Positions 1 to 64,000 of a DNA stretch of 64,000 bases are shown one piece after another. Under the pieces are notes generated by a model that ran no database searches, was not told the origin of the DNA, and saw nothing but the letters and a program-made list of their open reading frames with translations. The DNA lies in the IMG/VR virus record IMGVR_UViG_2974613666_000001, positions 1 to 64,000 of that record. One strand, 5' to 3'. How positions within the stretch are numbered: the first letter of the stretch is position 1; the number at the start of each line of letters is the position of its first letter. Source of the DNA: a virus (Duplodnaviria; Caudoviricetes). A program made the translations under genes and the position numbers.

Positions 1-758
1 CTACCCAGGGTGATCGCTCTTATCCCATTTCTGAGATGTTTTGTAGGCTGTTTGGAACTTGTCACCACAGCCAAGGCTTGTTTTCCGGTTCAAGTCAGTC
101 TGCAAAAAGATGGCCGTCGATTCGCTTCATTTCTCAAACTTTCCAACTTTTGTGAATTGACCCTCACCAAGGCTTGCTTCTGTTTTCCAAATTGCTCCAC
201 TTAGCTGGCCGGCTTCATTTTGCTTTTCGTACTAGCTTTCAGCATTTCAGCTTTATTACCAAGTAGTGCTTATCCTCTTTCCCTTTTTTTCAGTAGAGAG
301 CGCTGTTCTGTTCTTGTTATGTAAAGGCGCTGAACCCGGTTCTTTTATTGCTTCTCGGTGAACCTTACCCCCAGCAGTTTGGGATATTCATTACTCTTGT
401 CCCCACCCGTTATACACAGGAAACGGTGTTAATCCCTGCACTTGCTCCAGAGGGTCTTTCCGATTAAGGCGACTAGTCTGAAGTAGTTGCTGGTTTATGG
501 CTCTAAAGCCCCTGCCAACCGTCAGAGTAGTATATCTCATCCAGCATTCTGAAAGCCGCAGCTTAAAGCGCTTAATTACCAAGAGAGTGGCGTTAGGTTT
601 GAAGGGTCTGCTTGAGTCTTCGCCACCTACGGCATATCTGAAATCGCTCACTCGGAGGGTACTTAATTTCCACCTCTGCCACTCACTTATCAGATACAGC
701 TAATATAAATCATTTATTTTACTCTTGTCAACTGTTTTACTTGAATTTCTGATATTAT

Positions 759-1055
759 TTGAGATATAACGAGATGGTTGATATAGTAGCGCTCAGGAAA
801 GGACAGCCAAAACCCGGTTCAGAGATAATCCTAGACGATCGCGTGTCTCTCGACAGTCACCAGCCTGTTGATGCTGGTTTAGATCCACTCGCTGTTGAAT
901 GTCTGAAGCACTATTATGGTATAGGTACGTCGACATTGAGTTTACGTGGTGTGGGTGCAAAAGTAGGTAGAAGCCATGAGCGAGTGAGCCAGATAATTGC
1001 TAACGCGATCACCAAATACAAAGAGTATATAATTTTACAAAGTTTGGAATTATGA
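759..1055 (+). CDS. Small sigma-70 region-4-like HTH protein (copy 1 of 3; start may be ATG 774)
   Basis: CLKHYYGIG...LSLRGVGAKVGRSHERVSQII matches the sigma r4 pattern L..R(F/Y)G....TL.E(V/I)G......RERV.QI. Confidence 0.65.
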   Translation: MRYNEMVDIVALRKGQPKPGSEIILDDRVSLDSHQPVDAGLDPLAVECLKHYYGIGTSTLSLRGVGAKVGRSHERVSQIIANAITKYKEYIILQSLEL

Positions 1056-1330
1056 AATTAAAGTCTGGACATAATATCATTTTCCATCCTGATCTAACAC
1101 CTAGAATAATTGCTCAGGTCGTAGGTGAGGATATTTGGTTGTGTCTGAAATATTATTATGGGGTTGGTACTGTAGCATTACCATCAAGGTTAATAAGTGA
1201 GAAGTTGGATATTGCCCAGGTTACAGTAGTCAGACGTGTTGGTAAAGGTTTGCTGACTTTAAAAAATTATTTGCAGTCATTAGAAAAGTTGAGGACATAT
1301 AGTAGTGATAAAACAAAAAGCAGGGTTTGA
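1052..1330 (+). CDS. Small sigma-70 region-4-like HTH protein (copy 2)
   Basis: CLKYYYGVG..ALPSRLISEKLDIAQVTVVRRV; paralogous to neighbours; ATGA-coupled to the upstream gene. Confidence 0.6.
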   Translation: MKLKSGHNIIFHPDLTPRIIAQVVGEDIWLCLKYYYGVGTVALPSRLISEKLDIAQVTVVRRVGKGLLTLKNYLQSLEKLRTYSSDKTKSRV

Positions 1331-1511
1331 GACTATTTTCGATCCTCGCGTTCAACTCACACCACAATTAGCTTTTGCATTAGGGATTGGCGATAATGCC
1401 CTGCAATCATTAATCCTTTACTATGGTGTAGGTTGTGAACCCTTATCAGCCAGGGCTACTGCTGAGAAATTAGGGATACGAGAAGACCAGGAGCGATCGC
1501 TCGTGTACTAA
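1305..1511 (+). CDS. Sigma-70 region-4-like HTH protein (copy 3, C-terminally truncated)
   Basis: SLILYYGVGCEPLSARATAEKLGI; homology stops at a HIP1 site at ~1493. Confidence 0.5.
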   Translation: MIKQKAGFETIFDPRVQLTPQLAFALGIGDNALQSLILYYGVGCEPLSARATAEKLGIREDQERSLVY

Positions 1512-1598
1512 TACATAAAATATATAAACCACAATCAAACAAAAAAGAACCCTGATAAGTAACTTATCAAGGTTCTTCATTTATTTAAGATTCGTGTG

Positions 1599-2231
1599 CT
1601 AATTCTGCGACCTTACCCATCCCAGTGTAGTGTTAGCAGCAATCCAGAAATTCTTACCAGTACACTCCATCCTTACCGCTTGCATGAATAATTCTGTATT
1701 CCATTCTTCCCTAGTAAATCCTTCTTGTTTAGGGCAACTATCTAGTCTATTTCTCAAATAATCTCGTACCTGCTTTTCTGTCGTGGGTACACCGTACTCT
1801 TTCATGTCCTCCATAGTTTTTACTTTAGAGAAGTTTCTCAGTATGTTCTCAATACAGGTAACTTTTTCTGGACTACCTTTTATGATTATTGGGCTTCCTT
1901 CCGTGGTCGGTGTAATATCTCCAGTTGTGTTATCAACTGTTGCACACACCTCTTGAGCATCCTTCTCAGCAGATTCTCGCATTTCTTCATACACCTGCTT
2001 GTCTATTTCTTCCCAGGCTAATTCCGTCAGCACTTTGACTTGGCTGTTAAGCTCTGCAACCTGAGAGAAAATCGAGCCTAGACCATTACTAGCGTCTTGT
2101 CCGTTTTCCAAAGCTAACAATTCTCTGGAAACAACCTTCTGCAATTCAAGTAAGGCTTTCGTGTATTGGCGTTTTTTAATGGTTAGAATCTCTTGAGCGT
2201 TCATCTGTTTTACCTTCTCTCTGTGGTTCAT
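1599..2231 (-). CDS. Hypothetical phage protein (coiled-coil N-terminus)
   Basis: 210-aa ORF ending next to a bidirectional hairpin at ~1546-1577. Confidence 0.55.
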   Translation of the reverse strand: MNHREKVKQMNAQEILTIKKRQYTKALLELQKVVSRELLALENGQDASNGLGSIFSQVAELNSQVKVLTELAWEEIDKQVYEEMRESAEKDAQEVCATVDNTTGDITPTTEGSPIIIKGSPEKVTCIENILRNFSKVKTMEDMKEYGVPTTEKQVRDYLRNRLDSCPKQEGFTREEWNTELFMQAVRMECTGKNFWIAANTTLGWVRSQN

Positions 2232-2493
2232 ATAACTACTATCTCAAATCTACAATAATGCGACAACCGTAATTCTACTGAATTTAATCATACACCATAC
2301 ATCAGTAATCTGAATACCAATAATCTAACCATTACTTAAATTCTCCCTCAACCCAATCAATACAATCCCCTACACACGATCGCCCCTCAGCCTTTACTAA
2401 CCTTCGCCTACTACGTGATTTATACCTGTGGTGAATCTTTACATCAAAATTGCACTGATGTACACACTTATTGAATCTGTTGCCTTTCATCGC

Positions 2494-2985
2494 CTAGAAC
2501 CTCTCGCCGTACCTATCAATCAGATCGTAGAACTCGCCCGGCTCACCAGCCTCAAACTTAACAGGTCTTACCCCAGCACACAATTCCAGCATTAACCCCT
2601 TAAGTAAAATCTTGAGGCACATTTGAGAACTACCCGCTTGCAGCGAAACCTTTGGAAACTTTATTACCCTTCTACCAGCCTGCAATGAGTAGAACAGGTC
2701 ATCAATATTTTGACGCTCTATCTCATTTTCTTTCTCAAAATTCAACTCCCCTCGGACGATCGCGCCTAAGACAGCTTTCAAAGGCTCATGAATGTTACAC
2801 CACACAGGTAGCTTATACCCTCTCAATACTGCTGCAACTTGATCTACTGGTGCATTAGTGAAAGATTGTTCACTGTGAATAACTAAGGTGCGATCGCTTG
2901 TCACCCCTCCTACGAGTATATGGCTTGATCTAAATGAGTAATAGCAGGCGATGATTTCTTTAGTAAAATTTGTAGGATTAAGCAT
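2494..2985 (-). CDS. Hypothetical protein
   Basis: 163-aa ORF co-oriented with the terminase genes. Confidence 0.5.
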   Translation of the reverse strand: MLNPTNFTKEIIACYYSFRSSHILVGGVTSDRTLVIHSEQSFTNAPVDQVAAVLRGYKLPVWCNIHEPLKAVLGAIVRGELNFEKENEIERQNIDDLFYSLQAGRRVIKFPKVSLQAGSSQMCLKILLKGLMLELCAGVRPVKFEAGEPGEFYDLIDRYGERF

Positions 2986-3332
2986 TTTTTCTAAAAGTTC
3001 CTATATATTGCTGTGGTAGCAGTACCTCGTAAGTTCTACAGTGTGGGTTTAGAATCACTATTATTCCCGGTACTTTCTTTCCTTTATCGTCTAGTGTGTT
3101 GAACGGCATCCAATCATTCACCTGATTAAATACCTTGGTATAAACATCTTGCACAAATTTATCCCATGTTGTTTTACTACCATTCTACCGTGCTTAGGTA
3201 GTGGTCATTGGTGATATGTTTCATAGTCATGAAAAAACTACTTAAAATAATTAAGTAGTTTTTCTGGTTATTTATTTTTGCATAGGCTAATCACTATTGA
3301 CCTTTAAGTGTTGCTCTATATAGTTTCTATCC

Positions 3333-3683
3333 TGCCCCAACGGAGTGTTGATTAAAGACTTAGGTAGCGGTTTGAATTACAAGAAGAAAGGACTTACCCA
3401 ACTCATATCTTTACTAGTTCAAGGAAATATAGCAGAACTGGTAATTACTTATAAGGATCGATTACTAAGATTTGGGAGTTAGTTAATCTTTGCATTTTGT
3501 GAACAGTATGGAACTAAGGCTACGATCCTGAACCAACCTACAGACTGCACTTTTGAACAAGAACTAGCGTCAGACGTGCTGGAAGTCATTACGGTCTTCT
3601 CTGCTAGATTATATGGATCTAGGAGTAGAAAAAATCTAAAGCTAATACAAGAACTACATAAAGTTACATCAGAAAATCTATAG
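3333..3683 (+). pseudogene. tnpA: IS607-family serine-recombinase TnpA remnant (5'-truncated, internal TAG at 3480)
   Basis: Manual translation: IKDLGSGLNYKKKGL...TYKDRLLRFGS*LIF...EQELASDVLEVITVFSARLYGSRS, the IS607 TnpA motifs. Confidence 0.9.
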
Positions 3684-3747
3684 AACTGACTATCAATATG
3701 TAAAAATCTAGTGTATAATTAGTGTAAGGTCGAAAAACACTAAATTT

Positions 3748-4971
3748 ATGCAATTAGTAGAGAAGCACGTAATTAGGAAAAACCATATATTCTGGAAAGA
3801 GTGTGACCACTTATCTTTGCAGTCTAAGCACCTCTATAATTCTGCTACCTACATACAACGTCACTACTTCTTTGAAACAGGTAAGTATTATAACTCGATT
3901 GATGTTTACCATCAAACCAAAGATTTAGAAGCCTACAGATACCTACCTACAAAAGTTAGTAAACAGATTGTCCGTAGGGTTTCAGAAGCTTGGAAAGGTT
4001 GGCAGGCTGCTTTAAGAGATTGGTTTAAGCATCCTGAGAAGTATTTAAGTAAGCCGAAAATGCCTGGGTATAAGCACAAGGAACGTGGTAGAAACGTTGT
4101 AGTATACCCTATAGATTCTCTATCAAAACCAGCTTTAACCAAAGGTACTATCAAACTTTCTCAGACTAATATTGAGTTTCCCACTAAGGCTAGAAACATA
4201 AATCAAGCACGTATCGTTCCGAAGCTCGATCACTACGTTATTGAGGTTGTCTATACAGTAGATGATCCTGTATCTAGTACAGGTAAATACTCTGCTGGAA
4301 TAGACCTTGGCTTAAGCAATTTAATGGCTATAACATCAAATCATCCCGGTATAAGACCGCTTTTGATTAATGGTAGACCTTTAAAAAGTATTAACCAATT
4401 TTTCAATAAAAGAGTGGCTAAAGCACAATCCTTAGAAGCCTCGAAACAAGTTAAAGCACTTAATGGTAAGCGTGACAGAAGAATTGATAATTATCTCCAT
4501 ACTGCCAGTCGTAGAGTCGTTGATTGGTGTCAGTTAAATGAGATAAGTCAGTTGATAATCGGCAATAATGCAGGCTGGAAACAAGATATCAACATTGGTA
4601 AGAATAATAATCAATCCTTCACCAAAATTCCTCATGCTAAATTGATTCATCTTTTAACTTACAAAGCGGAGTTATCCGGTATTGAGGTTATAGTTACTGA
4701 GGAAAGCTATACTTCTAAGGCAAGTGCTTTAGATAACGATCCCTTACCAACTTATAAAGCTAAATCAGAATTTAAGCCTGTGTTTAGTGGTAAGAGGGTT
4801 AAAAGAAGGTTGTATAAAACTTCAGCAGGTCAGATCATTAACGCTGATACTAATGGAAGTTTGAATATAGCTAGAAAAGTAATTCCTAACTTTATGGAAG
4901 GAATAGAGGGATTGCCGTTTATCCCTGTAGTTTTAGGACTTTGGACTAAGATTACAAACTTAAATCACTAG
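3748..4971 (+). CDS. tnpB: IS607-associated TnpB RNA-guided nuclease
   Basis: MQLVEKHVI start, GIDLG (RuvC-I), EESYTSKAS, INADTNGS; directly follows the tnpA remnant. Confidence 0.92.
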   Translation: MQLVEKHVIRKNHIFWKECDHLSLQSKHLYNSATYIQRHYFFETGKYYNSIDVYHQTKDLEAYRYLPTKVSKQIVRRVSEAWKGWQAALRDWFKHPEKYLSKPKMPGYKHKERGRNVVVYPIDSLSKPALTKGTIKLSQTNIEFPTKARNINQARIVPKLDHYVIEVVYTVDDPVSSTGKYSAGIDLGLSNLMAITSNHPGIRPLLINGRPLKSINQFFNKRVAKAQSLEASKQVKALNGKRDRRIDNYLHTASRRVVDWCQLNEISQLIIGNNAGWKQDINIGKNNNQSFTKIPHAKLIHLLTYKAELSGIEVIVTEESYTSKASALDNDPLPTYKAKSEFKPVFSGKRVKRRLYKTSAGQIINADTNGSLNIARKVIPNFMEGIEGLPFIPVVLGLWTKITNLNH

Positions 4972-6589
4972 ATTTATTTAGTTTTTTATGAACGGTTTGA
5001 TCAAGTGCCTTTGGATTACTGCATTTAACCAAAATATCCTTGCGTACGTCACCACCGTCAATCATATCTACCTCTACATCTTCACTACCCACGTCAGGAA
5101 TAGTTGATAAATCCCAGCCACCCTCATACTTATCAGCCACACTCACACCAAAAGCTAATGCCATAACCGTATCATCATTTTTACCATTGGCAGCTTCCAA
5201 TTTCTTACCTTGCCTACGGAAGTTTAATAATTCATCCACAATAGGACAATCTTCTGGGAAGTCTAATTCTTGTTTCTCCAACTTCAACAACAGTCCAGAA
5301 ACCAGGACAGGTTTAGTGTCACCACCAGTTCTAATTGCTGTAATATCTAAACCTGGATACTCCTGAGTCAATTTCTCTAAATAAAGTTGACCTACTCCAC
5401 CCGTGGTTTCAATTCCCACAACAGCAGGTTTATACTTATCGATTAACTCGCCTACCTGATATAGATGATACTCTGATGTCTGTTGACGCTTCCTATATAA
5501 TGCAACAACTGATAATTTTTTACCAACCCTTTTCAATACAACAGCTACAAAATAATCAGATCCAATAGTGGAAGTATCAATACCAATAAAATAATCAGCC
5601 CCAATATCACGCGCATCTTCCCAACAACCGATCGCAGCTTCCCGCACTACACTACTCAGGAATATCGAAACAGCACTATCAACAAACTCAAGATTATATT
5701 CCCGCAGCACAGTTTCCCTATCTGTACCATCTTGCTTCATCCTGTATTCTAGATAATCGTCGCGCTGTGAATATACAGGGTGACAAGTCCAATGCAGAAT
5801 TAATTTAACCGTGCCAATTTCATCTACCCACCAGTAAACACCGGGAATATCTTTATACAGTTCACCGTTGGCGACAGCTTTGCATAGCTGCTCAACATCT
5901 TTATCCCCGTTGTTTTCAGTCAACTTTGACCAGTACCAACCTGATTTAGCAGAAGGTGTGGATACTATCAACTTAGTGATACTGTCCCCAGCCAACGCAC
6001 CTGATGGTGACGATGCACTAAAAATCTGGTCGATACCTTCAACGAATGCAGCTTCATCAAATAGGAAGTCTAAAACGGAATCATACGATCTAGAACCTTC
6101 CTTACTTGAGTTCTTAAAGTAAATTTCCCCCAGACCCTTTAGCTTGAGGTGTCCTACGTTATCATTACTTGGTTGAACGTACTCTTTCAGACCTTCAAGC
6201 ATTTGTCTAGCACGACGGGATAATGCACCAGCATCATCGGCATTTCTCATAAACGCCATACTTGAGTAAGCCGGATTTAGGCAAGCGCGATGTAAGAATT
6301 TGGATGCGATCGCTTGTGTCGTTCCCAACTGTCTGGATTTTACGATAACCACGTTATTGTACTGATCCATCAGGCGACTGAGTAGAACCTGATAGTCATA
6401 GGGGATGAATTGTTTCATCTCACCACCAGACCTGATAGTACAGAGATTTACAAAATTATCCCAATTACTAGGTACTGGTTTGGTGATGATGCTGCGGTTG
6501 TCTATGTCCTTCTTGAACTGTTCTAGTTGTTGAAAGACATCACTAATTTCAAACCTAAAATCTGACCCGTAGTTACTCAGTTTTCCCAT
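4952..6589 (-). CDS. terL: Terminase large subunit
   Basis: KSRQLGTT Walker A, FLFDEAAF Walker B, IVSTP, nuclease GIDTS and NDDTVMA; ATG 6589 preferred over TTG 6607. Confidence 0.92.
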   Translation of the reverse strand: MGKLSNYGSDFRFEISDVFQQLEQFKKDIDNRSIITKPVPSNWDNFVNLCTIRSGGEMKQFIPYDYQVLLSRLMDQYNNVVIVKSRQLGTTQAIASKFLHRACLNPAYSSMAFMRNADDAGALSRRARQMLEGLKEYVQPSNDNVGHLKLKGLGEIYFKNSSKEGSRSYDSVLDFLFDEAAFVEGIDQIFSASSPSGALAGDSITKLIVSTPSAKSGWYWSKLTENNGDKDVEQLCKAVANGELYKDIPGVYWWVDEIGTVKLILHWTCHPVYSQRDDYLEYRMKQDGTDRETVLREYNLEFVDSAVSIFLSSVVREAAIGCWEDARDIGADYFIGIDTSTIGSDYFVAVVLKRVGKKLSVVALYRKRQQTSEYHLYQVGELIDKYKPAVVGIETTGGVGQLYLEKLTQEYPGLDITAIRTGGDTKPVLVSGLLLKLEKQELDFPEDCPIVDELLNFRRQGKKLEAANGKNDDTVMALAFGVSVADKYEGGWDLSTIPDVGSEDVEVDMIDGGDVRKDILVKCSNPKALDQTVHKKLNKSSDLSL

Positions 6590-6731
6590 CAGTCTCGCCA
6601 GATTCAATACGAGTTAACTTTTCGCCAAGGTTATTAAAGGTTCTGTCTTGCGCTGCGTCGAGCGATCGTCCTTGCAGCTTCACCTGGTTATTTTTTAGGT
6701 AGGCTATGAACTTATTTATGGTGTCCCTCAT
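6573..6731 (-). CDS. 52-aa hypothetical protein between terS and terL
   Basis: MRDTINKFIAYLKNNQVKLQGRSLDAAQDRTFNNLGEKLTRIESGETDGKTE; ATGA-coupled to the upstream stop and overlapping the terL start. Confidence 0.55.
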   Translation of the reverse strand: MRDTINKFIAYLKNNQVKLQGRSLDAAQDRTFNNLGEKLTRIESGETDGKTE

Positions 6732-7249
6732 TCACTCACCTCAGCAGGTACTGTGATAGCAGCATAGTTGCCGAAACCACCAAGTTTTTGAATTTCTTCC
6801 ATACTTTTTTGTAACTTAGCAAGCCCTAGCACTTGATCATTGAGGCTGATTGCTTTTTCAGCTACTTCTGCTGACATCTTGGCAAATTGAGCTTTTTGCA
6901 TTGGAGATAATGCTTCAATTTCGTCATCAGTAATTGTAGTTATTGCTGAATGAGATTTACCCAGCATCTCAATTGAGAGATCCATCAGCACGTTACGCAG
7001 TTCTCGCGTCTTCTCTCGGCTGTATTGGATATCTTCAAATATGTTCTGCTGCGTGGCTTGTTGAATACTTGCCATATAGTTTTTACGGCAAGTATCAACT
7101 TGATCAACAAACTCTTGACGTTTAAATAATCCTTCTAACCATCCCTTAGATTTACCAAAATGTCTAATTACTTCCTCACGGCTTCTACCACGGGCGATCA
7201 TGTCAGCCGCCTGGAGGTCAATAAGTTCTAAATGTATCTTTTTAGGCAT
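6728..7249 (-). CDS. Putative terminase small subunit
   Basis: N-terminal HTH (ARGRSREEVIRHFGKSKGWL) plus helical body, upstream of terL. Confidence 0.6.
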   Translation of the reverse strand: MPKKIHLELIDLQAADMIARGRSREEVIRHFGKSKGWLEGLFKRQEFVDQVDTCRKNYMASIQQATQQNIFEDIQYSREKTRELRNVLMDLSIEMLGKSHSAITTITDDEIEALSPMQKAQFAKMSAEVAEKAISLNDQVLGLAKLQKSMEEIQKLGGFGNYAAITVPAEVSE

Positions 7250-7347
7250 TTTATCTATATCAGTGTAATATTACTTATTCTATCAAATTACGCACTATAT
7301 AACTATGTAGTTATAGCTATAATTGAGATATTCTACTCAAAATAAAT

Positions 7348-8757
7348 ATGCAAGTTTTTAATATAGCCACGCTTTTCAACAACCTGAATCATTACGTCGC
7401 AGCGCGATCGCCCCTAGAGTTTGATGAGGGTAACGAGTTATTATCTAGCGTTGAAAAGCTTACAGAGTTAGCTATCCAAGGTTATGAACAACCAATTAGA
7501 GACATACTTCAGACTAGATATGCTGGTAAAATATCTGGTTTTAACCGGATTACAGTAGGTGAGAAGAGTGTGAGTGGTGAGTTCTATGATATGTACTCGC
7601 CTTTCCGCACCACTCGCAACACATTTTATATTTCTCCCACAAGAATTGATATTAATGTGATTGGTGGGAGTATGCCAGTTTACTCTGAAGTAGACTTCGC
7701 CGCAGCCGTAAGCAAAACCTGTGGTGATGGGAAAAAACCATGTAAGGTTAAGCGTGGATCAACAGAGTATTTCCGTTGTGTACCTAAAACTTGGAAACGT
7801 GCTGATGAAAAAGCAGCTTTAAAGGGTGCTATTAAGGAAGAAACCAAACGAGCTAAATCAACAGGTAGCTCTAAGCCGTCACCTAAAGAAGCCAAAGTAA
7901 TCGAAGGGATTATTGCTAAGAGAATTGAAGCACAGCAGGAAGGTACTCGGAAGTCTAAAAATAAATATGGGGTTAAGCCAGACGCTACGGCTAAGAAACA
8001 GGCTAAACCAGAGCAGAGATCATTGTTGGAGGGTATGTTCCCACAGTCGCGTAATGTTCCAGGTGCTGATAAGTTGAATGATGCTTTGGGTGAGATTAAT
8101 TCTAGACCTAGCAAAGTAGCCGAGTTAGCAGGTAAGCAAAGCACCAAGCGCAAAAAAGAGCGCAAAGGTAAATCTGATAAAGTTACTGACCTGTTTCAGA
8201 GAAAACTTGAGGAAGGCGATATTGTAGGGGCGATCGACCAAAGTCTACTTTTAGCTGATCAAGGTAAGAAAATAGCTAAAGAAGGCTTAGATAATATTCG
8301 CCGTAATCAGCAGGAAATAGATCAGGAGGTTGAAGACGCTTTAAAACGGTTCCCTAAGTTAGGTGATGATAAACCCGCAACACCCACACCTGATATTAAA
8401 GAACAAATAAATAACTCATTCAAAACCAAAGGCGAAAGGCTAGTTAATCAATCTCTGAACATACTTCTAGACAGGGGCAAGTTTAATCTCAATGACCCCT
8501 CTCAGTTAAAAATACTGGACGACGCAAGAGCTAAGGTTGAGGAACACGCAGAAGCTACGAAGTCCTATTTAGACAAGATTAAGGGTGTTGAAGGTTTAGC
8601 TGCTGAGTCTAGGAGAGAAAAGAAACAAAAGAGACTAGATGTTATCAATTCAGTCTTAAAGCAGTACGATGAGTCGGCAAAACCCAGTAAAGATAAGCAG
8701 AACTTATCTAACTACACCAAATCATCAGAAACTATAAACAGGGTAGCCGAAAGCTAA
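7348..8757 (+). CDS. LFxNL-leader family protein 1 (putative head-packaged protein)
   Basis: IATLFNNLNHY leader, shared N-domain, YSEVDF, Cys knuckle CGDGKKPC..C, Lys-rich C-terminus. Confidence 0.75.
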   Translation: MQVFNIATLFNNLNHYVAARSPLEFDEGNELLSSVEKLTELAIQGYEQPIRDILQTRYAGKISGFNRITVGEKSVSGEFYDMYSPFRTTRNTFYISPTRIDINVIGGSMPVYSEVDFAAAVSKTCGDGKKPCKVKRGSTEYFRCVPKTWKRADEKAALKGAIKEETKRAKSTGSSKPSPKEAKVIEGIIAKRIEAQQEGTRKSKNKYGVKPDATAKKQAKPEQRSLLEGMFPQSRNVPGADKLNDALGEINSRPSKVAELAGKQSTKRKKERKGKSDKVTDLFQRKLEEGDIVGAIDQSLLLADQGKKIAKEGLDNIRRNQQEIDQEVEDALKRFPKLGDDKPATPTPDIKEQINNSFKTKGERLVNQSLNILLDRGKFNLNDPSQLKILDDARAKVEEHAEATKSYLDKIKGVEGLAAESRREKKQKRLDVINSVLKQYDESAKPSKDKQNLSNYTKSSETINRVAES

Positions 8758-8875
8758 AATTCCATTTGTTGCTGTTGTCATATCTTTTATTAGTTGTACT
8801 GATTATTTACAAGGTAGACGGTGAAAACTCCTAGCCCATAAAAGACTAGGAGTTTGATTCACTTAATTATGGGCT

Positions 8876-9647
8876 TTAACGCTTCTCTGGTAGTGTTGGC
8901 TTGATACCAAAAAATGTACAGTAACGTTCTACTGCTTCTATAGGCTCAATGTCTTGGTTATCGATTAAAGAGCAGATTGCATTCTCAGCAGCGTCTATTT
9001 TCTTCAGACATTTAGCTGTCAAGTTATCACGGGATTTATTGCGTTCACAGCCTAACTTAGCCTCTAGGGCTACTGCTTCCATACCAAACACGCTTAAATA
9101 CATCATGTTAGTAGCTCTCGCATAAACCCATTTTCTTGTAGTTATCAGACACGTTAGGGTGACGGAGTAGGTAATCTTTGATTGCATCTGTAAGCTCTCG
9201 TCTTGTGCCAATTCCTTTACTCCTAATGTCATCCCATAGCTTTTGTAACTTTTCTTGTGCTTCTAATGCTTCAGAGGTTAAGGCTTTAAACTCACCATTT
9301 ATAATCCTCATCAGCGCATCAGTAGCCCAAAGAGCGAAGTCGTCAGACAACCATATTGCTAGGTGTATAGCTACTTTAAAATGAACCCAAGTACCTTGTA
9401 AGTTCTTATCGTTACCACCTTCGATACTAATCGTGGCCGGTCTTCCGATCAGAAGTGCGGTAGAAACGCTACTAGCAAAGGATTTAGAAGATTTTAGTTT
9501 CCAATAGTTAGACCAAGTTTTCCCGTTAACCTTACACATTGCCGTAGCATTCACCCAACCTTTAGGGATTAAGTGGCCAGCAATCATTGTGTCTTCAGAA
9601 GTCTGATTGATTTGGATTCCATCGAAATTGTGTGCAATAATAGTCAT
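8876..9647 (-). pseudogene. KilA-N domain protein with a 1-nt frameshift near 9131
   Basis: WVNATAMCK...GTWVHFKVAIHLAIW (KilA-N); reading continues as KWVYARATN... in the overlapping frame after aagaaaatgg. Confidence 0.8.
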
Positions 9648-9955
9648 GTGACCTAGATTCCTTAAATTAGTTAGGTGACACCAGCGATAAGTAACAACAC
9701 GGGACGCTTCGACCCGTTCCGTGATTGTGCTGGTTTATACCATCATATCATTTGTTTTAATTATTTTACCTACCTGTGGTTGTGCCATAAGCGATACTTA
9801 ACATAAGCATCTCAATCACCCATAACTATGAACAGTAGTGACACAGCACACAATGACGATCGCACCTAACACCTAGATATAACCGCATAGTCATACATTT
9901 ATACAGTCATATCGCCTACAATGAAATAATTGAAACATATTATTTAAATTCTGAT

Positions 9956-11368
9956 ATGGTACTATCTGAAGCTTTACGCAGAGAAATAGCATCAGCCGAG
10001 CAAGATCCGAAATATATTTTATTCGACGGTGTACCGCAAACACCTGATGATACCCTGCGGTTTTTACTTGGTGGTGACTTTGATAAGTATGATTTAATCC
10101 TCAAAGACTCCAAAGCTAAAGCACTTCTAGAAGTCAGGGACAGAAACGTAAGTTGCCGTGAGTGGTATGTTGATCCAGCATCACAGTCACGCAAGGATAG
10201 AAAAGCTGCTGACGTTGTAAAAAATATTCTGCTAGGCTTTGACTTCGATCAAATGTGCAGTGACTTGAACTCCAACTCACTGTTGAAGGGTAATGCTTTC
10301 ATAGAGTTGAAGTGGGGTATAGATGGGCAAACCACATATATAGAAGATGCGATCGCCAAGCCTAACCACAGATTTAGGTTTGTGTTGCATAAAGGTGATG
10401 GTAATAAAGGCGCAAACGGCGAACCTATTGGGATTTTTAAAGGGTATCAGGTAAGGGTTCTATCACAGGGTAACTTTTATTTAGGTGCTGAAGTGCCTGA
10501 TAAAAGGATATTATGTCACGCTTACGAAAGACGATCTGATAATCCTTGGGGTATTGGCTTGGGGCGTGTTCTTTACTGGATGGCTGTAATCTTCAAAAAA
10601 GAACTGTGGAAACAGCGCATGATTTTCCTAGACAAACACGCACAGCCCACAGCACTTGGTAAAGCCCCACAGTCTGAAACTCAGGTTACTGATGTAGCAC
10701 AACGTAATGAGTTTCGTGAAGCAATGGAACGTATTCTTGCTGGTAAGTCAGGAGTGTTACCCCCTGGTTGGGAGCTAGACTTTTTACAGCCCTCTAGTTT
10801 AGGGTCTGATCTATTCCAAAGTGCGATCGACGCTATCAACGAAGAGATGTCGATGCTTGTGTTGGGTGAAACTTTATCAATGAGTTTACCCGGTGGTGGT
10901 AGCCGTGCTGCTGCTCAAACTCATGCTGAAGGTAGTAGGGTTTATCTTGCTAAGTATGACTCAGATAGACTATCAACAGGGGCTTTGAGGGAATTAGCTA
11001 AATGGATTACTGAGCTAAATGTTGAGGGTGCAACTCCTCCACAAATCTGGCGCAAGTTCCCTGAGTTTGATGAAACCGAAGACCCAGCAAATCGCATTAG
11101 CAGAGATAGCCAGCTTAACTCCTTGGGCTACAAAATATCACCTGAAAAAGTACAGGAAGTTTATGGAGATGGTTACATCGATTTGGAAGAAGCTAAAGCA
11201 CAGCAGGAAGCTGAAAACCCACCTGCCCCCAATGCTTTCAATATCGGATTTAGCGAGATTGATCCTGTTAACCACGAGTATCTGACTGCAAAAGCTATGG
11301 CATTTCAGCGTAGCATGAGTAAAAAGCTTATTTTACCCAATAAACGTTTACTGGTTCCATCTAGGTAG
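9956..11368 (+). CDS. Portal protein, Mu gp29/DUF935 family
   Basis: DNPWGIGLGRVLYW, FLDKHAQP, INEEMSMLVLGETLS, GSRAAAQTH motifs. Confidence 0.9.
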   Translation: MVLSEALRREIASAEQDPKYILFDGVPQTPDDTLRFLLGGDFDKYDLILKDSKAKALLEVRDRNVSCREWYVDPASQSRKDRKAADVVKNILLGFDFDQMCSDLNSNSLLKGNAFIELKWGIDGQTTYIEDAIAKPNHRFRFVLHKGDGNKGANGEPIGIFKGYQVRVLSQGNFYLGAEVPDKRILCHAYERRSDNPWGIGLGRVLYWMAVIFKKELWKQRMIFLDKHAQPTALGKAPQSETQVTDVAQRNEFREAMERILAGKSGVLPPGWELDFLQPSSLGSDLFQSAIDAINEEMSMLVLGETLSMSLPGGGSRAAAQTHAEGSRVYLAKYDSDRLSTGALRELAKWITELNVEGATPPQIWRKFPEFDETEDPANRISRDSQLNSLGYKISPEKVQEVYGDGYIDLEEAKAQQEAENPPAPNAFNIGFSEIDPVNHEYLTAKAMAFQRSMSKKLILPNKRLLVPSR

Positions 11369-11744
11369 CCGTTTTGGTTTAAATAACAAAAAGATCCATG
11401 AGTTTTTAGGAGGAGTAAAAGATAAAGAAGGTAGAGCATCATTAGCAGCAGAAGAGGCAATAGTAAATGTAGTCGAACACTTATCTAGAGGAGATAGTTT
11501 TGAAGCAAGCATAACTAATGGTATGCAATTAGCTAGAGTTATAGCTAGGGCTGGTGCGGATGCGGAAGGGGCTGAATACTTGAGATCAGATGAGTTTAAA
11601 TCTAAGTTAGAGGATTTAACTAGAAAAATCTTTACCAATGATAATTACAATGAGTATATGAAGTTGGTTAGAGACGCTAATAAAGTATCTGGGACAGTAA
11701 GAAGTTCTGGGAATGACTTTACAAATACAGCAAGTGGCGGTTAA
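11361..11744 (+). pseudogene. Headless (orphan) effector C-terminal cassette
   Basis: Frame open from 11319 with no start upstream of the homologous region; RFGLNNKKI..VKDKEG..EEAIV aligns with the C-terminal domain of 19682..21298. Confidence 0.6.
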
Positions 11745-11748
11745 TTAA

Positions 11749-11949
11749 ATGAATGAGTACGTAAAAAAGTTTTTAGAAGAGTGCCATGCTGATGGAGAAC
11801 CATTAAGTAAAATACCTTTTTTATTGCAGGGTTTTGTGAAAGCTCTAGCAGCAATTCAGGATAGTGGTGAACTATATCGTAATTCTCAAGATCCAGAATG
11901 GTTACAAGAACAGATAAAGGAATCTGGGTTGAAATTCAAAGACAAGTAA
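11749..11949 (+). CDS. Small partner (putative immunity) protein, paralog of 21339..21536
   Basis: EYVKKFLEE...DG..L...FL...F....A....SGEL aligns with EYIKAIRED...NG..I...FI...F....A....SKEL. Confidence 0.65.
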   Translation: MNEYVKKFLEECHADGEPLSKIPFLLQGFVKALAAIQDSGELYRNSQDPEWLQEQIKESGLKFKDK

Positions 11950-12004
11950 TATACAACCACATAACCAACAGGTTATACTTGAGACATATCACAAAAAGCC
12001 ATAT

Positions 12005-13498
12005 ATGCCTCATCCTACACAAACACTTATTACCGACAACCTAGACTTCCGCAGGTCGATCGCCTCTGCATTCGATCCATCAACCGATTACTCAGAAGTA
12101 CCACAGGCTGAGATTGATGGAACGTTTGAGGCGATCGTCTTTCAATTGCTATCTCATTATCAGACTTCCCAAGCATCCCCTGAGTTTACAGAATCTAAAA
12201 CAAACCAATTACCTGAAACAGGTGATACAGTTACTTGGAAATGGGGTAAAGGTCGGGGTGTAGGAACTGTTACCAAAGTCTACACTGAACCCACGACTAT
12301 TACTATTGAGAAATCTAAAATAACTCGCAATGGTACAGAAGAAAACCCAGCTTTACTGATTGCACAGGATAACGGATCAAAAGTTTTGAAACTTGCATCT
12401 GAAGTTACTGTTACAAGAGATGCTGATCCTTCGGACACAGCGATCGCATTTAGCTTTGATTTTGATGGTAGATATGACGATATTGATCTGACCCCTACCA
12501 AGGGAATGGTGCAAGCAGCTAAGAAAGCACTTGATTATATAAACGAAGGGTATGGTGGTGATGGTTTAGAGGACTCAACTATACGATGGGTACGGAAAGT
12601 TGCCAAAGGTGAGCCATTATCGATTGAGAAAGCCAAGAAAGGGTACAAGTTTTTTCAACGTCATAATTATTTCAAGCAGAACAAAAATAAAGGAGATACA
12701 AACCCTAATTCACCTGCGCCTTGGTACGTAGCAAGAATGGCTTGGTTTGGTGACGATGGGGAAAGATTCTTTAACCGTGTTTGGCGACAGATTAAAGCTG
12801 CTGATTCTGAGTTTAACGAACCAACTCCTTACGGTAATGCTCCTGAATTTGGAGAATTTGAACCAGAATTTGGCTGTGTAATTCATAAAGTAATCCCCTG
12901 GAATGGTTTAAAGTTAGGTGTAGAATATCGCCCCGGTGACATCAGATTTAAAGGAAGTAAGCACGAGCGCAAACTTAAATCTGGTTACGGACACATCAGA
13001 GGTTACAAAGGCAATGACAAGGAAGCGCTAGACTGCTATCTTGCACCAGGATTTTTTGATGGTTCACTAATAACCAAAAATATGTTTCTGGTTGAACAGT
13101 TAAAAGCCGATACAGGTGAGTTTGATGAGGAGAAGATTCTAATAGGCTATAACGATATTGATCACGCCAAAGAATGCTATCTTACAGAGATGTCACCTCA
13201 ACACTTTGGTAGCATTAAGCTAATTAGTTTAGTTGAAATAGATAAATACCACAAACGTCACTGCAATAAAAACTTAGAGAAACTAATTAAGAGTTTGAGC
13301 GATCGCTTGTCGCAGTTAGAATTTGAGCAACGATCGTTTGAAGAAGTACCTAAGTCACGGCGTAAAGCCAGAAAAGTCAATATTGCTGAAGATTTAGATG
13401 TAGATAACAGTGATGAGGCTGTATTTGAAGCAGCCAAGAAAATGTTTGAAGCCGCTAGAGAAGCAGAAGAACTACAAGGTGAGGTAGGTAATGTTTGA
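12005..13498 (+). CDS. Polyvalent head-associated protein: DUF2945 Tudor-like, helical head-morphogenesis-associated domain, inorganic-pyrophosphatase-like domain
   Basis: GDTVTWKWG..G.V..VY...ITRNG.EENPA; PTKGM...FFQRH...VARMAWFGDDG; YGHIRGYKGNDKEALDCY...EFDEEKILIGY. Confidence 0.75.
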   Translation: MPHPTQTLITDNLDFRRSIASAFDPSTDYSEVPQAEIDGTFEAIVFQLLSHYQTSQASPEFTESKTNQLPETGDTVTWKWGKGRGVGTVTKVYTEPTTITIEKSKITRNGTEENPALLIAQDNGSKVLKLASEVTVTRDADPSDTAIAFSFDFDGRYDDIDLTPTKGMVQAAKKALDYINEGYGGDGLEDSTIRWVRKVAKGEPLSIEKAKKGYKFFQRHNYFKQNKNKGDTNPNSPAPWYVARMAWFGDDGERFFNRVWRQIKAADSEFNEPTPYGNAPEFGEFEPEFGCVIHKVIPWNGLKLGVEYRPGDIRFKGSKHERKLKSGYGHIRGYKGNDKEALDCYLAPGFFDGSLITKNMFLVEQLKADTGEFDEEKILIGYNDIDHAKECYLTEMSPQHFGSIKLISLVEIDKYHKRHCNKNLEKLIKSLSDRLSQLEFEQRSFEEVPKSRRKARKVNIAEDLDVDNSDEAVFEAAKKMFEAAREAEELQGEVGNV

Positions 13499-13658
13499 GC
13501 TATTTAGTAATTTACGTGGTTATATTCAAGAGTCAAGAGGTGATGAGGCTGCTGAACTAATCTCACCTGTGAGTAAACTTAGCCAACTCAAACCGAGTGG
13601 TTGCGGTTGTCACACCTGTAAACAATCAAAAGGGAAATCTCTAAAGTGTCATTGCTAA
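13491..13658 (+). CDS. 55-aa stand-alone LFxNL leader protein with Cys/His-rich tail
   Basis: MFELFSNLRGYIQESRGDEAAELISPVSKLSQLKPSGCGCHTCKQSKGKSLKCHC; GAGGT RBS; overlaps both neighbours. Confidence 0.7.
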   Translation: MFELFSNLRGYIQESRGDEAAELISPVSKLSQLKPSGCGCHTCKQSKGKSLKCHC

Positions 13659-15523
13659 CATTATTTACCAACCTAGAACATAAAATACAGGGTGATACTT
13701 TAGATTTTCATGAATATCCCCTTGAGTTTCAAGAATTACTAGACAGCTTCACTATTCTGAACTTTCAAGAAACTGGCTTAATCCTGAAGGATTTAATTGA
13801 ATCAGTCTACACTACAGGTATTCACAGCCTGGATGATGTGGATGAGAAAGATGGTGTGATTACAGGTGTATTTCAAGATAAATCAGATTCAAAAAAACCA
13901 CGTAAATTTAAATTCACTATTGATGAAAATAAGATAGTTTATAAAGAAATATTAGATCCTGAGTTTAGTGAGCTAGATGTAGAATTTAGTGATTTCTTAA
14001 ACGGCATTGTAGACTTCAAAGCCCCTAAAACACCCCCAGCAGCTAAAAAAGGGGAGAAAACGAAAGCGGATAAGTTAGGACGGGTTCAAGTTTGTGATCC
14101 CTCAAAATCCTTCGTATGCGGTGCTTCTTGCCAGAAAAACGGACGTAACTGCGCTTCTAAAGTGTCAACACCAGAGCAGAAACAGCAGTATCGGCAGGTT
14201 GTAGAGCGATCGCAGCAGATGAAGTCTGAGGACTTGGGGCAGTATCTGACTAGCAAAAAAACACCCAACAAGAAGGAGAAGGTTTTATATAAAAAAGAAC
14301 TAGAAGCTACGGACGAGACTCCCGCACCATCTGTAAAGGAAGTAACCACACCGAAACCTGAAAAAAGAGCTTCCAACTTGTCACAGTACATGACTACTAA
14401 AGGGAGCGTAGCAACATCTAAAACACGTTTAACTAAAAGTGATAGTAGCTTAGGTGCTACATTAAAAAAAGTCTTTGATAGATTTAAGGATAGGGTCGGT
14501 AAGGTCATAGACTCATCGGCTGCTAAAGTCGAACAAATGTTGTTTGGTGGTACTTCTGATAAACCTGAGAAGGAGAAGCCCAGTAGTCCCCCTAAAATCA
14601 ATAAACCTGCTGTACAGCCTGAAAAACCTAAAGAGTACCTTGAGATTAAGCCTAAGAACCCGCAGATAAAAGTTAACAGTAATGAGTTACAGGAAAAACG
14701 TGAGTCTTTAGTAGCTAAGTTTGGGGAAAAATTGGTAACTGATGCTGAAAACAATGTTTCAAAAATTATAAATGATAAGGACACTAATGTTTATATTCGT
14801 GTTGGCTCATCTGAGACGCTAGGTTTTATATTAGGCGATAGGTTTAAACCCGCTCATGAGTTAGGTGGTAGACCAGGGGGTGCTGATGATTATCTAGCTA
14901 AACGAGCAAGAGTAGAGGAAAAAACTTTAGGATATTCTAAGGACACAGAGCCGAGCGATCGCCCTATATACGGTTACTTGGGAGGGTCTGATTTAAAGGG
15001 GACTGCACACCAAGACGCTGGTAAGGCTTATGGGTCTATTTCCGTTAAGTTAAAGCCAGATATTAAAGATAGGGCAACGTTTACGGGTGCTGATTCATTT
15101 AAATCCGGTATTGCCTCTGAGATTAGGCCAGGGGAAACACCACCACCCCCAAGTGCCGCTTCTTTAGTACCATCTACGAGGGGTGGTAAAGATATAACTG
15201 AGGAAAAGCGTAGAAATGATAAGAAATACTTAGACCATGCGGCTAAGTCAGAAAATATTGATGATCTGGTTTCTGGTTTAGCCTCATCCGGTAACAGATA
15301 TATGGAAGCTCAGTTACATGGTAAAGTAGGCTTAACAGATATTGCAGAGCTACACTTCAATCCTGAAAGCGATCGTGACTCGCCTAACGAGAGTATATTT
15401 GATATTGCCGAGCAGCATAATATAAGTGTGTTTGTGAGCGGTGAGAAAGTCACTAGAGATTTTTTAAAGCGAGCAGCCCCAGAAACTACAGAACAACTAA
15501 AAGAAAATGAAAGTAATAAATAG
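13646..15523 (+). CDS. LFxNL-leader family protein with DUF3626-like C-terminal domain
   Basis: LLTLFTNL leader, shared domain, CDPSKSFVCGASC..C knuckle; RPIYGYL..YG..RATFTGADS..YMEAQLHG. Confidence 0.75.
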   Translation: MSLLTLFTNLEHKIQGDTLDFHEYPLEFQELLDSFTILNFQETGLILKDLIESVYTTGIHSLDDVDEKDGVITGVFQDKSDSKKPRKFKFTIDENKIVYKEILDPEFSELDVEFSDFLNGIVDFKAPKTPPAAKKGEKTKADKLGRVQVCDPSKSFVCGASCQKNGRNCASKVSTPEQKQQYRQVVERSQQMKSEDLGQYLTSKKTPNKKEKVLYKKELEATDETPAPSVKEVTTPKPEKRASNLSQYMTTKGSVATSKTRLTKSDSSLGATLKKVFDRFKDRVGKVIDSSAAKVEQMLFGGTSDKPEKEKPSSPPKINKPAVQPEKPKEYLEIKPKNPQIKVNSNELQEKRESLVAKFGEKLVTDAENNVSKIINDKDTNVYIRVGSSETLGFILGDRFKPAHELGGRPGGADDYLAKRARVEEKTLGYSKDTEPSDRPIYGYLGGSDLKGTAHQDAGKAYGSISVKLKPDIKDRATFTGADSFKSGIASEIRPGETPPPPSAASLVPSTRGGKDITEEKRRNDKKYLDHAAKSENIDDLVSGLASSGNRYMEAQLHGKVGLTDIAELHFNPESDRDSPNESIFDIAEQHNISVFVSGEKVTRDFLKRAAPETTEQLKENESNK

Positions 15524-15842
15524 TGACAGATTTGACGATGTGGAGTTTTTACCAGAAGGGGAATTTAAAATTATAGGTACAGCCGGAGGTGTGGATTTGT
15601 ACCTAGTTGGCAAAGATGAGGATGGTGAGGAAATAGTTGCTAAGGAACTTCCCAACTCAGAGTTATTTGCTATACCAATGTACGAACTCTTATCTCATTC
15701 TCAGGACAAAATCGTGCTGTATGATCAGCCATCTACAGCCACTGAAATGAGTGATGCGGATAGGGAATCTGCCAATGAATCAATAAGTAAATTACAGGAT
15801 GCTATAAAAAAGGCTACTAAGAAACCTAAGAAAGATAGTTGA
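15507..15842 (+). CDS. Small acidic partner (putative immunity) protein
   Basis: 111 aa, acidic, overlaps the stop of the upstream effector-like gene. Confidence 0.6.
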   Translation: MKVINSDRFDDVEFLPEGEFKIIGTAGGVDLYLVGKDEDGEEIVAKELPNSELFAIPMYELLSHSQDKIVLYDQPSTATEMSDADRESANESISKLQDAIKKATKKPKKDS

Positions 15843-15917
15843 AGCTTGACAAGAGCGATCGCCCCTGCGGATTTAAAACTGTAGGGGTTATACTTAAATA
15901 AATATCTATAATCTAAT

Positions 15918-16874
15918 ATGTATCTTTCAATACTGTTTCGTAACCTCCAAATATACAGACCTACCAGCACAGATTTAGACTTTTGTGAGTTTATCAAGCC
16001 ACTGGACGATTATTTTTACAGCTTCCTAGAATTTGTTGCACCTGCAGTAGTGGATAAAGACGGGGCAACTGCTGGTAGGTGGCGAGATGCAAATGGTAAG
16101 TTTATCACTATGCCCGACATCTTACAGGAGGATGTGCGTGGTGGTATCAAAAAAATGGTGCAAGATGGTAATAGAAACACTGCACGGAGATTGCTACAGG
16201 ATATCAGTAAGTCTAAATTACTCCAACTGACTGGTAAAGATGCCTATAAAGCTACTGTTGAGAAAATAAAGAGGAAGTATAGGGGTAAATCTTTTGAACT
16301 GGGCTTGATATCAGCTTTGCAGATTGAAAGTAGGGTAAAAAAAAAGGCTATTTCTGATAAGCTTATTGAATTACAAAAAATACTGAAGGAGACTAAGGAA
16401 GACCCTAAAGCCGAACCAGCTAACCAGATAAAGCTAAAGTTGGCAAACGTTGAGATTGAGACAGTTAAACTGAACAAGCTAGATATATTTGATAATTTAG
16501 ACAGAGACAGTAAAGACCTGAAAGTTGATGATAAGAGAGCTATTGAAGTTATTGACGAGTACAAGAAACAGGTTAAGAGGTACAATTCTATAGCTGAGAA
16601 ATTGAAAAACTCAGATAACATAAGCGCTTCAGAGTATGACGACTTATTTAATGAGCGTGAGAGTCTATGGAAAAGTATGGTGGGTAGCAAATCATCACCG
16701 GGGACAATAGGTAAAGCCAGAAAACTCAAGAATAAATTTCTGAGTGAACCAATTTTAGATGAGTTTATAGAAGCAATCGCTAGTGTTTCAAAGGAATCCC
16801 CTGGTGGTGTGAGGTTAGAGATCCCAAAAAATATGGATGCTATTAAAGCGAAGATAGCACCCGATCCTTGTTAA
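15918..16874 (+). CDS. LFxNL-leader family protein, short leader variant with RDANGKF motif
   Basis: LSILFRNL, DFCEF, GRWRDANGKF (RDxxG[RK]F motif of phage head-associated proteins), helical Lys-rich body. Confidence 0.65.
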   Translation: MYLSILFRNLQIYRPTSTDLDFCEFIKPLDDYFYSFLEFVAPAVVDKDGATAGRWRDANGKFITMPDILQEDVRGGIKKMVQDGNRNTARRLLQDISKSKLLQLTGKDAYKATVEKIKRKYRGKSFELGLISALQIESRVKKKAISDKLIELQKILKETKEDPKAEPANQIKLKLANVEIETVKLNKLDIFDNLDRDSKDLKVDDKRAIEVIDEYKKQVKRYNSIAEKLKNSDNISASEYDDLFNERESLWKSMVGSKSSPGTIGKARKLKNKFLSEPILDEFIEAIASVSKESPGGVRLEIPKNMDAIKAKIAPDPC

Positions 16875-16891
16875 TTATTTGGTTGCAGGTC

Positions 16892-17155
16892 TTAAGTGTA
16901 GGCTAGACTATACCTTTCAGAATTTAGCTGTAGCTTCTGGTAAAGCATCGAACGCACGTCTTCATCCATATCGTCAAGCTGATCTACACCTAGAGATACT
17001 GTTTCTAGTTCATCTAGATCGCCGTAAACAGGATAGTCAAATCTTAGTCCGCATTCACGCCCATCTATTGTACTGTAGTAGATCCTACCTTTGATCATTA
17101 AAGAGAGGATTATCTTTAATGCTTCCCCATCATGCCTTACCCAAAAATGACTCAT
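16892..17155 (-). CDS. Small partner (putative immunity) protein
   Basis: 87 aa, ATGA-coupled to the upstream HNH-like gene. Confidence 0.6.
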   Translation of the reverse strand: MSHFWVRHDGEALKIILSLMIKGRIYYSTIDGRECGLRFDYPVYGDLDELETVSLGVDQLDDMDEDVRSMLYQKLQLNSERYSLAYT

Positions 17156-19056
17156 ATAAGACTACCTTTCAACTTGTCCTGAAGCGTGATCATACTGTAC
17201 TGCATATTTGCTTTCCTGTTACTGTCTGCTAATTTGTTTAACTTATCAATCGCATCATCCCCATAAGCAGATTCTAAGTGTTCCACAGCTTGTCTTGCAT
17301 TATACTTGTGGATCTGTCCGTTCATGGTCGGGCGAGAATCACTGTAATCCTCACTCTCAGTGTAACCTTTATCCAGACTAAAGAAGCCGTTGGAATCTTC
17401 GTATAGTTTTAAAGCTTTGCTAATACCAATATCAGCTACAGCTTTAGCCTCTATGAGCTTTGCATTGTAGCTTTTTATCTCTGCTTCCAGATCACTAGAT
17501 TCTTTTATAAAGAGTAGTCCGTCCCCCTTCAGCAGCCTAATGGCATCTGCATTATCTATTAATGACTGTTTAAATTTTTGGGACTCCTTTTTTGCTAGTT
17601 TTTTGAGATCACCTTGCAAAGCATCCACGTCTATATCTCCAGTAGAAGTAATAGGGAAGAGAGTCACTATCTGACCAGAGCTAGACGTAATTCGTAATGC
17701 TTTGAGGTGATTAAGCACGTCCTTATTACCTAACCAACCATTATCACTATTAAATTTTATCTTATCTGTTATTTTTTCTGAATCTTCTATCTCACGTGAC
17801 CATCTTTCAACTTCTTGCTTGATACTAATCACCTTCTTATGCAGATTCAGTTTATCCTCTAGTTTATCCTTTTCTTTGATAAACTCTCCCCTCGCGTCCT
17901 TGGCATACTTGTATTTCAACTTCTCATCATCAGTTAACCCACTCTTCTGTATCATCCTGCCATTCTTATCGGGTTTCTGATAGTTTTTAACATCTGCATC
18001 TAAGACGCTTATCTGATTATTAAGCACCCCGATTTGATCAGTCAGATCCTTCTCATACTCCTTTGGTGTCTTTATCCTTTTCTCTAATTCAATGATCTCG
18101 GCTTCATACCTTGGAATGTCACGCTTTGCCTTTGCTACTAATTCAGGAACTTTATCAGCTATCTTTTGTCTCAGAAACTTATCATCTTCACCATCAAACC
18201 TGTAGTAATGTAAGTGTGTAGCAGCATCGTCTCCACTATGCGCCCCATCCATCAGTTCAATAAATTGAGTATTTGAGCCGTGTTTAGCTGAGTTCCAATA
18301 TTCGGGAATCACTTTCAGACCTAGCTTACTGGTGTTTCTGTCCCAAATTAACTGTATTGAGTTTGGCTTGACTCTACCATTCTCATCCACATACACATTA
18401 TTAAATATGTGATGATGCTCAATACCGTCTGATAGCGATTTTTTAACTTCTAACCCATCTATGTCAATGTAATCATTAGGGTTGCGGGTTAGCTGTTCTG
18501 ATGACATAGCCCTGGATATCGACCGTAAAATAAGATCCTCAGCTACTTTAGTCTCTCCCGTGTCAAGTAATTTTTTTACAGTAGGCGCTCCGAAAATAGA
18601 AGCAAGTCTTTGTTTTGGTTTACCTTCTGAATCCTTGGCGAATACAGTATCCTTGAAAACTAGCTGTTCACGACTTGTGTAAAGTGACTCCATGACTTTT
18701 ACCCTTTCCTCAGCCACAACCAGATCCGGATCTTTTAACAGATCTGCATCAGAATTTTTGAGCAAATCTTTAAGTTTGGTTAATCGTTCTGGTTTAAGTC
18801 CTGACTTGGCTAATTGACCAGCCTCAATCTCTAGGAGCGATCGCCTGACGTTACCATTTAAGTGATATTCCAGATCGTATATAGCCTTTTCGTGTTCAGC
18901 TAGTCGAAATGGATCGGCATCTGGGTTCTGCTTTAATTTTTCGTAGTCAGTGTTTATATCACTTAGACGTGTTCTAAGATTTTTAACTACTGATTGCTGT
19001 GCTGTTATGTGTTTCTTAGCTAATTCTGATAAATCCTGTGATTCTAAGCAAGCCAT
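17152..19056 (-). CDS. Coiled-coil protein with internal HNH/AHH-like nuclease motif
   Basis: GIEHHHIF...GSNTQFIEL..AH......HLH between coiled coils. Confidence 0.55.
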   Translation of the reverse strand: MACLESQDLSELAKKHITAQQSVVKNLRTRLSDINTDYEKLKQNPDADPFRLAEHEKAIYDLEYHLNGNVRRSLLEIEAGQLAKSGLKPERLTKLKDLLKNSDADLLKDPDLVVAEERVKVMESLYTSREQLVFKDTVFAKDSEGKPKQRLASIFGAPTVKKLLDTGETKVAEDLILRSISRAMSSEQLTRNPNDYIDIDGLEVKKSLSDGIEHHHIFNNVYVDENGRVKPNSIQLIWDRNTSKLGLKVIPEYWNSAKHGSNTQFIELMDGAHSGDDAATHLHYYRFDGEDDKFLRQKIADKVPELVAKAKRDIPRYEAEIIELEKRIKTPKEYEKDLTDQIGVLNNQISVLDADVKNYQKPDKNGRMIQKSGLTDDEKLKYKYAKDARGEFIKEKDKLEDKLNLHKKVISIKQEVERWSREIEDSEKITDKIKFNSDNGWLGNKDVLNHLKALRITSSSGQIVTLFPITSTGDIDVDALQGDLKKLAKKESQKFKQSLIDNADAIRLLKGDGLLFIKESSDLEAEIKSYNAKLIEAKAVADIGISKALKLYEDSNGFFSLDKGYTESEDYSDSRPTMNGQIHKYNARQAVEHLESAYGDDAIDKLNKLADSNRKANMQYSMITLQDKLKGSLI

Positions 19057-19157
19057 GATGTTTCACTATATATATATCAACTATATCTATAGTATCAGCA
19101 TTATATTAATACTCAGAATGTCATTATAATCACGTTTATAAATAGTTCTACGATTAG

Positions 19158-19254
19158 GTATAATTACGGTTGTTTTAAATTGATATTCTTGAGATAGTAG
19201 TTACATCGAGGGAAAGGAAACACCTCAAGAACATTCAAAATAAAGGTAAAACAA
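19158..19254 (+). promoter_or_regulatory. Repeated promoter/leader cassette, copy 1
   Basis: GTATAATTACnGTTGTTTT-N-ATAGTAGTT(A/G)CAT...AGGTAAAACAA-ATG shared with copies 2 and 3. Confidence 0.7.
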
Positions 19255-19551
19255 ATGTCTAACTCCACATTCACAGCAGCTTTCGTTACCAGTTCTGCAA
19301 TCGAGTTCATCGCATTTAATTCTAACACTGGTGTCCTTCGTGTTATGTTCACTTCAGGTGTAATGTATGATTACTCTGGCTGCACAATGTCCGACTTTGA
19401 AAACTTAGCTACTGCTGAATCAGTAGGACGTGAGTTCCAATGGATTAGAAACACTTGCAACTATCTAAGAGTAGAGGCTGCACAAGCAGCTAGGTTCCTA
19501 ACAGCATTAGCTAGAGCAAGAACATCTGGATTTATTTCAGTAGAAGCCTGA
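19255..19551 (+). CDS. KTSC domain protein
   Basis: VTSSAIEFIAFN....LRVMFTSGVMYDY.......F..L..AESVGREF. Confidence 0.85.
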   Translation: MSNSTFTAAFVTSSAIEFIAFNSNTGVLRVMFTSGVMYDYSGCTMSDFENLATAESVGREFQWIRNTCNYLRVEAAQAARFLTALARARTSGFISVEA

Positions 19552-19575
19552 TTACTAACAAATAAAATAACCCAA

Positions 19576-19609
19576 ACCGTAGGACTAATAATCAGTCCTA
19601 CGGTGTTTT
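19576..19609 (+). terminator. Intrinsic terminator
   Basis: accgtaggact-aataatc-agtcctacggt followed by gtttt. Confidence 0.7.
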
Positions 19610-19681
19610 AGTGGGCTAAGGCGTGTAAAGAAAAAAAATTAGATATACTTAAAACATATCTACTGTTTAAATGAGATAAAT

Positions 19682-21298
19682 ATGACCAGTGTTATTGCAG
19701 AATTATTTTGGAATCTACACACTTTCCAACCACTACTAACTGCCGTCGAGTTCGGAGAAGTGATCGCACCTCTGGAATCTGTAGAGTTTTCAGCGCCTAC
19801 GGTTAACGCTGATTTTGACGAAACGGGCTTACTGCTGAAAGAACTGATTGAGGAGACTTTCACCGACGGTGTAGATAAATTTGAAGGTGTGACTATAACT
19901 GGACGTGGGATTACAGGTGCTTTCTACTCGGATAACGTTAAGTATAACTTTAAAGTTACACGTAATGCTGTCCAGTATAAGCAAGCCGCTACTGCTGATA
20001 TGCGAGAACGTAGTAGGTTAGCTGTTACATTCTCAGATATGATTGAGTTTGCTAAGGCTAAAAAACCTGTAGCTGTGGGTAAGAAGTCAGGTGTTGACAA
20101 ATTAGGGCGCACTAAAAACTGTAACCCTGAGAAATCATTCCCCTGTGGTGCGGCTTGTGTGAGAAATGGATTTGGATGTAAAACAGCCCCTAGCACCAAT
20201 CAGAAAGCACTGTTTGATCAAGTTGTACAACGTGCCAAAACTGGTAATAAGTATGGCATGAGTAAAGGAGAGACAGCCACTAAGATGACCAACACTAGAA
20301 AGAAGCTACCTAAAGTTGAGGCAACCAGACCTACAACAGGAGCAGCAGCTAAGTGGCGATCGGATGTAATGAACGGGCTGAATAAACGACTAGCTGGCAA
20401 GAAGCCCGACTACGGGGATACGCAAGTTAATGATCTTAAAGACAAAGAGATACAGTGGACTAAACACCCACTAGCTAAAGGACGTGTACTTGAGGTAAAG
20501 GTAGCTGACTTAGAAAAAGCTTGGAATGATAAAGAAAATAGGGTTGAAGCCGACGGTAAGGGTGGTATTGGTAAAAGATATGAAGATGCTAAAAACTTCA
20601 TGTTGAATAACCCTAAAGTCAACATGATTGAAGTAGTAGCCAAACCTGATGGTAGTGTAGTGTTCAAGGACGGTCGCCATAGGTTTGCAGCATTACGTGA
20701 TTCAGGTAGGGAAACTATAAAGGTGGTGGTTCAGGACAGTAAAAACTGGAAACCAAAAAGTGATAAAAAACAGGAACAACCTGACAGTAATGAGCAGGTT
20801 ACACAGAATGATAATCTATCTAAATGGAAAGGTTCTAAAGAATTACCGTCAGAACTTAATGAGAAATTAAAAACCTTTGTACCTCAAAAACCATTGACTG
20901 ATGAAGAAGTTCAAAAAGCCACTACAGACTGGGTTACTAAGCAAGGATTTATGGATTTCAGTGGTCATGATAGAACACACATTGTAATGCAAAGAATGAT
21001 AGGTTTAGAATCAAAGGATATAGCTATGGCGACTAATGTGGATACAGAGGGTGTCACTGAGCTAGAAGAGTTCATTCTTATTGCTGCTTATGATTTAGTT
21101 AAGCAACCAGACATCACGTTTAAAAAGCTGGTAGAAGGTACTAAAAGTAAAACAGAAGCTCTAGCAAATAGAGACGGACATCCTAATGTGGATAAACTTA
21201 TGACAGAGCTAGTACAGAGAATGTATGACCACCCTTATAAGACTGATTATCTAAAGCAGTTTAGGAGTGTGTGGCCTGATAGTTTATTTTACGTTTAA
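19682..21298 (+). CDS. LFxNL-leader family protein with ParB/Srx-like domain and C-terminal HDxxH domain
   Basis: IAELFWNL leader, ETGLLLKELIE domain, CNPEKSFPCGAAC..C, FKDGRHRFAAL, GHDRTH...EE. Confidence 0.75.
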   Translation: MTSVIAELFWNLHTFQPLLTAVEFGEVIAPLESVEFSAPTVNADFDETGLLLKELIEETFTDGVDKFEGVTITGRGITGAFYSDNVKYNFKVTRNAVQYKQAATADMRERSRLAVTFSDMIEFAKAKKPVAVGKKSGVDKLGRTKNCNPEKSFPCGAACVRNGFGCKTAPSTNQKALFDQVVQRAKTGNKYGMSKGETATKMTNTRKKLPKVEATRPTTGAAAKWRSDVMNGLNKRLAGKKPDYGDTQVNDLKDKEIQWTKHPLAKGRVLEVKVADLEKAWNDKENRVEADGKGGIGKRYEDAKNFMLNNPKVNMIEVVAKPDGSVVFKDGRHRFAALRDSGRETIKVVVQDSKNWKPKSDKKQEQPDSNEQVTQNDNLSKWKGSKELPSELNEKLKTFVPQKPLTDEEVQKATTDWVTKQGFMDFSGHDRTHIVMQRMIGLESKDIAMATNVDTEGVTELEEFILIAAYDLVKQPDITFKKLVEGTKSKTEALANRDGHPNVDKLMTELVQRMYDHPYKTDYLKQFRSVWPDSLFYV

Positions 21299-21338
21299 AG
21301 CAGATTCAGATATACCACATAAATAGGAAGATACTAGA

Positions 21339-21536
21339 ATGACAGTCGTGGAAAAGTTTAAGAAAGAAGCTAGAGAGTATATAAAAGCAATAAGAGAGGA
21401 CTTGGAGGTAAACGGTACTGATATAGATTACTTCTTATTCATCTGTAAGAGTTTTCAGAATACTAAAGCGCTGATGTATAGCAGTAAAGAGCTTAGAAAA
21501 GCAGACCTTACTGAGTTCTTTAAAACGTTTTACTAA
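21339..21536 (+). CDS. Small partner (putative immunity) protein
   Basis: Follows 19682..21298; paralog of 11749..11949. Confidence 0.65.
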   Translation: MTVVEKFKKEAREYIKAIREDLEVNGTDIDYFLFICKSFQNTKALMYSSKELRKADLTEFFKTFY

Positions 21537-21623
21537 TTCAGTATAATTACTGTTGTTTTTTACCTCTAATCTTTGAGATAGTAGTTACATAAGCAAAACG
21601 AGCAGCAAACAGAGGTAAAACAA
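21534..21623 (+). promoter_or_regulatory. Repeated promoter/leader cassette, copy 2
   Basis: taattcagtataattactgttgtttt...tgagatagtagttacat...aggtaaaacaa. Confidence 0.7.
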
Positions 21624-21818
21624 ATGAAATTAGCTAAAGTTGAGAACAGTCAGGAAACCATAGGACAGAATGCAGATAGACTATTACACAAACTCGCTGT
21701 TAAAAGAGGTTTCAGTGCTAATGAGTCTACTGAATTAGTCAACAGAGTTAGAGCCTATATTAGATCTGATAACTACCCGGAGGCATATAAAATATTGAAT
21801 AGACTCTCAGATTCCTGA
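21624..21818 (+). CDS. Small hypothetical protein
   Basis: 64 aa behind cassette copy 2, followed by a terminator. Confidence 0.65.
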   Translation: MKLAKVENSQETIGQNADRLLHKLAVKRGFSANESTELVNRVRAYIRSDNYPEAYKILNRLSDS

Positions 21819-21836
21819 ACAATCACATAGCTCTAT

Positions 21837-21879
21837 AGACAGAAGCCGCCATTAGATAAGCTAATGGCGGCTTCTGTCT
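21837..21879. terminator. Long perfect hairpin (terminator-like)
   Basis: agacagaagccgccattag-ataag-ctaatggcggcttctgtct. Confidence 0.7.
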
Positions 21880-21966
21880 CTTGCCCATAAATGTATCCTA
21901 TCTATTATGAGTAGATATAATTGCATAAAGATAGCAAGATGATATACGTGTCAAATAATCTTTTAT

Positions 21967-22053
21967 TAATTCAGTATAATTACTGTTGTTTTAACCTATA
22001 AATCCTTATATAGTAGTTGCATAAGGTAAAACAAGTAAGACAAGGCGAAACAA
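21967..22053 (+). promoter_or_regulatory. Repeated promoter/leader cassette, copy 3
   Basis: Same 26-nt 5' block as copy 2; TTGTTT-N17-TATAGT. Confidence 0.7.
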
Positions 22054-22410
22054 ATGCTCTACATCAATTTCTTAGACAGCAACGAAACAGTAAAATCCAT
22101 AGAGATTAATGAAAAAGACTATAAAACTCTCAGACCCTTTGGCATGGAGTGCCTAGTTTCTAATGCAGTAGGTGATGATTATGTGGATTATTTTGACAGA
22201 TCATCCAAAAAACCCAAAGGCGAGGTAATCACTCATAACTGGCAGAGTTTCAAAAACGAAGTAAGGGCGGAGAACGTAACCCTGAAAAGGAAAGCAACGG
22301 CTGGGTACAAAGGAAGAAACATACTTTGGCTTATCAAAGACGCTGAAGCCATGAACAGCACCAGACCAGGAACGCCAGCTATGTGGGATCAGGTTTTAAC
22401 AGAACAATAG
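22054..22410 (+). CDS. Hypothetical protein
   Basis: 118 aa behind cassette copy 3; bidirectional terminator at ~22430-22467. Confidence 0.65.
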   Translation: MLYINFLDSNETVKSIEINEKDYKTLRPFGMECLVSNAVGDDYVDYFDRSSKKPKGEVITHNWQSFKNEVRAENVTLKRKATAGYKGRNILWLIKDAEAMNSTRPGTPAMWDQVLTEQ

Positions 22411-22471
22411 TATACAACAACAGGTTCATAAAAAACCCTTTACTCGGCAATCAGTAAGGGGTTTTTTACAA

Positions 22472-22750
22472 TTACCCCAAATGATCGCCCATCTCAGGAA
22501 ACAACGCGCTCTGATCCATATTAAAAATTTTACACATAAGCTCGATCGCACTGCGCCACGGTTTTTGTCTGCCTTTCTCAAACTTACATATTATTGAGGG
22601 ACTGATATTTGTATAACCTATTTCCTGCATTTTTATAGCTAATTCAGTCTGACTCCATCCCCTAAGTGTGCGCTCCTTTCTAAGGACTTGACATGGCGGG
22701 TATAGGGTATTTTTTTTGACTATTGTTTCATCTATGCTTAAACCAATCAT
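22472..22750 (-). CDS. XRE-family HTH transcriptional regulator
   Basis: LRKERTLRGWSQTELA...ISPSIICKFEKGRQKP; divergent from the head operon. Confidence 0.85.
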   Translation of the reverse strand: MIGLSIDETIVKKNTLYPPCQVLRKERTLRGWSQTELAIKMQEIGYTNISPSIICKFEKGRQKPWRSAIELMCKIFNMDQSALFPEMGDHLG

Positions 22751-22854
22751 ATTCCTAATTCCTCATATAGTCAGTCAGTCAGTCATACCTATTTTAACTT
22801 AAGTATATAAAAATAGTGATATATCTTACGCGTTTCAAATAGTGATTAAGAAAG

Positions 22855-24567
22855 TTGACTAATCAAACTTACGAGATAGAAATATTCAAAGCAGGGGAGC
22901 ATACAGCTAGTAATGGTGCAACTCTAGACTTCCCTAGACATAAATTAAGGGAAGCAGTCACCACCTACAACCCTCAAATATTTCGCGCACCAGCAATTAT
23001 TTCCCACGATACAGGCGGGATATCTGACAATTCCATTGCAGATAAAGAGCTTTGCTATGGTGTGCCTCACAAGTTGAGATTAGATGGCGACAGTCTAAGA
23101 GCTATTTTTACAAAACTTTCCCCCAAACTTGTTCAATGGCTGCGCGACGGTGCTTTGCATAGCCTCAGCCCAAGTTTTTACCTACCTAATAGCCCAAACA
23201 ATCCCTATCCTGGGAAATTGTCTCTGAGGCACATTGCTTTTCTAGGTAAAACTCCTCCAGCAGTTAAAGGGCTTGCACCAATACCGCAACCCCCTGTTGA
23301 TTGGAGTGAGGCTGAGTTTGAAGAGTTTGGGTATTGTGAATTTAATGTTTTTGCTCCAGAAGAAGGAGTAGTTGATTTTTCTATAGGTATTACTAATATG
23401 CAAGTAAATCCACACATGATCGCTGCTGACTTGTTTCAGCGCTATCGTGAAAATCTGATTGCTACTGAGGATCTTGAAACTGCTGAAAGCGTTCTCCCAG
23501 GAGAAACGATAGCAGCCCTGCGAGAACAAGCTGTGCAGGAACAGCAAAAAGACCGTCAAATTCTTGACCTCCAAATGGAAGTCCAAGAATTGCGTAACAA
23601 ATGCTCTGAGTTTGAATCTCAACTAGAGAACTACTCTAACTGGGATGAGGACGAGGATGAGATGGATTACGGTCAGATGAAGCTTGAGTACGGTCAGATG
23701 AAGCTTGAGTACGGTCAGATGAAATCCCGCATTGCCGAACTTGAGGAAATGATGGATGAAGAATCTGAGTACGGTGAGGGTTACTACAAGCGGAAGTGCG
23801 GCGATAAAGATAAACAAATCGCCGAATTAACTGAGCAATTAAAGCTCAAGAAACCCGCAGAAACAACAATGTCTCCAATGAGCTATTCAGAAATGACCGA
23901 TTATAAAGGGTTAATGAAAACCCTAAAAATGACAGCTAGCGCCGTGGCGGAAGCCACTGGAATCGACATTGACGAGCTAACTGATTATGTTAATGGCGAT
24001 GGTGAGCTAACTAAGAAAGAAATTGAAAAACTCAATTCTATCCTGAACACAGAAATGTCTGATAAACAGGAAGAAATTGAGTACGCCGAATCTCAATTAG
24101 CCGCCAAAATCGCTGAACTAGCAGAACGAGAAGATGCTCTTGCACAACGCGAAGCTGAATTAGCTGATAAGGAGCAAAAAGCCGAGTTTAGCGAAGTTTC
24201 CAAGAAGGTTGACGAGCTAATTAACGCTGGTAAAGTCAACGCTCAAAGACGCGATCGCACCATCAAACTATTACTCAATGCTTCCAACGATAGCTTAATT
24301 GAGTTCTCTGAGGATGAAATGCTAACACCCCGTCAAGAGTTAATTGCTCAATTAGAATCAGTCAAACCTTGGAACTTCGGCGAAACCATTGTTAAGGGTG
24401 ATGAAATTCCAGCTACTGACAACTCTATAGCTGTTACCCCTGGTGCAACTCAAGAATCTGTACAAGGTTTAGCTGCTGTTAACGCTTGGTGTATTGCTAA
24501 TAAGAAAGACTTCAACAGCGATGCTGACTTCAATGAAGCGTTGAAAGCACTAAACATTGAGTTTTAG
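22855..24567 (+). CDS. Mu-like prohead protease/scaffold (protein I type)
   Basis: IEIFKAGEHT, APAIISH, SPSFY.P.SP.NP.PGK..LRHIAFLG..PPAVKGL; acidic coiled-coil C-terminus. Confidence 0.88.
   Translation: MTNQTYEIEIFKAGEHTASNGATLDFPRHKLREAVTTYNPQIFRAPAIISHDTGGISDNSIADKELCYGVPHKLRLDGDSLRAIFTKLSPKLVQWLRDGALHSLSPSFYLPNSPNNPYPGKLSLRHIAFLGKTPPAVKGLAPIPQPPVDWSEAEFEEFGYCEFNVFAPEEGVVDFSIGITNMQVNPHMIAADLFQRYRENLIATEDLETAESVLPGETIAALREQAVQEQQKDRQILDLQMEVQELRNKCSEFESQLENYSNWDEDEDEMDYGQMKLEYGQMKLEYGQMKSRIAELEEMMDEESEYGEGYYKRKCGDKDKQIAELTEQLKLKKPAETTMSPMSYSEMTDYKGLMKTLKMTASAVAEATGIDIDELTDYVNGDGELTKKEIEKLNSILNTEMSDKQEEIEYAESQLAAKIAELAEREDALAQREAELADKEQKAEFSEVSKKVDELINAGKVNAQRRDRTIKLLLNASNDSLIEFSEDEMLTPRQELIAQLESVKPWNFGETIVKGDEIPATDNSIAVTPGATQESVQGLAAVNAWCIANKKDFNSDADFNEALKALNIEF
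23668..23723 (+). repeat. 21-bp tandem repeat (about 2.7 copies) in the protease gene
   Basis: tacggtcagatgaagcttgag repeated, encoding YGQMKLE. Confidence 0.9.
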
Positions 24568-24625
24568 TTTTTTCATTTACCTAAACCATAACTAGATGGT
24601 TATATAACTACGGAGAAATTTAAGA

Positions 24626-24979
24626 ATGTCATCTCAACAACGTGCCACTCGCACAATCACTGTTAATTCAGCCGCAGACATTGCAGCTAAAAGGGCTGTA
24701 ACCTTCGCCCACGCTCAAGCGGAAGCAAATGCAACTGCAATCCTTGGTATTGCTAACGAAAAGATAGTTGCTGGTTTTCCAGGGCTAGTGATTCGTGGTG
24801 AAACTGCGATCGCCGAAGCTGGAGCAGCGATCAACGGCTCAGTTCCCGACCTAATGACTGATTCTGTTGGTCGTTTAGTTGTCTGGACTACAGGTAACAC
24901 CGTTGTTGCTCGTCTGGTTCCCGGTCAAACGGCTGCTGCTGCTGGTGATTACATCGAAGTTTACCCCGTTCAGTTCTAG
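24626..24979 (+). CDS. Capsid cement/decoration protein (DUF2190-like)
   Basis: Ala/Gly-rich, AIAEAGAAI...LMTDSVGR...AAAAGDYIEV; between protease and capsid genes. Confidence 0.75.
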   Translation: MSSQQRATRTITVNSAADIAAKRAVTFAHAQAEANATAILGIANEKIVAGFPGLVIRGETAIAEAGAAINGSVPDLMTDSVGRLVVWTTGNTVVARLVPGQTAAAAGDYIEVYPVQF

Positions 24980-25012
24980 ATTTAACAAACTTTTTAAGGA
25001 AGAAATTGAAAT

Positions 25013-26005
25013 ATGACTACTCCATATAGAGAGAGTAATTTAGGCGTAAACCAGATTCTGACCAACATTGCACAGCGCTATGTTCAGCCAGAACACGTTA
25101 TGCGCCTGCTGTACCCCTTAGTTGAGGTTGGATCTATCTCCGGTCAAATTCTTAGCTTCGGTGATGAAGACTACAACAACGTAAATGATGACGTTGCTGA
25201 TGGTGATAACTACGCTGAGATCGAAGACACCTTTAGTGGTCAGCCTTTTGTACTCAACTCTAAAGGGTTGATGTATAAATTACCAGATCGCAAACGTCGC
25301 CAATTAGAGTTCCAAGGGTACAACTGGGGACAACACGCAGCTACTAAGTTGATGGAGCGGGCTTCTTTACTGCATGAAGCTGAGTCAGCAACTAAAGCTA
25401 CTAATGCTGCTAACTATGCTACTGACAACAAAATCACCCTAACAAGTGGTTCTCAGTTTAACGAAGCGGCTGTAGACCCAGAACCCTTTATCCGCCAAGG
25501 TACAACAGCCATTATCAAGCAGATTGGCGCAAAACCCAATGTGATGATATTAGGACGTGAGGTATTTGATACTTTGGCAACCAAGTTTAGTCGTACCTTT
25601 ACTTCTACAGTTGTAGGTGGTATGCGTCAACAACTAACTGAAGATGTTTTAGCTGCTACCTACGGGTTTGCTAGAGTCCGAGTCTGTGATGCGATCGTCA
25701 AAAACGGTCAAACCAAAACCAACCCATTCGGTAAAAACATTGTGATTGCACGTGTTAACCCTGCCGCTCTGAATGCAGATCGTATCCCCTACAGAATTGA
25801 TGGTTCTATCATGCCTCAAGAGTACAGCTTCGGTTACACATACGTTTACAAAGGTAATCCTTTAATGTATGACAGAGGTCGCAACGATGAGAAGAACTAC
25901 GACTACTTCAAACTAGATTTTGATCGCTCAGTAGTTCACACAGGTGTTAACAAAACATCTGGATTAATCGAATCTGGATACTTGATCAAAGACGCAGTGG
26001 CTTAG
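25013..26005 (+). CDS. Major capsid protein
   Basis: ILTNIAQRY..P....LYPLVEV, IG.KPNVMILG, SFGYTY, GYLIKDAVA; position in the head operon. Confidence 0.88.
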   Translation: MTTPYRESNLGVNQILTNIAQRYVQPEHVMRLLYPLVEVGSISGQILSFGDEDYNNVNDDVADGDNYAEIEDTFSGQPFVLNSKGLMYKLPDRKRRQLEFQGYNWGQHAATKLMERASLLHEAESATKATNAANYATDNKITLTSGSQFNEAAVDPEPFIRQGTTAIIKQIGAKPNVMILGREVFDTLATKFSRTFTSTVVGGMRQQLTEDVLAATYGFARVRVCDAIVKNGQTKTNPFGKNIVIARVNPAALNADRIPYRIDGSIMPQEYSFGYTYVYKGNPLMYDRGRNDEKNYDYFKLDFDRSVVHTGVNKTSGLIESGYLIKDAVA

Positions 26006-26013
26006 GGGGCTAA

Positions 26014-26349
26014 ATGGCAAACTCAATCTACAGAGTTACGCCCCTTGGCGAACCTATCTCAGCAAACGGTGAAAGATTTCTTGCTGGTCAGGAGTATGAA
26101 GGTGATACAGAGATTAATCAGCGTTTGGTTGATTCTGGATATGTGGAACTTATTCGTGCTGTGCCAGAAAGAAAAAGATCCTCCATGCCTCCTGAACCTA
26201 CAGCGTCTACACCTGTTGTAACTAAAGAAACTCAAGAAACAAAAGTAACTACTGAAGAAGCTGAGACTGAGCCTAAGACAACCACTGAAACCGTTGAAAC
26301 GCCTGAAACAGTTAAACCCACAAGAACATCTCGCAGAGGTAGCAGTTAG
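26014..26349 (+). CDS. Small head-associated protein with Thr/Glu-rich tail
   Basis: Between the capsid and gp36-like genes. Confidence 0.6.
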   Translation: MANSIYRVTPLGEPISANGERFLAGQEYEGDTEINQRLVDSGYVELIRAVPERKRSSMPPEPTASTPVVTKETQETKVTTEEAETEPKTTTETVETPETVKPTRTSRRGSS

Positions 26350-26351
26350 TT

Positions 26352-26828
26352 ATGGGATACGCAACTGCTGAGGAGTTTGAACTACGTGTTACAGCAAACC
26401 TAGCTATTGACTTAACTAATCTAGACGACCCAAGTGCCACAACAGTTAATTTAACCAGACTGACATCCGTACTTGACGACGCTAGTGGTGAAATAAATGG
26501 TTTTTTAGCTACACGCTACCAAGTACCTTTAACAGTTGTCCCAAGCTTCCTAAAGACCTACTGCATTGATATTGCTGTATATCTTCTTTCACGTAATCGT
26601 AAGGATGAGGATGCTGTCAGTAGGTACGACAAGATAATTGAGCGACTAAAGGATATAGAGAAGGGTCGAATGCTGCTAATTGATGACGCTACAGGGCTAC
26701 CTATACCTAAACGTGATCCACTCAACCTACTGGTTGATGAGCGCGGTCAAACACTTAATGACTTCACGGCAAGCTCTAATATAGCCGCCACAAGGTTATT
26801 CACTGAAGAATCCCTCTCTCTGTTCTGA
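26352..26828 (+). CDS. Head-tail adaptor, Mu gp36/DUF1320 family
   Basis: MGYAT...LDDASGEINGFL..RY.VPL..VP..L...CIDIAVYLL. Confidence 0.88.
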   Translation: MGYATAEEFELRVTANLAIDLTNLDDPSATTVNLTRLTSVLDDASGEINGFLATRYQVPLTVVPSFLKTYCIDIAVYLLSRNRKDEDAVSRYDKIIERLKDIEKGRMLLIDDATGLPIPKRDPLNLLVDERGQTLNDFTASSNIAATRLFTEESLSLF

Positions 26829-26830
26829 CT

Positions 26831-27262
26831 ATGATTACTGAATTAAGACAAGCAATAATCGAGAGATTAGAACAGAGATTCAGCAGTCGAGCCAAGATCA
26901 TCTCTGACGATACAGATGGTGATACTACAGCTAAGTTACAGCATCGAGGCGATCAGATAATCCGAGTAACCTACGCAGGTACATCTTTTGAGCCTCCTAC
27001 CAGCCCTGATGATGTAGCTATCCAAATAGCTAATCGCTCATATCAAATTTCTGTTGAAATTAGAGACTTGAGAACTGAAGACAAAACAGTTCAACTACTT
27101 GAAGATATCCAAGCCAGAATGATGGGATTTTGCCCAAAAGTTGATGGAGTGACAGGACAATTCTACCTGCAAAATAACAACTTTAAGCAAAACGACAGTG
27201 GTACATATTTTTACACGATAAACATAGCAATACCTTCAAGGGTATTAAAATCATATGTCTGA
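26831..27262 (+). CDS. Mu gp37-like tail terminator
   Basis: AIIERL, V.Y.G..F, LLEDIQARMMGF.P; synteny after gp36. Confidence 0.65.
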   Translation: MITELRQAIIERLEQRFSSRAKIISDDTDGDTTAKLQHRGDQIIRVTYAGTSFEPPTSPDDVAIQIANRSYQISVEIRDLRTEDKTVQLLEDIQARMMGFCPKVDGVTGQFYLQNNNFKQNDSGTYFYTINIAIPSRVLKSYV

Positions 27263-28085
27263 TGCAAAGTATGGTCTTCGTACCATTACCAGAAGTTTAA
27301 TTTATCGCCAAGTCGAAGTATCTGACGGTCTAGGTGGTTTTGTTACCGCTTCCCTACCTATTCCTGAAATCGTTGGTGCAGTCTCCTTGGTTATTGACCC
27401 AGGTATTCAGCTTCTTGAATTACCAGGTGTGAATTGCAAAGGTGAAGAAGTCATTGAACTAACTGTACCTAAATCACGACTACCAACAATGCAGATAGAA
27501 TACTCTGTTGGTGCGCCAGAAATGGATTCTTTGATCCACGGTAAAATCATCAGCAGTCAGGCTGACTTTGTAGGTGATGTGTATTTCGAGGCTGTTGCTG
27601 ATACAGCCAGCATACCTGCAAGAATTAGTGGTCAAGCTGGTTTCAGTGTGACCCCGCAAGCTGCTGCAACTAGCACAGCACAAGTGTATTACGTCGATCC
27701 CGTTACGCACCTAGCCAAGAAGCTTGAGATTGCAGACGGTACACCCGCAGGCGATCAAATCACTATAGGTGCGGCTTTAGCTATCACACTAAGTCCTGAG
27801 TTGGTTGCTACAGGTGCTATCATCCGTGGCTGGGTTCCCTGTACCTTTACTGCGGCTACAGCCATCACAAATAGTGATGTGAGATTGGTTGGTGTGAAAG
27901 CTATGGGTGTTGATTTCGGTGGTAAGTTTGCTGGATTCTCTGCTCGTAATTGCTCTCTCCTTTACGGTGCTGCTTTGGGATCTGACCCCAAAAAATCAAT
28001 CAAACTACGTATTCTCCCAGACCAAAATGATGGCACTGGTTTAGGTTTCCAAATGTTCTACACCAACGAAGACTTAGTGTGCTAG
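27255..28085 (+). CDS. Putative major tail tube protein
   Basis: Position after gp37-like gene, beta-rich composition; no sheath gene seen. Confidence 0.5.
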   Translation: MSDAKYGLRTITRSLIYRQVEVSDGLGGFVTASLPIPEIVGAVSLVIDPGIQLLELPGVNCKGEEVIELTVPKSRLPTMQIEYSVGAPEMDSLIHGKIISSQADFVGDVYFEAVADTASIPARISGQAGFSVTPQAAATSTAQVYYVDPVTHLAKKLEIADGTPAGDQITIGAALAITLSPELVATGAIIRGWVPCTFTAATAITNSDVRLVGVKAMGVDFGGKFAGFSARNCSLLYGAALGSDPKKSIKLRILPDQNDGTGLGFQMFYTNEDLVC

Positions 28086-28705
28086 TTAATGAGCATTACT
28101 GGTTACTAGAATTTCTATCGGGTGATTTCTTGCTTGTAAATCAACCAAGTTTAAAAATCGCCCGTGAAATTCGAGCATACCATGATATTTTACTTTCACG
28201 GTTTAAGAATTTAACACAGTCGCCTGATTTCCATAACCTAGCATTTGATAGGCTACATGAAGGGTTAGCGAATTACTATAGCAAAATAGTAGATAGGCTA
28301 AACCCTTCTTTTGATTTTCTTAGTCTTACAAGTGAGTCACGTCATAGGTTCTTTATTGCATCGGAAGTGAGGCATGGTCACTGGATATCTGGTCTTGAGT
28401 TACTTATGGGTTTAGACTACGAAAATCCTGATAATAAGACCAAAGGTGTATCCAAACTAACTCTCACAAGCGGCGACTTAGAGATAGATATTATGGCAGG
28501 TCTATTACTACAGGAAAACATAGGTAATGTGGAATGGTTACACGAGTCTAAGTCCCCACAATACTTGGTCAAGCTACTAACGCAGATGAATAACTGTCGC
28601 AGAGGTCAGGGAGCGATAGAGGAGCTTCAGAGAGAAAGAGATTTAGAGATAGTAAAGCAAAAGAATATGGAAAACGCGCTTGCTAATTCGGGGTTTAATT
28701 TTTAA
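28079..28705 (+). CDS. Hypothetical protein (possible tail assembly chaperone)
   Basis: Position only. Confidence 0.4.
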   Translation: MLVNEHYWLLEFLSGDFLLVNQPSLKIAREIRAYHDILLSRFKNLTQSPDFHNLAFDRLHEGLANYYSKIVDRLNPSFDFLSLTSESRHRFFIASEVRHGHWISGLELLMGLDYENPDNKTKGVSKLTLTSGDLEIDIMAGLLLQENIGNVEWLHESKSPQYLVKLLTQMNNCRRGQGAIEELQRERDLEIVKQKNMENALANSGFNF

Positions 28706-28707
28706 TT

Positions 28708-29325
28708 ATGGCAAAACTGAATAGATTAGCTCAAACCATAGCGGGTATTAACCCAAACACAGATAGTGAAGAGGTGGTTTCCGTTATAGGTGGTGTGTTA
28801 CAGACTTCTGTAGATATTTCAGGAAATGTAACTATAGACACAAGCCTATTAAGTAAAGAGGCAACACTAGCAGAGGTACGCGATCGCCTACCTCTGACAC
28901 TAGGGATAAAAACAGCAGATGCAAGCTTGCCTGTGGTATTAGCATCTGACCAACAATTATCCTTGATCAATGATGTCAATAATAGAGTTTTTGTTGATAG
29001 CGAACCGTCTGGATTGCAAAACATTCTTGTATCACGCAATACAACTACGGGAGATGCTTTAATAGCTGCACCCGCTACAGGATTTAAAACTGTCGTGCGT
29101 GGATTTTTAGTATCAAATCTTTCTACTACCAATAAACAGCTTGTAGCGTTTCGTGCTGGCGATCCTCAAGTAAATGTTTATCCTCAATTTACTTTACAAA
29201 CTGAAGAAGTGTTTGGGGACAAATCAGCAATTCCATCCATGTCTTTAACAGGAGCTTTGTTTATAGTTTTGTCAAATGCTAGTCTTTGTGATATTCAAAT
29301 TCAGTACACAATAGAAGCTGTCTAA
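28708..29325 (+). CDS. Putative virion structural protein
   Basis: LGIKTADASLPVVLASDQ motif typical of phage fibre-associated proteins. Confidence 0.5.
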   Translation: MAKLNRLAQTIAGINPNTDSEEVVSVIGGVLQTSVDISGNVTIDTSLLSKEATLAEVRDRLPLTLGIKTADASLPVVLASDQQLSLINDVNNRVFVDSEPSGLQNILVSRNTTTGDALIAAPATGFKTVVRGFLVSNLSTTNKQLVAFRAGDPQVNVYPQFTLQTEEVFGDKSAIPSMSLTGALFIVLSNASLCDIQIQYTIEAV

Positions 29326-29332
29326 AACTATT

Positions 29333-29799
29333 ATGACAACTCAATCATTAAGCCAACTTTTAATCACAGATCCTGAGATACAAACACTATTAGAATCTTC
29401 TCTATGGAAAGAAGTAGCTGATTTCATTAACGCCATTCCAGTGATTGCCAACCCGGAGCCACAGCAAGATATTCCAGTATCGGCTACTTTACAAGATGTA
29501 CTGGGGTTGGTGACTCCACAGGAAAGATTTGCTATTGGCGAAACGCAAGCCTATAGACGAATTTTAGATGCTGTTAATCAGAGTAGGTTTGATTGGGTTG
29601 TAGATAATTTAACAACATTATTGGGGGGGGTGGAATTATCTCTCAATCAAGCTATGACGCAATATTATCTGCTTTAGACAGCCCTCAGATGATTCCTGAC
29701 CCCAACTACCAAGCGCAAATATCAGGACAATCTTTGTCACAGCAGAATGGGTTGGGTTTTGTTGATGAAAGACAGATTATGCTGGTTTGGTTAAATTAA
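29333..29799 (+). pseudogene. Hypothetical protein frameshifted at a G8 tract (29623-29630)
   Basis: G6 or G9 would fuse to GIISQSSYDAIL...IPDPNYQAQI...WLN* ending at 29799. Confidence 0.65.
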
Positions 29800-29981
29800 T
29801 ATGGCAAATATTGTGGTAGGGGCGATCGCTCCCATAAACCCGGAAAATATCTTGTTTATAGCCAAGATTTCTACGGATTTGTAAAACTTACTCAAAACTA
29901 CAGATATGTAGTGAAATATCTAGCATATTTCACTACATATCTGATACTATATAACCATAAGGTGATATAGAAGACAGTTAT

Positions 29982-32900
29982 ATGATAAAGGCTAGATATG
30001 CGGGTATTGGCACTAATTGCCCTTTGTTTGATGTTTTGGTTCTAGGTGCTGGTAATCTCACGTCTAGTGGAACCTTATATTTTTCTTTCCAATTACAAAA
30101 CCGTGCTGGATATAATATTCCGTCTGTTTCAAGCGCAATATCTTACACGGCGGGGCAACAAATACAGATAACCATACCAGAAACCGTAAAACAACCGGGA
30201 TGGGATATTCATTACTATATAGTGAGTGCTGGAACTACAAGTAATCCAAGTACCCACGTACAAATAGCGAGATACCCCGGTTTTGAGTATGAAATAGGTT
30301 TTGATCCTCAAGCAACCCGTACAACTCTACCTGCTACCATAACCTTGAGTAGAGATGAGCATATAGGGCTTGCCCCATCTGTAGCTGACTTGAATAGTTT
30401 GCCCACTGGGTTAAATAGATTAGATGGTCAAGTACGCTGGGTAGCTAGTGAGTCTAAGTGGTTCACTTACCGCGCAGATTCAAACCTACCGTTAAGCGTA
30501 GATGTGATTGCGGCTGATATTGGTCAATGGGTGCGAATGGGAACTGCTGGGGTATATGTATCAGATACTCGTAGTGGTGCTGGGAGTGATCGCATAGTGA
30601 CTGCTGTAAACCCAGTAACAGCCATACCAACACCACCATACCCAGGAAATAATATTGGAAAGGTATTACCACAATGGGAAGCTCAGTATTGGCTCTACAA
30701 CAACGGTACAAATGTGCTTCCTGCTGGAACTGAGTTCGGCATAGCCTTAGAGTATAACAATAGGCGATCGCCTGACTTGCTTGATGGTCTATTCCTGGTT
30801 AAATTTATAGGGTTTATCAGAAGTGATGGGACAGTAAGGACACAGACAAGTGCTGGATTAGAGTTTCCGAACTTAGGTGCATTCATAACGTGGACACCTA
30901 AAAAAACTGCACCGTTTTTAACTATAGATGACTTACAACCGGGAGAGGCGATCGCACTTGCAGTCAAACCGTTCTTTAGCTCTGCTGAGTTAAACAACCA
31001 AGTAACACCTAAATCAGTAATAGGTGTAATACCTGTAATAAGGACGCAATCAGGTGACTACAACTCACTGGGTAAAGTGATGGGTAGTAACGTAGTTTAC
31101 GACATAGGTGACAAATACAGGATAGTACCGAACACATTACTCTCTTATGACATCCTATCGGGAATAGCACTTGTTGGTGGTTACGATTTCCCTAAAAAGG
31201 AAAGGCGCACATTCGGTAATTTACAAGCTGGTATACCCGGACAGAAAGTGATAATAAATGGCAATGGAGGTGTATACTCAGAATTAGATAGCTATGTACC
31301 TTCTAGTAGTGAAGATATTAGAGCGATAGTCGGAACCGCAGCAGGTGAAAGTTCAGTAGGTAACTTCACTACATACACGGCAGGTAGTGGTTTTAATATT
31401 TCTTTCACTCATCCGACTCTCATACGCAGTGACTATCCTGATGTGATTGCTGGTAGTGATAAGGGTAAGTTTAACGCTATCTATATCAATTTCTACATCC
31501 AGAGGGAGGACACATTAGAGATTCGTAAGTTTACGGGTTATATGACCCTACCAGATGGTGTGCAAGAATATACCATTTCTAATTGGGACTCAGGGACTGT
31601 AGCCGCACTACCAACACCTAACGCTGACTTCTCTTTATTTACACCTAGTAATGTAACCATTACCTCTATCACAGGTAACTTCCCTGCTACAAATTTTAGG
31701 GTGGCATATTCGTTTCAATACGACGGATACCAAATAACATCTATATCGCATTCTACACCGCCGTGTATTAAAGAAATAGTTGGAGATTTGAAGCCACCAA
31801 CTGTGCAGGTAAACCCTACCATAACAACTGTAGCCCACGGAGAACCTGCCACAGTAACAAACACGGGTACGACCAGTGACTTAAATCTGACATTTACACT
31901 ACCAGCAGGGGAACCAGGCTTACCAGGGGAAAATGGGATTAATGCGTTCACTCAAATTACAGCAGATTTTACTATTCCGGCTATAGGTACAACAGTAACT
32001 ATTGCTGTAGGGAGTTCAGAGTGGATGTCTCCTGGGCAACTGATTTATATAGAAAACACAGGAAGTTTCACCGTAATCAGCAAACCAGACCCCATCTCTG
32101 CGATTATCCAAAATGACGGCTACCAGGGCAACTTGAACCCCGGTGTAATTGTAATTGCGCCAAAAGGTGTATCTCCTGCTGGTGCTGCGGGATTGAGTGG
32201 TAAATCTGGCTATACAACAACAACTGCTGCTTTCTTGCAACCAGCTACAGGACTAACTGTAGAAGTAGCAGTAATTGACAGTAATTGGATGCCTGTGGGT
32301 CTGATTACCTTTATTTCAGTAGGGGGATATTACAGGGTTCAGTCAAAACCAAGTAGTACAGCAGTTATCCTTGAAAATCTTGGATATTCTGTAAATGCTG
32401 CGGAAGGAGCAACTATAGCAATTTCGCAAACTGTCTCTAGTGGTGGTGTAAGAGGCATTGGTGGGATAGACGGTATTGACGGAATTAATGCTTACACGAC
32501 AACGACGGCTGATTTTGTACAACCGTCGGTAGGGATCGCAGTAACTATATCTGTTGGCAGATCAGATTGGATGTCAATTGGTCAGGTGGTTTTCGTCGAG
32601 GACGCTGGTAGTTACCAAGTGGCGGTAATTCCAGATAGTATCTCGGCAACTTTAGTGAATTTAGGGTATTCCCACAACGTCGCTTCAGGGACTTCTGTGG
32701 TTGCTCCTAAGAAAGTCACACCAGCAGGATTGAATGGTGATACTGGTATTGGTACACCTGGTCAACCCGCTTACACTTCCACTACTTCCAGTTTTGTGCA
32801 ACCTGCTAGTGGGGCAAACGTAATAATTGAAGTGGGCAGTTCTGATTGGGCTGGTGTTGGTGCGAGAGTATTTGTTGTTTCCGGTGGTACTTATCAGGTA

Positions 32901-33665
32901 ATTTCCAAGCCTTCTGCAATCTCTCTAGAAATACAGAATCTAGCGACCTATTCAACTAATACCGCAGCAGGTGCAACTATAAATAGTGGTGTGTTGGTAG
33001 CTCCCACAGGTACTAAAGGCGAGCAAGGCGCGACGGGTACAGTCACAGGATCTAGTGGGTTAATTCTAAATCCTGCAAGTTCAATTACTACTGGAGTTAA
33101 TGAGTATGGTGTGTACTTCGATAGTATTACTGGGTTCCCCAAATACAGATTCCCTGAAAACGGCGCGACAGCAATTGTGGGTAATTATCAAAATGCCATC
33201 TATTTACTACCGTTGACAACACCCTCTACACCATCAACTGCTCATGCTTTCTTTGTTGATAGCGCTGATGGTAGAATTAAAAAAAGGGGGAGCAGTGATG
33301 GTGCTGTAAATCCATTTGCTTTCATCAATCTTCCACAGCAATACAGTAACTTCCAAGGTTCTGTACGTGTAACTCAGAATATATCAGGGAGTGTAACTTT
33401 AGATGGTTCTTTAGCCAACATTTATGACCTAACTGTAACTGCTGAAGTCACTAATTTAACTGTAAATAATCTACAGTCAGGGTTTTATATTTTTAATATA
33501 ATTCAAGGCACAACACCTTATCCTGTGACATTAGATGGGGATGTATTTAAGATACAAGATGATGATATTTCTGTTATTTCAATCACCACTAATAAAAAGA
33601 GTAAGATAACAGGCGAATGTAACGGTACAACTATTGAATACGCAATTGGCGTGTGGAGTATATAA
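29982..33665 (+). CDS. Tail fibre / receptor-binding-like protein
   Basis: Four ~90-aa repeats starting (A/G)(F/Y)TxTTxxFxxP, separated by short collagen-like G-X-Y stretches. Confidence 0.7.
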   Translation: MIKARYAGIGTNCPLFDVLVLGAGNLTSSGTLYFSFQLQNRAGYNIPSVSSAISYTAGQQIQITIPETVKQPGWDIHYYIVSAGTTSNPSTHVQIARYPGFEYEIGFDPQATRTTLPATITLSRDEHIGLAPSVADLNSLPTGLNRLDGQVRWVASESKWFTYRADSNLPLSVDVIAADIGQWVRMGTAGVYVSDTRSGAGSDRIVTAVNPVTAIPTPPYPGNNIGKVLPQWEAQYWLYNNGTNVLPAGTEFGIALEYNNRRSPDLLDGLFLVKFIGFIRSDGTVRTQTSAGLEFPNLGAFITWTPKKTAPFLTIDDLQPGEAIALAVKPFFSSAELNNQVTPKSVIGVIPVIRTQSGDYNSLGKVMGSNVVYDIGDKYRIVPNTLLSYDILSGIALVGGYDFPKKERRTFGNLQAGIPGQKVIINGNGGVYSELDSYVPSSSEDIRAIVGTAAGESSVGNFTTYTAGSGFNISFTHPTLIRSDYPDVIAGSDKGKFNAIYINFYIQREDTLEIRKFTGYMTLPDGVQEYTISNWDSGTVAALPTPNADFSLFTPSNVTITSITGNFPATNFRVAYSFQYDGYQITSISHSTPPCIKEIVGDLKPPTVQVNPTITTVAHGEPATVTNTGTTSDLNLTFTLPAGEPGLPGENGINAFTQITADFTIPAIGTTVTIAVGSSEWMSPGQLIYIENTGSFTVISKPDPISAIIQNDGYQGNLNPGVIVIAPKGVSPAGAAGLSGKSGYTTTTAAFLQPATGLTVEVAVIDSNWMPVGLITFISVGGYYRVQSKPSSTAVILENLGYSVNAAEGATIAISQTVSSGGVRGIGGIDGIDGINAYTTTTADFVQPSVGIAVTISVGRSDWMSIGQVVFVEDAGSYQVAVIPDSISATLVNLGYSHNVASGTSVVAPKKVTPAGLNGDTGIGTPGQPAYTSTTSSFVQPASGANVIIEVGSSDWAGVGARVFVVSGGTYQVISKPSAISLEIQNLATYSTNTAAGATINSGVLVAPTGTKGEQGATGTVTGSSGLILNPASSITTGVNEYGVYFDSITGFPKYRFPENGATAIVGNYQNAIYLLPLTTPSTPSTAHAFFVDSADGRIKKRGSSDGAVNPFAFINLPQQYSNFQGSVRVTQNISGSVTLDGSLANIYDLTVTAEVTNLTVNNLQSGFYIFNIIQGTTPYPVTLDGDVFKIQDDDISVISITTNKKSKITGECNGTTIEYAIGVWSI

Positions 33666-34315
33666 TGTTTAATCTAATTGGTTCTGGTTTGATTAATAGT
33701 AAGAAAAAAGCAATAATAACACCCTCTGATCCTACAGTGAAAGCGCTATTTCACTTCGATAGTGATTTCAGTGATGTAAAAGGTAATACTGTGAATCTAA
33801 TCGGAAGTCCAACCCTCTCTACTGCTCAAAGTAAATTTGGAGGTTCATCTTTCTACGCAGACCCCCCCTATTCCCATAGAATAGAAATACCTTCAACAGA
33901 GAATTTAGCGCTAGGAACAGAAAACTTTATCTTTGAATTTTTCTGCTACGCAGTTACGACGGCTCAAAAAAACTTTAATGTTCTAGATACTAATAATCTA
34001 TCATCAGATATATTTTTCTATACACGTGACAATAATATCAGCCTTTTTTATGGCGGAACTAAGATAACTACACCTTGCCCTTCTGGGCAACAGAATTACG
34101 TTGCCTTAACTCGTGAAGGTGGTCTGATAAAGCTTTACGTGAATGGGGTTAAAGCGTCTACTGATTATAATTTTGGTACGGGTTCTTTAGGAACAGCTAC
34201 AAAATTAACAATAGGTACGACTTTTGGAAATAATATCTATATAGATGAGCTTCGATTAAGTATCGGCTCTATTCAGACACCTACCGTAGTCCCAACAGCA
34301 CCGTTTCCCGATTAA
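33653..34315 (+). CDS. LamG-like jelly-roll domain protein (start probably ATG 33665)
   Basis: ALFHFD..FSD, STAQSKFGGSS, FIFEFF, YVALTR....KLYVNG, YIDELR. Confidence 0.8.
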   Translation: MEYIMFNLIGSGLINSKKKAIITPSDPTVKALFHFDSDFSDVKGNTVNLIGSPTLSTAQSKFGGSSFYADPPYSHRIEIPSTENLALGTENFIFEFFCYAVTTAQKNFNVLDTNNLSSDIFFYTRDNNISLFYGGTKITTPCPSGQQNYVALTREGGLIKLYVNGVKASTDYNFGTGSLGTATKLTIGTTFGNNIYIDELRLSIGSIQTPTVVPTAPFPD

Positions 34316-34429
34316 AGCACGAATAACGAACAAGAGATAAAACAACTATTTTCAAACCTGCAAAACATCTAGGCAGGTACTACGGTTAGACAGCTATTCC
34401 CCAGACCTTTAAGCAATCGGAGTAATTGA

Positions 34430-34768
34430 ATGAGCCAGCTAAAAATAGTTGAAGATAACCTGTTTGTATTTGTACTCAACTTTTCTGATACTGTAGTTGA
34501 CTTATATGAAGTATTGAAGGTCTATAATCAGTATGCGTTCTTAAGTGATGACTTTTTCCCGGATATTTACGAAAATCTTTGTGTGAATGCTTATAACGCA
34601 AGAAATATGGAAGATTTGCGTATTTAGGCAAATCATTATAGCTTAATACCTCCAAACAAAATACTCGCATACTTTGAAGGAAAAGTTATTGATTTTTCAC
34701 AAGCATATAAAATATCTAAACTTCTTGAGTGCGGTGAAGACTATTACTTGATGGATGAAAATGATTAA
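34430..34768 (+). pseudogene. Hypothetical protein with in-frame TAG at 34625
   Basis: Frame stays open past the TAG to TAA at ~34768, overlapping the next start. Confidence 0.45.
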
Positions 34769-36980
34769 CGAACAAGAAATAAAGCAACTATTCTCCCGTC
34801 TGCAAAACATCCAATCTGGCACGTCTACAGGTGGACGGGCGGGGAGTAAAATATGGTTCAAATTGCCCCAGGGACAGGAGCAAGCTATCTGCGTTAAAGA
34901 TGTAGAACCTGGGGCTTGCCTGGGGTTGAAAGCCGATGACGGGCAATGGTATTTGACTCAGGCTAGTGAAATCTCTAGGGAGGAGCGATCGCGTCACCAG
35001 ATTAGCTATAGAAGGTGTGAGCAGAAGCCCGAAAACAACTATCCTATTATTTCTTTACTTTACCAAGACCAGAACTTATCTCAAGCGCCACTTAAGCCTG
35101 AATTCAAAATAGCTGAGTATTGGCTGACTGGTAATAAAAAATATAAATTAAAACTTATCACATCAAAAGATGGCGACCCCAGTATAGGCTACGACGACGA
35201 CAAGATGACAGTTGCCAACGATGCAGCCAACGCTTTTGTACATAATTATGGTAAAGGTAAATACTTGTTTGCATCATTTAGATTTGATTTTGCAACCGGA
35301 TACGAGTTTATTATAAAAAAACCCACAGGAGAAACAGTAGAAATAAAGTCCCCTAGCAATGCCGGCTTTGGGTATTTAGGAAATGGGATATATCAGTTCT
35401 ATATTGAGAATGGCATAGGACGTTCGTTGGATGCTATGCTTCCAGACATAAGGATAAATAACGAGACTAGGATGTTTGTCCGTAACGGTACAATTGGCGA
35501 TGTGTATTATGGACTTGATGCGCCTGGTGCTTACCTCGACGGGTTTGGCGGGAATGTCAAATACCTCACTTCTAGTTCTGGAGGTTTTGGCTTTTATGCC
35601 ACATCTAGGCTAAATTCTTATATATTGCCGGAAGGCAAGAATTACACAATATATGATGGCGAATTGATTGAATTAAGCGGTTCAGTCAGTATAAATTTAG
35701 GCGGAATATTTGAATACGAGGGAGTACCTACTGCTAATAATAACTATATTCCTCAGTTTTTAGATCGTCCGCTTTTTGGCTGGAGGAATAGAACAGTATC
35801 ACATACAACGTGGCTACCCAATGAAAATAAAACTTTTACCTTTTTTTCCACAGCAAGTAAAGATACAGTATCTGATCAAGATAACATATATAAGTATACT
35901 TACCTGGAAACTATGTCTGGTGAGCTAATGCTAATGAGTTGGGAAAAAGACTACATAGTGCATAAGTTCTCAGGAGTGAATAAAGAAACTAAGCACATAG
36001 TGAATGAAGAAACTAAGCACATAGAGGGGAATAATGCTACCCTTGCAGAATATATTGCTCCAGGTACACAAATATTAACTCTAAAAAGATATGGTGACGT
36101 GGACGGTGATAATGACCTTCAACTAAACGCAACAGGTAAATTTTTAATTTTACCTAAAACTTACAATACGTCTTTAACTCCAGATACAGTTTCATTTTCA
36201 GTAAGATTGGATTATGGTTTGGATTTTTACACAGATAGGCTTAATCCAAGCTTGGATTTATCATCTTATATAGGTGAAAAGATAATTACTTCTCAAACTA
36301 TGGGTGGTGTGAATTATATAATAAGAGGGTTTATAAAGGGCTTTACAGAAGATGCAAACGGTAGGTTGAATTTCAATATTACGGTAGAAAATATGTCCTC
36401 GATACCGAGAGCAGAGTCTTCTTTAAACTTTATTAAAAATAGAAACCATCCTTTTGTAGATTTTATAGTATTAGACAATGGTTGTTTCTGGAACTACTAT
36501 TTAAGCTCTGCCATTAATGCGGGAGCTATATCGTACAAAAGATTTAACTATGACGGATTTAGCTTTAAAGACATAGAGGGGATGTCTTTTGGTACGAGAA
36601 GAAAAACTTTGACCTGTGATCAGACGATGGGGTTTATCCATACGAACCCCATAACAGTACCTTTCTGCGCTTTATACTTAGATGACATATACGCGCCACC
36701 TGCTAGAGTTCTACTTACAGACAATTTAGTGGGTAGAAGTATTTATAGGGTTAATGATTTTTCATTAATAGACTCATATGTAGATGGAAGTACTGCCGAA
36801 GAACTAAAAATAAAAAAAATGCCTGTATCTGAATGGAAGATTGATGATGAGGGCAACGTTGTGTATAGCAAAACTTTTTTAGTAGACTACATTAATAAAT
36901 TCCCTCACATCAATCCTGACACAAAAACCATTGATCCGAACTTAACTCAATTTGGTAGCAGCTATCACCCAAAAGTTTAG
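34755..36980 (+). CDS. Large hypothetical tail-region protein
   Basis: 741 aa, beta-rich; 24-bp tandem duplication (VNKETKHI/VNEETKHI) at ~35976-36024. Confidence 0.65.
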   Translation: MKMINEQEIKQLFSRLQNIQSGTSTGGRAGSKIWFKLPQGQEQAICVKDVEPGACLGLKADDGQWYLTQASEISREERSRHQISYRRCEQKPENNYPIISLLYQDQNLSQAPLKPEFKIAEYWLTGNKKYKLKLITSKDGDPSIGYDDDKMTVANDAANAFVHNYGKGKYLFASFRFDFATGYEFIIKKPTGETVEIKSPSNAGFGYLGNGIYQFYIENGIGRSLDAMLPDIRINNETRMFVRNGTIGDVYYGLDAPGAYLDGFGGNVKYLTSSSGGFGFYATSRLNSYILPEGKNYTIYDGELIELSGSVSINLGGIFEYEGVPTANNNYIPQFLDRPLFGWRNRTVSHTTWLPNENKTFTFFSTASKDTVSDQDNIYKYTYLETMSGELMLMSWEKDYIVHKFSGVNKETKHIVNEETKHIEGNNATLAEYIAPGTQILTLKRYGDVDGDNDLQLNATGKFLILPKTYNTSLTPDTVSFSVRLDYGLDFYTDRLNPSLDLSSYIGEKIITSQTMGGVNYIIRGFIKGFTEDANGRLNFNITVENMSSIPRAESSLNFIKNRNHPFVDFIVLDNGCFWNYYLSSAINAGAISYKRFNYDGFSFKDIEGMSFGTRRKTLTCDQTMGFIHTNPITVPFCALYLDDIYAPPARVLLTDNLVGRSIYRVNDFSLIDSYVDGSTAEELKIKKMPVSEWKIDDEGNVVYSKTFLVDYINKFPHINPDTKTIDPNLTQFGSSYHPKV

Positions 36981-37058
36981 TGGTATTGCTTAGGGGTTCT
37001 ATCCTGTATCTGCTATCGCTGCTCTTCAAAAGGGAAAGCATTATTGCCGAATAATGCT

Positions 37059-39479
37059 TTACCAGTCAGGCTTTCTACGGCTAACCACAATAGACCAATC
37101 TAGACCGCTACCTAGTGTTTGGGCTATTATCTGAAAAATGGTTAGATCAACTTGCGGAGGTTCTGGATCTGGAGGAATTTGTATTTTATCAAAAGTTACT
37201 ATTGGGTAATCACGCCTACCTAATGTAAGGCTAGTGACTGATGTAATTTTAGGCATACCGTTAATAGAACCAAGTATTGTGTCTGTAGTAGACGCTGATA
37301 GAATTGTGCGTCTACGATACTGGCCGTTACACCAATAAGTGAAAGGATCTCCCTCTTTGAGGTCTGGTCTACCTTCTATTTGAAGAGCCTCAGTAAAACC
37401 ATTCCGCCAATTCTCAACAGCTAGTTTACACCTCGCGCCAGTTATAGCTTGATCAAATGTAGTAGCTGCTGTGAAGGATTCTCTACCTCCAACTGGATTA
37501 CTAGCACTATAACCTTTAGATTGAATGAGATATCTATACTCTTGAGGTGCTGGATCTGTATCAGGTGGGGGTAGGTTGTCTGGGTCGTTTAACTTGAATA
37601 GGGGGGGTCTGCGAGGAGCTAAGGGTAACTCACCTGTACCTTCTTCTACAAATGTCTCTTCAACAGCAGAGGCGATCTCCTGACCCTGCGCGTTAAACTT
37701 TTTAATGTAGGTTGAGAATTTCTGGGGGGACACTTCTTCCTTGTTAGTAACTACAGAGACATTAAGGATAGGGTCTATGCCATAAGTATATTTATACGTA
37801 GGAGGTATTACTTCTGTAAAAGACTCAAACCTCGACTCCTCCCCTACTATTAATCTAGGTAGAAGCTTGTCGGTTGATCCGGGATCTATACCTGTATTTT
37901 CTGGATTCTCTCTGCTTTTATATGATACCGTCTCACTGCGCTCAAATTTTACATAGTAGGGAGGTGCATAATTAAGATTTTTTACAAACACAGGGGAACT
38001 TGTACCATCAGGATTGCACTCCTTACCTTGGACAAGAAAATCGCTGATACTGAATTTGTATTCAGGTATTATTTCTAAATATTTGCTTGATCTTCCCACT
38101 ATAGGAAGATCAAAAAACTGATATAGCTCAAACTCAGGATCTGTTGCACCTAATTGCAAAGTCTGAGGTGCTTCAGTGGATTCCTGTTTGTATCTAACCT
38201 TCTGGAAACCATAAGCGTAAGTAGACAGTAAATAACCTGTTTTAATATCATAATTATATGTTGTTGTTACCTGCCTAATTAGCTGCCAGTAGTTAGAAGG
38301 TATACCATCAAGCCCACCTGTACTAGCGCTATATAAATCATCGGCTATAAAGGCAAAACCATAGGTTTCGTCCACCTGTTTTGTTATAGTACCACCAGAT
38401 TCAGTAATTATAGAACGTGATTTGGTAGTACCTCCTATGTCAAAGCACAGACTCATAGTTTTTATTGTGTCTACACCTTCCAAAACATTGGGAGCATCCT
38501 CATCACCTTCTATGCGCTCTTTAGTTGTTAAATCAATAGCAGTGAAGGTGGGTATATAATTACCCTGCGTTGGGTCAACTATATCAGTATCTAGTGGGTC
38601 TGAAAACTCCCCTGTTAGCTCAACATTAGGATATTCAAACCCTAATGCAATATCCTCTGCTGCTTGTATAGTAGGTACTGGATAAGGTGTAGTTGTTAAA
38701 GGGAAAGTAGTCTGATTATTAAACGTTGGTGAGATATATGGCGGTGAGCTTATTACTGTCTTGGCAGTTCTATCTATAGCCTCGTAGCTAGTTTCTACAG
38801 CCCCGTAAATCTCCGATTCAGGATAATAAGCACCCCCGTAGACATTAATAGATGAAACCTCCACACCATTGGGATTACTCCACCGAATGAATGCGTTAGC
38901 AATCCTTACTCTTTCCTCTAGTAACTGTATTGGATCTACGACAGCATCAAGAGGAGTATTTTCTGGTATGTTTACGGGGTTTAAAGTAACTGAACCTAGG
39001 TAGGGTATGCCTATCTTAGATAGTAAGTTTTGAACTGTTGTAGTTTTGTTTGGATCTGGATCATCAGGATCGTCAGGTACTACGCAATCAGGATCAAGGA
39101 AAGGCACGTCAGTAGGAGGATTGTTAGTACCGTCTCCTCTCAGAAAAGCAACGCTTCCCGCATTATTCTCCCATCTACCACCAAGAGATACGCTGATTCT
39201 GCATCGGCTGTCAGGATGTATAGAACGGGGCATCTCCTGAATCTGAATGTTATTAATCCTAAAAGGTATTCCGTATATATTAAATTCTTTACCCGGTTTA
39301 AATATAGACTGTAATATGTTCTTAGATAACGTGGATTCAAGCTCTAACTGACCACTTGGATGCTGCTCAAACTGGCGGTTAATCTGCACAGTGCCAGTTA
39401 AAGGTAAATTGTAGAAGAATGATGGTAAAGATGTAAGCAGCTTAGGTGCAAAGGGTAATGGGTTAGGAGCCATAGACAA
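37059..39479 (-). CDS. Putative baseplate hub/tail protein
   Basis: 806 aa, Thr/Pro-rich; C-terminal LQIEGRPDLKEGD reminiscent of hub proteins. Confidence 0.45.
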   Translation of the reverse strand: MSMAPNPLPFAPKLLTSLPSFFYNLPLTGTVQINRQFEQHPSGQLELESTLSKNILQSIFKPGKEFNIYGIPFRINNIQIQEMPRSIHPDSRCRISVSLGGRWENNAGSVAFLRGDGTNNPPTDVPFLDPDCVVPDDPDDPDPNKTTTVQNLLSKIGIPYLGSVTLNPVNIPENTPLDAVVDPIQLLEERVRIANAFIRWSNPNGVEVSSINVYGGAYYPESEIYGAVETSYEAIDRTAKTVISSPPYISPTFNNQTTFPLTTTPYPVPTIQAAEDIALGFEYPNVELTGEFSDPLDTDIVDPTQGNYIPTFTAIDLTTKERIEGDEDAPNVLEGVDTIKTMSLCFDIGGTTKSRSIITESGGTITKQVDETYGFAFIADDLYSASTGGLDGIPSNYWQLIRQVTTTYNYDIKTGYLLSTYAYGFQKVRYKQESTEAPQTLQLGATDPEFELYQFFDLPIVGRSSKYLEIIPEYKFSISDFLVQGKECNPDGTSSPVFVKNLNYAPPYYVKFERSETVSYKSRENPENTGIDPGSTDKLLPRLIVGEESRFESFTEVIPPTYKYTYGIDPILNVSVVTNKEEVSPQKFSTYIKKFNAQGQEIASAVEETFVEEGTGELPLAPRRPPLFKLNDPDNLPPPDTDPAPQEYRYLIQSKGYSASNPVGGRESFTAATTFDQAITGARCKLAVENWRNGFTEALQIEGRPDLKEGDPFTYWCNGQYRRRTILSASTTDTILGSINGMPKITSVTSLTLGRRDYPIVTFDKIQIPPDPEPPQVDLTIFQIIAQTLGSGLDWSIVVSRRKPDW

Positions 39480-39813
39480 CTATAGAAGGTATGACCTCGT
39501 TTAAATAAATTTGAACAGTATTTGTATAGGGATTGTGAAAGAACTCGCCAGCAGTAGGAGATACAGGGTTAACTGCTGGTGTTAGGCTTTTACCATTAGC
39601 TACCACAAGTAAGACCAGCCGCCAATCATTAGGTAAGGGCATAGCCCCTGACGGGTTACTAATTACCACTGTTTTGGTACTAGCGTAGTCAATATTGGCT
39701 AGGTGGGGATAATAAACCCCGTTGGTATTCTGGTCAAAAGAAACCTCGATGAACGGAGTGTACGAACCTAATAGGCTGTCAGGGAAATCAGGGGAGTCTA
39801 TTATTATTGCCAT
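39463..39813 (-). CDS. Hypothetical structural protein
   Basis: Overlaps the start of the downstream 806-aa gene. Confidence 0.6.
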   Translation of the reverse strand: MAIIIDSPDFPDSLLGSYTPFIEVSFDQNTNGVYYPHLANIDYASTKTVVISNPSGAMPLPNDWRLVLLVVANGKSLTPAVNPVSPTAGEFFHNPYTNTVQIYLNEVIPSIVVYGS

Positions 39814-39977
39814 TATTTATATTGCTTGTAAGACTTACCCTGTATCTGAGTTCTTGTTAGTTCAAACGGTAGCGTGAACTTAACACCCCTGTAAGTTATC
39901 TGAACATCAGAATCAGTTTTTTTAATTCTGGGTAGTAGTTTGTAGAATAAATTGGCATTTTCTTCTGTTGTGTACAT
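39813..39977 (-). CDS. 54-aa hypothetical protein
   Basis: MYTTEENANLFYKLLPRIKK...ITYRGVKF...; TAATG-coupled to the next gene. Confidence 0.55.
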   Translation of the reverse strand: MYTTEENANLFYKLLPRIKKTDSDVQITYRGVKFTLPFELTRTQIQGKSYKQYK

Positions 39978-39999
39978 AGCTTTTCTTTAATACAAGTCC

Positions 40000-40329
40000 T
40001 TAAACAGGTGTAGGATTTGAATCATCACTTTCTGGTTCTTCGTAATCTAAAGGGCAATCACCAGGAGTAACGTATTCAGCAGGGGATAATCCTAGCAGGG
40101 TCATAGCTTCTGACAATAAGCCGATCAAATACAAGCGACGTGCAGGACGGCTCACCACTAAATCAGTCCAGTAATTACCATCAGAATCAGGCACTCTAGA
40201 AATAGTTACATGAAGGTCGTCAGAAGGTAGACCGCCAAAGTCTCCGGTAGTGGACGCTAATAAGTCTTCATCTGTTTGAATAGTCTCACTGAAGTCATTA
40301 CCTTGATCTGGTTTAGGTTGGTCAGCCAT
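40000..40329 (-). CDS. Acidic hypothetical protein
   Basis: 109-aa ORF heading the minus-strand operon. Confidence 0.6.
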   Translation of the reverse strand: MADQPKPDQGNDFSETIQTDEDLLASTTGDFGGLPSDDLHVTISRVPDSDGNYWTDLVVSRPARRLYLIGLLSEAMTLLGLSPAEYVTPGDCPLDYEEPESDDSNPTPV

Positions 40330-40837
40330 ATCACTTATTTTGATTACTAGCTCAATTATATAAACCCAACCACATATATATGTATGACCATTTAGAAGCG
40401 ATTTGGTTCTTAAGTATGACTTGATATCCCATCAACGCCCTGACTGTGATTTAGCAAGATTACTTTTAAGTTTGTTCGATCAGCTTCTGCTATCTCAGAG
40501 CCTGAACCGTATTATTAGCAATAGCTGAGGGTGTTCCAACATTCGAGGTAAGAATAGACTGATATGAATGTTAGAACACCCTTTTAACCCTTACTATATA
40601 TACGTTCTAGCCTTACGATCTTTTTAACTAGATCCAATAATTTTTACAATGAGTGCTATTCTATCTCACTAATTAATATAATTTTTGCTATCTATTATCA
40701 AGCTACTTAATTGATTATTGTTAGGGGCGATCGCTTTAGAGACGTTAGGGTACGCTGTTTACTCCTTATTGGGGCAAAAAAGTGGTGGGTGGTGACGGGA
40801 AACAGTAAATTACTAAAAATTTGCAGCACAAATGTCT

Positions 40838-41027
40838 GGACTACAAGAGCTAAAAATAAGCTTAAGGGTCGTAGCCCTTGGGTATATTGATTTGAAAAGC
40901 TTACCTGACCCTCTCAGCCAACGTCAGGCGATCGTCTGAGGGGAAGCTTTTGTTTTTGTCATCGAGTTTTTCTGATTTCTCAGAGTTGCGTCAATACAGG
41001 TAGTCTGCGGGAATTGTCCCGGTTTTT
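40838..41027 (+). ncRNA. Candidate structured RNA with possible pseudoknot (5' end uncertain)
   Basis: Nested helices with plus-strand G.U pairs and a terminal hairpin followed by T5. Confidence 0.4.
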
Positions 41028-41029
41028 AA

Positions 41030-41753
41030 AATTTTGAGAATAGCTTTATACTTATCCGAAGTCTTCAGTAGTTCTTTTTTCACGCATCCCGGTCACAGGA
41101 GTTGGTACTCTGAAAGTTTCACCCTTTTATCCTAGTGGGTAACTTACTCTTACTCCTACCATCAGCAAGGTTCTTGAGTCGCCTGGTGAAATTCTTAGCT
41201 GGTGTCTTCTTAGCTCACTTATTGCGTCGTATTCCGCCTTCCGCTTACTTGACTTTATATACGAGAGTTCAAGTCCTCCACAGTTCGCTACACTGCTTTG
41301 TTTTGACCATTAACCAGAACTTCGTTTTATTACGGAGTTACGTTTCCGCATCAGCTTACAACCTTTTTCCTTTGGGCTAGTTTTACCGGGAACACCGCTA
41401 CCCCTCAGCTACTAAGAACTGCTATATAGTAACTTGACGCTACCCTAGCATATACTGCTTACCCTTCCAAGTTACACAGTCTTAGCACTTACTCATTCCC
41501 TCAAGGCTCCTATACTACCCATTCCTTGCAGAACTTCATACGTATCAGAGAGGTACTTGCCTGAGCATCTTTCTGGTTGCTCCGAGGTTATGCTCGGATT
41601 AGAATCTTGTTGACCTCTTTTATGAGGCTTTGCCTTACTCCCTACTCCCTGCCCTTCTAAAATAAATTAGATAGGTTGTGTTGTCGTGGTGGTTAGCATT
41701 CGCAAGATTAGCATCTGGTCACACTCGGCTTTACGCCGCAGGTATCAGATGCC
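41030..41753 (-). ncRNA. Large structured ncRNA, GOLLD-like
   Basis: No credible ORF; own sigma70 promoter; 5' stem GGCAUCUG/CAGAUGCU; many helices; 3' end GGAUGC..GAAAAAAGAA..GAAGAC..GCUAUUCUCA resembles the GOLLD 3' end as recalled. Confidence 0.6.
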
Positions 41754-41756
41754 TAA

Positions 41757-41786
41757 ATAATAGCACAGGATTTTGATATGAGTCAA
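41757..41786 (-). promoter_or_regulatory. sigma70-type promoter for the large ncRNA
   Basis: TTGACT-N18-TATTAT with an extended -10 TG. Confidence 0.7.
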
Positions 41787-41929
41787 ATGTTTTTTGTAAA
41801 TATTGCTTTGTCAGTTTTGTTTCGATCCTTATTAGGGATCGTGCCTTTGTTATAACTCCTATTTAGAAAATCAGGTAATACTGTTTCTGTTTCAATCCTT
41901 TATAGGGTTATAGCATTTTTATAGTTTAT

Positions 41930-43280
41930 TAAGTTTATAGTGGTCTAAAGCCCTACCATTTAAGATATACCATTTATTTTACAATTAATGTTGCTATTTT
42001 GTAAAATATCTAGTATACTTGAAGCAACAACATTAGCATCAGGTCGAAATGCTTAATCTTACTTACACCTACAAATTACAACCAACAGCGAAACAGATAG
42101 AAACCATAGAGCATAATCTCAACGTGTGTAAGTCTGTTTGGAACTATGCTCTATACGTCAGAAAGCTCTGGTACAATAGCCGTAGTTGTAAGATTAACCA
42201 ATGCTCTCTATTTCAGGAATATGTTGTTGAACCTTTTGAGTATCCTAACTACCATACTAAGTCTTCTGAATTAACACTTGCTAAAAAGACTAATCCTTTT
42301 CTTAAATCTGGTAATGCCCAAGCCATGCAGCAGACATTACGTAAGTTGGATAGAGCATTCAATGATATGAAGTCTAGAGGAATGGGGTTTCCTAGATACA
42401 AGAAAAAGATGAAGTCTTTTAATTTGTTAGGAGGTATATCAGTTCAAGGAAATATACTCAAGATGCCTCTACTTAAAGAGGTTAAGTTTAGAAAGTCAAG
42501 AGAAATTCCAGAAGGGTTCAAGGCTAAGCAAGTACAAATCATTAAAAAGGCAAGCGGTTACTACGCTAATTTAATGATAGAGCTTGATGTTAATGTTGCT
42601 AGTCCTACACCTCATGGTCATGCCTTGGGGATTGATGTAGGTATTCAAAACATGATAGCAACTTCCGACGGGTTGACGCTAAAAAGACCTAAGTTCCTAG
42701 ATAAAGCACTGCGTAAGATTAAATTACTACAAAGGAAGCTTAAAAAGAAAACTATTGGGTCTAATAACTGGAGAAGTCTGCAACATCGGATTGCTTTGTT
42801 ACATGAGGCTGTAGCAAATAGGCGTAAAGATTACCATTTTAAATTAGCTCACCAGTTGTGCGGAAATTCGGGAATGATATTTGTTGAAGATATTAACTTT
42901 GTAGCTTGGAGCAAAGGTTCATTTTCAAAACAGTCTCTAGATATGTGTCTAGGTCAATTCTTCAACATCCTTGAGTATGTCTGCTCTCAGACTGACACCT
43001 ACTTCAGTAAAGTAGATAAAAACTACACTTCTCAGATTTGCCCTAATTGTGGAACTCACACAGGTAAAAAAGACCTAAGTGTGAGGGTGCATAAATGTTC
43101 TGAATGTGGGTATGAGCGAGATAGAGACATAGCTGCTGCTGAAGTAATAAGAAATAGGGGTTTAGATAATATTGCGGTAGGAACTGCCGTGATTAAACAG
43201 TCCAGTAATGGCGTTCTAGCGGGGACTTCGGTCTAGTTAAGAGTCTAAATGGGAATCCCTTATCTTTAAGGGAAGTTCAA
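41930..43280 (+). mobile_element. IS200/IS605-family tnpB-only element
   Basis: Left end ...ggtctaaagccc after TTTAT; right end GAAT-hairpin-TCAA at 43253-43280; promoter TTGCTA-N17-TATACT (41991-42019). Confidence 0.8.
42049..43236 (+). CDS. tnpB: TnpB RNA-guided nuclease (intact RuvC D/E/D, Zn ribbon)
   Basis: TYTYKLQPT HTH, GIDVG, FVEDI, CPNC..CSEC, DRDIAAA. Confidence 0.93.
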   Translation: MLNLTYTYKLQPTAKQIETIEHNLNVCKSVWNYALYVRKLWYNSRSCKINQCSLFQEYVVEPFEYPNYHTKSSELTLAKKTNPFLKSGNAQAMQQTLRKLDRAFNDMKSRGMGFPRYKKKMKSFNLLGGISVQGNILKMPLLKEVKFRKSREIPEGFKAKQVQIIKKASGYYANLMIELDVNVASPTPHGHALGIDVGIQNMIATSDGLTLKRPKFLDKALRKIKLLQRKLKKKTIGSNNWRSLQHRIALLHEAVANRRKDYHFKLAHQLCGNSGMIFVEDINFVAWSKGSFSKQSLDMCLGQFFNILEYVCSQTDTYFSKVDKNYTSQICPNCGTHTGKKDLSVRVHKCSECGYERDRDIAAAEVIRNRGLDNIAVGTAVIKQSSNGVLAGTSV

Positions 43281-43380
43281 CCTAATGAGCTTCTTGCTTC
43301 TCCTTTCAGTTTCAATCACTGATAAGGGTTATAGAGTTTTTTCTGCCAAAACATATAAATTTCCGAAGATAAAATATAGT

Positions 43381-43895
43381 CTAGGTCAAATAATTGGCAC
43401 AAAGCTCAAAAGAAAGTGGCAAAATTGCATGAACATATTGCTAATACTAGAAAGGACTTTCATTGGAAAATAGCACATCAACTTTGTGATACTGCTCAAA
43501 CTATCTTTGTAGAAGATTTGAATTTAGTGGGATTGTCCAGGGGAATACTTGGCAAGCATTGTCTAGATGCTGGATGGGGACAATTCTTTGAAATTCTGGA
43601 GCAGTGTTGTTTTAAGCGTGGTGTATTTTTCCAGAAAGTAGATAGCCGAAAGACTTCTCAGATTTGCCCTAATTGTAGAATAGAAACGGGTAAAAAAGAG
43701 TTGTCACAGCGTGTTCATGTTTGTGAACATTGTGGCTATACAACTGATAGAGATGTTGCAGCCGCTCAAGTAGTTCTGATTAGAGGACTTGCAGCCGTCG
43801 GGCAGACGGTAAATATGCTTGCTGAGGGTAAATTCGTTGGAATCCCTGTGACGCAAGAATCCCCCCGGCTAGAAGCCGGGGGGAGTGTCAAGTGA
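43381..43895 (+). pseudogene. tnpB: 5'-truncated tnpB with its right end
   Basis: SNNWHKAQKKVAKLHEH...FVEDLN...CPNC..CEHC..DRDVAAA; right end gaatccccccggctagaagccgggggagtgtcaa. Confidence 0.88.
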
Positions 43896-43932
43896 ATCTT
43901 GATTTAGATGTAGCGTTGGATGAACACGAATA

Positions 43933-44367
43933 ATGCGACCGCCAATAATGATCGCCTCGCAGCGCAATCTATCCCCATTGTTAGGTTACACCGATGTCAG
44001 GTGCGATCGTGCATCTGTACTTGGTAATCCTTTTGAACTAACCCATGAGTCACAACGTCCACAAGTTTGCGCTGCTTACAAGGATTATTTTGGACGTAAT
44101 CTGGTAGCTTCTATTTTTACACCTGGTGAACCTGTGAAAGTTGGTAGTTATGGTTTGCAGATTGCTAGAACTTTTAAAAACCCAACGCCACAGCAATTTG
44201 TAGCCGAATTAAACAGGCTTTATGATTTAGCTTTATCAGGTGTGAAACTTAGGTTGCTTTGCTGGTGTAAGCCTCTACCCTGTCATGTTGATACCATTCA
44301 GGAATATTTACTTTTTTCCATTGGCTATAAGGTAGAAATAGCACCATGCCAGATCAAACTTTTTTAG
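43933..44367 (+). CDS. DUF4326 family protein
   Basis: RASVLGNPF...LLCWCKPLPCHVD. Confidence 0.85.
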   Translation: MRPPIMIASQRNLSPLLGYTDVRCDRASVLGNPFELTHESQRPQVCAAYKDYFGRNLVASIFTPGEPVKVGSYGLQIARTFKNPTPQQFVAELNRLYDLALSGVKLRLLCWCKPLPCHVDTIQEYLLFSIGYKVEIAPCQIKLF

Positions 44368-44379
44368 ATAGATAAAATA

Positions 44380-44598
44380 ATGGCATCAATAAATAGACTG
44401 AAACCTGGACAAACAGTTTACATCCCAACTAGAGGAGGGTCAGTAATAAAATATGACAGCTACATTGAAATCCACATTCAAGAAGTCAATGTTGAATCTG
44501 GTTATGTGATCGCTAAATCTGGACACATACCAGGAACCAGAAAATATAACTTATCTCAGATTAAGCAGTGGAGAATAAGTAAACCTAAATCGAAGTAA
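44380..44598 (+). CDS. Small hypothetical protein
   Basis: 72 aa followed by a terminator hairpin at ~44615-44648. Confidence 0.6.
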   Translation: MASINRLKPGQTVYIPTRGGSVIKYDSYIEIHIQEVNVESGYVIAKSGHIPGTRKYNLSQIKQWRISKPKSK

Positions 44599-44837
44599 CT
44601 TGATAATAAGCAAGATAACCTGATAGCAGCAAACTATCAGGTTATTTTATTTTTTTACCTTAAAAAACTTCACAACACCAAAAAACTCACCCAACACACC
44701 TTTCATCATCTCCTGCCTTTCCCTATGAGAGACGATCGCCTTGGAACCTGCTTTAATCCTGTTGCTGATATTATCCTTGTTCTGCTCTTCCATAACTAAT
44801 GCATGGTAAAATATTCTTACTATATCAGTTAAAACAA

Positions 44838-45266
44838 ATGGAACGATCGCCGCAACCGGGACAGATTTGGAAGCATTTCAAAGGTAATGATTATGAGGTG
44901 CTGCTAATAACTGGTATGCCTCTCATCGGCACAAATAACCCTGATTTAGATATTTTAAGGTCTTTCTGGTCTAAAGATATTAAGCACTCAGAAACTCAGG
45001 AGACACTAACCTTGATAACTGAGTTATCTAGTGACAACGTGACTACCACACACCTGATGAATTATCAGCATGAGCTACCTAAAGTTATTAAAGAACCTCA
45101 TGTGATTTACCGCAGGTGTGATCGCGCCTATCCAGATATTTGGGCGCGACCTATGGATAATTTTTTGGATATCTTGACTGTTGAGCAATTGGCAGCAGTA
45201 CAGGTTGGTAAACACAATTTGGGGTTTGGTGAAGGTTTGGATTATAGGTTCACCAGAATAAGCTAG
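44838..45266 (+). CDS. DUF1653 family protein
   Basis: PGQIWKHFKGNDYEVL...HSETQE...VIYR...IWARPMDNF. Confidence 0.8.
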   Translation: MERSPQPGQIWKHFKGNDYEVLLITGMPLIGTNNPDLDILRSFWSKDIKHSETQETLTLITELSSDNVTTTHLMNYQHELPKVIKEPHVIYRRCDRAYPDIWARPMDNFLDILTVEQLAAVQVGKHNLGFGEGLDYRFTRIS

Positions 45267-45300
45267 TACAATTAAATAAGTAAAACAAAGGTAAAACAGA

Positions 45301-46779
45301 GTGCCAAAACGCAGCAGCAACATCAAAATTCTATATCACAAAGTCCGTCCAACCTTAGACTGTCCTGATGGTATTTATGCAGCTTATACAGCCAAGCGTA
45401 AATTCCCCACAGCACAACTAATCGGTTGTATTTATCAACAAGAACCACCAAAGGTTAACGATGGTGATAAGTTAATCATCGTAGATTTTAGTTTCCCCAT
45501 AGAAGTAATCAACGGCTGGCGCGATCGCTCCTGCGAAGTAATTCTTATCGATCACCACAAAACCCTAGTGGATAAAGTGCGTGAGTATTGCACCAAAGTA
45601 TTAATGCGCTCAATGGGTGTTTACTTACAATCAACACGTAATCAGCAATCAGCTAGTAGCGAACTAAAACAAGGTGCGTCAGCTTTATTGATTGATTCTG
45701 TTTTTAGTGCCGTCCGGGAAAAGCAAGAAGTAAAAGGTCAACCAGTATTCCAAGACTTCCTTACCTTTTTACGTTTCACAGGTTTATTCACTCAAATAAA
45801 GCAGCAGCCTGTCTGGTGTGATCGTTCCACGAGTATTAATGAGGTTTTAGATTTAGACTTCAGCAGCGATCGTCCTGAAGATTATACACATGATCAGTGG
45901 GAAGTTTTTAAAGAGTTCCACACCTTAATCATTACCCAGATTGAGAAGTTTATGGATGTGAAAGGAGTAGCCAGCCTATTCAGATACTTCTCAGACGGTG
46001 AGTTAAGTTTTGATATTAAAAAGTGTGGTGCTGTGTTGACGTGGGAGTATTTCTTTCCCGATGAACCAGTGCCAGCGCTGTTACTGTTTGCACAGGATAG
46101 GGATTTGTGGGTGTGGAGATTACCCCATTCTAAGCAGATAAATGAGGCTTTAGCTCACGTTGGGCGCACTCAGGCGATTTACGATGAACTGTTACCCCTT
46201 ACTTTAGAACAGTTGACTAATCGCTTTATTGATTTAGGTAATATACTGGTCAACCCTAAGTTAGAAAAAGCCAAGGAACTAGCAGCAGGGGCAGTGTGGA
46301 GAGATATTCTAGGCTATAGAGTGTTAGTGGTTGAATTGCAGTCTCTGGATGCCTACTACTACAATGATGTGATGGAGTACCTGTACACTCACAATCCTGA
46401 CTCACCTTTTGTAGCCACTTATATTAAGTTGCCTGATGATGCTGGGTACAAGTTTAGTTTTAGATCACCTCAAATATATGATGGCTTCGATGTTAGTTCT
46501 ATTGCTGCAAAGTTCGGTGGTGGGGGGCATTTTTTTGCTGCTGGTGCTAAATTACGCAAACTACCTTGGGAGACTACTGAGACTATCGAGACTGCCGAGA
46601 CTAACTCAATAGAGTATTTGGTTAAGTCTTTTAATGGTACTGGTGCAGAAGTCACAATGGGCAATTTCCCAAATCACTACATGGCGGAAAGATTTATCCA
46701 AGAGGTGAAAATTTACCCGACTTACTGCGATCGCCCCGTGTGGTGCGACGTGGTTGTGGATGGTGAACCAGTTGTCTAG
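45301..46779 (+). CDS. DHH/DHHA1 family phosphoesterase with large insertion
   Basis: DCPDG, IVDFSF, IDHH, QDRDLW, FSFRS, FGGGGH..AAG. Confidence 0.88.
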   Translation: MPKRSSNIKILYHKVRPTLDCPDGIYAAYTAKRKFPTAQLIGCIYQQEPPKVNDGDKLIIVDFSFPIEVINGWRDRSCEVILIDHHKTLVDKVREYCTKVLMRSMGVYLQSTRNQQSASSELKQGASALLIDSVFSAVREKQEVKGQPVFQDFLTFLRFTGLFTQIKQQPVWCDRSTSINEVLDLDFSSDRPEDYTHDQWEVFKEFHTLIITQIEKFMDVKGVASLFRYFSDGELSFDIKKCGAVLTWEYFFPDEPVPALLLFAQDRDLWVWRLPHSKQINEALAHVGRTQAIYDELLPLTLEQLTNRFIDLGNILVNPKLEKAKELAAGAVWRDILGYRVLVVELQSLDAYYYNDVMEYLYTHNPDSPFVATYIKLPDDAGYKFSFRSPQIYDGFDVSSIAAKFGGGGHFFAAGAKLRKLPWETTETIETAETNSIEYLVKSFNGTGAEVTMGNFPNHYMAERFIQEVKIYPTYCDRPVWCDVVVDGEPVV

Positions 46780-46896
46780 TCCCAAACTGTTAGTAATTTT
46801 TAATATCATGTCACCACAAAAATTAAATCCTGAACAGGTCAGGGTTGGTTACAAAACTGAACTGGTTTTTCAGTTCGGCTTAATTTTTCTTGAGTT

Positions 46897-47165
46897 TTAT
46901 ACCAGATTTCCTATTTTGATATAGAAGCAAACCACAGGATCTGCATTACCAGCACCTGCAAAACCATCAGACATATATTCCTCACAAATTTCTTTTGCAA
47001 TTTGCAGTTCTTCCATATCTAATACTAGTGAGCCATCACAAACACTTAATTTCCCTGCAAGTGTAACTTCTGGTCTGTATCATCCGAGGCAACATCCCTT
47101 ATGAACTGGTTTGTTGCTTCTTTTAGAGCTTCTACTTCTGCTGCTGTAATAGGGACATTAAACAT
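46897..47165 (-). pseudogene. Small hypothetical gene with frameshift
   Basis: GAGGT RBS; MFNVPITAAEVEALKE... continues in another frame as PEVTLAGKLSVCDG...IGNLV*. Confidence 0.4.
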
Positions 47166-47868
47166 TGCGTGACCTCGTTTGGTGCAGATTTTTACTTTAC
47201 TCTCCACCGTTAAATAATGATCTTACTTTAAAACAGTTGAAACATATAGCTATACAGTTATATACTTGGTATAGTAAAAACAACTCCACTGTTACAGAAT
47301 TATCTATTAACCAGTGGAGCAATAACACATTAAAACTATGACCATTATCACACACTTTTTTGATGAGTTTGAGATTCAACAATGCGACGGCGGCACTCAG
47401 ATTGGTAAGAAGCTAATCCCACACACTTATGTTAGTGCTACTCAGATGTGCAAGGCTAACAAGAAAAAACTAGCAGATTTTGCCCGACTTAAATCAACTA
47501 AAGAGTATTGGGAGGCAGTTTCTGCGGATGTGGGGATTCCCGTTTCCGGCTTGGTGATTGAGGTTGAGGGTTCACTAAACGGTGATGCAAGCATTCAAGG
47601 TACTTGGGTTGAATTAGAAATCGCCTTAGATTTAGCTAAGTGGTGCAGCACATCTTTTAGAGTTTGGGCTAATCGTTCGTTAAGACTTTTAGTTAACGGT
47701 GATTACCAAGCCTTAACACCCGATGCTGAGGAAGCTAAACAGAAAGTTCAACTCCTCTGGAATACTATCAGGAAGTCAACTGTAGTTACACGCAGCACAA
47801 TCACAGAAATAATACCGATACGCGGGAAGCCCTGCACTTTAGTGGTGGGAGGTAAGCGAACGGCGGTT

Positions 47869-48012
47869 TTAACAGCCGTCTTCTTTGCACTCTCTAATCA
47901 GTCTTTTAATTGCTGCTGACCTACTACAACCCCAATTAGCAGCAATAGCCTCTAGTTTTTTAAGTTCAACATCATCAAGATACGCAGGAACAGGATGTTT
48001 TTTAGTTGCCAT
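47869..48012 (-). CDS. CopG/RHH-type small regulator of the IS
   Basis: MATKKHPVPAYLDDVELKKLEAIAANWGCSRSAAIKRLIRECKEDGC. Confidence 0.75.
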   Translation of the reverse strand: MATKKHPVPAYLDDVELKKLEAIAANWGCSRSAAIKRLIRECKEDGC

Positions 48013-48066
48013 ATATAATAATAAAGTGTAAATACTATGTTATTATATATTAAGGAGGTAAGAAAA

Positions 48067-49320
48067 ATGTTTGGATGTCAACAAAATCTAATTAATCCTG
48101 ACAAAGAAATAAAAGCGATACTTGAATTTCTTTGCAGTGAGTCCCAAAAACTAACTAATTGCGGGATCTATTATTCCCGGCAATTGTTTTTCAAGACTGG
48201 CAAAATCCCTAGTCGTGCTGATTTGCATAAAGAACTAGGTACAAGGAATTTAAACCCGCACTATCAGGCTTTTTACTCTGATACAGCACAACAAATCCTA
48301 ACTACCGTAGCTGAGTCGTTTAAGTCGTTTTTTGGATCACTCAAAGCCGTTAAAGCTGGTAAAGTAACCCAAAAACCTAAACTGCCAAAATACCGTAAAG
48401 GTGGTATGGCATTAGTGACTTATACAGGTCGTTCCGTAAAGCTTGAAAACGAATTACTGCGTTTCCCCCTTGGTTCTAAGGTTAGGGCGTGGTTTGGTAT
48501 TGACGCTTTTTATCTACCAATGCCATCAAACCTTGATCACAAATCAATCAGAGAATATCGGATATTGCCTAGAAATGGCTGCTTCTATCTTGAATTAGTC
48601 TATAAAACTGAACTAATTCAGGCAGAGGTTAATCCTAGCAATGCTTTGATGATTGATCATGGCATGAATAACTGGCTAACCTGTGTTAGCAATGTTGGCA
48701 CGAGTTTTATTGTTGATGGCAAGCATCTAAAATCTATCAATCAAGGTTATAACAAGCGTGTTGCGTCTTTGACGGAAGGAAAGGCTAACGGATATTGGAC
48801 TAAACGTTTAGCCAATATTACTGAAAAGCGTAACCGTACTATGCGAGATGCTATCAACAAAGCAGCCAGAAAAGTTGTTAGGCATTGCTTGGATAGCAAG
48901 ATTGGTACAATTATTTTTGGTTGGAATGTTGGGCAAAAAGACGGCGCTAATATGGGAGCGAAGACTAACCAAAAGTTTGTCCAGATTCCTACAGGTCGCC
49001 TTAAAGAAAGAATTAAACAACTGTGTGAGCAGTATGGCCTTCAGTTTGTAGAAACTGAAGAGTCATATACTTCCAAGGCTTCGTTTATTGATAGAGATTT
49101 TCTACCTACGTTCGGCGAAAAACCTGAAGGGTGGAAAGAATCTGGTAAGCGAGTTAAGCGTGGTTTGTACCGTACTGCTCAAGGCTATTTGATTAATGCA
49201 GACTGTAATGGCGCTGCAAATATGGGTAGAAAAAACGTAGCGGTGATGCTTGGACTAAATCTAAGCGGAATCAGTAGAGGCGATTTGTCAGCGCCTTTAA
49301 GACTTAAATTATGGTCTTAA
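48067..49320 (+). CDS. tnpB: TnpB RNA-guided nuclease
   Basis: MFGCQQNL start (ORF track gives 48037), MIDHG, EESYTSKAS, INADCNGA. Confidence 0.92.
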   Translation: MFGCQQNLINPDKEIKAILEFLCSESQKLTNCGIYYSRQLFFKTGKIPSRADLHKELGTRNLNPHYQAFYSDTAQQILTTVAESFKSFFGSLKAVKAGKVTQKPKLPKYRKGGMALVTYTGRSVKLENELLRFPLGSKVRAWFGIDAFYLPMPSNLDHKSIREYRILPRNGCFYLELVYKTELIQAEVNPSNALMIDHGMNNWLTCVSNVGTSFIVDGKHLKSINQGYNKRVASLTEGKANGYWTKRLANITEKRNRTMRDAINKAARKVVRHCLDSKIGTIIFGWNVGQKDGANMGAKTNQKFVQIPTGRLKERIKQLCEQYGLQFVETEESYTSKASFIDRDFLPTFGEKPEGWKESGKRVKRGLYRTAQGYLINADCNGAANMGRKNVAVMLGLNLSGISRGDLSAPLRLKLWS

Positions 49321-49520
49321 GAATCTCAGTCGCTTCAGCGCTGAGAGTGTCAACAATCGAGAGACTATCTAACTGCTGACTGTCTCAAGCGTATTGATTT
49401 TGTAGAAGCTGCTATCTGTTTGCAAATTGATAATGATGTGGAACCCAACAAAGCCGTTATGCGAGCTATCGCTGTAAACCACATCAAAAGAATGATGCCG
49501 AAAAGGAAAGAGGTTTAAGT

Positions 49521-49697
49521 ATGAGTAACGACATGGATCGGATACAGATAAATTTTAGAGCGAGAGTCAAACACAAGAAGAAGCTGGAGCGCTGGGCTAA
49601 TGCTTCCAATACCACCACATCAGCCATAATTCTGAAGCTGATTGAAAACTTGCCGGAGGATGCGATCGTCCTTGAGGTTCCAGCTAGGTTGGATTAA
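49521..49697 (+). CDS. 58-aa RHH-like DNA-binding protein
   Basis: IQINFR....KKKLERWA....TTTSAIILKLIE. Confidence 0.6.
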   Translation: MSNDMDRIQINFRARVKHKKKLERWANASNTTTSAIILKLIENLPEDAIVLEVPARLD

Positions 49698-49701
49698 ATA
49701 A

Positions 49702-49742
49702 AAAATAACCCTGTAGCCGTTACAAACTACAGGGTTATTTTT
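49702..49742. terminator. Bidirectional terminator
   Basis: aaaataaccctgtag-ccgttacaaa-ctacagggttatttt between convergent genes. Confidence 0.8.
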
Positions 49743-49758
49743 GTTTTGGTAGGTATGT

Positions 49759-52095
49759 TTAGTGATCCCAACCACCCATTATTAGACTTTCTGCTGATTT
49801 CTCCATGTCCTCATAAACCATCACACCATTACCTGTAAATCTTTTCATAGCAGCAAGCATAGAATTTTTTACTATTTCTGCACAATCTAAGGCTTGCTGC
49901 TGCGTACAAGTAGCTACAATCTCATCATGGCATATCAGACCTAATCTCAAATCATACTTGTCTGTAAAGACAGCCTCCTGGTAAACCTTTGCTATGCCAG
50001 ATTTCATGATGTCACTTTCTGTTTTTAACCAGACATTTGCGATAGCACCTTGGGGCATATATGGTCTTCCATCCCCTGAATTTTTGCAGAATACATAAGA
50101 CCGTCTCATGTACCCTTCTGTCTTGTTGGGACAGAAGTCAGTCTGCAATACTCCATACCAATGTCCATCAATTTGTATTTTTTTGTTGTTACCTTGCTTC
50201 CACAAGCTAGTTCTAAGTTTTGCAATTTCGGGGAAAACATCAGGAAAAGCATTTACCATTGCTTCACATATTTCCAGAGGTACATCACGCTTTTGACCTG
50301 TCTTGATGGTGTTCTGCAATGTTGGTGCGCTACCGCAATTTAAGCCACTGTACACGACATTTTTACAGCTTGCCCTTATTGGCTTAAAAATCTTTTGGTA
50401 ACGTTTTGCAGTTTCTATGTCTAAACAAGTTACTTTCTCGAAATGACCACCGTTTATATTACTTATATCTTCTACGCTAAGATGCCTATATTGCTTATAT
50501 TCTTCTACGACAGCAAATACAGATTTCATAGTTATCGCGTGGTTATCCAAACCATTCTCTTCTATGTATTTCATAGTTTTACTTGCATACTCACCGCTAT
50601 AAAACTTTGCAATAGCTAAGTGTGCAGCAGGTAAATCTTGGTCAATAGTATTAAATCCTGCTGGTGACTTGAAAATGTGTCTAACTATCGGGCATCCCAT
50701 TTTTACCAAACTATCAGGCATTTTATTTTCACTGGGCGGATTTTGCAGATTAGCAGCCTGACATTTGACAGGGTTTCTCTTGTTACCTGAACAAGTTCTA
50801 CCTTGCCCTTTACGGGTCAATTGCCTCACCCCACCGGATATCCTTGGTATACCTTCAACCCAGATAATCTCCTGCCTCACTTGCTTGCAATAGTTCATGT
50901 AAATTGCAATCGTGCGGAAATCTACAACCAACTGAACCACACGATGATCACCTAGTAAAGCCAAATCAGATTTACTACTCCCATACTTCACCACAGAGTC
51001 GATCACTTCATGAGTTTCCTGCTCTATCTCCAAATCATCCATATCCTCGTCATCATCATCCGCATCTACACCAGACGATCGCTTGTTAGCCTCAATCTGT
51101 TGGTTGATTTTCTGAACGATTCCCGCTATTTGCTGACTAGATTTGATATTGCAGCCTGGGTGCATCTTGACAAATTCCATCTCAATATCAAGTAACTTGG
51201 CTTGATACCATTTGATTTGCCTCTCCAATTCCACTAAATCAACAGGTAAGCCCCAATGGTTGATTTCTACTAAAGCTGGGGTAAATTCACTTTCTATTTT
51301 AGCTACAGTTTGCAATCCTGCTAACTTAATCTCCTTAGCTAAATGCGTGAATAATCGCTTGGTGTAGCTGATGTCCAGCGCTGCATAGTTGATTTGAGCA
51401 TTTCTTAAAGGTAGTGAGAAATCAGAAGACTGCTCGGTTTTATCAACATCTTTAATCTTCAGATAGCGCTCACAGCAATCTTTTAAGCCGTGGCGATACG
51501 TCAGAATACCTGCTGTCAATAGTTGAGAGAGGATCATAGTGTCATAGCTGATCCACATTTTGACACCCCAGTGAACCCGCAAGAATAGCAAATCAAACCC
51601 GATGTTATGTCCAATAAAGGCTTTTTTAGCTTTGGCAAACTCAATGGTCTTAAACTTTAGGTATTCAATAAACGCCTTATACTTTTCAGACAGTAAGGGT
51701 TTATCCCACTTAGTTTTAAGGTCTACAACCAGCACATCTTTCTGATGGACTGCTGAGATTTGAAATAGCCGGATATCACCATAGTAGGGGGATAATGCCA
51801 TATCCTGTAAGCCGTTCGTGGTTCCCTTTTTCCAGCTACGAGCATTAGTGGTCTTCTTTTTATAAGCCCCATTCTCAGGTGCGATCACACCATAAGTTTC
51901 TAAGTCAAGCACCACCAAGTTACTGCTGAAGCATTCGTTAACAAACTGATAGATTTCATCAGTTATATCTGCGTCGCATCCTACAAACTTTACCCAAGGA
52001 GCTAAAGGTTCCTGATTTTCCACTATTGATATACCGTTCTCAGCCCCGATGCTGGAGAACATATCAAGCTGAGTACCTGCAAGTGTTGCAACCAT
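49759..52095 (-). CDS. polA: Family A DNA polymerase with 3'-5' exonuclease
   Basis: Exo DLET, GHNIGFD, YAALD; polymerase NLQNPP, RxxxKxxxY, CHDEI. Confidence 0.9.
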   Translation of the reverse strand: MVATLAGTQLDMFSSIGAENGISIVENQEPLAPWVKFVGCDADITDEIYQFVNECFSSNLVVLDLETYGVIAPENGAYKKKTTNARSWKKGTTNGLQDMALSPYYGDIRLFQISAVHQKDVLVVDLKTKWDKPLLSEKYKAFIEYLKFKTIEFAKAKKAFIGHNIGFDLLFLRVHWGVKMWISYDTMILSQLLTAGILTYRHGLKDCCERYLKIKDVDKTEQSSDFSLPLRNAQINYAALDISYTKRLFTHLAKEIKLAGLQTVAKIESEFTPALVEINHWGLPVDLVELERQIKWYQAKLLDIEMEFVKMHPGCNIKSSQQIAGIVQKINQQIEANKRSSGVDADDDDEDMDDLEIEQETHEVIDSVVKYGSSKSDLALLGDHRVVQLVVDFRTIAIYMNYCKQVRQEIIWVEGIPRISGGVRQLTRKGQGRTCSGNKRNPVKCQAANLQNPPSENKMPDSLVKMGCPIVRHIFKSPAGFNTIDQDLPAAHLAIAKFYSGEYASKTMKYIEENGLDNHAITMKSVFAVVEEYKQYRHLSVEDISNINGGHFEKVTCLDIETAKRYQKIFKPIRASCKNVVYSGLNCGSAPTLQNTIKTGQKRDVPLEICEAMVNAFPDVFPEIAKLRTSLWKQGNNKKIQIDGHWYGVLQTDFCPNKTEGYMRRSYVFCKNSGDGRPYMPQGAIANVWLKTESDIMKSGIAKVYQEAVFTDKYDLRLGLICHDEIVATCTQQQALDCAEIVKNSMLAAMKRFTGNGVMVYEDMEKSAESLIMGGWDH

Positions 52096-52245
52096 ATTTT
52101 GTTAAAAGCAGTGAGTATTGTTTAGAGAGTCACGCTATGTCAGCTATAGCACTATATCGCATTGCTACCTGATATACGTTATTGACATTGCTGTAAATAT
52201 ATTCTAGCATTGTTGCTATAACTACCATAAGAGAATAAACCAGAA

Positions 52246-52596
52246 ATGGCAATAGCGATTAGAAAATATACCAGATCGTTCATAGACCTGTTGGAACTAG
52301 ACCTTAACCTAGATTTATGGGGCGAGGTGGTAGAAGTGTTATCTAACTGTCCCGAACCTAACTGGACTAGCCCAGAGCTTTATTTTGCCTATGACCGGAA
52401 TAGGATAATCGGTTTTATCCTTGGTAGCAACGGTTGTAAGTGCTATTACATATCTGTAGACTATCGTTATCGAAATCAAGGCATCGCCTCAGAACTGGTT
52501 AGGGTTTCTGGATTTTACGAACCCCACGATATCTACAACAGCAGTGAGGCTAGAGGGTTCTGGGCTAGTGTAGCTCAAAGTATGGTGGCAGCATGA
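52246..52596 (+). CDS. GNAT family acetyltransferase
   Basis: IIGFI...YISVDYRYRNQGIASELV...ARGFW. Confidence 0.8.
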   Translation: MAIAIRKYTRSFIDLLELDLNLDLWGEVVEVLSNCPEPNWTSPELYFAYDRNRIIGFILGSNGCKCYYISVDYRYRNQGIASELVRVSGFYEPHDIYNSSEARGFWASVAQSMVAA

Positions 52597-52928
52597 CCAA
52601 ACTTTCCCACCTTTACACAATCGCCCCCACCCATACACAACTGAATTTAAACCAAGCGGTATGGTGGGTGTGTTTCCTTCTTAAATCCAGCAACACGTAT
52701 CACACAGACATCAAAAATAAGTTACAGCGAGATTACCCAAACTTTAAATTGTCTAGTTGCATACTAGATCAAGCATTAAGTCTGCTGAGGAATGAGAAAC
52801 TTGTAACCACTACAGACCAACCAACAGGTACAAGAGGGGCAAAAAGAAAGATTTACGCGATCGCACCTGCGGGTCAATCTTTGGTTAATGATTTCGCTAA
52901 TTTATGGAGGCAATTCACCAATGGTTAG
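52593..52928 (+). CDS. PadR-family regulator, cyanobacterial Pex (period extender)-like
   Basis: QAV...L....Y.T.....L..DYPNFKLS..IL..AL..L...RGAKRKIY...FANLW. Confidence 0.7.
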   Translation: MTKLSHLYTIAPTHTQLNLNQAVWWVCFLLKSSNTYHTDIKNKLQRDYPNFKLSSCILDQALSLLRNEKLVTTTDQPTGTRGAKRKIYAIAPAGQSLVNDFANLWRQFTNG

Positions 52929-53121
52929 TATATCAGCTACTACATTAGACCAGTTAGTTAAATTAACCAAGTTAGACAGGAAAAATATACACCTTATTCT
53001 GGATACTTACCCAGAGCTAGTCAATAATGATCCAGCTACTCTTGATGTGAACAATCTGGCTGATCTCATAAATGACAACAAGTTTGACCTAGTAACAAGT
53101 CTCAATAAATATCGCTGGTGA
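52921..53121 (+). CDS. Small hypothetical protein
   Basis: ATG 52921 with GGAGG RBS, overlapping the upstream stop. Confidence 0.55.
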   Translation: MVSISATTLDQLVKLTKLDRKNIHLILDTYPELVNNDPATLDVNNLADLINDNKFDLVTSLNKYRW

Positions 53122-53125
53122 AATT

Positions 53126-53341
53126 ATGACTAACTTTGATTCGCCAAAACTACCTTACTGCTTACCACTACATTTCAAGGACTTCTATGGTAGCCTGACA
53201 GATGATCAGAAAACCTACCTGATCTCAGAATTAGTAGACAGCCATCCTCACAACGTTGCATCCTTTATTGAGAAATTAAAGGAATCCGCTAAACGTGATA
53301 GTGAACTACCAGATAATGATCTTTTTGATTGGGACGCATAA
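53126..53341 (+). CDS. Small hypothetical protein
   Basis: Tightly packed operon. Confidence 0.55.
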   Translation: MTNFDSPKLPYCLPLHFKDFYGSLTDDQKTYLISELVDSHPHNVASFIEKLKESAKRDSELPDNDLFDWDA

Positions 53342-53343
53342 TA

Positions 53344-53559
53344 ATGTCACTATCTAAAGAGTTTTTTCTGAAAGTTAGGGCTAAGGCTGGTTTGGCAGTC
53401 TTTACCTTACGGAAGATTGCCTTGTACTACTCTGAATATATAGAAGATGGTGGGAGTGATGCAGATGTTGAAAGGTTTGTTGCTTTTATCGAAGAGAACC
53501 GGGACGATATTTTAGCAAATGTAAATCGCTACACCATCCTAGACCAATTCATAGTTTAA
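53344..53559 (+). CDS. Small hypothetical protein
   Basis: Tightly packed operon; ATG 53344. Confidence 0.55.
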   Translation: MSLSKEFFLKVRAKAGLAVFTLRKIALYYSEYIEDGGSDADVERFVAFIEENRDDILANVNRYTILDQFIV

Positions 53560-53563
53560 AAAA

Positions 53564-55027
53564 ATGTCATTAGTAAATAAGTACAGACCCCAGAGGCTAA
53601 CCCAAATAGTTGGGCAACGTTCCACAGTAATGTGTCTCAAGAACGCTATAAACCGCCAGACTTTACACCCTGCTTACTTATTCAGTGGTGAACGTGGTAC
53701 AGGTAAAACTTCCACAGCCCGTGTAATTGCAAAGTCTTTAAATTGCCAAAGAGGCTTAACAACAGAACCTTGTGGAGAGTGCAGCAACTGTAAATCCATA
53801 CAATCTGGTGGTGCGTCGCTGGGAGTAAATGAAATAGATTGCGCCACCAATAACGGTGTAGACTTTGCCAGAGACTTGGTTAGCAAAATCTATTACGCGC
53901 CGATGTCCAATTACAAAGTTTATGTTTTTGACGAGGCTCATAATTTAACCAGACAGGCTTTCGACGCTTTATTAAAATGCCTTGAGGATTCAGGTAGTAA
54001 GGTAATTTTCATTCTCGTAACTACTGAACCTAACAAAATACCCAAAACAGTACAATCTCGTTGTCAGCACTTCCAATTTACACCACCTTCTCACAGCGAT
54101 GTTGTAAACTACTTGCGATCGCTCCTCGCCCTAGAAAACTTATCTGTGAGCGATGAAATTCTAGAGTTGATTGCTGAACATACAGATGGTGTATTAAGGG
54201 AGGCTTTAACTCTGCTGGATAAAATAGCACTGTCTGGTTTTACTGAAGTTAATGATGTTTACGAGCTACTGAATAAACCGCAACCTACAGACATTCATAA
54301 GTTACTTGCGTGCTGCGTAAAGCAAGACTATCAAGGTATTTATCGTGAACTGAAAGCCGTAAATAAGTCTGGTGCAGATCCTTTAAAAGTGCTGGGAGAT
54401 ATCGCCAACTTCATCAGAAACGCAATTGTTGGTTACAGTAAACCAGACTATAAGCTGATGACCACTGATACAACTACTTTTAAATTAGCTAGTCAGTGGG
54501 GGCGATCGCTTCCCCAATCTACTCTAGTTGACTGTGTGATCATGCTGCGTAAGGCTGAAATTGATTTTATAGCAGCTAAGTTTCCGAAGCTTTATCTGGA
54601 GTCAGTTTTACTTGAGTTATCTAAAATGATGACACTTACTAAAAATGAGTTTACATCTGCTCAAAGTAAACCAACAGTCAAACAGTTGCAACAAGTAGAA
54701 ATGGAAACTGGATCAAACCTAATAACCAACTGTTACTACAATTGCGATAATCCCGTTCTATTAACGTTACCTGAGTTTGAACCTGTAGAACCTTGCGTCA
54801 GAACTGCAATGCTCTGGCAACAGCTTTGTCAAACAGAACCGATGAACAAACTAAGAACTAAAATAGTTGAGTATCAATGGTATGAGCAGGATCTAATGAT
54901 TGTGCTTGACGCAAGTGTTGGTGCTAAACCTAATGTTAAAGAGTTAGCAGCATCAAGGATTAAAGAAGCCCAACGTGCGATCGGTATGCAGCCCTACGAT
55001 TCAATAAATGTGGTAGTGCATTATTAA
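53564..55027 (+). CDS. dnaX: DNA polymerase III gamma/tau-like clamp-loader subunit
   Basis: KYRPQ, GERGTGKTS, C4 zinc module, DEAH, SRC arginine finger. Confidence 0.9.
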   Translation: MSLVNKYRPQRLTQIVGQRSTVMCLKNAINRQTLHPAYLFSGERGTGKTSTARVIAKSLNCQRGLTTEPCGECSNCKSIQSGGASLGVNEIDCATNNGVDFARDLVSKIYYAPMSNYKVYVFDEAHNLTRQAFDALLKCLEDSGSKVIFILVTTEPNKIPKTVQSRCQHFQFTPPSHSDVVNYLRSLLALENLSVSDEILELIAEHTDGVLREALTLLDKIALSGFTEVNDVYELLNKPQPTDIHKLLACCVKQDYQGIYRELKAVNKSGADPLKVLGDIANFIRNAIVGYSKPDYKLMTTDTTTFKLASQWGRSLPQSTLVDCVIMLRKAEIDFIAAKFPKLYLESVLLELSKMMTLTKNEFTSAQSKPTVKQLQQVEMETGSNLITNCYYNCDNPVLLTLPEFEPVEPCVRTAMLWQQLCQTEPMNKLRTKIVEYQWYEQDLMIVLDASVGAKPNVKELAASRIKEAQRAIGMQPYDSINVVVHY

Positions 55028-55121
55028 ATTGTGCTACTGTGGCGTTATGAGTGTTGGTGGTACATACGCTTTGCTTTGATTTTGAGTGTGTACTTCTGTC
55101 ATTTGTTTTACCTTTTATATC

Positions 55122-55161
55122 AAACCCGCGAACCCTTTGTTGAGTAGGTCGCGGGTTTTTT
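55122..55161 (+). terminator. Intrinsic terminator
   Basis: aaacccgcga...tcgcgggttttttt. Confidence 0.75.
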
Positions 55162-55227
55162 GTTGGTCATACACAGCACGTCATTAAATTACTAGCCTTA
55201 ATGATATAGAGCTAAACAATTAAAATA

Positions 55228-56481
55228 ATGCAAATATCCCAAAACTGTATAGACCTTATAAAGGAGTTTGAAGGTTTCCGATCCAGTGCTTATCTATGCC
55301 CGGCTGGTGTACCTACTATTGGCTACGGTACTACGATTTATCCCAACGGCGCAAAGGTGGCTACGCAGGATACAATCACACGGCAAGAAGCAGAAGATTT
55401 TCTAGAGGCTTCTGTCCTGCAATTTTCCAAGGCTGTAAATAGCGAAGTAAATGTAAAACTAAATCAAAACCAGTTTGATGCTTTGGTATCGTTTGTGTAT
55501 AACGTTGGTATTGGTGCTTTTAAAAGTAGCACCATGTTGAGACTGATCAACGCCAATAAAATATCTGAAGCGGTTGATGAGTTTCCCAAGTGGGATAAAG
55601 CAACTGTAAATGGCAAGAAAGTATCACTAACAGGATTAGTACGTCGTAGAGAAGCAGAACGGAAACTATTTAACACTAGCGCTGTAACTGCTCAACCTTT
55701 AACTGCTCAACCTGAGTCGGTTCAGGAATCAGTAACATGGCTTAAAGAGTATACCGAGAAGGGTAAAAAGGTTGTAGTTACTTATGGCGGTTCGACTATC
55801 TGTGAGATTCTGCAATTTGAGTATTCACCACCGGAAGATTACTTACGAGAGTTACTAAAGACTTACCCGAACGCAAATAATTCTCATATAGCAACACCTG
55901 GGGAAAGTGTGCCGAAGGGCGATCGTGTTTTCATTATGGATCGCTCTTGCCTAGATTCTAGAAGTGAATTAGCCCAAAATGTTGTCAAGTCAGCCAAGAG
56001 TTTTTTAAGGTTGACAAAAACCAAGAGTAAAGACCAGTTTGGCTGTTATATACTCAAGCTAGATTACTTTAAGAATGGCGTGCTGGTGGATTCTTTAAAC
56101 ACTTGCTCAGGCATTGCTAGTAGGCAATATTTTAGAAAAGGAGTAGATAGTGTAGCTAGAAGTCTAGAACCTTTACCTGAAGGGTCATGGCGAATAGAGA
56201 ATATTAAGTGGGCAGGTGGTAGAGGTAACTGGAATCAGGTATTTAACTCCGGTGTAGGCGCTGTAAGCGTACCCTTAACTTATATCTCACCGGGAAGTAC
56301 CCGCCGAAGTGCAATAGAGGTGCATATTGACAATAACCGCAAGTCAGCCCCAGGTACAGCAGGTTGTGTAGGTGTCTACAATCGTGCTGATATGGAGAGG
56401 TTTCTAGGCTGGTTGTATGACACTGATCCTAGAGACTTTTACTGTGATTGGGGGCTGGGTTCTTGTCCGAAGATTGAGTAG
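55228..56481 (+). CDS. Endolysin: GH24 lysozyme plus C-terminal L,D-transpeptidase-like (DUF2778/Tlde1-like) domain
   Basis: IKEFEG..AY.CPAGVPTIGYG...GLVRRR.AE; PLPEG.W...IEVH.D.....GTAGCV. Confidence 0.85.
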   Translation: MQISQNCIDLIKEFEGFRSSAYLCPAGVPTIGYGTTIYPNGAKVATQDTITRQEAEDFLEASVLQFSKAVNSEVNVKLNQNQFDALVSFVYNVGIGAFKSSTMLRLINANKISEAVDEFPKWDKATVNGKKVSLTGLVRRREAERKLFNTSAVTAQPLTAQPESVQESVTWLKEYTEKGKKVVVTYGGSTICEILQFEYSPPEDYLRELLKTYPNANNSHIATPGESVPKGDRVFIMDRSCLDSRSELAQNVVKSAKSFLRLTKTKSKDQFGCYILKLDYFKNGVLVDSLNTCSGIASRQYFRKGVDSVARSLEPLPEGSWRIENIKWAGGRGNWNQVFNSGVGAVSVPLTYISPGSTRRSAIEVHIDNNRKSAPGTAGCVGVYNRADMERFLGWLYDTDPRDFYCDWGLGSCPKIE

Positions 56482-56535
56482 TCGGTTGATAACAATAAAA
56501 AACCTCTAAGTATACATCCTTAGAGGTTTTTTCAT

Positions 56536-57126
56536 TCAAAATAGATCCAACTGCTTATTCTGTCCAACTCTAGACAACTTAGGATTTATAGACCATAAAT
56601 TAATCGAGTAACGATCGCTCGCGCATCTTATAGCTGCGTGGGGATTTTTGCAATTGAAAAGTACCACCGCACCAGAGGGTAGTTCAAAGGTTTCACGTTC
56701 TGGTGTAAAATCCTGCTTCCCGTAGCAATATCCTGGGTACATTGCTTGATATCCCCACAAGGTTGATTTGCTGGTTAGATTAATGCTCACTGCTGGGTAG
56801 TCTGCATAAGTTGCATCTCTATGCCAGTTTATCCCCACAGAACCATAAGCGACCAAGCCTAATGCAGATTTTGGTTGATAATCCAAACCAGTGTGCTGCA
56901 TCGCCCGGTCAAAAATAGTGCTGCACCAATCCCATAACCGAGGTAACTTGTGAGCTTTATTAAATACTGGTTCCTTGTCCAATGTGGGTTGAGATTTTAA
57001 CCAAAAGCGTTGTCTACCTTTTGCATAACTACTGACATCCCTTTGTAGTAGTTGCTGGTGTTGGTCAAGATATTCGCGGATCTGTTGCTGTTGGGTACTT
57101 GAGATAACTTTAATGATTTGTAGCAT
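56536..57126 (-). CDS. AlkB-like 2OG-Fe(II) dioxygenase
   Basis: INWHRD (HxD), PHAA, RYSINLW. Confidence 0.8.
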   Translation of the reverse strand: MLQIIKVISSTQQQQIREYLDQHQQLLQRDVSSYAKGRQRFWLKSQPTLDKEPVFNKAHKLPRLWDWCSTIFDRAMQHTGLDYQPKSALGLVAYGSVGINWHRDATYADYPAVSINLTSKSTLWGYQAMYPGYCYGKQDFTPERETFELPSGAVVLFNCKNPHAAIRCASDRYSINLWSINPKLSRVGQNKQLDLF

Positions 57127-57209
57127 TACACTTGTTTTACCTTTGTGCTGATTATTATATCACGTTGTATATGCTACATTTGAAATAGTTTATTTAAAAT
57201 TCTAAAAAT

Positions 57210-60200
57210 ATGTCGCTGTCTCACCTGTTCCACAACCTACGCGAGTACACAATTGGTAAAAATGGAATTGAAACCGCCAACCTACTCACACCATCAAAAA
57301 CGATCGCAGCTATCCGCAAATGTGAAGAAAACCAACTAGAGTTTGCCGAGTTCATGGAAAGTGAGCAGGATTACAAGCGATTGGGCTTGGAGCTTAAATC
57401 CGTACTTGAGAATGTCTATGGTGACACTATTGATGGTTTTGAGGGTGTGAAGGTTAGCAATGGCGAGATTAAAGGGTTTTTCTTCAGTAATTTATCACCT
57501 ACTCTAGTTAAGAAATTCCAGTTTACAGCGTCGCCGCAGGGAATTTACTTTGAGCTAATTAACGCCAATGAAATTAATAATGCTAATGTAAGTTTCCAGG
57601 AAGCTGGCTTATATGCTAATGATGTTGTAGATTTTGCTACGGCTGCAGGTGATAAAAAGAAGCGAGTAATTAAGAATTGCTCAGAGGGAAGTAAAACTTG
57701 TCACGGTGCGGACGGTAAAACCAAATACTGCATCAATAAGAATTTCAAGTGTGCTACAGAACGAAAAGCCACACCAGCCGAGCGCAAATCCAGAACTGTA
57801 AAACCATCACCAGAGGACGCAGCTAAGTTAGAGAAAATTGTACAGCGTGGGGAAGTTGCAGCCGAGAAATTCACCAAAGCACGAGTAAGTAAGGATAAGT
57901 TAGCCAAACTTGATCAGCAATTGCGCGATGAATTAAGCACAGGTGGTGAGGTTGACGTACTGAAGTTGCAACGGAAGCTGAAGTACCCCGCAACTACATA
58001 TGGTAATGACCCTCTAAATAATCCAGTAAATCGGCTACTGGCTGATATGCGGACTAAGGGAGAACTTGAGGCTAATGAGTCAGGTGATAAGGTTAAGTTA
58101 TCTAAATCTGATAAATCATCAGAAACTATAAACAGTAAAACTGCTAAAAACCAAGAATCAGCTAAAGGAAGTGATAAGATAGCTGATACAGGTAAAACAA
58201 AAGGTAAAGCAGTGTTAGAGTCAAAATCTAAGACAATAAAAGAAGCTGAGATAGCCCACAAAAAAATATCCGATGATATCGCAGCTAAAACTAGAAAGTT
58301 CGGAATAGATGAGATATTCAAAGACGATTACCTTTTCAACCCTACTGGCATGGAGGTATTGATCAGAAAGGATGCTAAGTTTATTCCAGCGAAAGTAGTT
58401 TCCTTACAAACTAGCTACAAAGACAACTTAAATAAGGCTACACCTACAGGTCGGTTGGTTGTGGAGACTCAAGACGGTACTAGAGCGTTGAGAATGAGTA
58501 ACGGAATATTAGATAGTAAAAAAGTAAGTGCTGATGATCTTAAAGAGATGAATGCACTTGCTAAACAACAAAGTGAAGCTATGGTAACGCTGAAGAAATC
58601 TGATGAAGACTACTACTATACTAAAAACCTAAACGCACTAGACACCCTAAAAACCCAACAAGTAGAACTACTAGATAAAATCGCCGCCGCAAAAACTCCA
58701 GCCGAGAGACGATCACTCAATAAGGAATTGCAAGCTACCCGTAAAGAAATGGATGCTTTGAAGGCAGGGGACAATAAAAAAGAAGAATGGCGAAAACAAT
58801 CTGAACAAAGTTATGACAAAGCTTTCAATGGTGAAAAGTTCTCCTACGACACCAAGGAAGGTAAAATTATAGCCAAGTATGTACAGGGTAGAGATGGTGT
58901 AAATTACCTAAAGATGTACAAAGATGACAGTGACAACCCGTTCCAAAGTCCAATAATGAATAGATCCGAGTTATCTAACTTTATTGACGGTCTTCATAAT
59001 CCTAAAATTCAGGATGCAAGCGGATTTAACTCAACACCAGTGTTTGATAAGAAAGGCACTCGTAAAGAAATGGAAGATTTGAAGGTTGGGGGCGATCGTG
59101 GTGGGGAAGGCAAGGAAGTAGCCAAAAAAGTACCACAATCTGAAAAGAGCTATGAACAGATAGCCCAAGAAAGAGAAGGTGCTGACTTGACTTACAGACA
59201 GGCAAAAGATGCTCCTAAAGGGGGGGCTGTAAACCAGAATTATGGTAATTCGCAAGCAACTATTGCTGATGCACTAAACCGTAAAGTATTTGGCGTTGGT
59301 AATGGTGAAAAAATCTACAACTGGGCTAAAAAGCATGATGTGGATTTATTCAAATTGCAAATGGATGCTAATAACGATTTTTCTATATCAACAGACGGTA
59401 AAAGGTCAGCAGACAACAGAGCGCTGATGGATGCCGTTGTGATGGGTAAGCCTTTCAAGAAAACTGCGCCCACAGTAAAAACCAAACCCGAACCCGAACC
59501 CGAACCCGTAGCGGAAACCAAGCCTCGTAAAGTTGGTAACTCAGAAGTAGGGTCAGTTTACGATGGAGATAAGAGGCTAGAACATCACGTCTCAATCAAC
59601 GGTAAATCAGAGCATCTTTTCAGTGTGCTAGGTAAAGATAAGTACGGTGAGTTCAAAGATCAATTAGCAGAACTCCAAAAGAAAAATAACTACGACTTAT
59701 CAAAGTACGAACCGGAACTAGATAAGTTGGTAGATGGTTTTATAGCTGATAAGCAAAATCCAGAACCAGTAGTCAGGGGTACTGCTAACACTTCTAAAGC
59801 AGGAGTTCCAACTTACACACGCGATCGCACCCCCGCAGAAGTGGATGAGTACAACCAGCACTTAGATAAGGTTGCTAAGGGGCTGAAAGCTGTTAAGGGT
59901 GAGGTTGCCTTAGCTTTCAGAACCAGAGGTGGCGGTACAGTTACTAAATCTGTAAAAGCTACTGTCTATGGTGAGAGTGGGCTAGCCTACGCGCCTAAAA
60001 CAGATGCAATGGGTGAGGAAGGATTTAGCACACTTAGCGCACTTGTTCACGCTGCATCAGGTTTGAAAATAATAGAAGTTTCTACGGCTAAGGAAGCTAA
60101 ACGGCTGTCCGGACTGTTGGCTGATAGTGGTATTGACTTCAGTAATCCCGATTTAACTACAGATGCGGACGTAGCTTATAAACTACGAGCAATTGTGAAA

Positions 60201-61742
60201 GGTACAGGTATTGCGCCTAATAAGTTACCTAAGCAGTTCACACCTCCCGATAGCTGGGGGAAAGGTGCTGATGTTAAATCTGAAGCTGGTAAGGAAGTTA
60301 AAACACAGGCATCTAAAACAAGCACTGGAGGCAAGCCAACAGTAGCTACTCTACAAAAGCAATATGCCGATGTGGGATTAACATTTGAAAAAGATCAGGA
60401 TAACAACAGATATCCGTACAAAGTTACTAATGCTGATGGGAAGTTTAACAGGTATAAGACTCTATCTGAGGCTAGGGAAGCATTACCAAAATTAGCTGAA
60501 ACAGAGAAGACTAGAGCATCTAAAACAAGTGTGACTAGCAGCAAATACGAAGTGGAAGATTTTGAGGCAGCAGAGGGAGTTGCTAAATTGGAGAGTGATC
60601 TTAGGATGGCGGATGGTATGCTAAAAGCCATTAAAGAAACTATCACAGCACTGGACGATGAATTAAAGGATGTTAAGGGTAGTAAGCGTAACAGCTATAC
60701 CGTAAGTGGGTTATCCGGTAAGAAAAAACTCACTAAGGAACAAATGATATCCTCCATATTAGATAAACAAGAGGATTATAAAAATATGATTCAGCAAGCG
60801 GAGGATAGGAGGAAAAAAACTAAAGATGGTTTGAGTAAAGTACCAGAAGATGCAACTAAAGCATACAACTACCTATACAAGAGAGTAGACCCAGATAGTA
60901 TAACCTCTGAATATGGCTTAATAGAAGCTGGTAAGAAACGCGGTTTTAAAGTAGGTAAAAGGTTTGGCAACTACATCATTGACCAAAACAAATACGATAG
61001 TGATTACAAACTACCTACAAAACTAGGGTCTGATTTGGAAGAAGCCGTTTACGGACTAAACACAGCTATTGCGAGAGGTGAATTTGTAAAATCCTTAAAC
61101 ACTTCACCGGACATCGAAGTATCTATGCAGGGCGAGAGTTATACGGTTTTAAATAAGAAGACAGGTGAGGAGCAAAGATTTGAGTTCTATAGAGGATTTG
61201 AGGATGTCAAAAAAGCTGTAGACTCTTTCTCAAACACTCAAAATAAACAAAACAGCACCGTAAGCAACATCAAAGGTTTAGAAGAGCGAAACAAACAGAA
61301 ACTAGCGAAGTCAAGTGCATCGGAAGCGCGATCGCTCGTAGAAAACCTAACTAACGCTCAGGACGTACTCAAAAAACTAGACGAGTATGAACTGGTGGAA
61401 GGTTCTAAAAGGAATCGTTGGTTTAGTCCAGACCCCAAGGATGATGTTATGGACGATGAAGACTACAACGACGCTGTAAAATCAGCCCAAAATGAACTCA
61501 AGGACACCTACACCCGCTTGTTACCATCAACCAAAATCAAAGGGCTACAACCAGATTTACTTGGTGGTGACATGACTGCGATCGTTTCTCTCCCTGGTGG
61601 TGGTACTGAGGTGTGGAATACTTCTAAGGTCAAACCTGCTAAGGATGTTCCTAGCTTGCAGGATAAGGAAAGTGGGTTGTATGTCTATCCCACGTTGCCT
61701 GTGCAGGAGAAGGTTGAGAGTAAACCCAAAAAACGAACCTAG
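57210..61742 (+). CDS. Giant LFxNL-leader family polyvalent protein (1510 aa)
   Basis: LSHLFHNLREY leader, shared domain, FAEF/FQE/VDF, Cys knuckle, many Lys-rich modules. Confidence 0.8.
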   Translation: MSLSHLFHNLREYTIGKNGIETANLLTPSKTIAAIRKCEENQLEFAEFMESEQDYKRLGLELKSVLENVYGDTIDGFEGVKVSNGEIKGFFFSNLSPTLVKKFQFTASPQGIYFELINANEINNANVSFQEAGLYANDVVDFATAAGDKKKRVIKNCSEGSKTCHGADGKTKYCINKNFKCATERKATPAERKSRTVKPSPEDAAKLEKIVQRGEVAAEKFTKARVSKDKLAKLDQQLRDELSTGGEVDVLKLQRKLKYPATTYGNDPLNNPVNRLLADMRTKGELEANESGDKVKLSKSDKSSETINSKTAKNQESAKGSDKIADTGKTKGKAVLESKSKTIKEAEIAHKKISDDIAAKTRKFGIDEIFKDDYLFNPTGMEVLIRKDAKFIPAKVVSLQTSYKDNLNKATPTGRLVVETQDGTRALRMSNGILDSKKVSADDLKEMNALAKQQSEAMVTLKKSDEDYYYTKNLNALDTLKTQQVELLDKIAAAKTPAERRSLNKELQATRKEMDALKAGDNKKEEWRKQSEQSYDKAFNGEKFSYDTKEGKIIAKYVQGRDGVNYLKMYKDDSDNPFQSPIMNRSELSNFIDGLHNPKIQDASGFNSTPVFDKKGTRKEMEDLKVGGDRGGEGKEVAKKVPQSEKSYEQIAQEREGADLTYRQAKDAPKGGAVNQNYGNSQATIADALNRKVFGVGNGEKIYNWAKKHDVDLFKLQMDANNDFSISTDGKRSADNRALMDAVVMGKPFKKTAPTVKTKPEPEPEPVAETKPRKVGNSEVGSVYDGDKRLEHHVSINGKSEHLFSVLGKDKYGEFKDQLAELQKKNNYDLSKYEPELDKLVDGFIADKQNPEPVVRGTANTSKAGVPTYTRDRTPAEVDEYNQHLDKVAKGLKAVKGEVALAFRTRGGGTVTKSVKATVYGESGLAYAPKTDAMGEEGFSTLSALVHAASGLKIIEVSTAKEAKRLSGLLADSGIDFSNPDLTTDADVAYKLRAIVKGTGIAPNKLPKQFTPPDSWGKGADVKSEAGKEVKTQASKTSTGGKPTVATLQKQYADVGLTFEKDQDNNRYPYKVTNADGKFNRYKTLSEAREALPKLAETEKTRASKTSVTSSKYEVEDFEAAEGVAKLESDLRMADGMLKAIKETITALDDELKDVKGSKRNSYTVSGLSGKKKLTKEQMISSILDKQEDYKNMIQQAEDRRKKTKDGLSKVPEDATKAYNYLYKRVDPDSITSEYGLIEAGKKRGFKVGKRFGNYIIDQNKYDSDYKLPTKLGSDLEEAVYGLNTAIARGEFVKSLNTSPDIEVSMQGESYTVLNKKTGEEQRFEFYRGFEDVKKAVDSFSNTQNKQNSTVSNIKGLEERNKQKLAKSSASEARSLVENLTNAQDVLKKLDEYELVEGSKRNRWFSPDPKDDVMDDEDYNDAVKSAQNELKDTYTRLLPSTKIKGLQPDLLGGDMTAIVSLPGGGTEVWNTSKVKPAKDVPSLQDKESGLYVYPTLPVQEKVESKPKKRT
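59784..59882 (+). repeat. 99-bp perfect direct repeat, copy A (contains HIP1)
   Basis: Identical to 62095-62193. Confidence 0.95.
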
Positions 61743-62094
61743 TACACCAAAAACACCGACTCCCGTAAAAATAGGAAACTTGCAAATAGCTGTAAATCCT
61801 GCCTTACATTCCGAACTTAACCTAGAGTTTGACCCCGTAACAGCGTGGACGATAACAGGTAAGGACGGTCAAAAAGTTAGGGAATCTATAAAGCTTGATA
61901 AGACTCAACCAATTGTGAGGTTTAAAACCAAAGACGCTGCTGAAAGGTTTGCTCAGAAAATTCTTAAGTCTGCTGAAAAGTTAAATGTCTAGTTAGGGGT
62001 TTGTAACTGTTCGGTAATTTCTACCTATAACTAGACAAACCTAACGGAACGTCCATATAATTAACTCAGTCAAGTAAAGGAGTTAATTATATGG

Positions 62095-62193
62095 GCTAAC
62101 ACTTCTAAAGCAGGAGTTCCAACTTACACACGCGATCGCACCCCCGCAGAAGTGGATGAGTACAACCAGCACTTAGATAAGGTTGCTAAGGGG
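62095..62193 (+). repeat. 99-bp perfect direct repeat, copy B
   Basis: Identical to 59784-59882. Confidence 0.95.
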
Positions 62194-64000
62194 TTGAGAG
62201 CGGTTAAGGGTGAAGTGTCTATTCCCGTTTCTGAGTGGGGTAAAGGAGTATCTACAAAGACAGTTCCTGCGACTATTTATGGTGGAACTGGGTTAGCATT
62301 TACAACCAATAACTTTACCTATACATCACCGTCGTCCGGTAAAACAGAAGAGTTTGTTACCAAGACACTAACCCATGTCCCCACAGGTATGAAGATCCTT
62401 GATGTCAGCAGTGAGAAACAGGCAAGGAAGCTAGTAGCACTTTTAGCAGAAAGCGGTGTAGATTTAACCAGCCCCGATTTGAATAAAGACGGGGATACCT
62501 TATCCAAGCTGGTGAAGATTATAAAGGGATCTGGTGTGACCCCACAAACAGGTATACCTAAGAAATTGAATGCTCCTGATAGCTGGGGGAGTTCAACAGC
62601 CAGCAAACCAACCCCAGATGTAACAAAAGATAGTGTAAAGCAAACTACTAGAGCAACACCAAAACCAGACGTATCAGAGGCTAGCCCATCAAAAGATGAG
62701 ATTAAACAAAAGCAGTCAGATGTGTTAGAAAAATACTCTGCTAAAACTAAAAAACCTGACTCAGTAAGAGAACTAATAGATAGCCTGGATCTAGGTACTG
62801 GTAAAGCCAACGAAGCAAAATCTTTTCTAAAACGTAATCTAGAGAACAAGATTGAAAGGAAGTCTATCACTGAGGAAGATTTTAATAACGCCTTTAGCAA
62901 CAGTTCCAACTTCATCCCAGAAGCAGATAGAAAAGCTGTAAAAGAGCAGTTCATCAAAGGTTTCTCAGATATTGGTGTTTCAATCGTCAAGTCTGCTATG
63001 AGTGACAAGCAGGTGAAGTTGTCCGATGCAAAAGCTCTCATAGTACAGGCTAATAATCTCAGAGAGCTAGGTAATTCATCTGAAGCAGAGAAATTAGAGT
63101 CTGAAGCTAAAAGGCTTAGAACAGAAGCTAGACAAGTACAAGAACCTGAGAAGAAAACCAAACCAACCACCAACGAAGACAGGAATAAGGAAATTAAGGT
63201 AGCAGATAAAGAAACCAAACCCACAACTACTGAAGATATTAAAAAAGCCAAAGTAGTCGCTGATCTAGAGCTTCAGAAGTTGCAAGATGAGAGCAATATC
63301 AGTAATTTTCAAGACCAGATAGCTAAACTTGATGGTGAGCTAAAGGAAGTCCAGGAAAGCAAACGCAATAGTTATACTGAAAAAGGTCTGAACAAGCGCA
63401 AGCTCAACAAAAAAGAGAAAATAGCAGATATTCTCGAAAAGAAGGAGTTTTTCAAAACTGCCACTGAATCAGCAAACAAGCGGTTAGCTAAAATCGCTGA
63501 TGATTTAGATAACACACCAAAAGAAGCTAAGGACGCTTACAATTCTCTTTACAGAAGCATAGATCCAACGGCTATAAAATCATTTGAAAATTTAGCAGAG
63601 GCGGGTAATAGGTTCGGTATGCTCATTGACAGAATGGGTGGAGATTATGTTATTAGAAGGCAACCAGCAGGTAGTAATATTTACGTACAGCCGACAACAT
63701 TAGGTAGTGACCTCACAAGAGCTACCAACAGACTAAATGAAGAATTAGCTAGGGATAAGTTCATAAAATCTCTGAATACATCTCCTGATATCAAAGTCAG
63801 CGTAGCTGGTGGTGATTATGTAGTAGAGGATAAGAGAACGGGTAAAAAAGACCGATACTCACATTACAAAGATTTTGAGGATATTGAAAATGCTGTTAAC
63901 ACTTTGAAAAAACAACAAAGTAGACAAGACAGCACAATAAGTAATGTCAAAGGTTTAGAGGAGCGCAATAAACAGAAACTAGCAAAATCCAGTACATCTG
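62095..64000 (+). other. Headless alternative C-terminal cassette paralogous to the 3' half of 57210..61742 (runs off the window)
   Basis: Manually translated open frame of more than 630 codons, from ANTSKAGVPTY... to ...KGLEERNKQKLAKSS; the upstream ATG (62091) is out of frame. Confidence 0.8.

What the first reader, a model, noticed from the sequence alone, without database searches (positions are those of the whole stretch)
41889..43345. Intact TnpB element inserted inside a CRISPR spacer, making the spacer its guide
Removing 41930-43280 rejoins TTTAT with CCTAATGAGCTTCTTGCTTCTCCTTTCA into a 33-nt spacer and restores the array period (69 versus 70 nt). TnpB omegaRNA guides are known to come from DNA just beyond the right end, and the TAM equals the insertion motif. 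Both TAM and guide here would derive from the spacer, so this TnpB would be programmed against the original protospacer as well as IS-free arrays, with a repeat just downstream of the guide. This mirrors the proposed TnpB-to-Cas12 transition. A second tnpB remnant abuts repeat 3.
Basis: partly seen in the sequence, partly recalled or inferred. Interest (0 to 1): 0.9.

Follow-up and report, generated by a model that had tools for sequence, protein, structure and literature searches.

The report
Phage TnpB guide matches sibling phage
A Nodularia-type cyanophage carries a stranded but intact RNA-guided nuclease gene (TnpB) inside a leftover CRISPR mini-array, and its guide region exactly matches a site in a sister phage but not the phage's own copy, so it may serve in phage-against-phage conflict; no activity has been shown.

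Summary
The observation largely holds. An intact tnpB (42049-43236) lies between the second and third of three degenerate CRISPR repeats. These belong to the DR5 family of filamentous cyanobacteria, also carried by cyanophage N-1. The element's right end at 43280 is confirmed by 62 related copies. The left end is not. The terminal hairpin is missing, profile homology starts only at 41976, and three TTTAT motifs give restored periods of 62, 69 or 78. The phage has no TnpA, Cas6 or Cas1, so the element is probably immobile. The nuclease motifs, omega-RNA scaffold and promoter look intact.

New here: TTTAT plus the first 15 guide bases match the sibling phage vB_NspS-kac65v162 exactly (20/20, about 1e-6 expected). 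The site lies 1.3 kb upstream of the syntenic spot, beside a hypervariable patch. This phage's own allele has five mismatches within guide positions 1-12, which should protect it.

The proto-Cas12 reading is not. The repeats are unrelated to the omega-RNA and antisense to it, and none of about 160 related tnpB copies sits in an array. Cleavage is untested. A comparable phage TnpB case was noted earlier in this scan on other DNA.

The parts
41126..41145 (+). The phage's own allele (X') of the predicted target site: TTTAT followed by CCTAGTGGGTAACTT. It differs from the guide at positions 5, 8, 10, 11 and 12.
   Evidence: It sits at the edge of the most divergent patch (41139-41188, 27-43% identity to the sibling).
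41819..41855 (-). Repeat 1 of the degenerate DR5-family mini-array. The canonical crRNA orientation is the minus strand. The hairpin is kept through a compensatory A-T to G-C change.
   Evidence: DNA fold z = -4.6. Family assignment and PMC4916379 Table 4.
41856..41888 (.). Spacer 1 (33 nt), with no convincing protospacer.
   Evidence: The only hit is a 14-nt exact run in the helicase gene of both phages, 21/33 overall.
41889..41925 (-). Repeat 2. Its first 25 nt are clearly repeat-like; its last 12 nt are T-rich and poorly conserved.
41925..41929 (+). It is one of three TTTAT motifs (also 41918-41922 and 41934-41938).
   Evidence: Read directly from the sequence. TAM of the clade.
41926..41975 (+). 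50 nt of undetermined origin, either a decayed or truncated left end, the remainder of the spacer, or both. It has no left-end hairpin.
   Evidence: (z = +0.6).
41976..43280 (+). The recognisable body of the tnpB-only IS200/IS605-type element (IS-A): promoter region, tnpB, omega-RNA and right end.
   Evidence: The closest copies are 72-83% identical in protein, in Pleurocapsales/Chroococcales-type cyanobacteria and metagenomes.
41978..42019 (+). Conserved palindromic promoter-like region (TTTACA-N18-TAAAAT on both strands, and TTGCTA-N17-TATACT).
42049..43236 (+). tnpB, 395 aa, intact. The RuvC residues are D196, E280 and D360 by motif, and the zinc-finger cysteines are C331/C334 and C350/C353.
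   Evidence: It deviates at only 3 of 192 near-invariant columns, as ordinary relatives do.
43100..43280 (+). 3' scaffold of the omega-RNA, ending GGGAAGTTCAA. The terminal hairpin is kept by compensatory changes (CCCTTA/TAAGGG). The 5' limit is approximate.
   Evidence: 20 consensus pairs, 4 with compensatory changes; the window keeps the pairs.
43281..43308 (+). Guide-templating DNA in spacer position. Bases 1-15 (43281-43295), together with TTTAT, match sibling phage MK605244 at 39917-39936 exactly.
   Evidence: 8.8e-7 expected.
43309..43345 (-). Repeat 3, degenerate: a 1-nt insertion and no hairpin.
43346..43383 (.). A spacer-length stretch of 38 nt. The segment 43343-43359 matches an internal part of the sibling's RNA-ligase gene at 17/18, so it may be a ligase remnant.
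   Evidence: (p about 0.01, uncorrected for six tests).
43384..43891 (+). 3' part of a second tnpB-only element (IS-B). It holds the C-terminal 159 codons (ORF 43416-43895), its omega-RNA region and a right end reading GGGGAGTGTCAA.
43892..43932 (+). 3' end of the displaced RNA-ligase gene, which is also the guide template of IS-B. The empty site in the sibling reads CCCTTAT|GTGAATCTTGA.

Best explanation
What it is (shown): The window is the first 64 kb of a 145-kb Nodularia-type siphovirus. In it, a 1.58-kb segment (41804-43383) replaces the 5' part of the RNA-ligase gene and the 5' part of an older tnpB element (IS-B). The segment is a cas-less, degenerate three-repeat CRISPR mini-array of the DR5 family. 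A tnpB-only IS200/IS605-type element (IS-A) sits between repeats 2 and 3. Its right end is exact. The nuclease, omega-RNA scaffold and promoter look intact. The left-end hairpin is gone and the phage has no TnpA.

How it most likely works (inferred): IS-A is stranded but probably still expressed. TnpB would load an omega-RNA whose guide is copied from the 28 nt in spacer position. TTTAT plus guide bases 1-15 are identical to a site in the sibling phage kac65v162. ISDra2 TnpB needs about 12 TAM-proximal base pairs, so the complex should be able to cut sibling genomes that carry that allele during co-infection. The phage's own allele has five mismatches within positions 1-12 and should be spared. 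The outcome would be exclusion of the rival, or recombination with it.

How the guide arose (inferred): Most likely the second spacer was a mini-array spacer taken from a sibling phage, and IS-A later landed on the TTTAT inside it. That would have turned a CRISPR spacer into a TnpB guide with the same target.
For: Phage identity and synteny. TnpB integrity. Right end. Omega-RNA covariation with the window's pairs kept. TAM of the clade. Repeat family and period: and PMC4916379. No TnpA, Cas6 or Cas1 in the genome. The 20/20 match to the sibling with the TAM in register, 8.8e-7 expected. Own allele mismatched at guide positions 5, 8, 10, 11, 12, next to the most divergent patch. No other TAM-adjacent near-match in the phage's own genome. 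The 12-bp TAM-proximal requirement and tolerance of distal mismatches in ISDra2 TnpB: PMC10097598. Related viruses carrying mini-array spacers against each other: PMC6858448. The sibling match begins at 41925, within one base of the predicted start of spacer 2 (41926), which fits a spacer origin.
Against: No expression or cleavage data exist. The match to the only available sibling stops dead after 15 guide bases (5 of the next 13), so the full 33-nt spacer has no known source. The left end cannot be defined, so insertion by transposition into a spacer is not proven. The repeats are very degenerate, and two of the three lack the hairpin, so the array may never have worked in this phage. No IS-free array and no second copy of IS-A above 83% protein identity were found. 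The 12-bp rule comes from a TnpB that is only a distant relative. An intact ORF may simply reflect recent arrival.
Confidence: 0.45

Rival explanations
1. Inert wreckage. A degenerate array fragment, a stranded IS and a truncated IS piled up in a dispensable region where the RNA ligase was lost. The 20-nt match is a historical footprint of an old spacer or an old flank and has no present function.
For: The left-end hairpin is lost. Repeats R2 and R3 are degenerate. IS-B is truncated and the ligase destroyed. There are no cas genes and no tnpA. None of about 160 related copies sits in an array. These phages carry several tnpB genes.
Against: TnpB shows no excess of changes at conserved positions. 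The omega-RNA pairs, the terminal hairpin (via compensatory changes) and the promoter are all kept. Only the part needed for mobility is lost. The phage's own allele differs from the guide at exactly the positions that matter for cleavage.
Confidence: 0.3
2. Old-flank origin. IS-A was once inserted at site X (TTTAT|CCTAATGAG...) in a sibling phage, as any TnpB element would be. It reached its present place with 15 nt of its old right flank through illegitimate recombination. The array context and the restored period are coincidences.
For: A TnpB guide is by rule the flank of its insertion site. The match starts exactly at the right end and has the TAM in register in the sibling. The left end looks truncated. 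The region has clearly been rearranged.
Against: It needs two illegitimate junctions, one exactly at the TAM and one 15 nt past the right end. It also needs both junctions to fall between CRISPR repeats that the sibling lacks entirely. No X-left flank is detectable beside any of the three TTTAT motifs (p > 0.17). No phage with IS-A at X is known.
Confidence: 0.2
3. Nascent type V system. TnpB is on the way to using the CRISPR array as a source of guides, a proto-Cas12.
For: A repeat lies 28 nt downstream of the omega-RNA scaffold. Insertion of tnpB near pre-existing arrays is an accepted possible route to Cas12 (PMC10691335). Cyanophage CL131 has a tnpB next to an array that was labelled V-U2 (PMC6293099).
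Against: The repeats share nothing with the omega-RNA scaffold, so spacers 1 and 3 cannot be presented to TnpB. The repeats' canonical orientation is antisense to tnpB. The association is not conserved, with 0 of about 160 relatives in an array. There are only three decayed repeats and no adaptation genes.
Confidence: 0.03
4. The repeats work as decoys, such as RNA anti-CRISPR or solitary repeat units that soak up host Cas6 or type I-D/III proteins. The IS insertion between them is incidental.
For: R1 keeps a strong hairpin through a compensatory change. The phage has no cas genes. The repeat family is that of its hosts' arrays. This rests partly on my own knowledge of phage-encoded repeat decoys and was not tested here.
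Against: R2 and R3 fold poorly or not at all. No expression data exist. It does not explain the 20-nt match of the guide region to the sibling phage.
Confidence: 0.12

Closest known systems
tnpB-only IS200/IS605-family (IS1341-type) elements with a right-end omega-RNA, e.g. ISDra2 TnpB
   Same: The domain set, RuvC triad and zinc finger match. The omega-RNA overlaps the 3' end of the gene and stops at a sharply defined right end. The TAM is TTAT-type and equals the insertion motif. The guide is templated by the flanking DNA.
   Different: The left-end hairpin is missing, there is no TnpA in the genome, and it is a single copy. The guide matches a site in another phage at a different locus rather than an IS-free copy of its own insertion site. 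The element lies inside a CRISPR mini-array.
Virus-borne cas-less mini-CRISPR arrays (Sulfolobus SPV viruses, PMC6858448; cyanophage N-1 DR5 array, PMC4916379)
   Same: It is a phage-borne array without cas genes, with repeats of the host's family (the same DR5 family as N-1). One spacer-position sequence matches a closely related virus but not the carrier itself.
   Different: The repeats are far more degenerate. The matching spacer is interrupted by an IS, so the targeting function, if any, would be carried out by TnpB rather than by host Cas proteins. The match covers only 20 of about 33 nt.
TnpB/Cas12 loci next to CRISPR arrays (type V-U2 label for cyanophage vB_AphaS-CL131, PMC6293099; V-U* groups, PMC10691335)
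   Same: A TnpB-size RuvC nuclease sits beside CRISPR repeats in a cyanophage, and a repeat lies downstream of the nuclease gene.
   Different: There is no conserved association in the clade. The repeats are class-1 type, antisense and unrelated to the omega-RNA. The element lies inside the array rather than beside it.
Earlier finding of this scan (e1-5806320): a TnpB cassette in a soil-crust cyanophage whose guide is an alternative allele of the phage's own spike-gene end
   Same: A transposase-less TnpB in a cyanophage whose guide template corresponds to an allele found in related phages. This suggests homing or exclusion of rivals.
   Different: There the target is the element's own insertion locus. 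Here the target is 1.3 kb away from the element, and the element is embedded in a CRISPR mini-array. I did not re-examine that finding.

Membership tests
IS200/IS605-family TnpB (OMEGA) element | TnpB protein with a split RuvC (D-E-D) and a zinc finger | tested here: met
   Pfam PF01385, PF07282 and PF12323. Motifs GIDVG (D196), FVEDIN (E280), RDRDIA (D360), CPNCG and CSECG. PDB hits to ISDra2 TnpB at 1.6e-28.
IS200/IS605-family TnpB (OMEGA) element | Conserved omega-RNA scaffold at the 3' end, stopping at a sharp right-end boundary | tested here: met
   62 copies end in GAGGTTCAA and diverge right after it. The consensus fold has covarying pairs, and the window keeps them.
IS200/IS605-family TnpB (OMEGA) element | Subterminal left-end hairpin following the target motif | tested here: not met
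   Relatives have (T)TTAT|C...CCCTC-hairpin-GGGATGNA. The window matches the left-end profile only from 41976 and has no hairpin (z = +0.6).
IS200/IS605-family TnpB (OMEGA) element | TAM equals the insertion motif (TTAT-type) 5' of the left end | tested here: inconclusive
   The clade motif (T)TTAT is seen in the related left ends found by their hairpin alone, and IS-B has an empty site. In the window three TTTAT motifs are candidates and none can be tied to a left end.
IS200/IS605-family TnpB (OMEGA) element | Mobility: TnpA available, or several near-identical copies | tested here: not met
   No Y1 transposase in the 145-kb genome. The best copy elsewhere is 83% identical in protein.
CRISPR array (DR5 / type I-D-like repeat family of filamentous cyanobacteria) | Repeats belong to the family | tested here: met
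   There are 2-3 mismatches to the 19-nt core GTTTCAATCCCTAATAGGG. The same core forms long arrays in 45 of 389 Nostocaceae genomes and appears in PMC4916379 Table 4.
CRISPR array (DR5 / type I-D-like repeat family of filamentous cyanobacteria) | Regular repeat-spacer period (69-77 nt in host arrays) | tested here: inconclusive
   R1 to R2 is 70. R2 to R3 is 62, 69 or 78 depending on which TTTAT marks the IS end.
CRISPR array (DR5 / type I-D-like repeat family of filamentous cyanobacteria) | Near-identical repeats with the family hairpin | tested here: not met
   The repeats agree over the first 25 nt or so and diverge in the 3' third. Only R1 folds well.
CRISPR array (DR5 / type I-D-like repeat family of filamentous cyanobacteria) | cas genes in the same genome | tested here: not met
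   No Cas6 (PF01881) and no Cas1 (PF01867). Other cas families were not searched.
CRISPR array (DR5 / type I-D-like repeat family of filamentous cyanobacteria) | Spacers that match foreign elements | tested here: inconclusive
   Reconstructed spacer 2 matches the sibling phage over 20 of 33 nt. Spacer 1 has only a 14-nt run. Spacer 3 has no match.
Type V CRISPR-Cas (Cas12, V-U) | Evolutionarily conserved linkage of the nuclease clade with an array | tested here: not met
   0 of about 160 related loci have CRISPR-like repeats in their 1.2-1.5-kb flanks.
Type V CRISPR-Cas (Cas12, V-U) | Repeats that supply the guide scaffold for the nuclease, in the same orientation | tested here: not met
   The repeats show no similarity to the element's right end or omega-RNA. 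Read on the minus strand, the repeats end in GGATTGAAAC or a variant of it (R1 GGATCGAAAC, R3 TGATTGAAAC), as host DR5 repeats do. That makes them antisense to tnpB. The link between this ending and crRNA direction rests on my own knowledge.

The most novel reading that the evidence does not exclude
A phage keeps an immobilised TnpB as a weapon against its closest relatives. A mini-array spacer acquired from a sibling phage was converted, by insertion of a tnpB element at its internal TAM, into an omega-RNA guide with the same target. This would be a natural hand-over of a target from a class-1 CRISPR spacer to a TnpB nuclease that no longer depends on host Cas proteins. The hypervariable patch next to the target site would be the trace of the resulting arms race among sibling phages.
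Probability: 0.25. Interest if true: 0.85.

Novelty: new variant of a known kind. Interest (0 to 1): 0.6.

Why it matters
TnpB is known as a nuclease that keeps its own transposon in place, and as the ancestor of Cas12. What the many phage-borne tnpB genes do is still open. A recent preprint reports strong induction of a cyanophage tnpB during infection without a known target.

This locus offers a concrete and testable target. The guide plus TAM match one cultured sibling phage (vB_NspS-kac65v162, host Nodularia spumigena KAC65) and mismatch the carrier itself at the positions that decide cleavage. If the match reflects function, it would show TnpB acting in conflict between viruses. It would also be a real example of a CRISPR spacer's target being inherited by a TnpB guide. 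That bears on how RNA-guided nucleases and arrays come together, even though this locus is not itself a proto-Cas12.

If it is only wreckage, it still documents how IS elements, array fragments and gene loss pile up in a cyanophage accessory region.

Tried and rejected
1. Other copies of IS-A to define the left end. Scans of genome, viral and metagenome contigs gave nothing above 83% protein identity. A short BLAST and a profile HMM of related left ends found no homology left of about 41970.

2. Identity of the 50 nt at 41926-41975. I tested whether they are a decayed left end, a partial repeat or a copy of the right end. No alignment beat shuffled controls convincingly (best p = 0.03-0.07, uncorrected).

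3. IS-free arrays or a full-length protospacer. These searches found nothing:
- exact 20- to 25-mers of the guide, spacer 1, spacer 3 and repeat 2 in IMG/VR;
- the guide 20-mer in metagenome contigs;
- BLAST against phages and plasmids;
- a 23-mer with up to 3 mismatches in 389 Nostocaceae genomes, which gave 2 chance hits with no TAM.

4. More alleles of site X in IMG/VR, using a gapped pattern. The 10 hits were all non-homologous chance matches.

5. Extended homology of the IS flanks to the region around X, on either side. None was significant.

6. Rfam families in the window: none.

7. Whether IS-A's TnpB could also use the omega-RNA of the IS-B remnant. The two scaffolds share the 3' end motif but differ in the middle, so I left this as speculation.

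8. Whether the sibling's full IS-B copy has an empty site in this genome. Its flanks have no match here.

9. An attempt to cite the repeat orientation from the Anabaena Cas6 preprint found no relevant text.
Full report
CONTEXT. The window is the first 64 kb of a 145.4-kb IMG/VR virus record rated complete. It is about 96% identical over long stretches to Nodularia phage vB_NspS-kac65v162 (MK605244, genus Ravarandavirus, host Nodularia spumigena KAC65, Baltic Sea). I call that phage the sibling.

ANATOMY. The ORF at 42049-43236 is a 395-aa TnpB.
- It has the Pfam domains OrfB_IS605, Cas12f1-like_TNB and HTH.
- It has the RuvC motifs GIDVG, FVEDIN and RDRDIA and two CxxC pairs.
- It matches ISDra2 TnpB structures at E = 1.6e-28.
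- Against 26 relatives it departs from only 3 of 192 near-invariant columns. Ordinary family members depart at 1-8.

A second ORF (43416-43895) is the C-terminal 159 residues of a different TnpB. It is 47-56% identical to the first. Its DNA (43384-43891) is 98.8% identical to a full-length element elsewhere in the sibling. I call the two elements IS-A and IS-B.

THE REPEATS ARE REAL BUT DECAYED. Only three sites in the whole genome resemble the repeat core. All are here and on one strand, starting at 41819, 41889 and 43309.

The core GTTTCAATCCCTAATAGGG forms arrays of up to about 100 repeats in 45 of 389 Nostocaceae genomes, with periods of 69-77 nt. It is the DR5 (type I-D-like) family, the same one that cyanophage N-1 carries as a cas-less, transcribed array (PMC4916379).

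The three copies agree over their first 25 nt or so and diverge in the 3' third. R1 keeps a strong hairpin (z = -4.6) through a compensatory change, R2 folds weakly and R3 not at all.

Read on the minus strand, the repeats end in GGATTGAAAC or a variant of it (R1 has GGATCGAAAC, R3 TGATTGAAAC). This is the usual crRNA orientation for the family (Table 4 of PMC4916379; the link to the 8-nt handle is my own knowledge). The array is therefore antisense to tnpB. The phage has no Cas6, Cas1 or TnpA, and the sibling phage has no such repeats anywhere.

ENDS OF IS-A. The right end is settled. In 62 related copies from cyanobacterial genomes and metagenomes the sequence ends in GAGGTTCAA and the flanks diverge at once. 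The window reads GGGAAGTTCAA, ending at 43280. The last omega-RNA hairpin is preserved by compensatory changes. The consensus fold of 35 copies shows covarying pairs, and the window keeps them.

The left end is not settled.
- Related elements begin (T)TTAT|C, followed 15-20 nt later by a CCCTC...GGGATGNA hairpin.
- A profile of 29 such ends matches the window only from 41976, at the conserved palindromic promoter.
- The 50 nt at 41926-41975 show no hairpin and no significant similarity to anything tested.
- Three TTTAT motifs lie within 21 nt. They give restored repeat-to-repeat distances of 62, 69 and 78.

It is still one choice out of three and cannot be verified independently. With no left-end hairpin and no TnpA, IS-A is most likely immobile.

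HOW THE REGION AROSE. In the sibling, the syntenic place holds an intact RNA-ligase gene. In the window, IS-B's right end (GGGGAGTGTCAA, ending at 43891) abuts the last 41 nt of that gene. The sibling shows the empty site CCCTTAT|GTGAATCTTGA, so IS-B inserted after a TTAT inside the ligase gene.

Later, the 5' 730 nt or so of IS-B and the 5' part of the ligase were replaced by 41804-43383. That segment consists of 15 nt, R1, spacer 1, R2, the uncertain 50 nt, IS-A, 28 nt, R3 and 38 nt. A 17/18 match of 43343-43359 to an internal ligase segment may be a leftover of that gene (p about 0.01 before correction). The surrounding phage DNA is 90-97% identical to the sibling while the repeats differ greatly from one another. 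The array was therefore probably already degenerate when it arrived.

THE NEW RESULT. I searched the 103 nt after the right end against the whole sibling genome. This gave a 15-nt exact match to guide positions 1-15. In the sibling those 15 nt are directly preceded by TTTAT, so TAM plus guide match 20/20 at MK605244 39917-39936. From base composition, 8.8e-7 such matches are expected in that genome.

The site, which I call X, lies 1.3 kb upstream of the ligase spot, inside the conserved non-coding region at 40.9-41.8 kb. The window's own allele (41126-45) reads TTTAT CCTAGTGGGTAACTT. It mismatches the guide at positions 5, 8, 10, 11 and 12. Immediately downstream lies one of the two most divergent patches between the two phages, at 27-43% identity.

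For ISDra2 TnpB, about 12 TAM-proximal base pairs are needed. Double mismatches in positions 1-12 abolish cleavage, and distal mismatches are tolerated (PMC10097598). By that rule the sibling allele is a valid target and the carrier's own allele is not. No other TAM-adjacent near-match exists in the carrier's genome.

ORIGIN OF THE GUIDE. After 15 nt the match stops (5 of the next 13), and left of the TTTAT there is no detectable homology. Two readings remain.

(a) Spacer origin. Spacer 2 was a genuine mini-array spacer taken from a sibling phage with a third, unseen allele of this hypervariable site, and IS-A then inserted at its TTTAT. This needs the fewest events and explains the restored period. 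It also explains why the match begins at 41925, within one base of the predicted spacer start at 41926. It has a precedent in viruses that carry mini-array spacers against each other (PMC6858448).

(b) Old-flank origin. IS-A once sat at X in a sibling phage, and the 15 nt are its old flank, moved here by illegitimate recombination. This follows the normal TnpB rule. It needs two precisely placed junctions that both fall between CRISPR repeats.

I favour (a) at roughly 2:1. Under either reading, what the TnpB would target today is the same.

WHAT IS NOT SUPPORTED. The locus is not a nascent Cas12 system.
- The repeats have no relation to the omega-RNA scaffold and are antisense to tnpB.
- TnpB could not draw guides from spacers 1 or 3.
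- None of about 160 related tnpB loci has CRISPR-like repeats in its flanks.
- Insertion of tnpB near a pre-existing array has been proposed as one route to type V systems (PMC10691335). This locus shows that such insertions happen, and nothing more.

LIMITS. Nothing here shows expression or cleavage. Only one sibling genome was available. I found no IS-free array, no full-length protospacer and no closer copy of IS-A. An intact gene could simply be a recent arrival.

VERDICT. The best reading is a stranded but apparently functional TnpB and omega-RNA module in the spacer position of a phage-borne mini-array remnant, with a guide aimed at sibling phages (confidence about 0.45). The main rival is inert wreckage that preserves a historical footprint (0.3). 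I class it as a new variant of known kinds, and it can be tested directly with cultured phages and host.

Noticed in passing
window 40895-41800: About 0.9 kb has no credible ORF. It is conserved with the sibling phage (86% overall) but has two hypervariable patches, 41139-41188 and 41596-41705. A strong minus-strand promoter-like site lies at 41786-41757. Other first-stage notes propose a large structured RNA here. Rfam finds nothing. The predicted TnpB target site lies inside this region.
   Followed up: partly
window 43384-43932 and L004 6040-6060: IS-B inserted after TTAT in the RNA-ligase gene, and the sibling shows the empty site CCCTTAT|GTGAATCTTGA. The IS-B flank matches the sibling's ligase allele for only 11 nt before a 6-nt indel. 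The IS-B remnant keeps its whole omega-RNA region although its tnpB is truncated.
   Followed up: partly
window 41874-41887; own genome 101236-101249; MK605244 97514-97527: The last 14 nt of spacer 1 match the ATP-dependent DNA helicase gene of both phages exactly (21/33 overall, E about 0.01-0.04). Like spacer 2, the matching half is the one next to repeat 2. This may be chance.
   Followed up: partly
window 43343-43359: CTGCCAAAACATA-TAAA matches an internal segment of the sibling's RNA-ligase gene at 17/18 (L004 5528-5545). The stretch after repeat 3 may therefore be a ligase remnant rather than a spacer.
   Followed up: partly
window 41976-42007: The palindromic promoter-like element of IS-A (TTTACA-N18-TAAAAT on both strands) also points leftward. 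It could drive minus-strand transcription across R2, spacer 1 and R1 in the canonical crRNA orientation.
   Followed up: no
own genome 66012-66929 (+) and 106013-106636 (-), outside the window: Two further, distant tnpB homologues (31-33% identity) lie in the same phage genome. The sibling phage has matches to this tnpB at five places. There is no Y1 transposase in this genome.
   Followed up: no
window 41823-41841: The hairpin of repeat 1 (CGATCC/GGATCG) differs from the family consensus (AATCCC/GGGATT) by a compensatory A-T to G-C change. This suggests selection for the hairpin, or descent from a different repeat subfamily.
   Followed up: no

Follow-up and report, generated by a model that had tools for sequence, protein, structure and literature searches.

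A giant Nodularia-phage gene followed by a start-less copy of its C-terminal half: probable false duplication of two alleles

The giant gene and the frame downstream of it

The window analyzed here is a stretch of 64,000 nt from a viral record of 145.4 kb, and its last part carries a giant gene, A, followed by a second long open frame, B (Table 1). The protein encoded by A is basic, lysine-rich and hydrophilic in composition and has no match in Pfam, PHROG, NCBIfam or PDB; its gene adjoins replication and lysis genes, outside the structural module. The first ~200 residues form a four-cysteine domain, found also at the start of two further genes of this phage (7348-8757 and 19682-21298). The N-terminal half is 99.2-99.3% identical at the nucleotide level to that of the sister phage kac65v162, and is identical in two proteins from other assemblies, P0011 and P0013. 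Within the C-terminal half, positions 59932-61247 gave no match in other phage records.

Table 1. Features of the giant-gene locus (positions in the window unless stated otherwise)
Feature	Position	Strand	Basis or remark
Gene A, giant 1510-aa protein, A-type allele	57210..61742	+	ORF
Conserved N-terminal half, codons 1-858, common to all alleles	57210..59783	+	Nucleotide identity and protein matches
U copy 1	59784..59882	+	Exact length 99, flanking bases differ; contains HIP1
A-type allele-specific segment (C-terminal half of A and small overlapping ORF)	59883..61995	+	
Conserved tail patch (TYTRLLPSTKIKGLQPDLLGG...LYVYPTLP)	61485..61682	+	A/B comparison
Small 92-aa ORF, +1 frame	61714..61992	+	TTG start after GGAG; overlaps end of A
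V copy 1	61996..62094	+	99-nt perfect repeat; native copy at 65015-65113
Blunt joint between V end and U start, suspected artificial join	62094..62095	+	Three-way alignment
U copy 2	62095..62193	+	99 nt; opens frame B
B-type allele-specific segment	62194..64000, on to 65014 outside the window	+	Last base of frame B, 65025, falls in V copy 2

The 92-aa ORF at the end of A is the same as kac65v162 gp080, and the B-type allele lacks it. A programmed frameshift, or a sequencing error, at an A6 run linking A to this ORF was considered and rejected, because kac65v162 has the same two-frame layout with A9, despite the 3-nt difference in the run, and because the GGAG-TTG start is available.

Frame B is open from 62065 to 65025 in the whole record, with 976 codons counted from the repeat at its head, which bears out the original prediction of a headless downstream frame of more than 630 codons. 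No ATG, GTG or TTG stands in this frame ahead of GTG 62152, and this GTG lacks a Shine-Dalgarno sequence. The frame shows no decay: an intact 1834-aa gene from an independent contig has the same 976 residues (976/976) as its C-terminal half, and the middle part of kac65v162 gp079 matches the first 1.1 kb of the B-specific segment at 97.5% identity. The genes tnpA and tnpB of an IS607 element follow directly. The further cassettes to be looked for beyond 64000 did not appear, either downstream or elsewhere, when A and B were searched against the whole record by tblastn.

Alternatively, B might be a normal gene translated in its own right, whether a free-standing paralogue or a gene that a sequencing frameshift in the GGG run (ATG-G-GCT) has interrupted. 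A short distance upstream there is a strong AAGGAG-N8-ATG, and with one G fewer this ATG would be in frame with GCT AAC; the public record moreover annotates a 957-aa protein from GTG 62152 (P0009). However, the stretch from the ribosome-binding site through the ATG to the G after it reproduces the IS607 tnpA start exactly (all 99 nt recur at 65015-65113 and match kac65v162) and stands one base out of frame with B (ATG-GGC-TAA). These signals are thus not B's own. The GTG without a Shine-Dalgarno sequence also speaks against this reading, as does the finding that, in all other assemblies, B starts as codon 859 within a longer gene, and we consider it very improbable.

The C-terminal halves of A and B share the motifs PDSWG, SKRNSYT, KSLNTSPDI and KGLEERNKQKLAKSS and differ in their middle modules, in agreement with the earlier description of the two as diverged paralogs. 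Between the A-specific segment and B, synonymous sites are saturated (pS ~0.7) and amino acid identity is ~49%. Judged by this comparison, the two halves are true, deeply diverged homologues, and the alleles are under purifying selection. In the tail patch, A and B are 97% identical in amino acids and 90-92% in nucleotides (pS 0.31-0.38, pN 0.01). This patch is so rich in synonymous changes that its conservation results from selection at the protein level, and not from conversion; by these values it is under strong purifying selection. It is also kept in a distant orthologue, P0004.

Two 99-nt repeats and the joint between the units

Both units open with a perfect direct repeat, U, at the place where a 99-bp repeat containing HIP1 had been noted near codon 859; our analysis confirmed this, and base 59784 is base 1 of codon 859 exactly. 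HIP1 (GCGATCGC) lies in both copies, at 59821 and 62132, and the copies are spaced 2311 nt apart in equal codon phase. A wider match (59784-59905 against 62095-62216) is 97% identical over 122 nt, of which the first 99 are perfect. Both units are closed by a second perfect repeat, V, also of exactly 99 nt, whose second copy lies beyond the end of the window and was read from the whole record. Apart from U and V, no exact repeat in the 145.4 kb exceeds 36 nt, which is the length of the next one in size. U terminates one base before the first difference between A and B (59883/62194), and V begins one base after the last (61995/65014).

The first copy of V runs into the second copy of U at ATGG|GCTAAC (context …GGAGTTAATTATATGG|GCTAACACTTCTAAAGC…), and the three-way alignment shows no microhomology at this joint. 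The two sequences abut at arbitrary places, 4 nt into the tnpA ORF on one side and at codon 859 of the giant gene on the other. V copy 1 contains a promoter-like site found by promoter scan (62032-62061), a hairpin (62053-62094), and the Shine-Dalgarno sequence (62077-62082) and ATG plus G (62091-62094) of IS607 tnpA; the tnpA start aligns with gp081 of kac65v162. The joint coincides exactly with the 3' end of a 15-bp hairpin arm, and a real breakpoint at the hairpin end, for example by template switching, could fit its position too.

Identity along the copies is patchy, complete (100%) in U and V against 90-92% in the tail patch, as would be expected of an old tandem duplication in which gene conversion, or selection acting on the DNA, had preserved the identity of the two ends. 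However, conversion tracts would not both be exactly 99 nt long, nor would they end at a blunt joint, and the synonymous changes of the tail patch argue against conversion there as well. Furthermore, a start-less frame of 976 codons would not have escaped interruption, nor kept 100% identity with a functional allele elsewhere. Since the alleles are ancient inside (dS saturated) and their flanks are perfect, divergence in place after a duplication cannot explain the arrangement, and we give this history hardly any credence.

Single-gene versions in other phages and the origin of the tandem

Each version of the locus is known as a single gene. P0011, a protein of 1834 aa encoded on an ENA contig of 66 kb, matches A[1-858]+B[1-976] at every residue; it and P0008 (1834 aa) carry the B type as one intact gene, and P0003 carries the A type. 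P0013 is a single-gene chimera of 1716 aa (A 5', B 3') with its breakpoint in the tail patch, and kac65v162 has one mosaic gene, gp079, with the layout A/B/C/A. The chimera and the mosaic suggest that the C-terminal half is exchanged by recombination between related phages. The comparison of relatives called for in the original prediction brought out an exchange of modules between phages, but each version was a single gene, and the tandem was present in this record and in no other that was compared. Protein-pattern scans of IMG/VR with B, A2 and P0004 returned no independent DNA of the locus, and nothing was found by a scan of viral and metagenome contigs for the exact 40-nt repeat core, by a metagenome scan with P0013 or by a scan of GTDB genomes for the locus, although near-identical records may have been outside the reach of these scans. 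Neither a primary account of these phage genomes nor their assembly method came up in a literature search.

These observations, taken from the signature that the sequence itself carries, argue that the tandem is very probably a false duplication of two co-occurring alleles, and not a stored cassette. The sequenced stock, a Nodularia siphovirus of the Ravarandavirus group, would have contained two genotypes that differed in one giant gene, in its C-terminal half: an A type encoding 1510 aa and the 92-aa ORF, and a B type encoding one protein of 1834 aa. With overlaps of 99 nt, these versions would open a bubble in a de Bruijn graph, each branch of the bubble would carry the entering 99-mer (U) and the leaving 99-mer (V). 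If both branches were written consecutively at finishing, the order ...U-A-V|U-B-V... would result, and from this order it follows that frame B would be the second half of an alternative allele rather than an orphan cassette. The actual biology would then be a hypervariable, modular C-terminal half that co-infecting relatives swap by homologous recombination, with crossovers in the conserved N-terminal half, in the conserved tail patch and in the IS607 region further downstream.

The locus has the marks of such a bubble: identical sequence bounds the alleles on both sides, and its length of 99 nt would be that of the assembler overlap; the flanks reach up to the outermost variants and no further, exit and entry flank meet without a gap, and each version occurs alone in independent assemblies or relatives. 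A spare stored cassette, as originally predicted, is thus unlikely. The prediction had also taken the perfect identity at the junction as a sign of recent recombination or conversion; no conversion is needed, since U would be a k-mer of the shared backbone. An overlap of 99 fits commonly used k-mer settings. Standard assemblers do not themselves join the branches of a bubble. A manual or reference-guided finishing step must therefore be assumed, which counts against a false duplication, as does the need for a mixed stock with two genotypes that are alike in large-scale structure everywhere but at this locus. The absence of decay in B would, in addition, be equally expected of a real illegitimate recombination that was very recent.

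The tandem would be physical if one illegitimate crossover between co-infecting variants had joined an A-type genome, 4 nt into tnpA, to a B-type genome at codon 859. This would leave a silent, start-less B cassette, and the halves could be swapped or deleted by recombination at U (99-122 nt), the tail patch or V. The predicted product of recombination between the U copies exists exactly, as P0011, and so does an A5'+B3' product of the tail patch, as P0013; both are the deletion products expected from the order A then B. The joint at the end of the hairpin is also in keeping with a physical event, and the duplicated promoter-like site of tnpA would then drive transcription of B. However, ordinary allelic exchange between genomes explains P0011 and P0013 equally, so that the predicted in-frame swap of the C-terminal half is upheld as regards its fusion product and the recombination among relatives, but does not call for a cassette. 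The kac65v162 mosaic, in which a 5' part of B precedes the A tail, is not a deletion product of the A-then-B order. Furthermore, both breakpoints would by chance have to lie exactly 99 nt from the first and last allelic difference; on the rough assumption that a breakpoint falls anywhere within ~2 kb of an allele boundary, the chance is ~1e-5 or less. With no other record showing the tandem, we regard a physical tandem as improbable and favor a false duplication.

Comparison with known systems and consequences for the record

Assemblies are known to place two divergent alleles next to each other by mistake, an error class termed false heterotype duplication (Ko et al. 2022, PMC9516828). As in that class, one sequence contains two divergent versions of the same locus in direct succession, the additional copy is truncated and has produced a spurious gene call (the 957-aa "hypothetical protein"), and other assemblies have one copy. 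The present case differs in that its source would be a mixed viral stock and not a diploid genome, and in that the join is seamless and without Ns; the evidence is the k-mer-length flanks and not read depth.

The original prediction compared the arrangement to the orphan cassettes of Rhs, CdiA and MafB. The likeness is real in form: a start-less copy opens with a stretch identical to the main gene (99-122 nt) and continues into a divergent C-terminal part, and an in-frame swap by homologous recombination is geometrically possible. In content, however, the analogy fails. A regular-expression search found no demarcation motif (VENN, PxxxxDPxGL and similar) in A or B, and Pfam, NCBIfam and PDB gave no toxin domain in the variable C-terminus. 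No immunity gene follows B, where the IS607 genes lie, nor is there anything behind B to match the 92-aa ORF that follows A and overlaps its end. The carrier is a lytic-type cyanophage, the supposed cassette ends in a duplicate of the start of the next gene, and the arrangement is probably not physical. A physical cassette, which we hold to be unlikely, would mean a phage counterpart of Rhs/CdiA orphan-cassette switching at identity patches of 99 nt to ~200 nt, with its products P0011 and P0013 already in environmental assemblies.

Mosaic evolution of phage genes, such as those for tail fibres and host range, offers a further comparison. Here too, the backbones are 97-99% identical and the C-terminal half has at least three module types (A, B and the kac65v162 middle), with crossovers in conserved patches and alleles that are deeply diverged under purifying selection. 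In contrast, the giant protein is not similar to known tail fibres or receptor-binding proteins, and its gene lies next to replication and lysis genes. Large polyvalent proteins have reportedly been described from phages and conjugative elements (Iyer et al. 2017). The giant protein resembles them in being very large, hydrophilic and multi-modular with a module content that varies between relatives, but Pfam (E<=0.01, at which remote homology is possible) detected no LPD, ArdC-N, MPTase, helicase or methylase module in it. Unlike shufflons and diversity-generating retroelements (DGR), the A and B copies stand in direct orientation and have diverged along their whole length rather than at adenine-specific sites, and there are no inverted repeats of at least 25 nt in 52000-64000.

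Searches of Pfam, PHROGs and NCBIfam with A, B, the small ORF, P0004-P0006 and the two paralogues of the N-terminal domain gave only a GH-E match below the cut-off (20.7 against 25 bits), and neither a GHE nor an HNH motif is present in A or B. A PDB sequence search returned nothing, and the ESM Atlas gave no usable hit, the sole pointer to large polyvalent proteins being a meaningless row with TM 0.13. The AF2 model of the N-terminal domain was too poor for use (pLDDT 54). That of the tail was usable (pLDDT 72), and Foldseek and VIA-align gave only generic helical-hairpin matches for it (Z <= 7.7). Our guess, made with low confidence, is that the giant protein is a host-interaction protein, acting in host range or counter-defence, under diversifying selection.

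If the tandem is a false duplication, the public record carries ~2.3-3.0 kb of false sequence and a spurious 957-aa gene, and the true locus is one gene, of 1510 aa (with the 92-aa ORF) or of 1834 aa. Pan-genome and comparative work on Nodularia phages would then count a gene gain that never happened. The C-terminal region is probably a fast-exchanging, host-interaction module, which may bear on the coevolution of Nodularia and its phages (host range, resistance). The stock apparently held two genotypes, and the environmental assemblies and the sister isolate show further recombinants.

Two exact 99-nt repeats and the start-less frame

The perfect 99-bp repeat containing HIP1, as claimed in the original prediction, was found: U, which begins at codon 859 of A, the gene for the giant protein, forms the perfect first 99 nt of a match that is 97% identical. 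The downstream frame homologous to the C-terminal half of A, here called B, is indeed headless, with no ATG, GTG or TTG ahead of GTG 62152. In the whole record, B is open to 65025, giving 976 codons counted from the repeat. The SD and ATG ahead of B are the copied start of the transposase gene tnpA (ATG-GGC-TAA), one base out of B's frame. Thus, B is truly start-less and begins at an arbitrary point inside a longer gene. A second perfect direct repeat, V, is also exactly 99 nt long; it represents the region upstream of tnpA and ends with the first four bases of that ORF (ATGG). The first unit (U, A-specific part, V) stops just as arbitrarily, 4 nt into tnpA. Apart from U and V, no exact repeat in the record exceeds 36 nt. 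The locus reads N-half (codons 1-858 of A), U, A-specific part, V, U, B-specific part, V and tnpA, and the end of the first V meets the second U bluntly (ATGG/GCTAAC).

The first A/B difference (59883) follows directly on U, and the last (61995/65014) directly precedes V. Such an arrangement is precisely what a graph assembler working with 99-nt overlaps makes of a two-allele bubble: every branch opens with the entry 99-mer, runs through the allele-specific part and closes with the exit 99-mer, and writing both branches into one sequence yields U-A-V/U-B-V with a blunt joint. Assemblies are known to place two divergent alleles side by side in error, a class of fault termed “false heterotype duplication” (PMC9516828). 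A real illegitimate crossover has no reason to place both breakpoints exactly 99 nt from the variable region; if, as we roughly assume, such a breakpoint may fall anywhere within ~2 kb, the joint probability is on the order of 1e-5 or lower. Judged from sequence, the tandem, and with it the storage of B as a spare cassette, is most likely an artefact that arose from a k=99 bubble in a mixed stock. This reading accounts for both repeats being 99 nt long, for their coincidence with the allele boundaries and for the blunt joint, as well as for B's borrowed out-of-frame start, its lack of any trace of decay and the occurrence of the tandem in this record only. Against it, the branches must have been joined in some finishing step, and the joint falls at the 3' end of a hairpin arm. 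Real breakpoints might favour such an end; we rate this as a modest coincidence beside the double 99.

V also contains a near-consensus promoter-like site (TAGACA-18-TATAAT). The SD and ATG of tnpA are likewise buried there in a perfect hairpin of 15-17 bp (-22 kcal/mol, z = -7), which probably restricts translation of the transposase. The end of A is overlapped by 29 nt by a 92-aa ORF in the +1 frame (GGAG-TTG start), which is kept as gp080 in the sister phage kac65v162, despite an upstream A-run of A6 versus A9 (in frame). The B-type allele lacks this ORF and has a 206-aa in-frame extension in its place.

Features of the record (positions above 64,000 lie outside the window)
Feature	Position	Strand	Basis or remark
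Gene A	57210-61742	+	ORF, 1510-aa product
Repeat U	59784-59882; 62095-62193 (97% match extends over 59784-59905; 62095-62216)		
Repeat V	61996-62094; 65015-65113		
Promoter-like site and hairpin in V	62032-62094; native copy 65051-65113		
tnpA, IS607-family transposase	65110-65748		resolvase and MerR-HTH domains
92-aa ORF	61714-61992		
Tail patch	61485-61682		
PEPEPEP linker	59480-59500		A residues ~759-765
B middle module	62700-63140		B residues 210-348
~200-aa N-terminal domain	57210-57850 (A); 7348-8757; 19682-21298		genes encode 1510, 469 and 538 aa
Lysozyme gene	55228-56481		two upstream of A
Inverted, displaced element	43384-43891		kac65v162 139024-138517
Inverted, displaced element	105862-107432		kac65v162 116057-114486

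Divergence of the two versions and single-gene forms

As predicted, A and B are diverged homologues with different middle modules: A[859-1510] and B share 52% identity over 646 aligned codons, and 49% past the first 41. Common to both are an N-terminal domain ending in PDSWG, the SKRNSYT...KSLNTSPDI...KGLEERNKQKLAKSS region and a near-identical tail patch; B carries the 206-aa extension relative to A. Codon by codon, nucleotide identity is 100% in U and falls immediately to 44-60%, with saturated synonymous sites (pS ~0.7). In-place divergence after duplication is ruled out by the perfect flanks around this ancient interior, a pattern that fits two old alleles within one near-identical backbone. 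In the tail patch, the protein is 97% and the DNA 90-92% identical (pS 0.31-0.38, pN 0.01). Selection on the protein, not conversion, maintains the patch.

The predicted in-frame swap has its product in P0011, an ENA protein of 1834 aa from a 66,395-nt contig in which every residue matches A[1-858]+B[1-976], although allelic exchange yields the same product. P0008 differs from P0011 only by N860D, and P0003 (1514 aa, ENA) is of the A type, with a single substitution and an inserted PEPE. P0013 (1716 aa, JGI/IMG, 50-kb contig) consists of A[1-1497] and then the last 257 aa of B; these parts overlap by 38 identical residues, which places the crossover inside the tail patch. In kac65v162, a single gene, gp079 (1628 aa), occurs without a second copy. 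Its C-terminal half is A-type for ~50 aa, B-type for ~365 aa (~99% aa identity), of a third type for ~230 aa and ends in an A-type tail, followed by gp080 and IS607. These independent single-gene forms mean that, elsewhere, B is normally the C-terminal half of an intact gene; among the compared assemblies and kac65v162, both halves occur together in this record only. We consider it improbable that the tandem is real and very recent. Its predicted resolution products would be P0011 and P0013, but both are obtained equally by allelic exchange between genomes, and a deletion within a tandem that has A before B does not give the kac65v162 order (B 5' part, then A tail). The single-gene forms equally show that the C-terminal half really is exchanged between genomes in nature; such swapping of modules among phages is a familiar phenomenon.

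The proposed likeness to cdi, rhs and maf orphan cassettes fails on content: no toxin, immunity or demarcation motif was found in A or B, and membership of Rhs, CdiA or Maf is rejected.

The giant protein and its modules

The product of A is lysine-rich, basic and strongly hydrophilic in composition, and the giant protein had no match in Pfam, PHROGs, NCBIfam or PDB. Searched exhaustively with HMMER, 1.84 billion representatives yielded only the A cluster, the distant 1522-aa orthologue P0004 and the small proteins P0005 and P0006. The last two, which are unrelated metagenome proteins, have the middle module of B in common, suggesting that it behaves as a mobile domain; it corresponds to the C-terminal part of both P0005 (294 aa) and P0006 (345 aa).

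The ~200-aa N-terminal domain common to three genes of the window has four conserved Cys residues (KNCxxGxKxC...C...C) and a KPSP motif, is also present in P0004, matched no known family and may have a shared role in targeting or assembly. In the AF2 model of the conserved tail (pLDDT 72), a helical hairpin is accompanied by a small beta-sheet; structural comparison gave no specific match. From its size, modularity and deep co-occurring alleles, our guess is that the giant protein has a host-interaction role, in host range or counter-defence. The PEPEPEP linker is a slippage-prone repeat within the conserved N-half: its length varies between assemblies, P0003 having an additional PEPE, and one ENA contig (P0012) breaks there.

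The record and its nearest relative

The virus record comprises 145,400 nt, of which the window is the first 64 kb. Its nearest public relative is Nodularia phage vB_NspS-kac65v162 (MK605244, genus Ravarandavirus), with collinear blocks 90-99.4% identical; the two are collinear mosaics in which approximately ten segments, each 0.7-3.3 kb long, have been replaced. Between them, two short elements are inverted and displaced, in keeping with mobile TnpB/IS-type elements. The second gene upstream of A codes for a phage lysozyme domain (E = 5e-47); fused to it is a weak YkuD-like L,D-transpeptidase region, whose match (E = 2e-3) falls below the cut-off.
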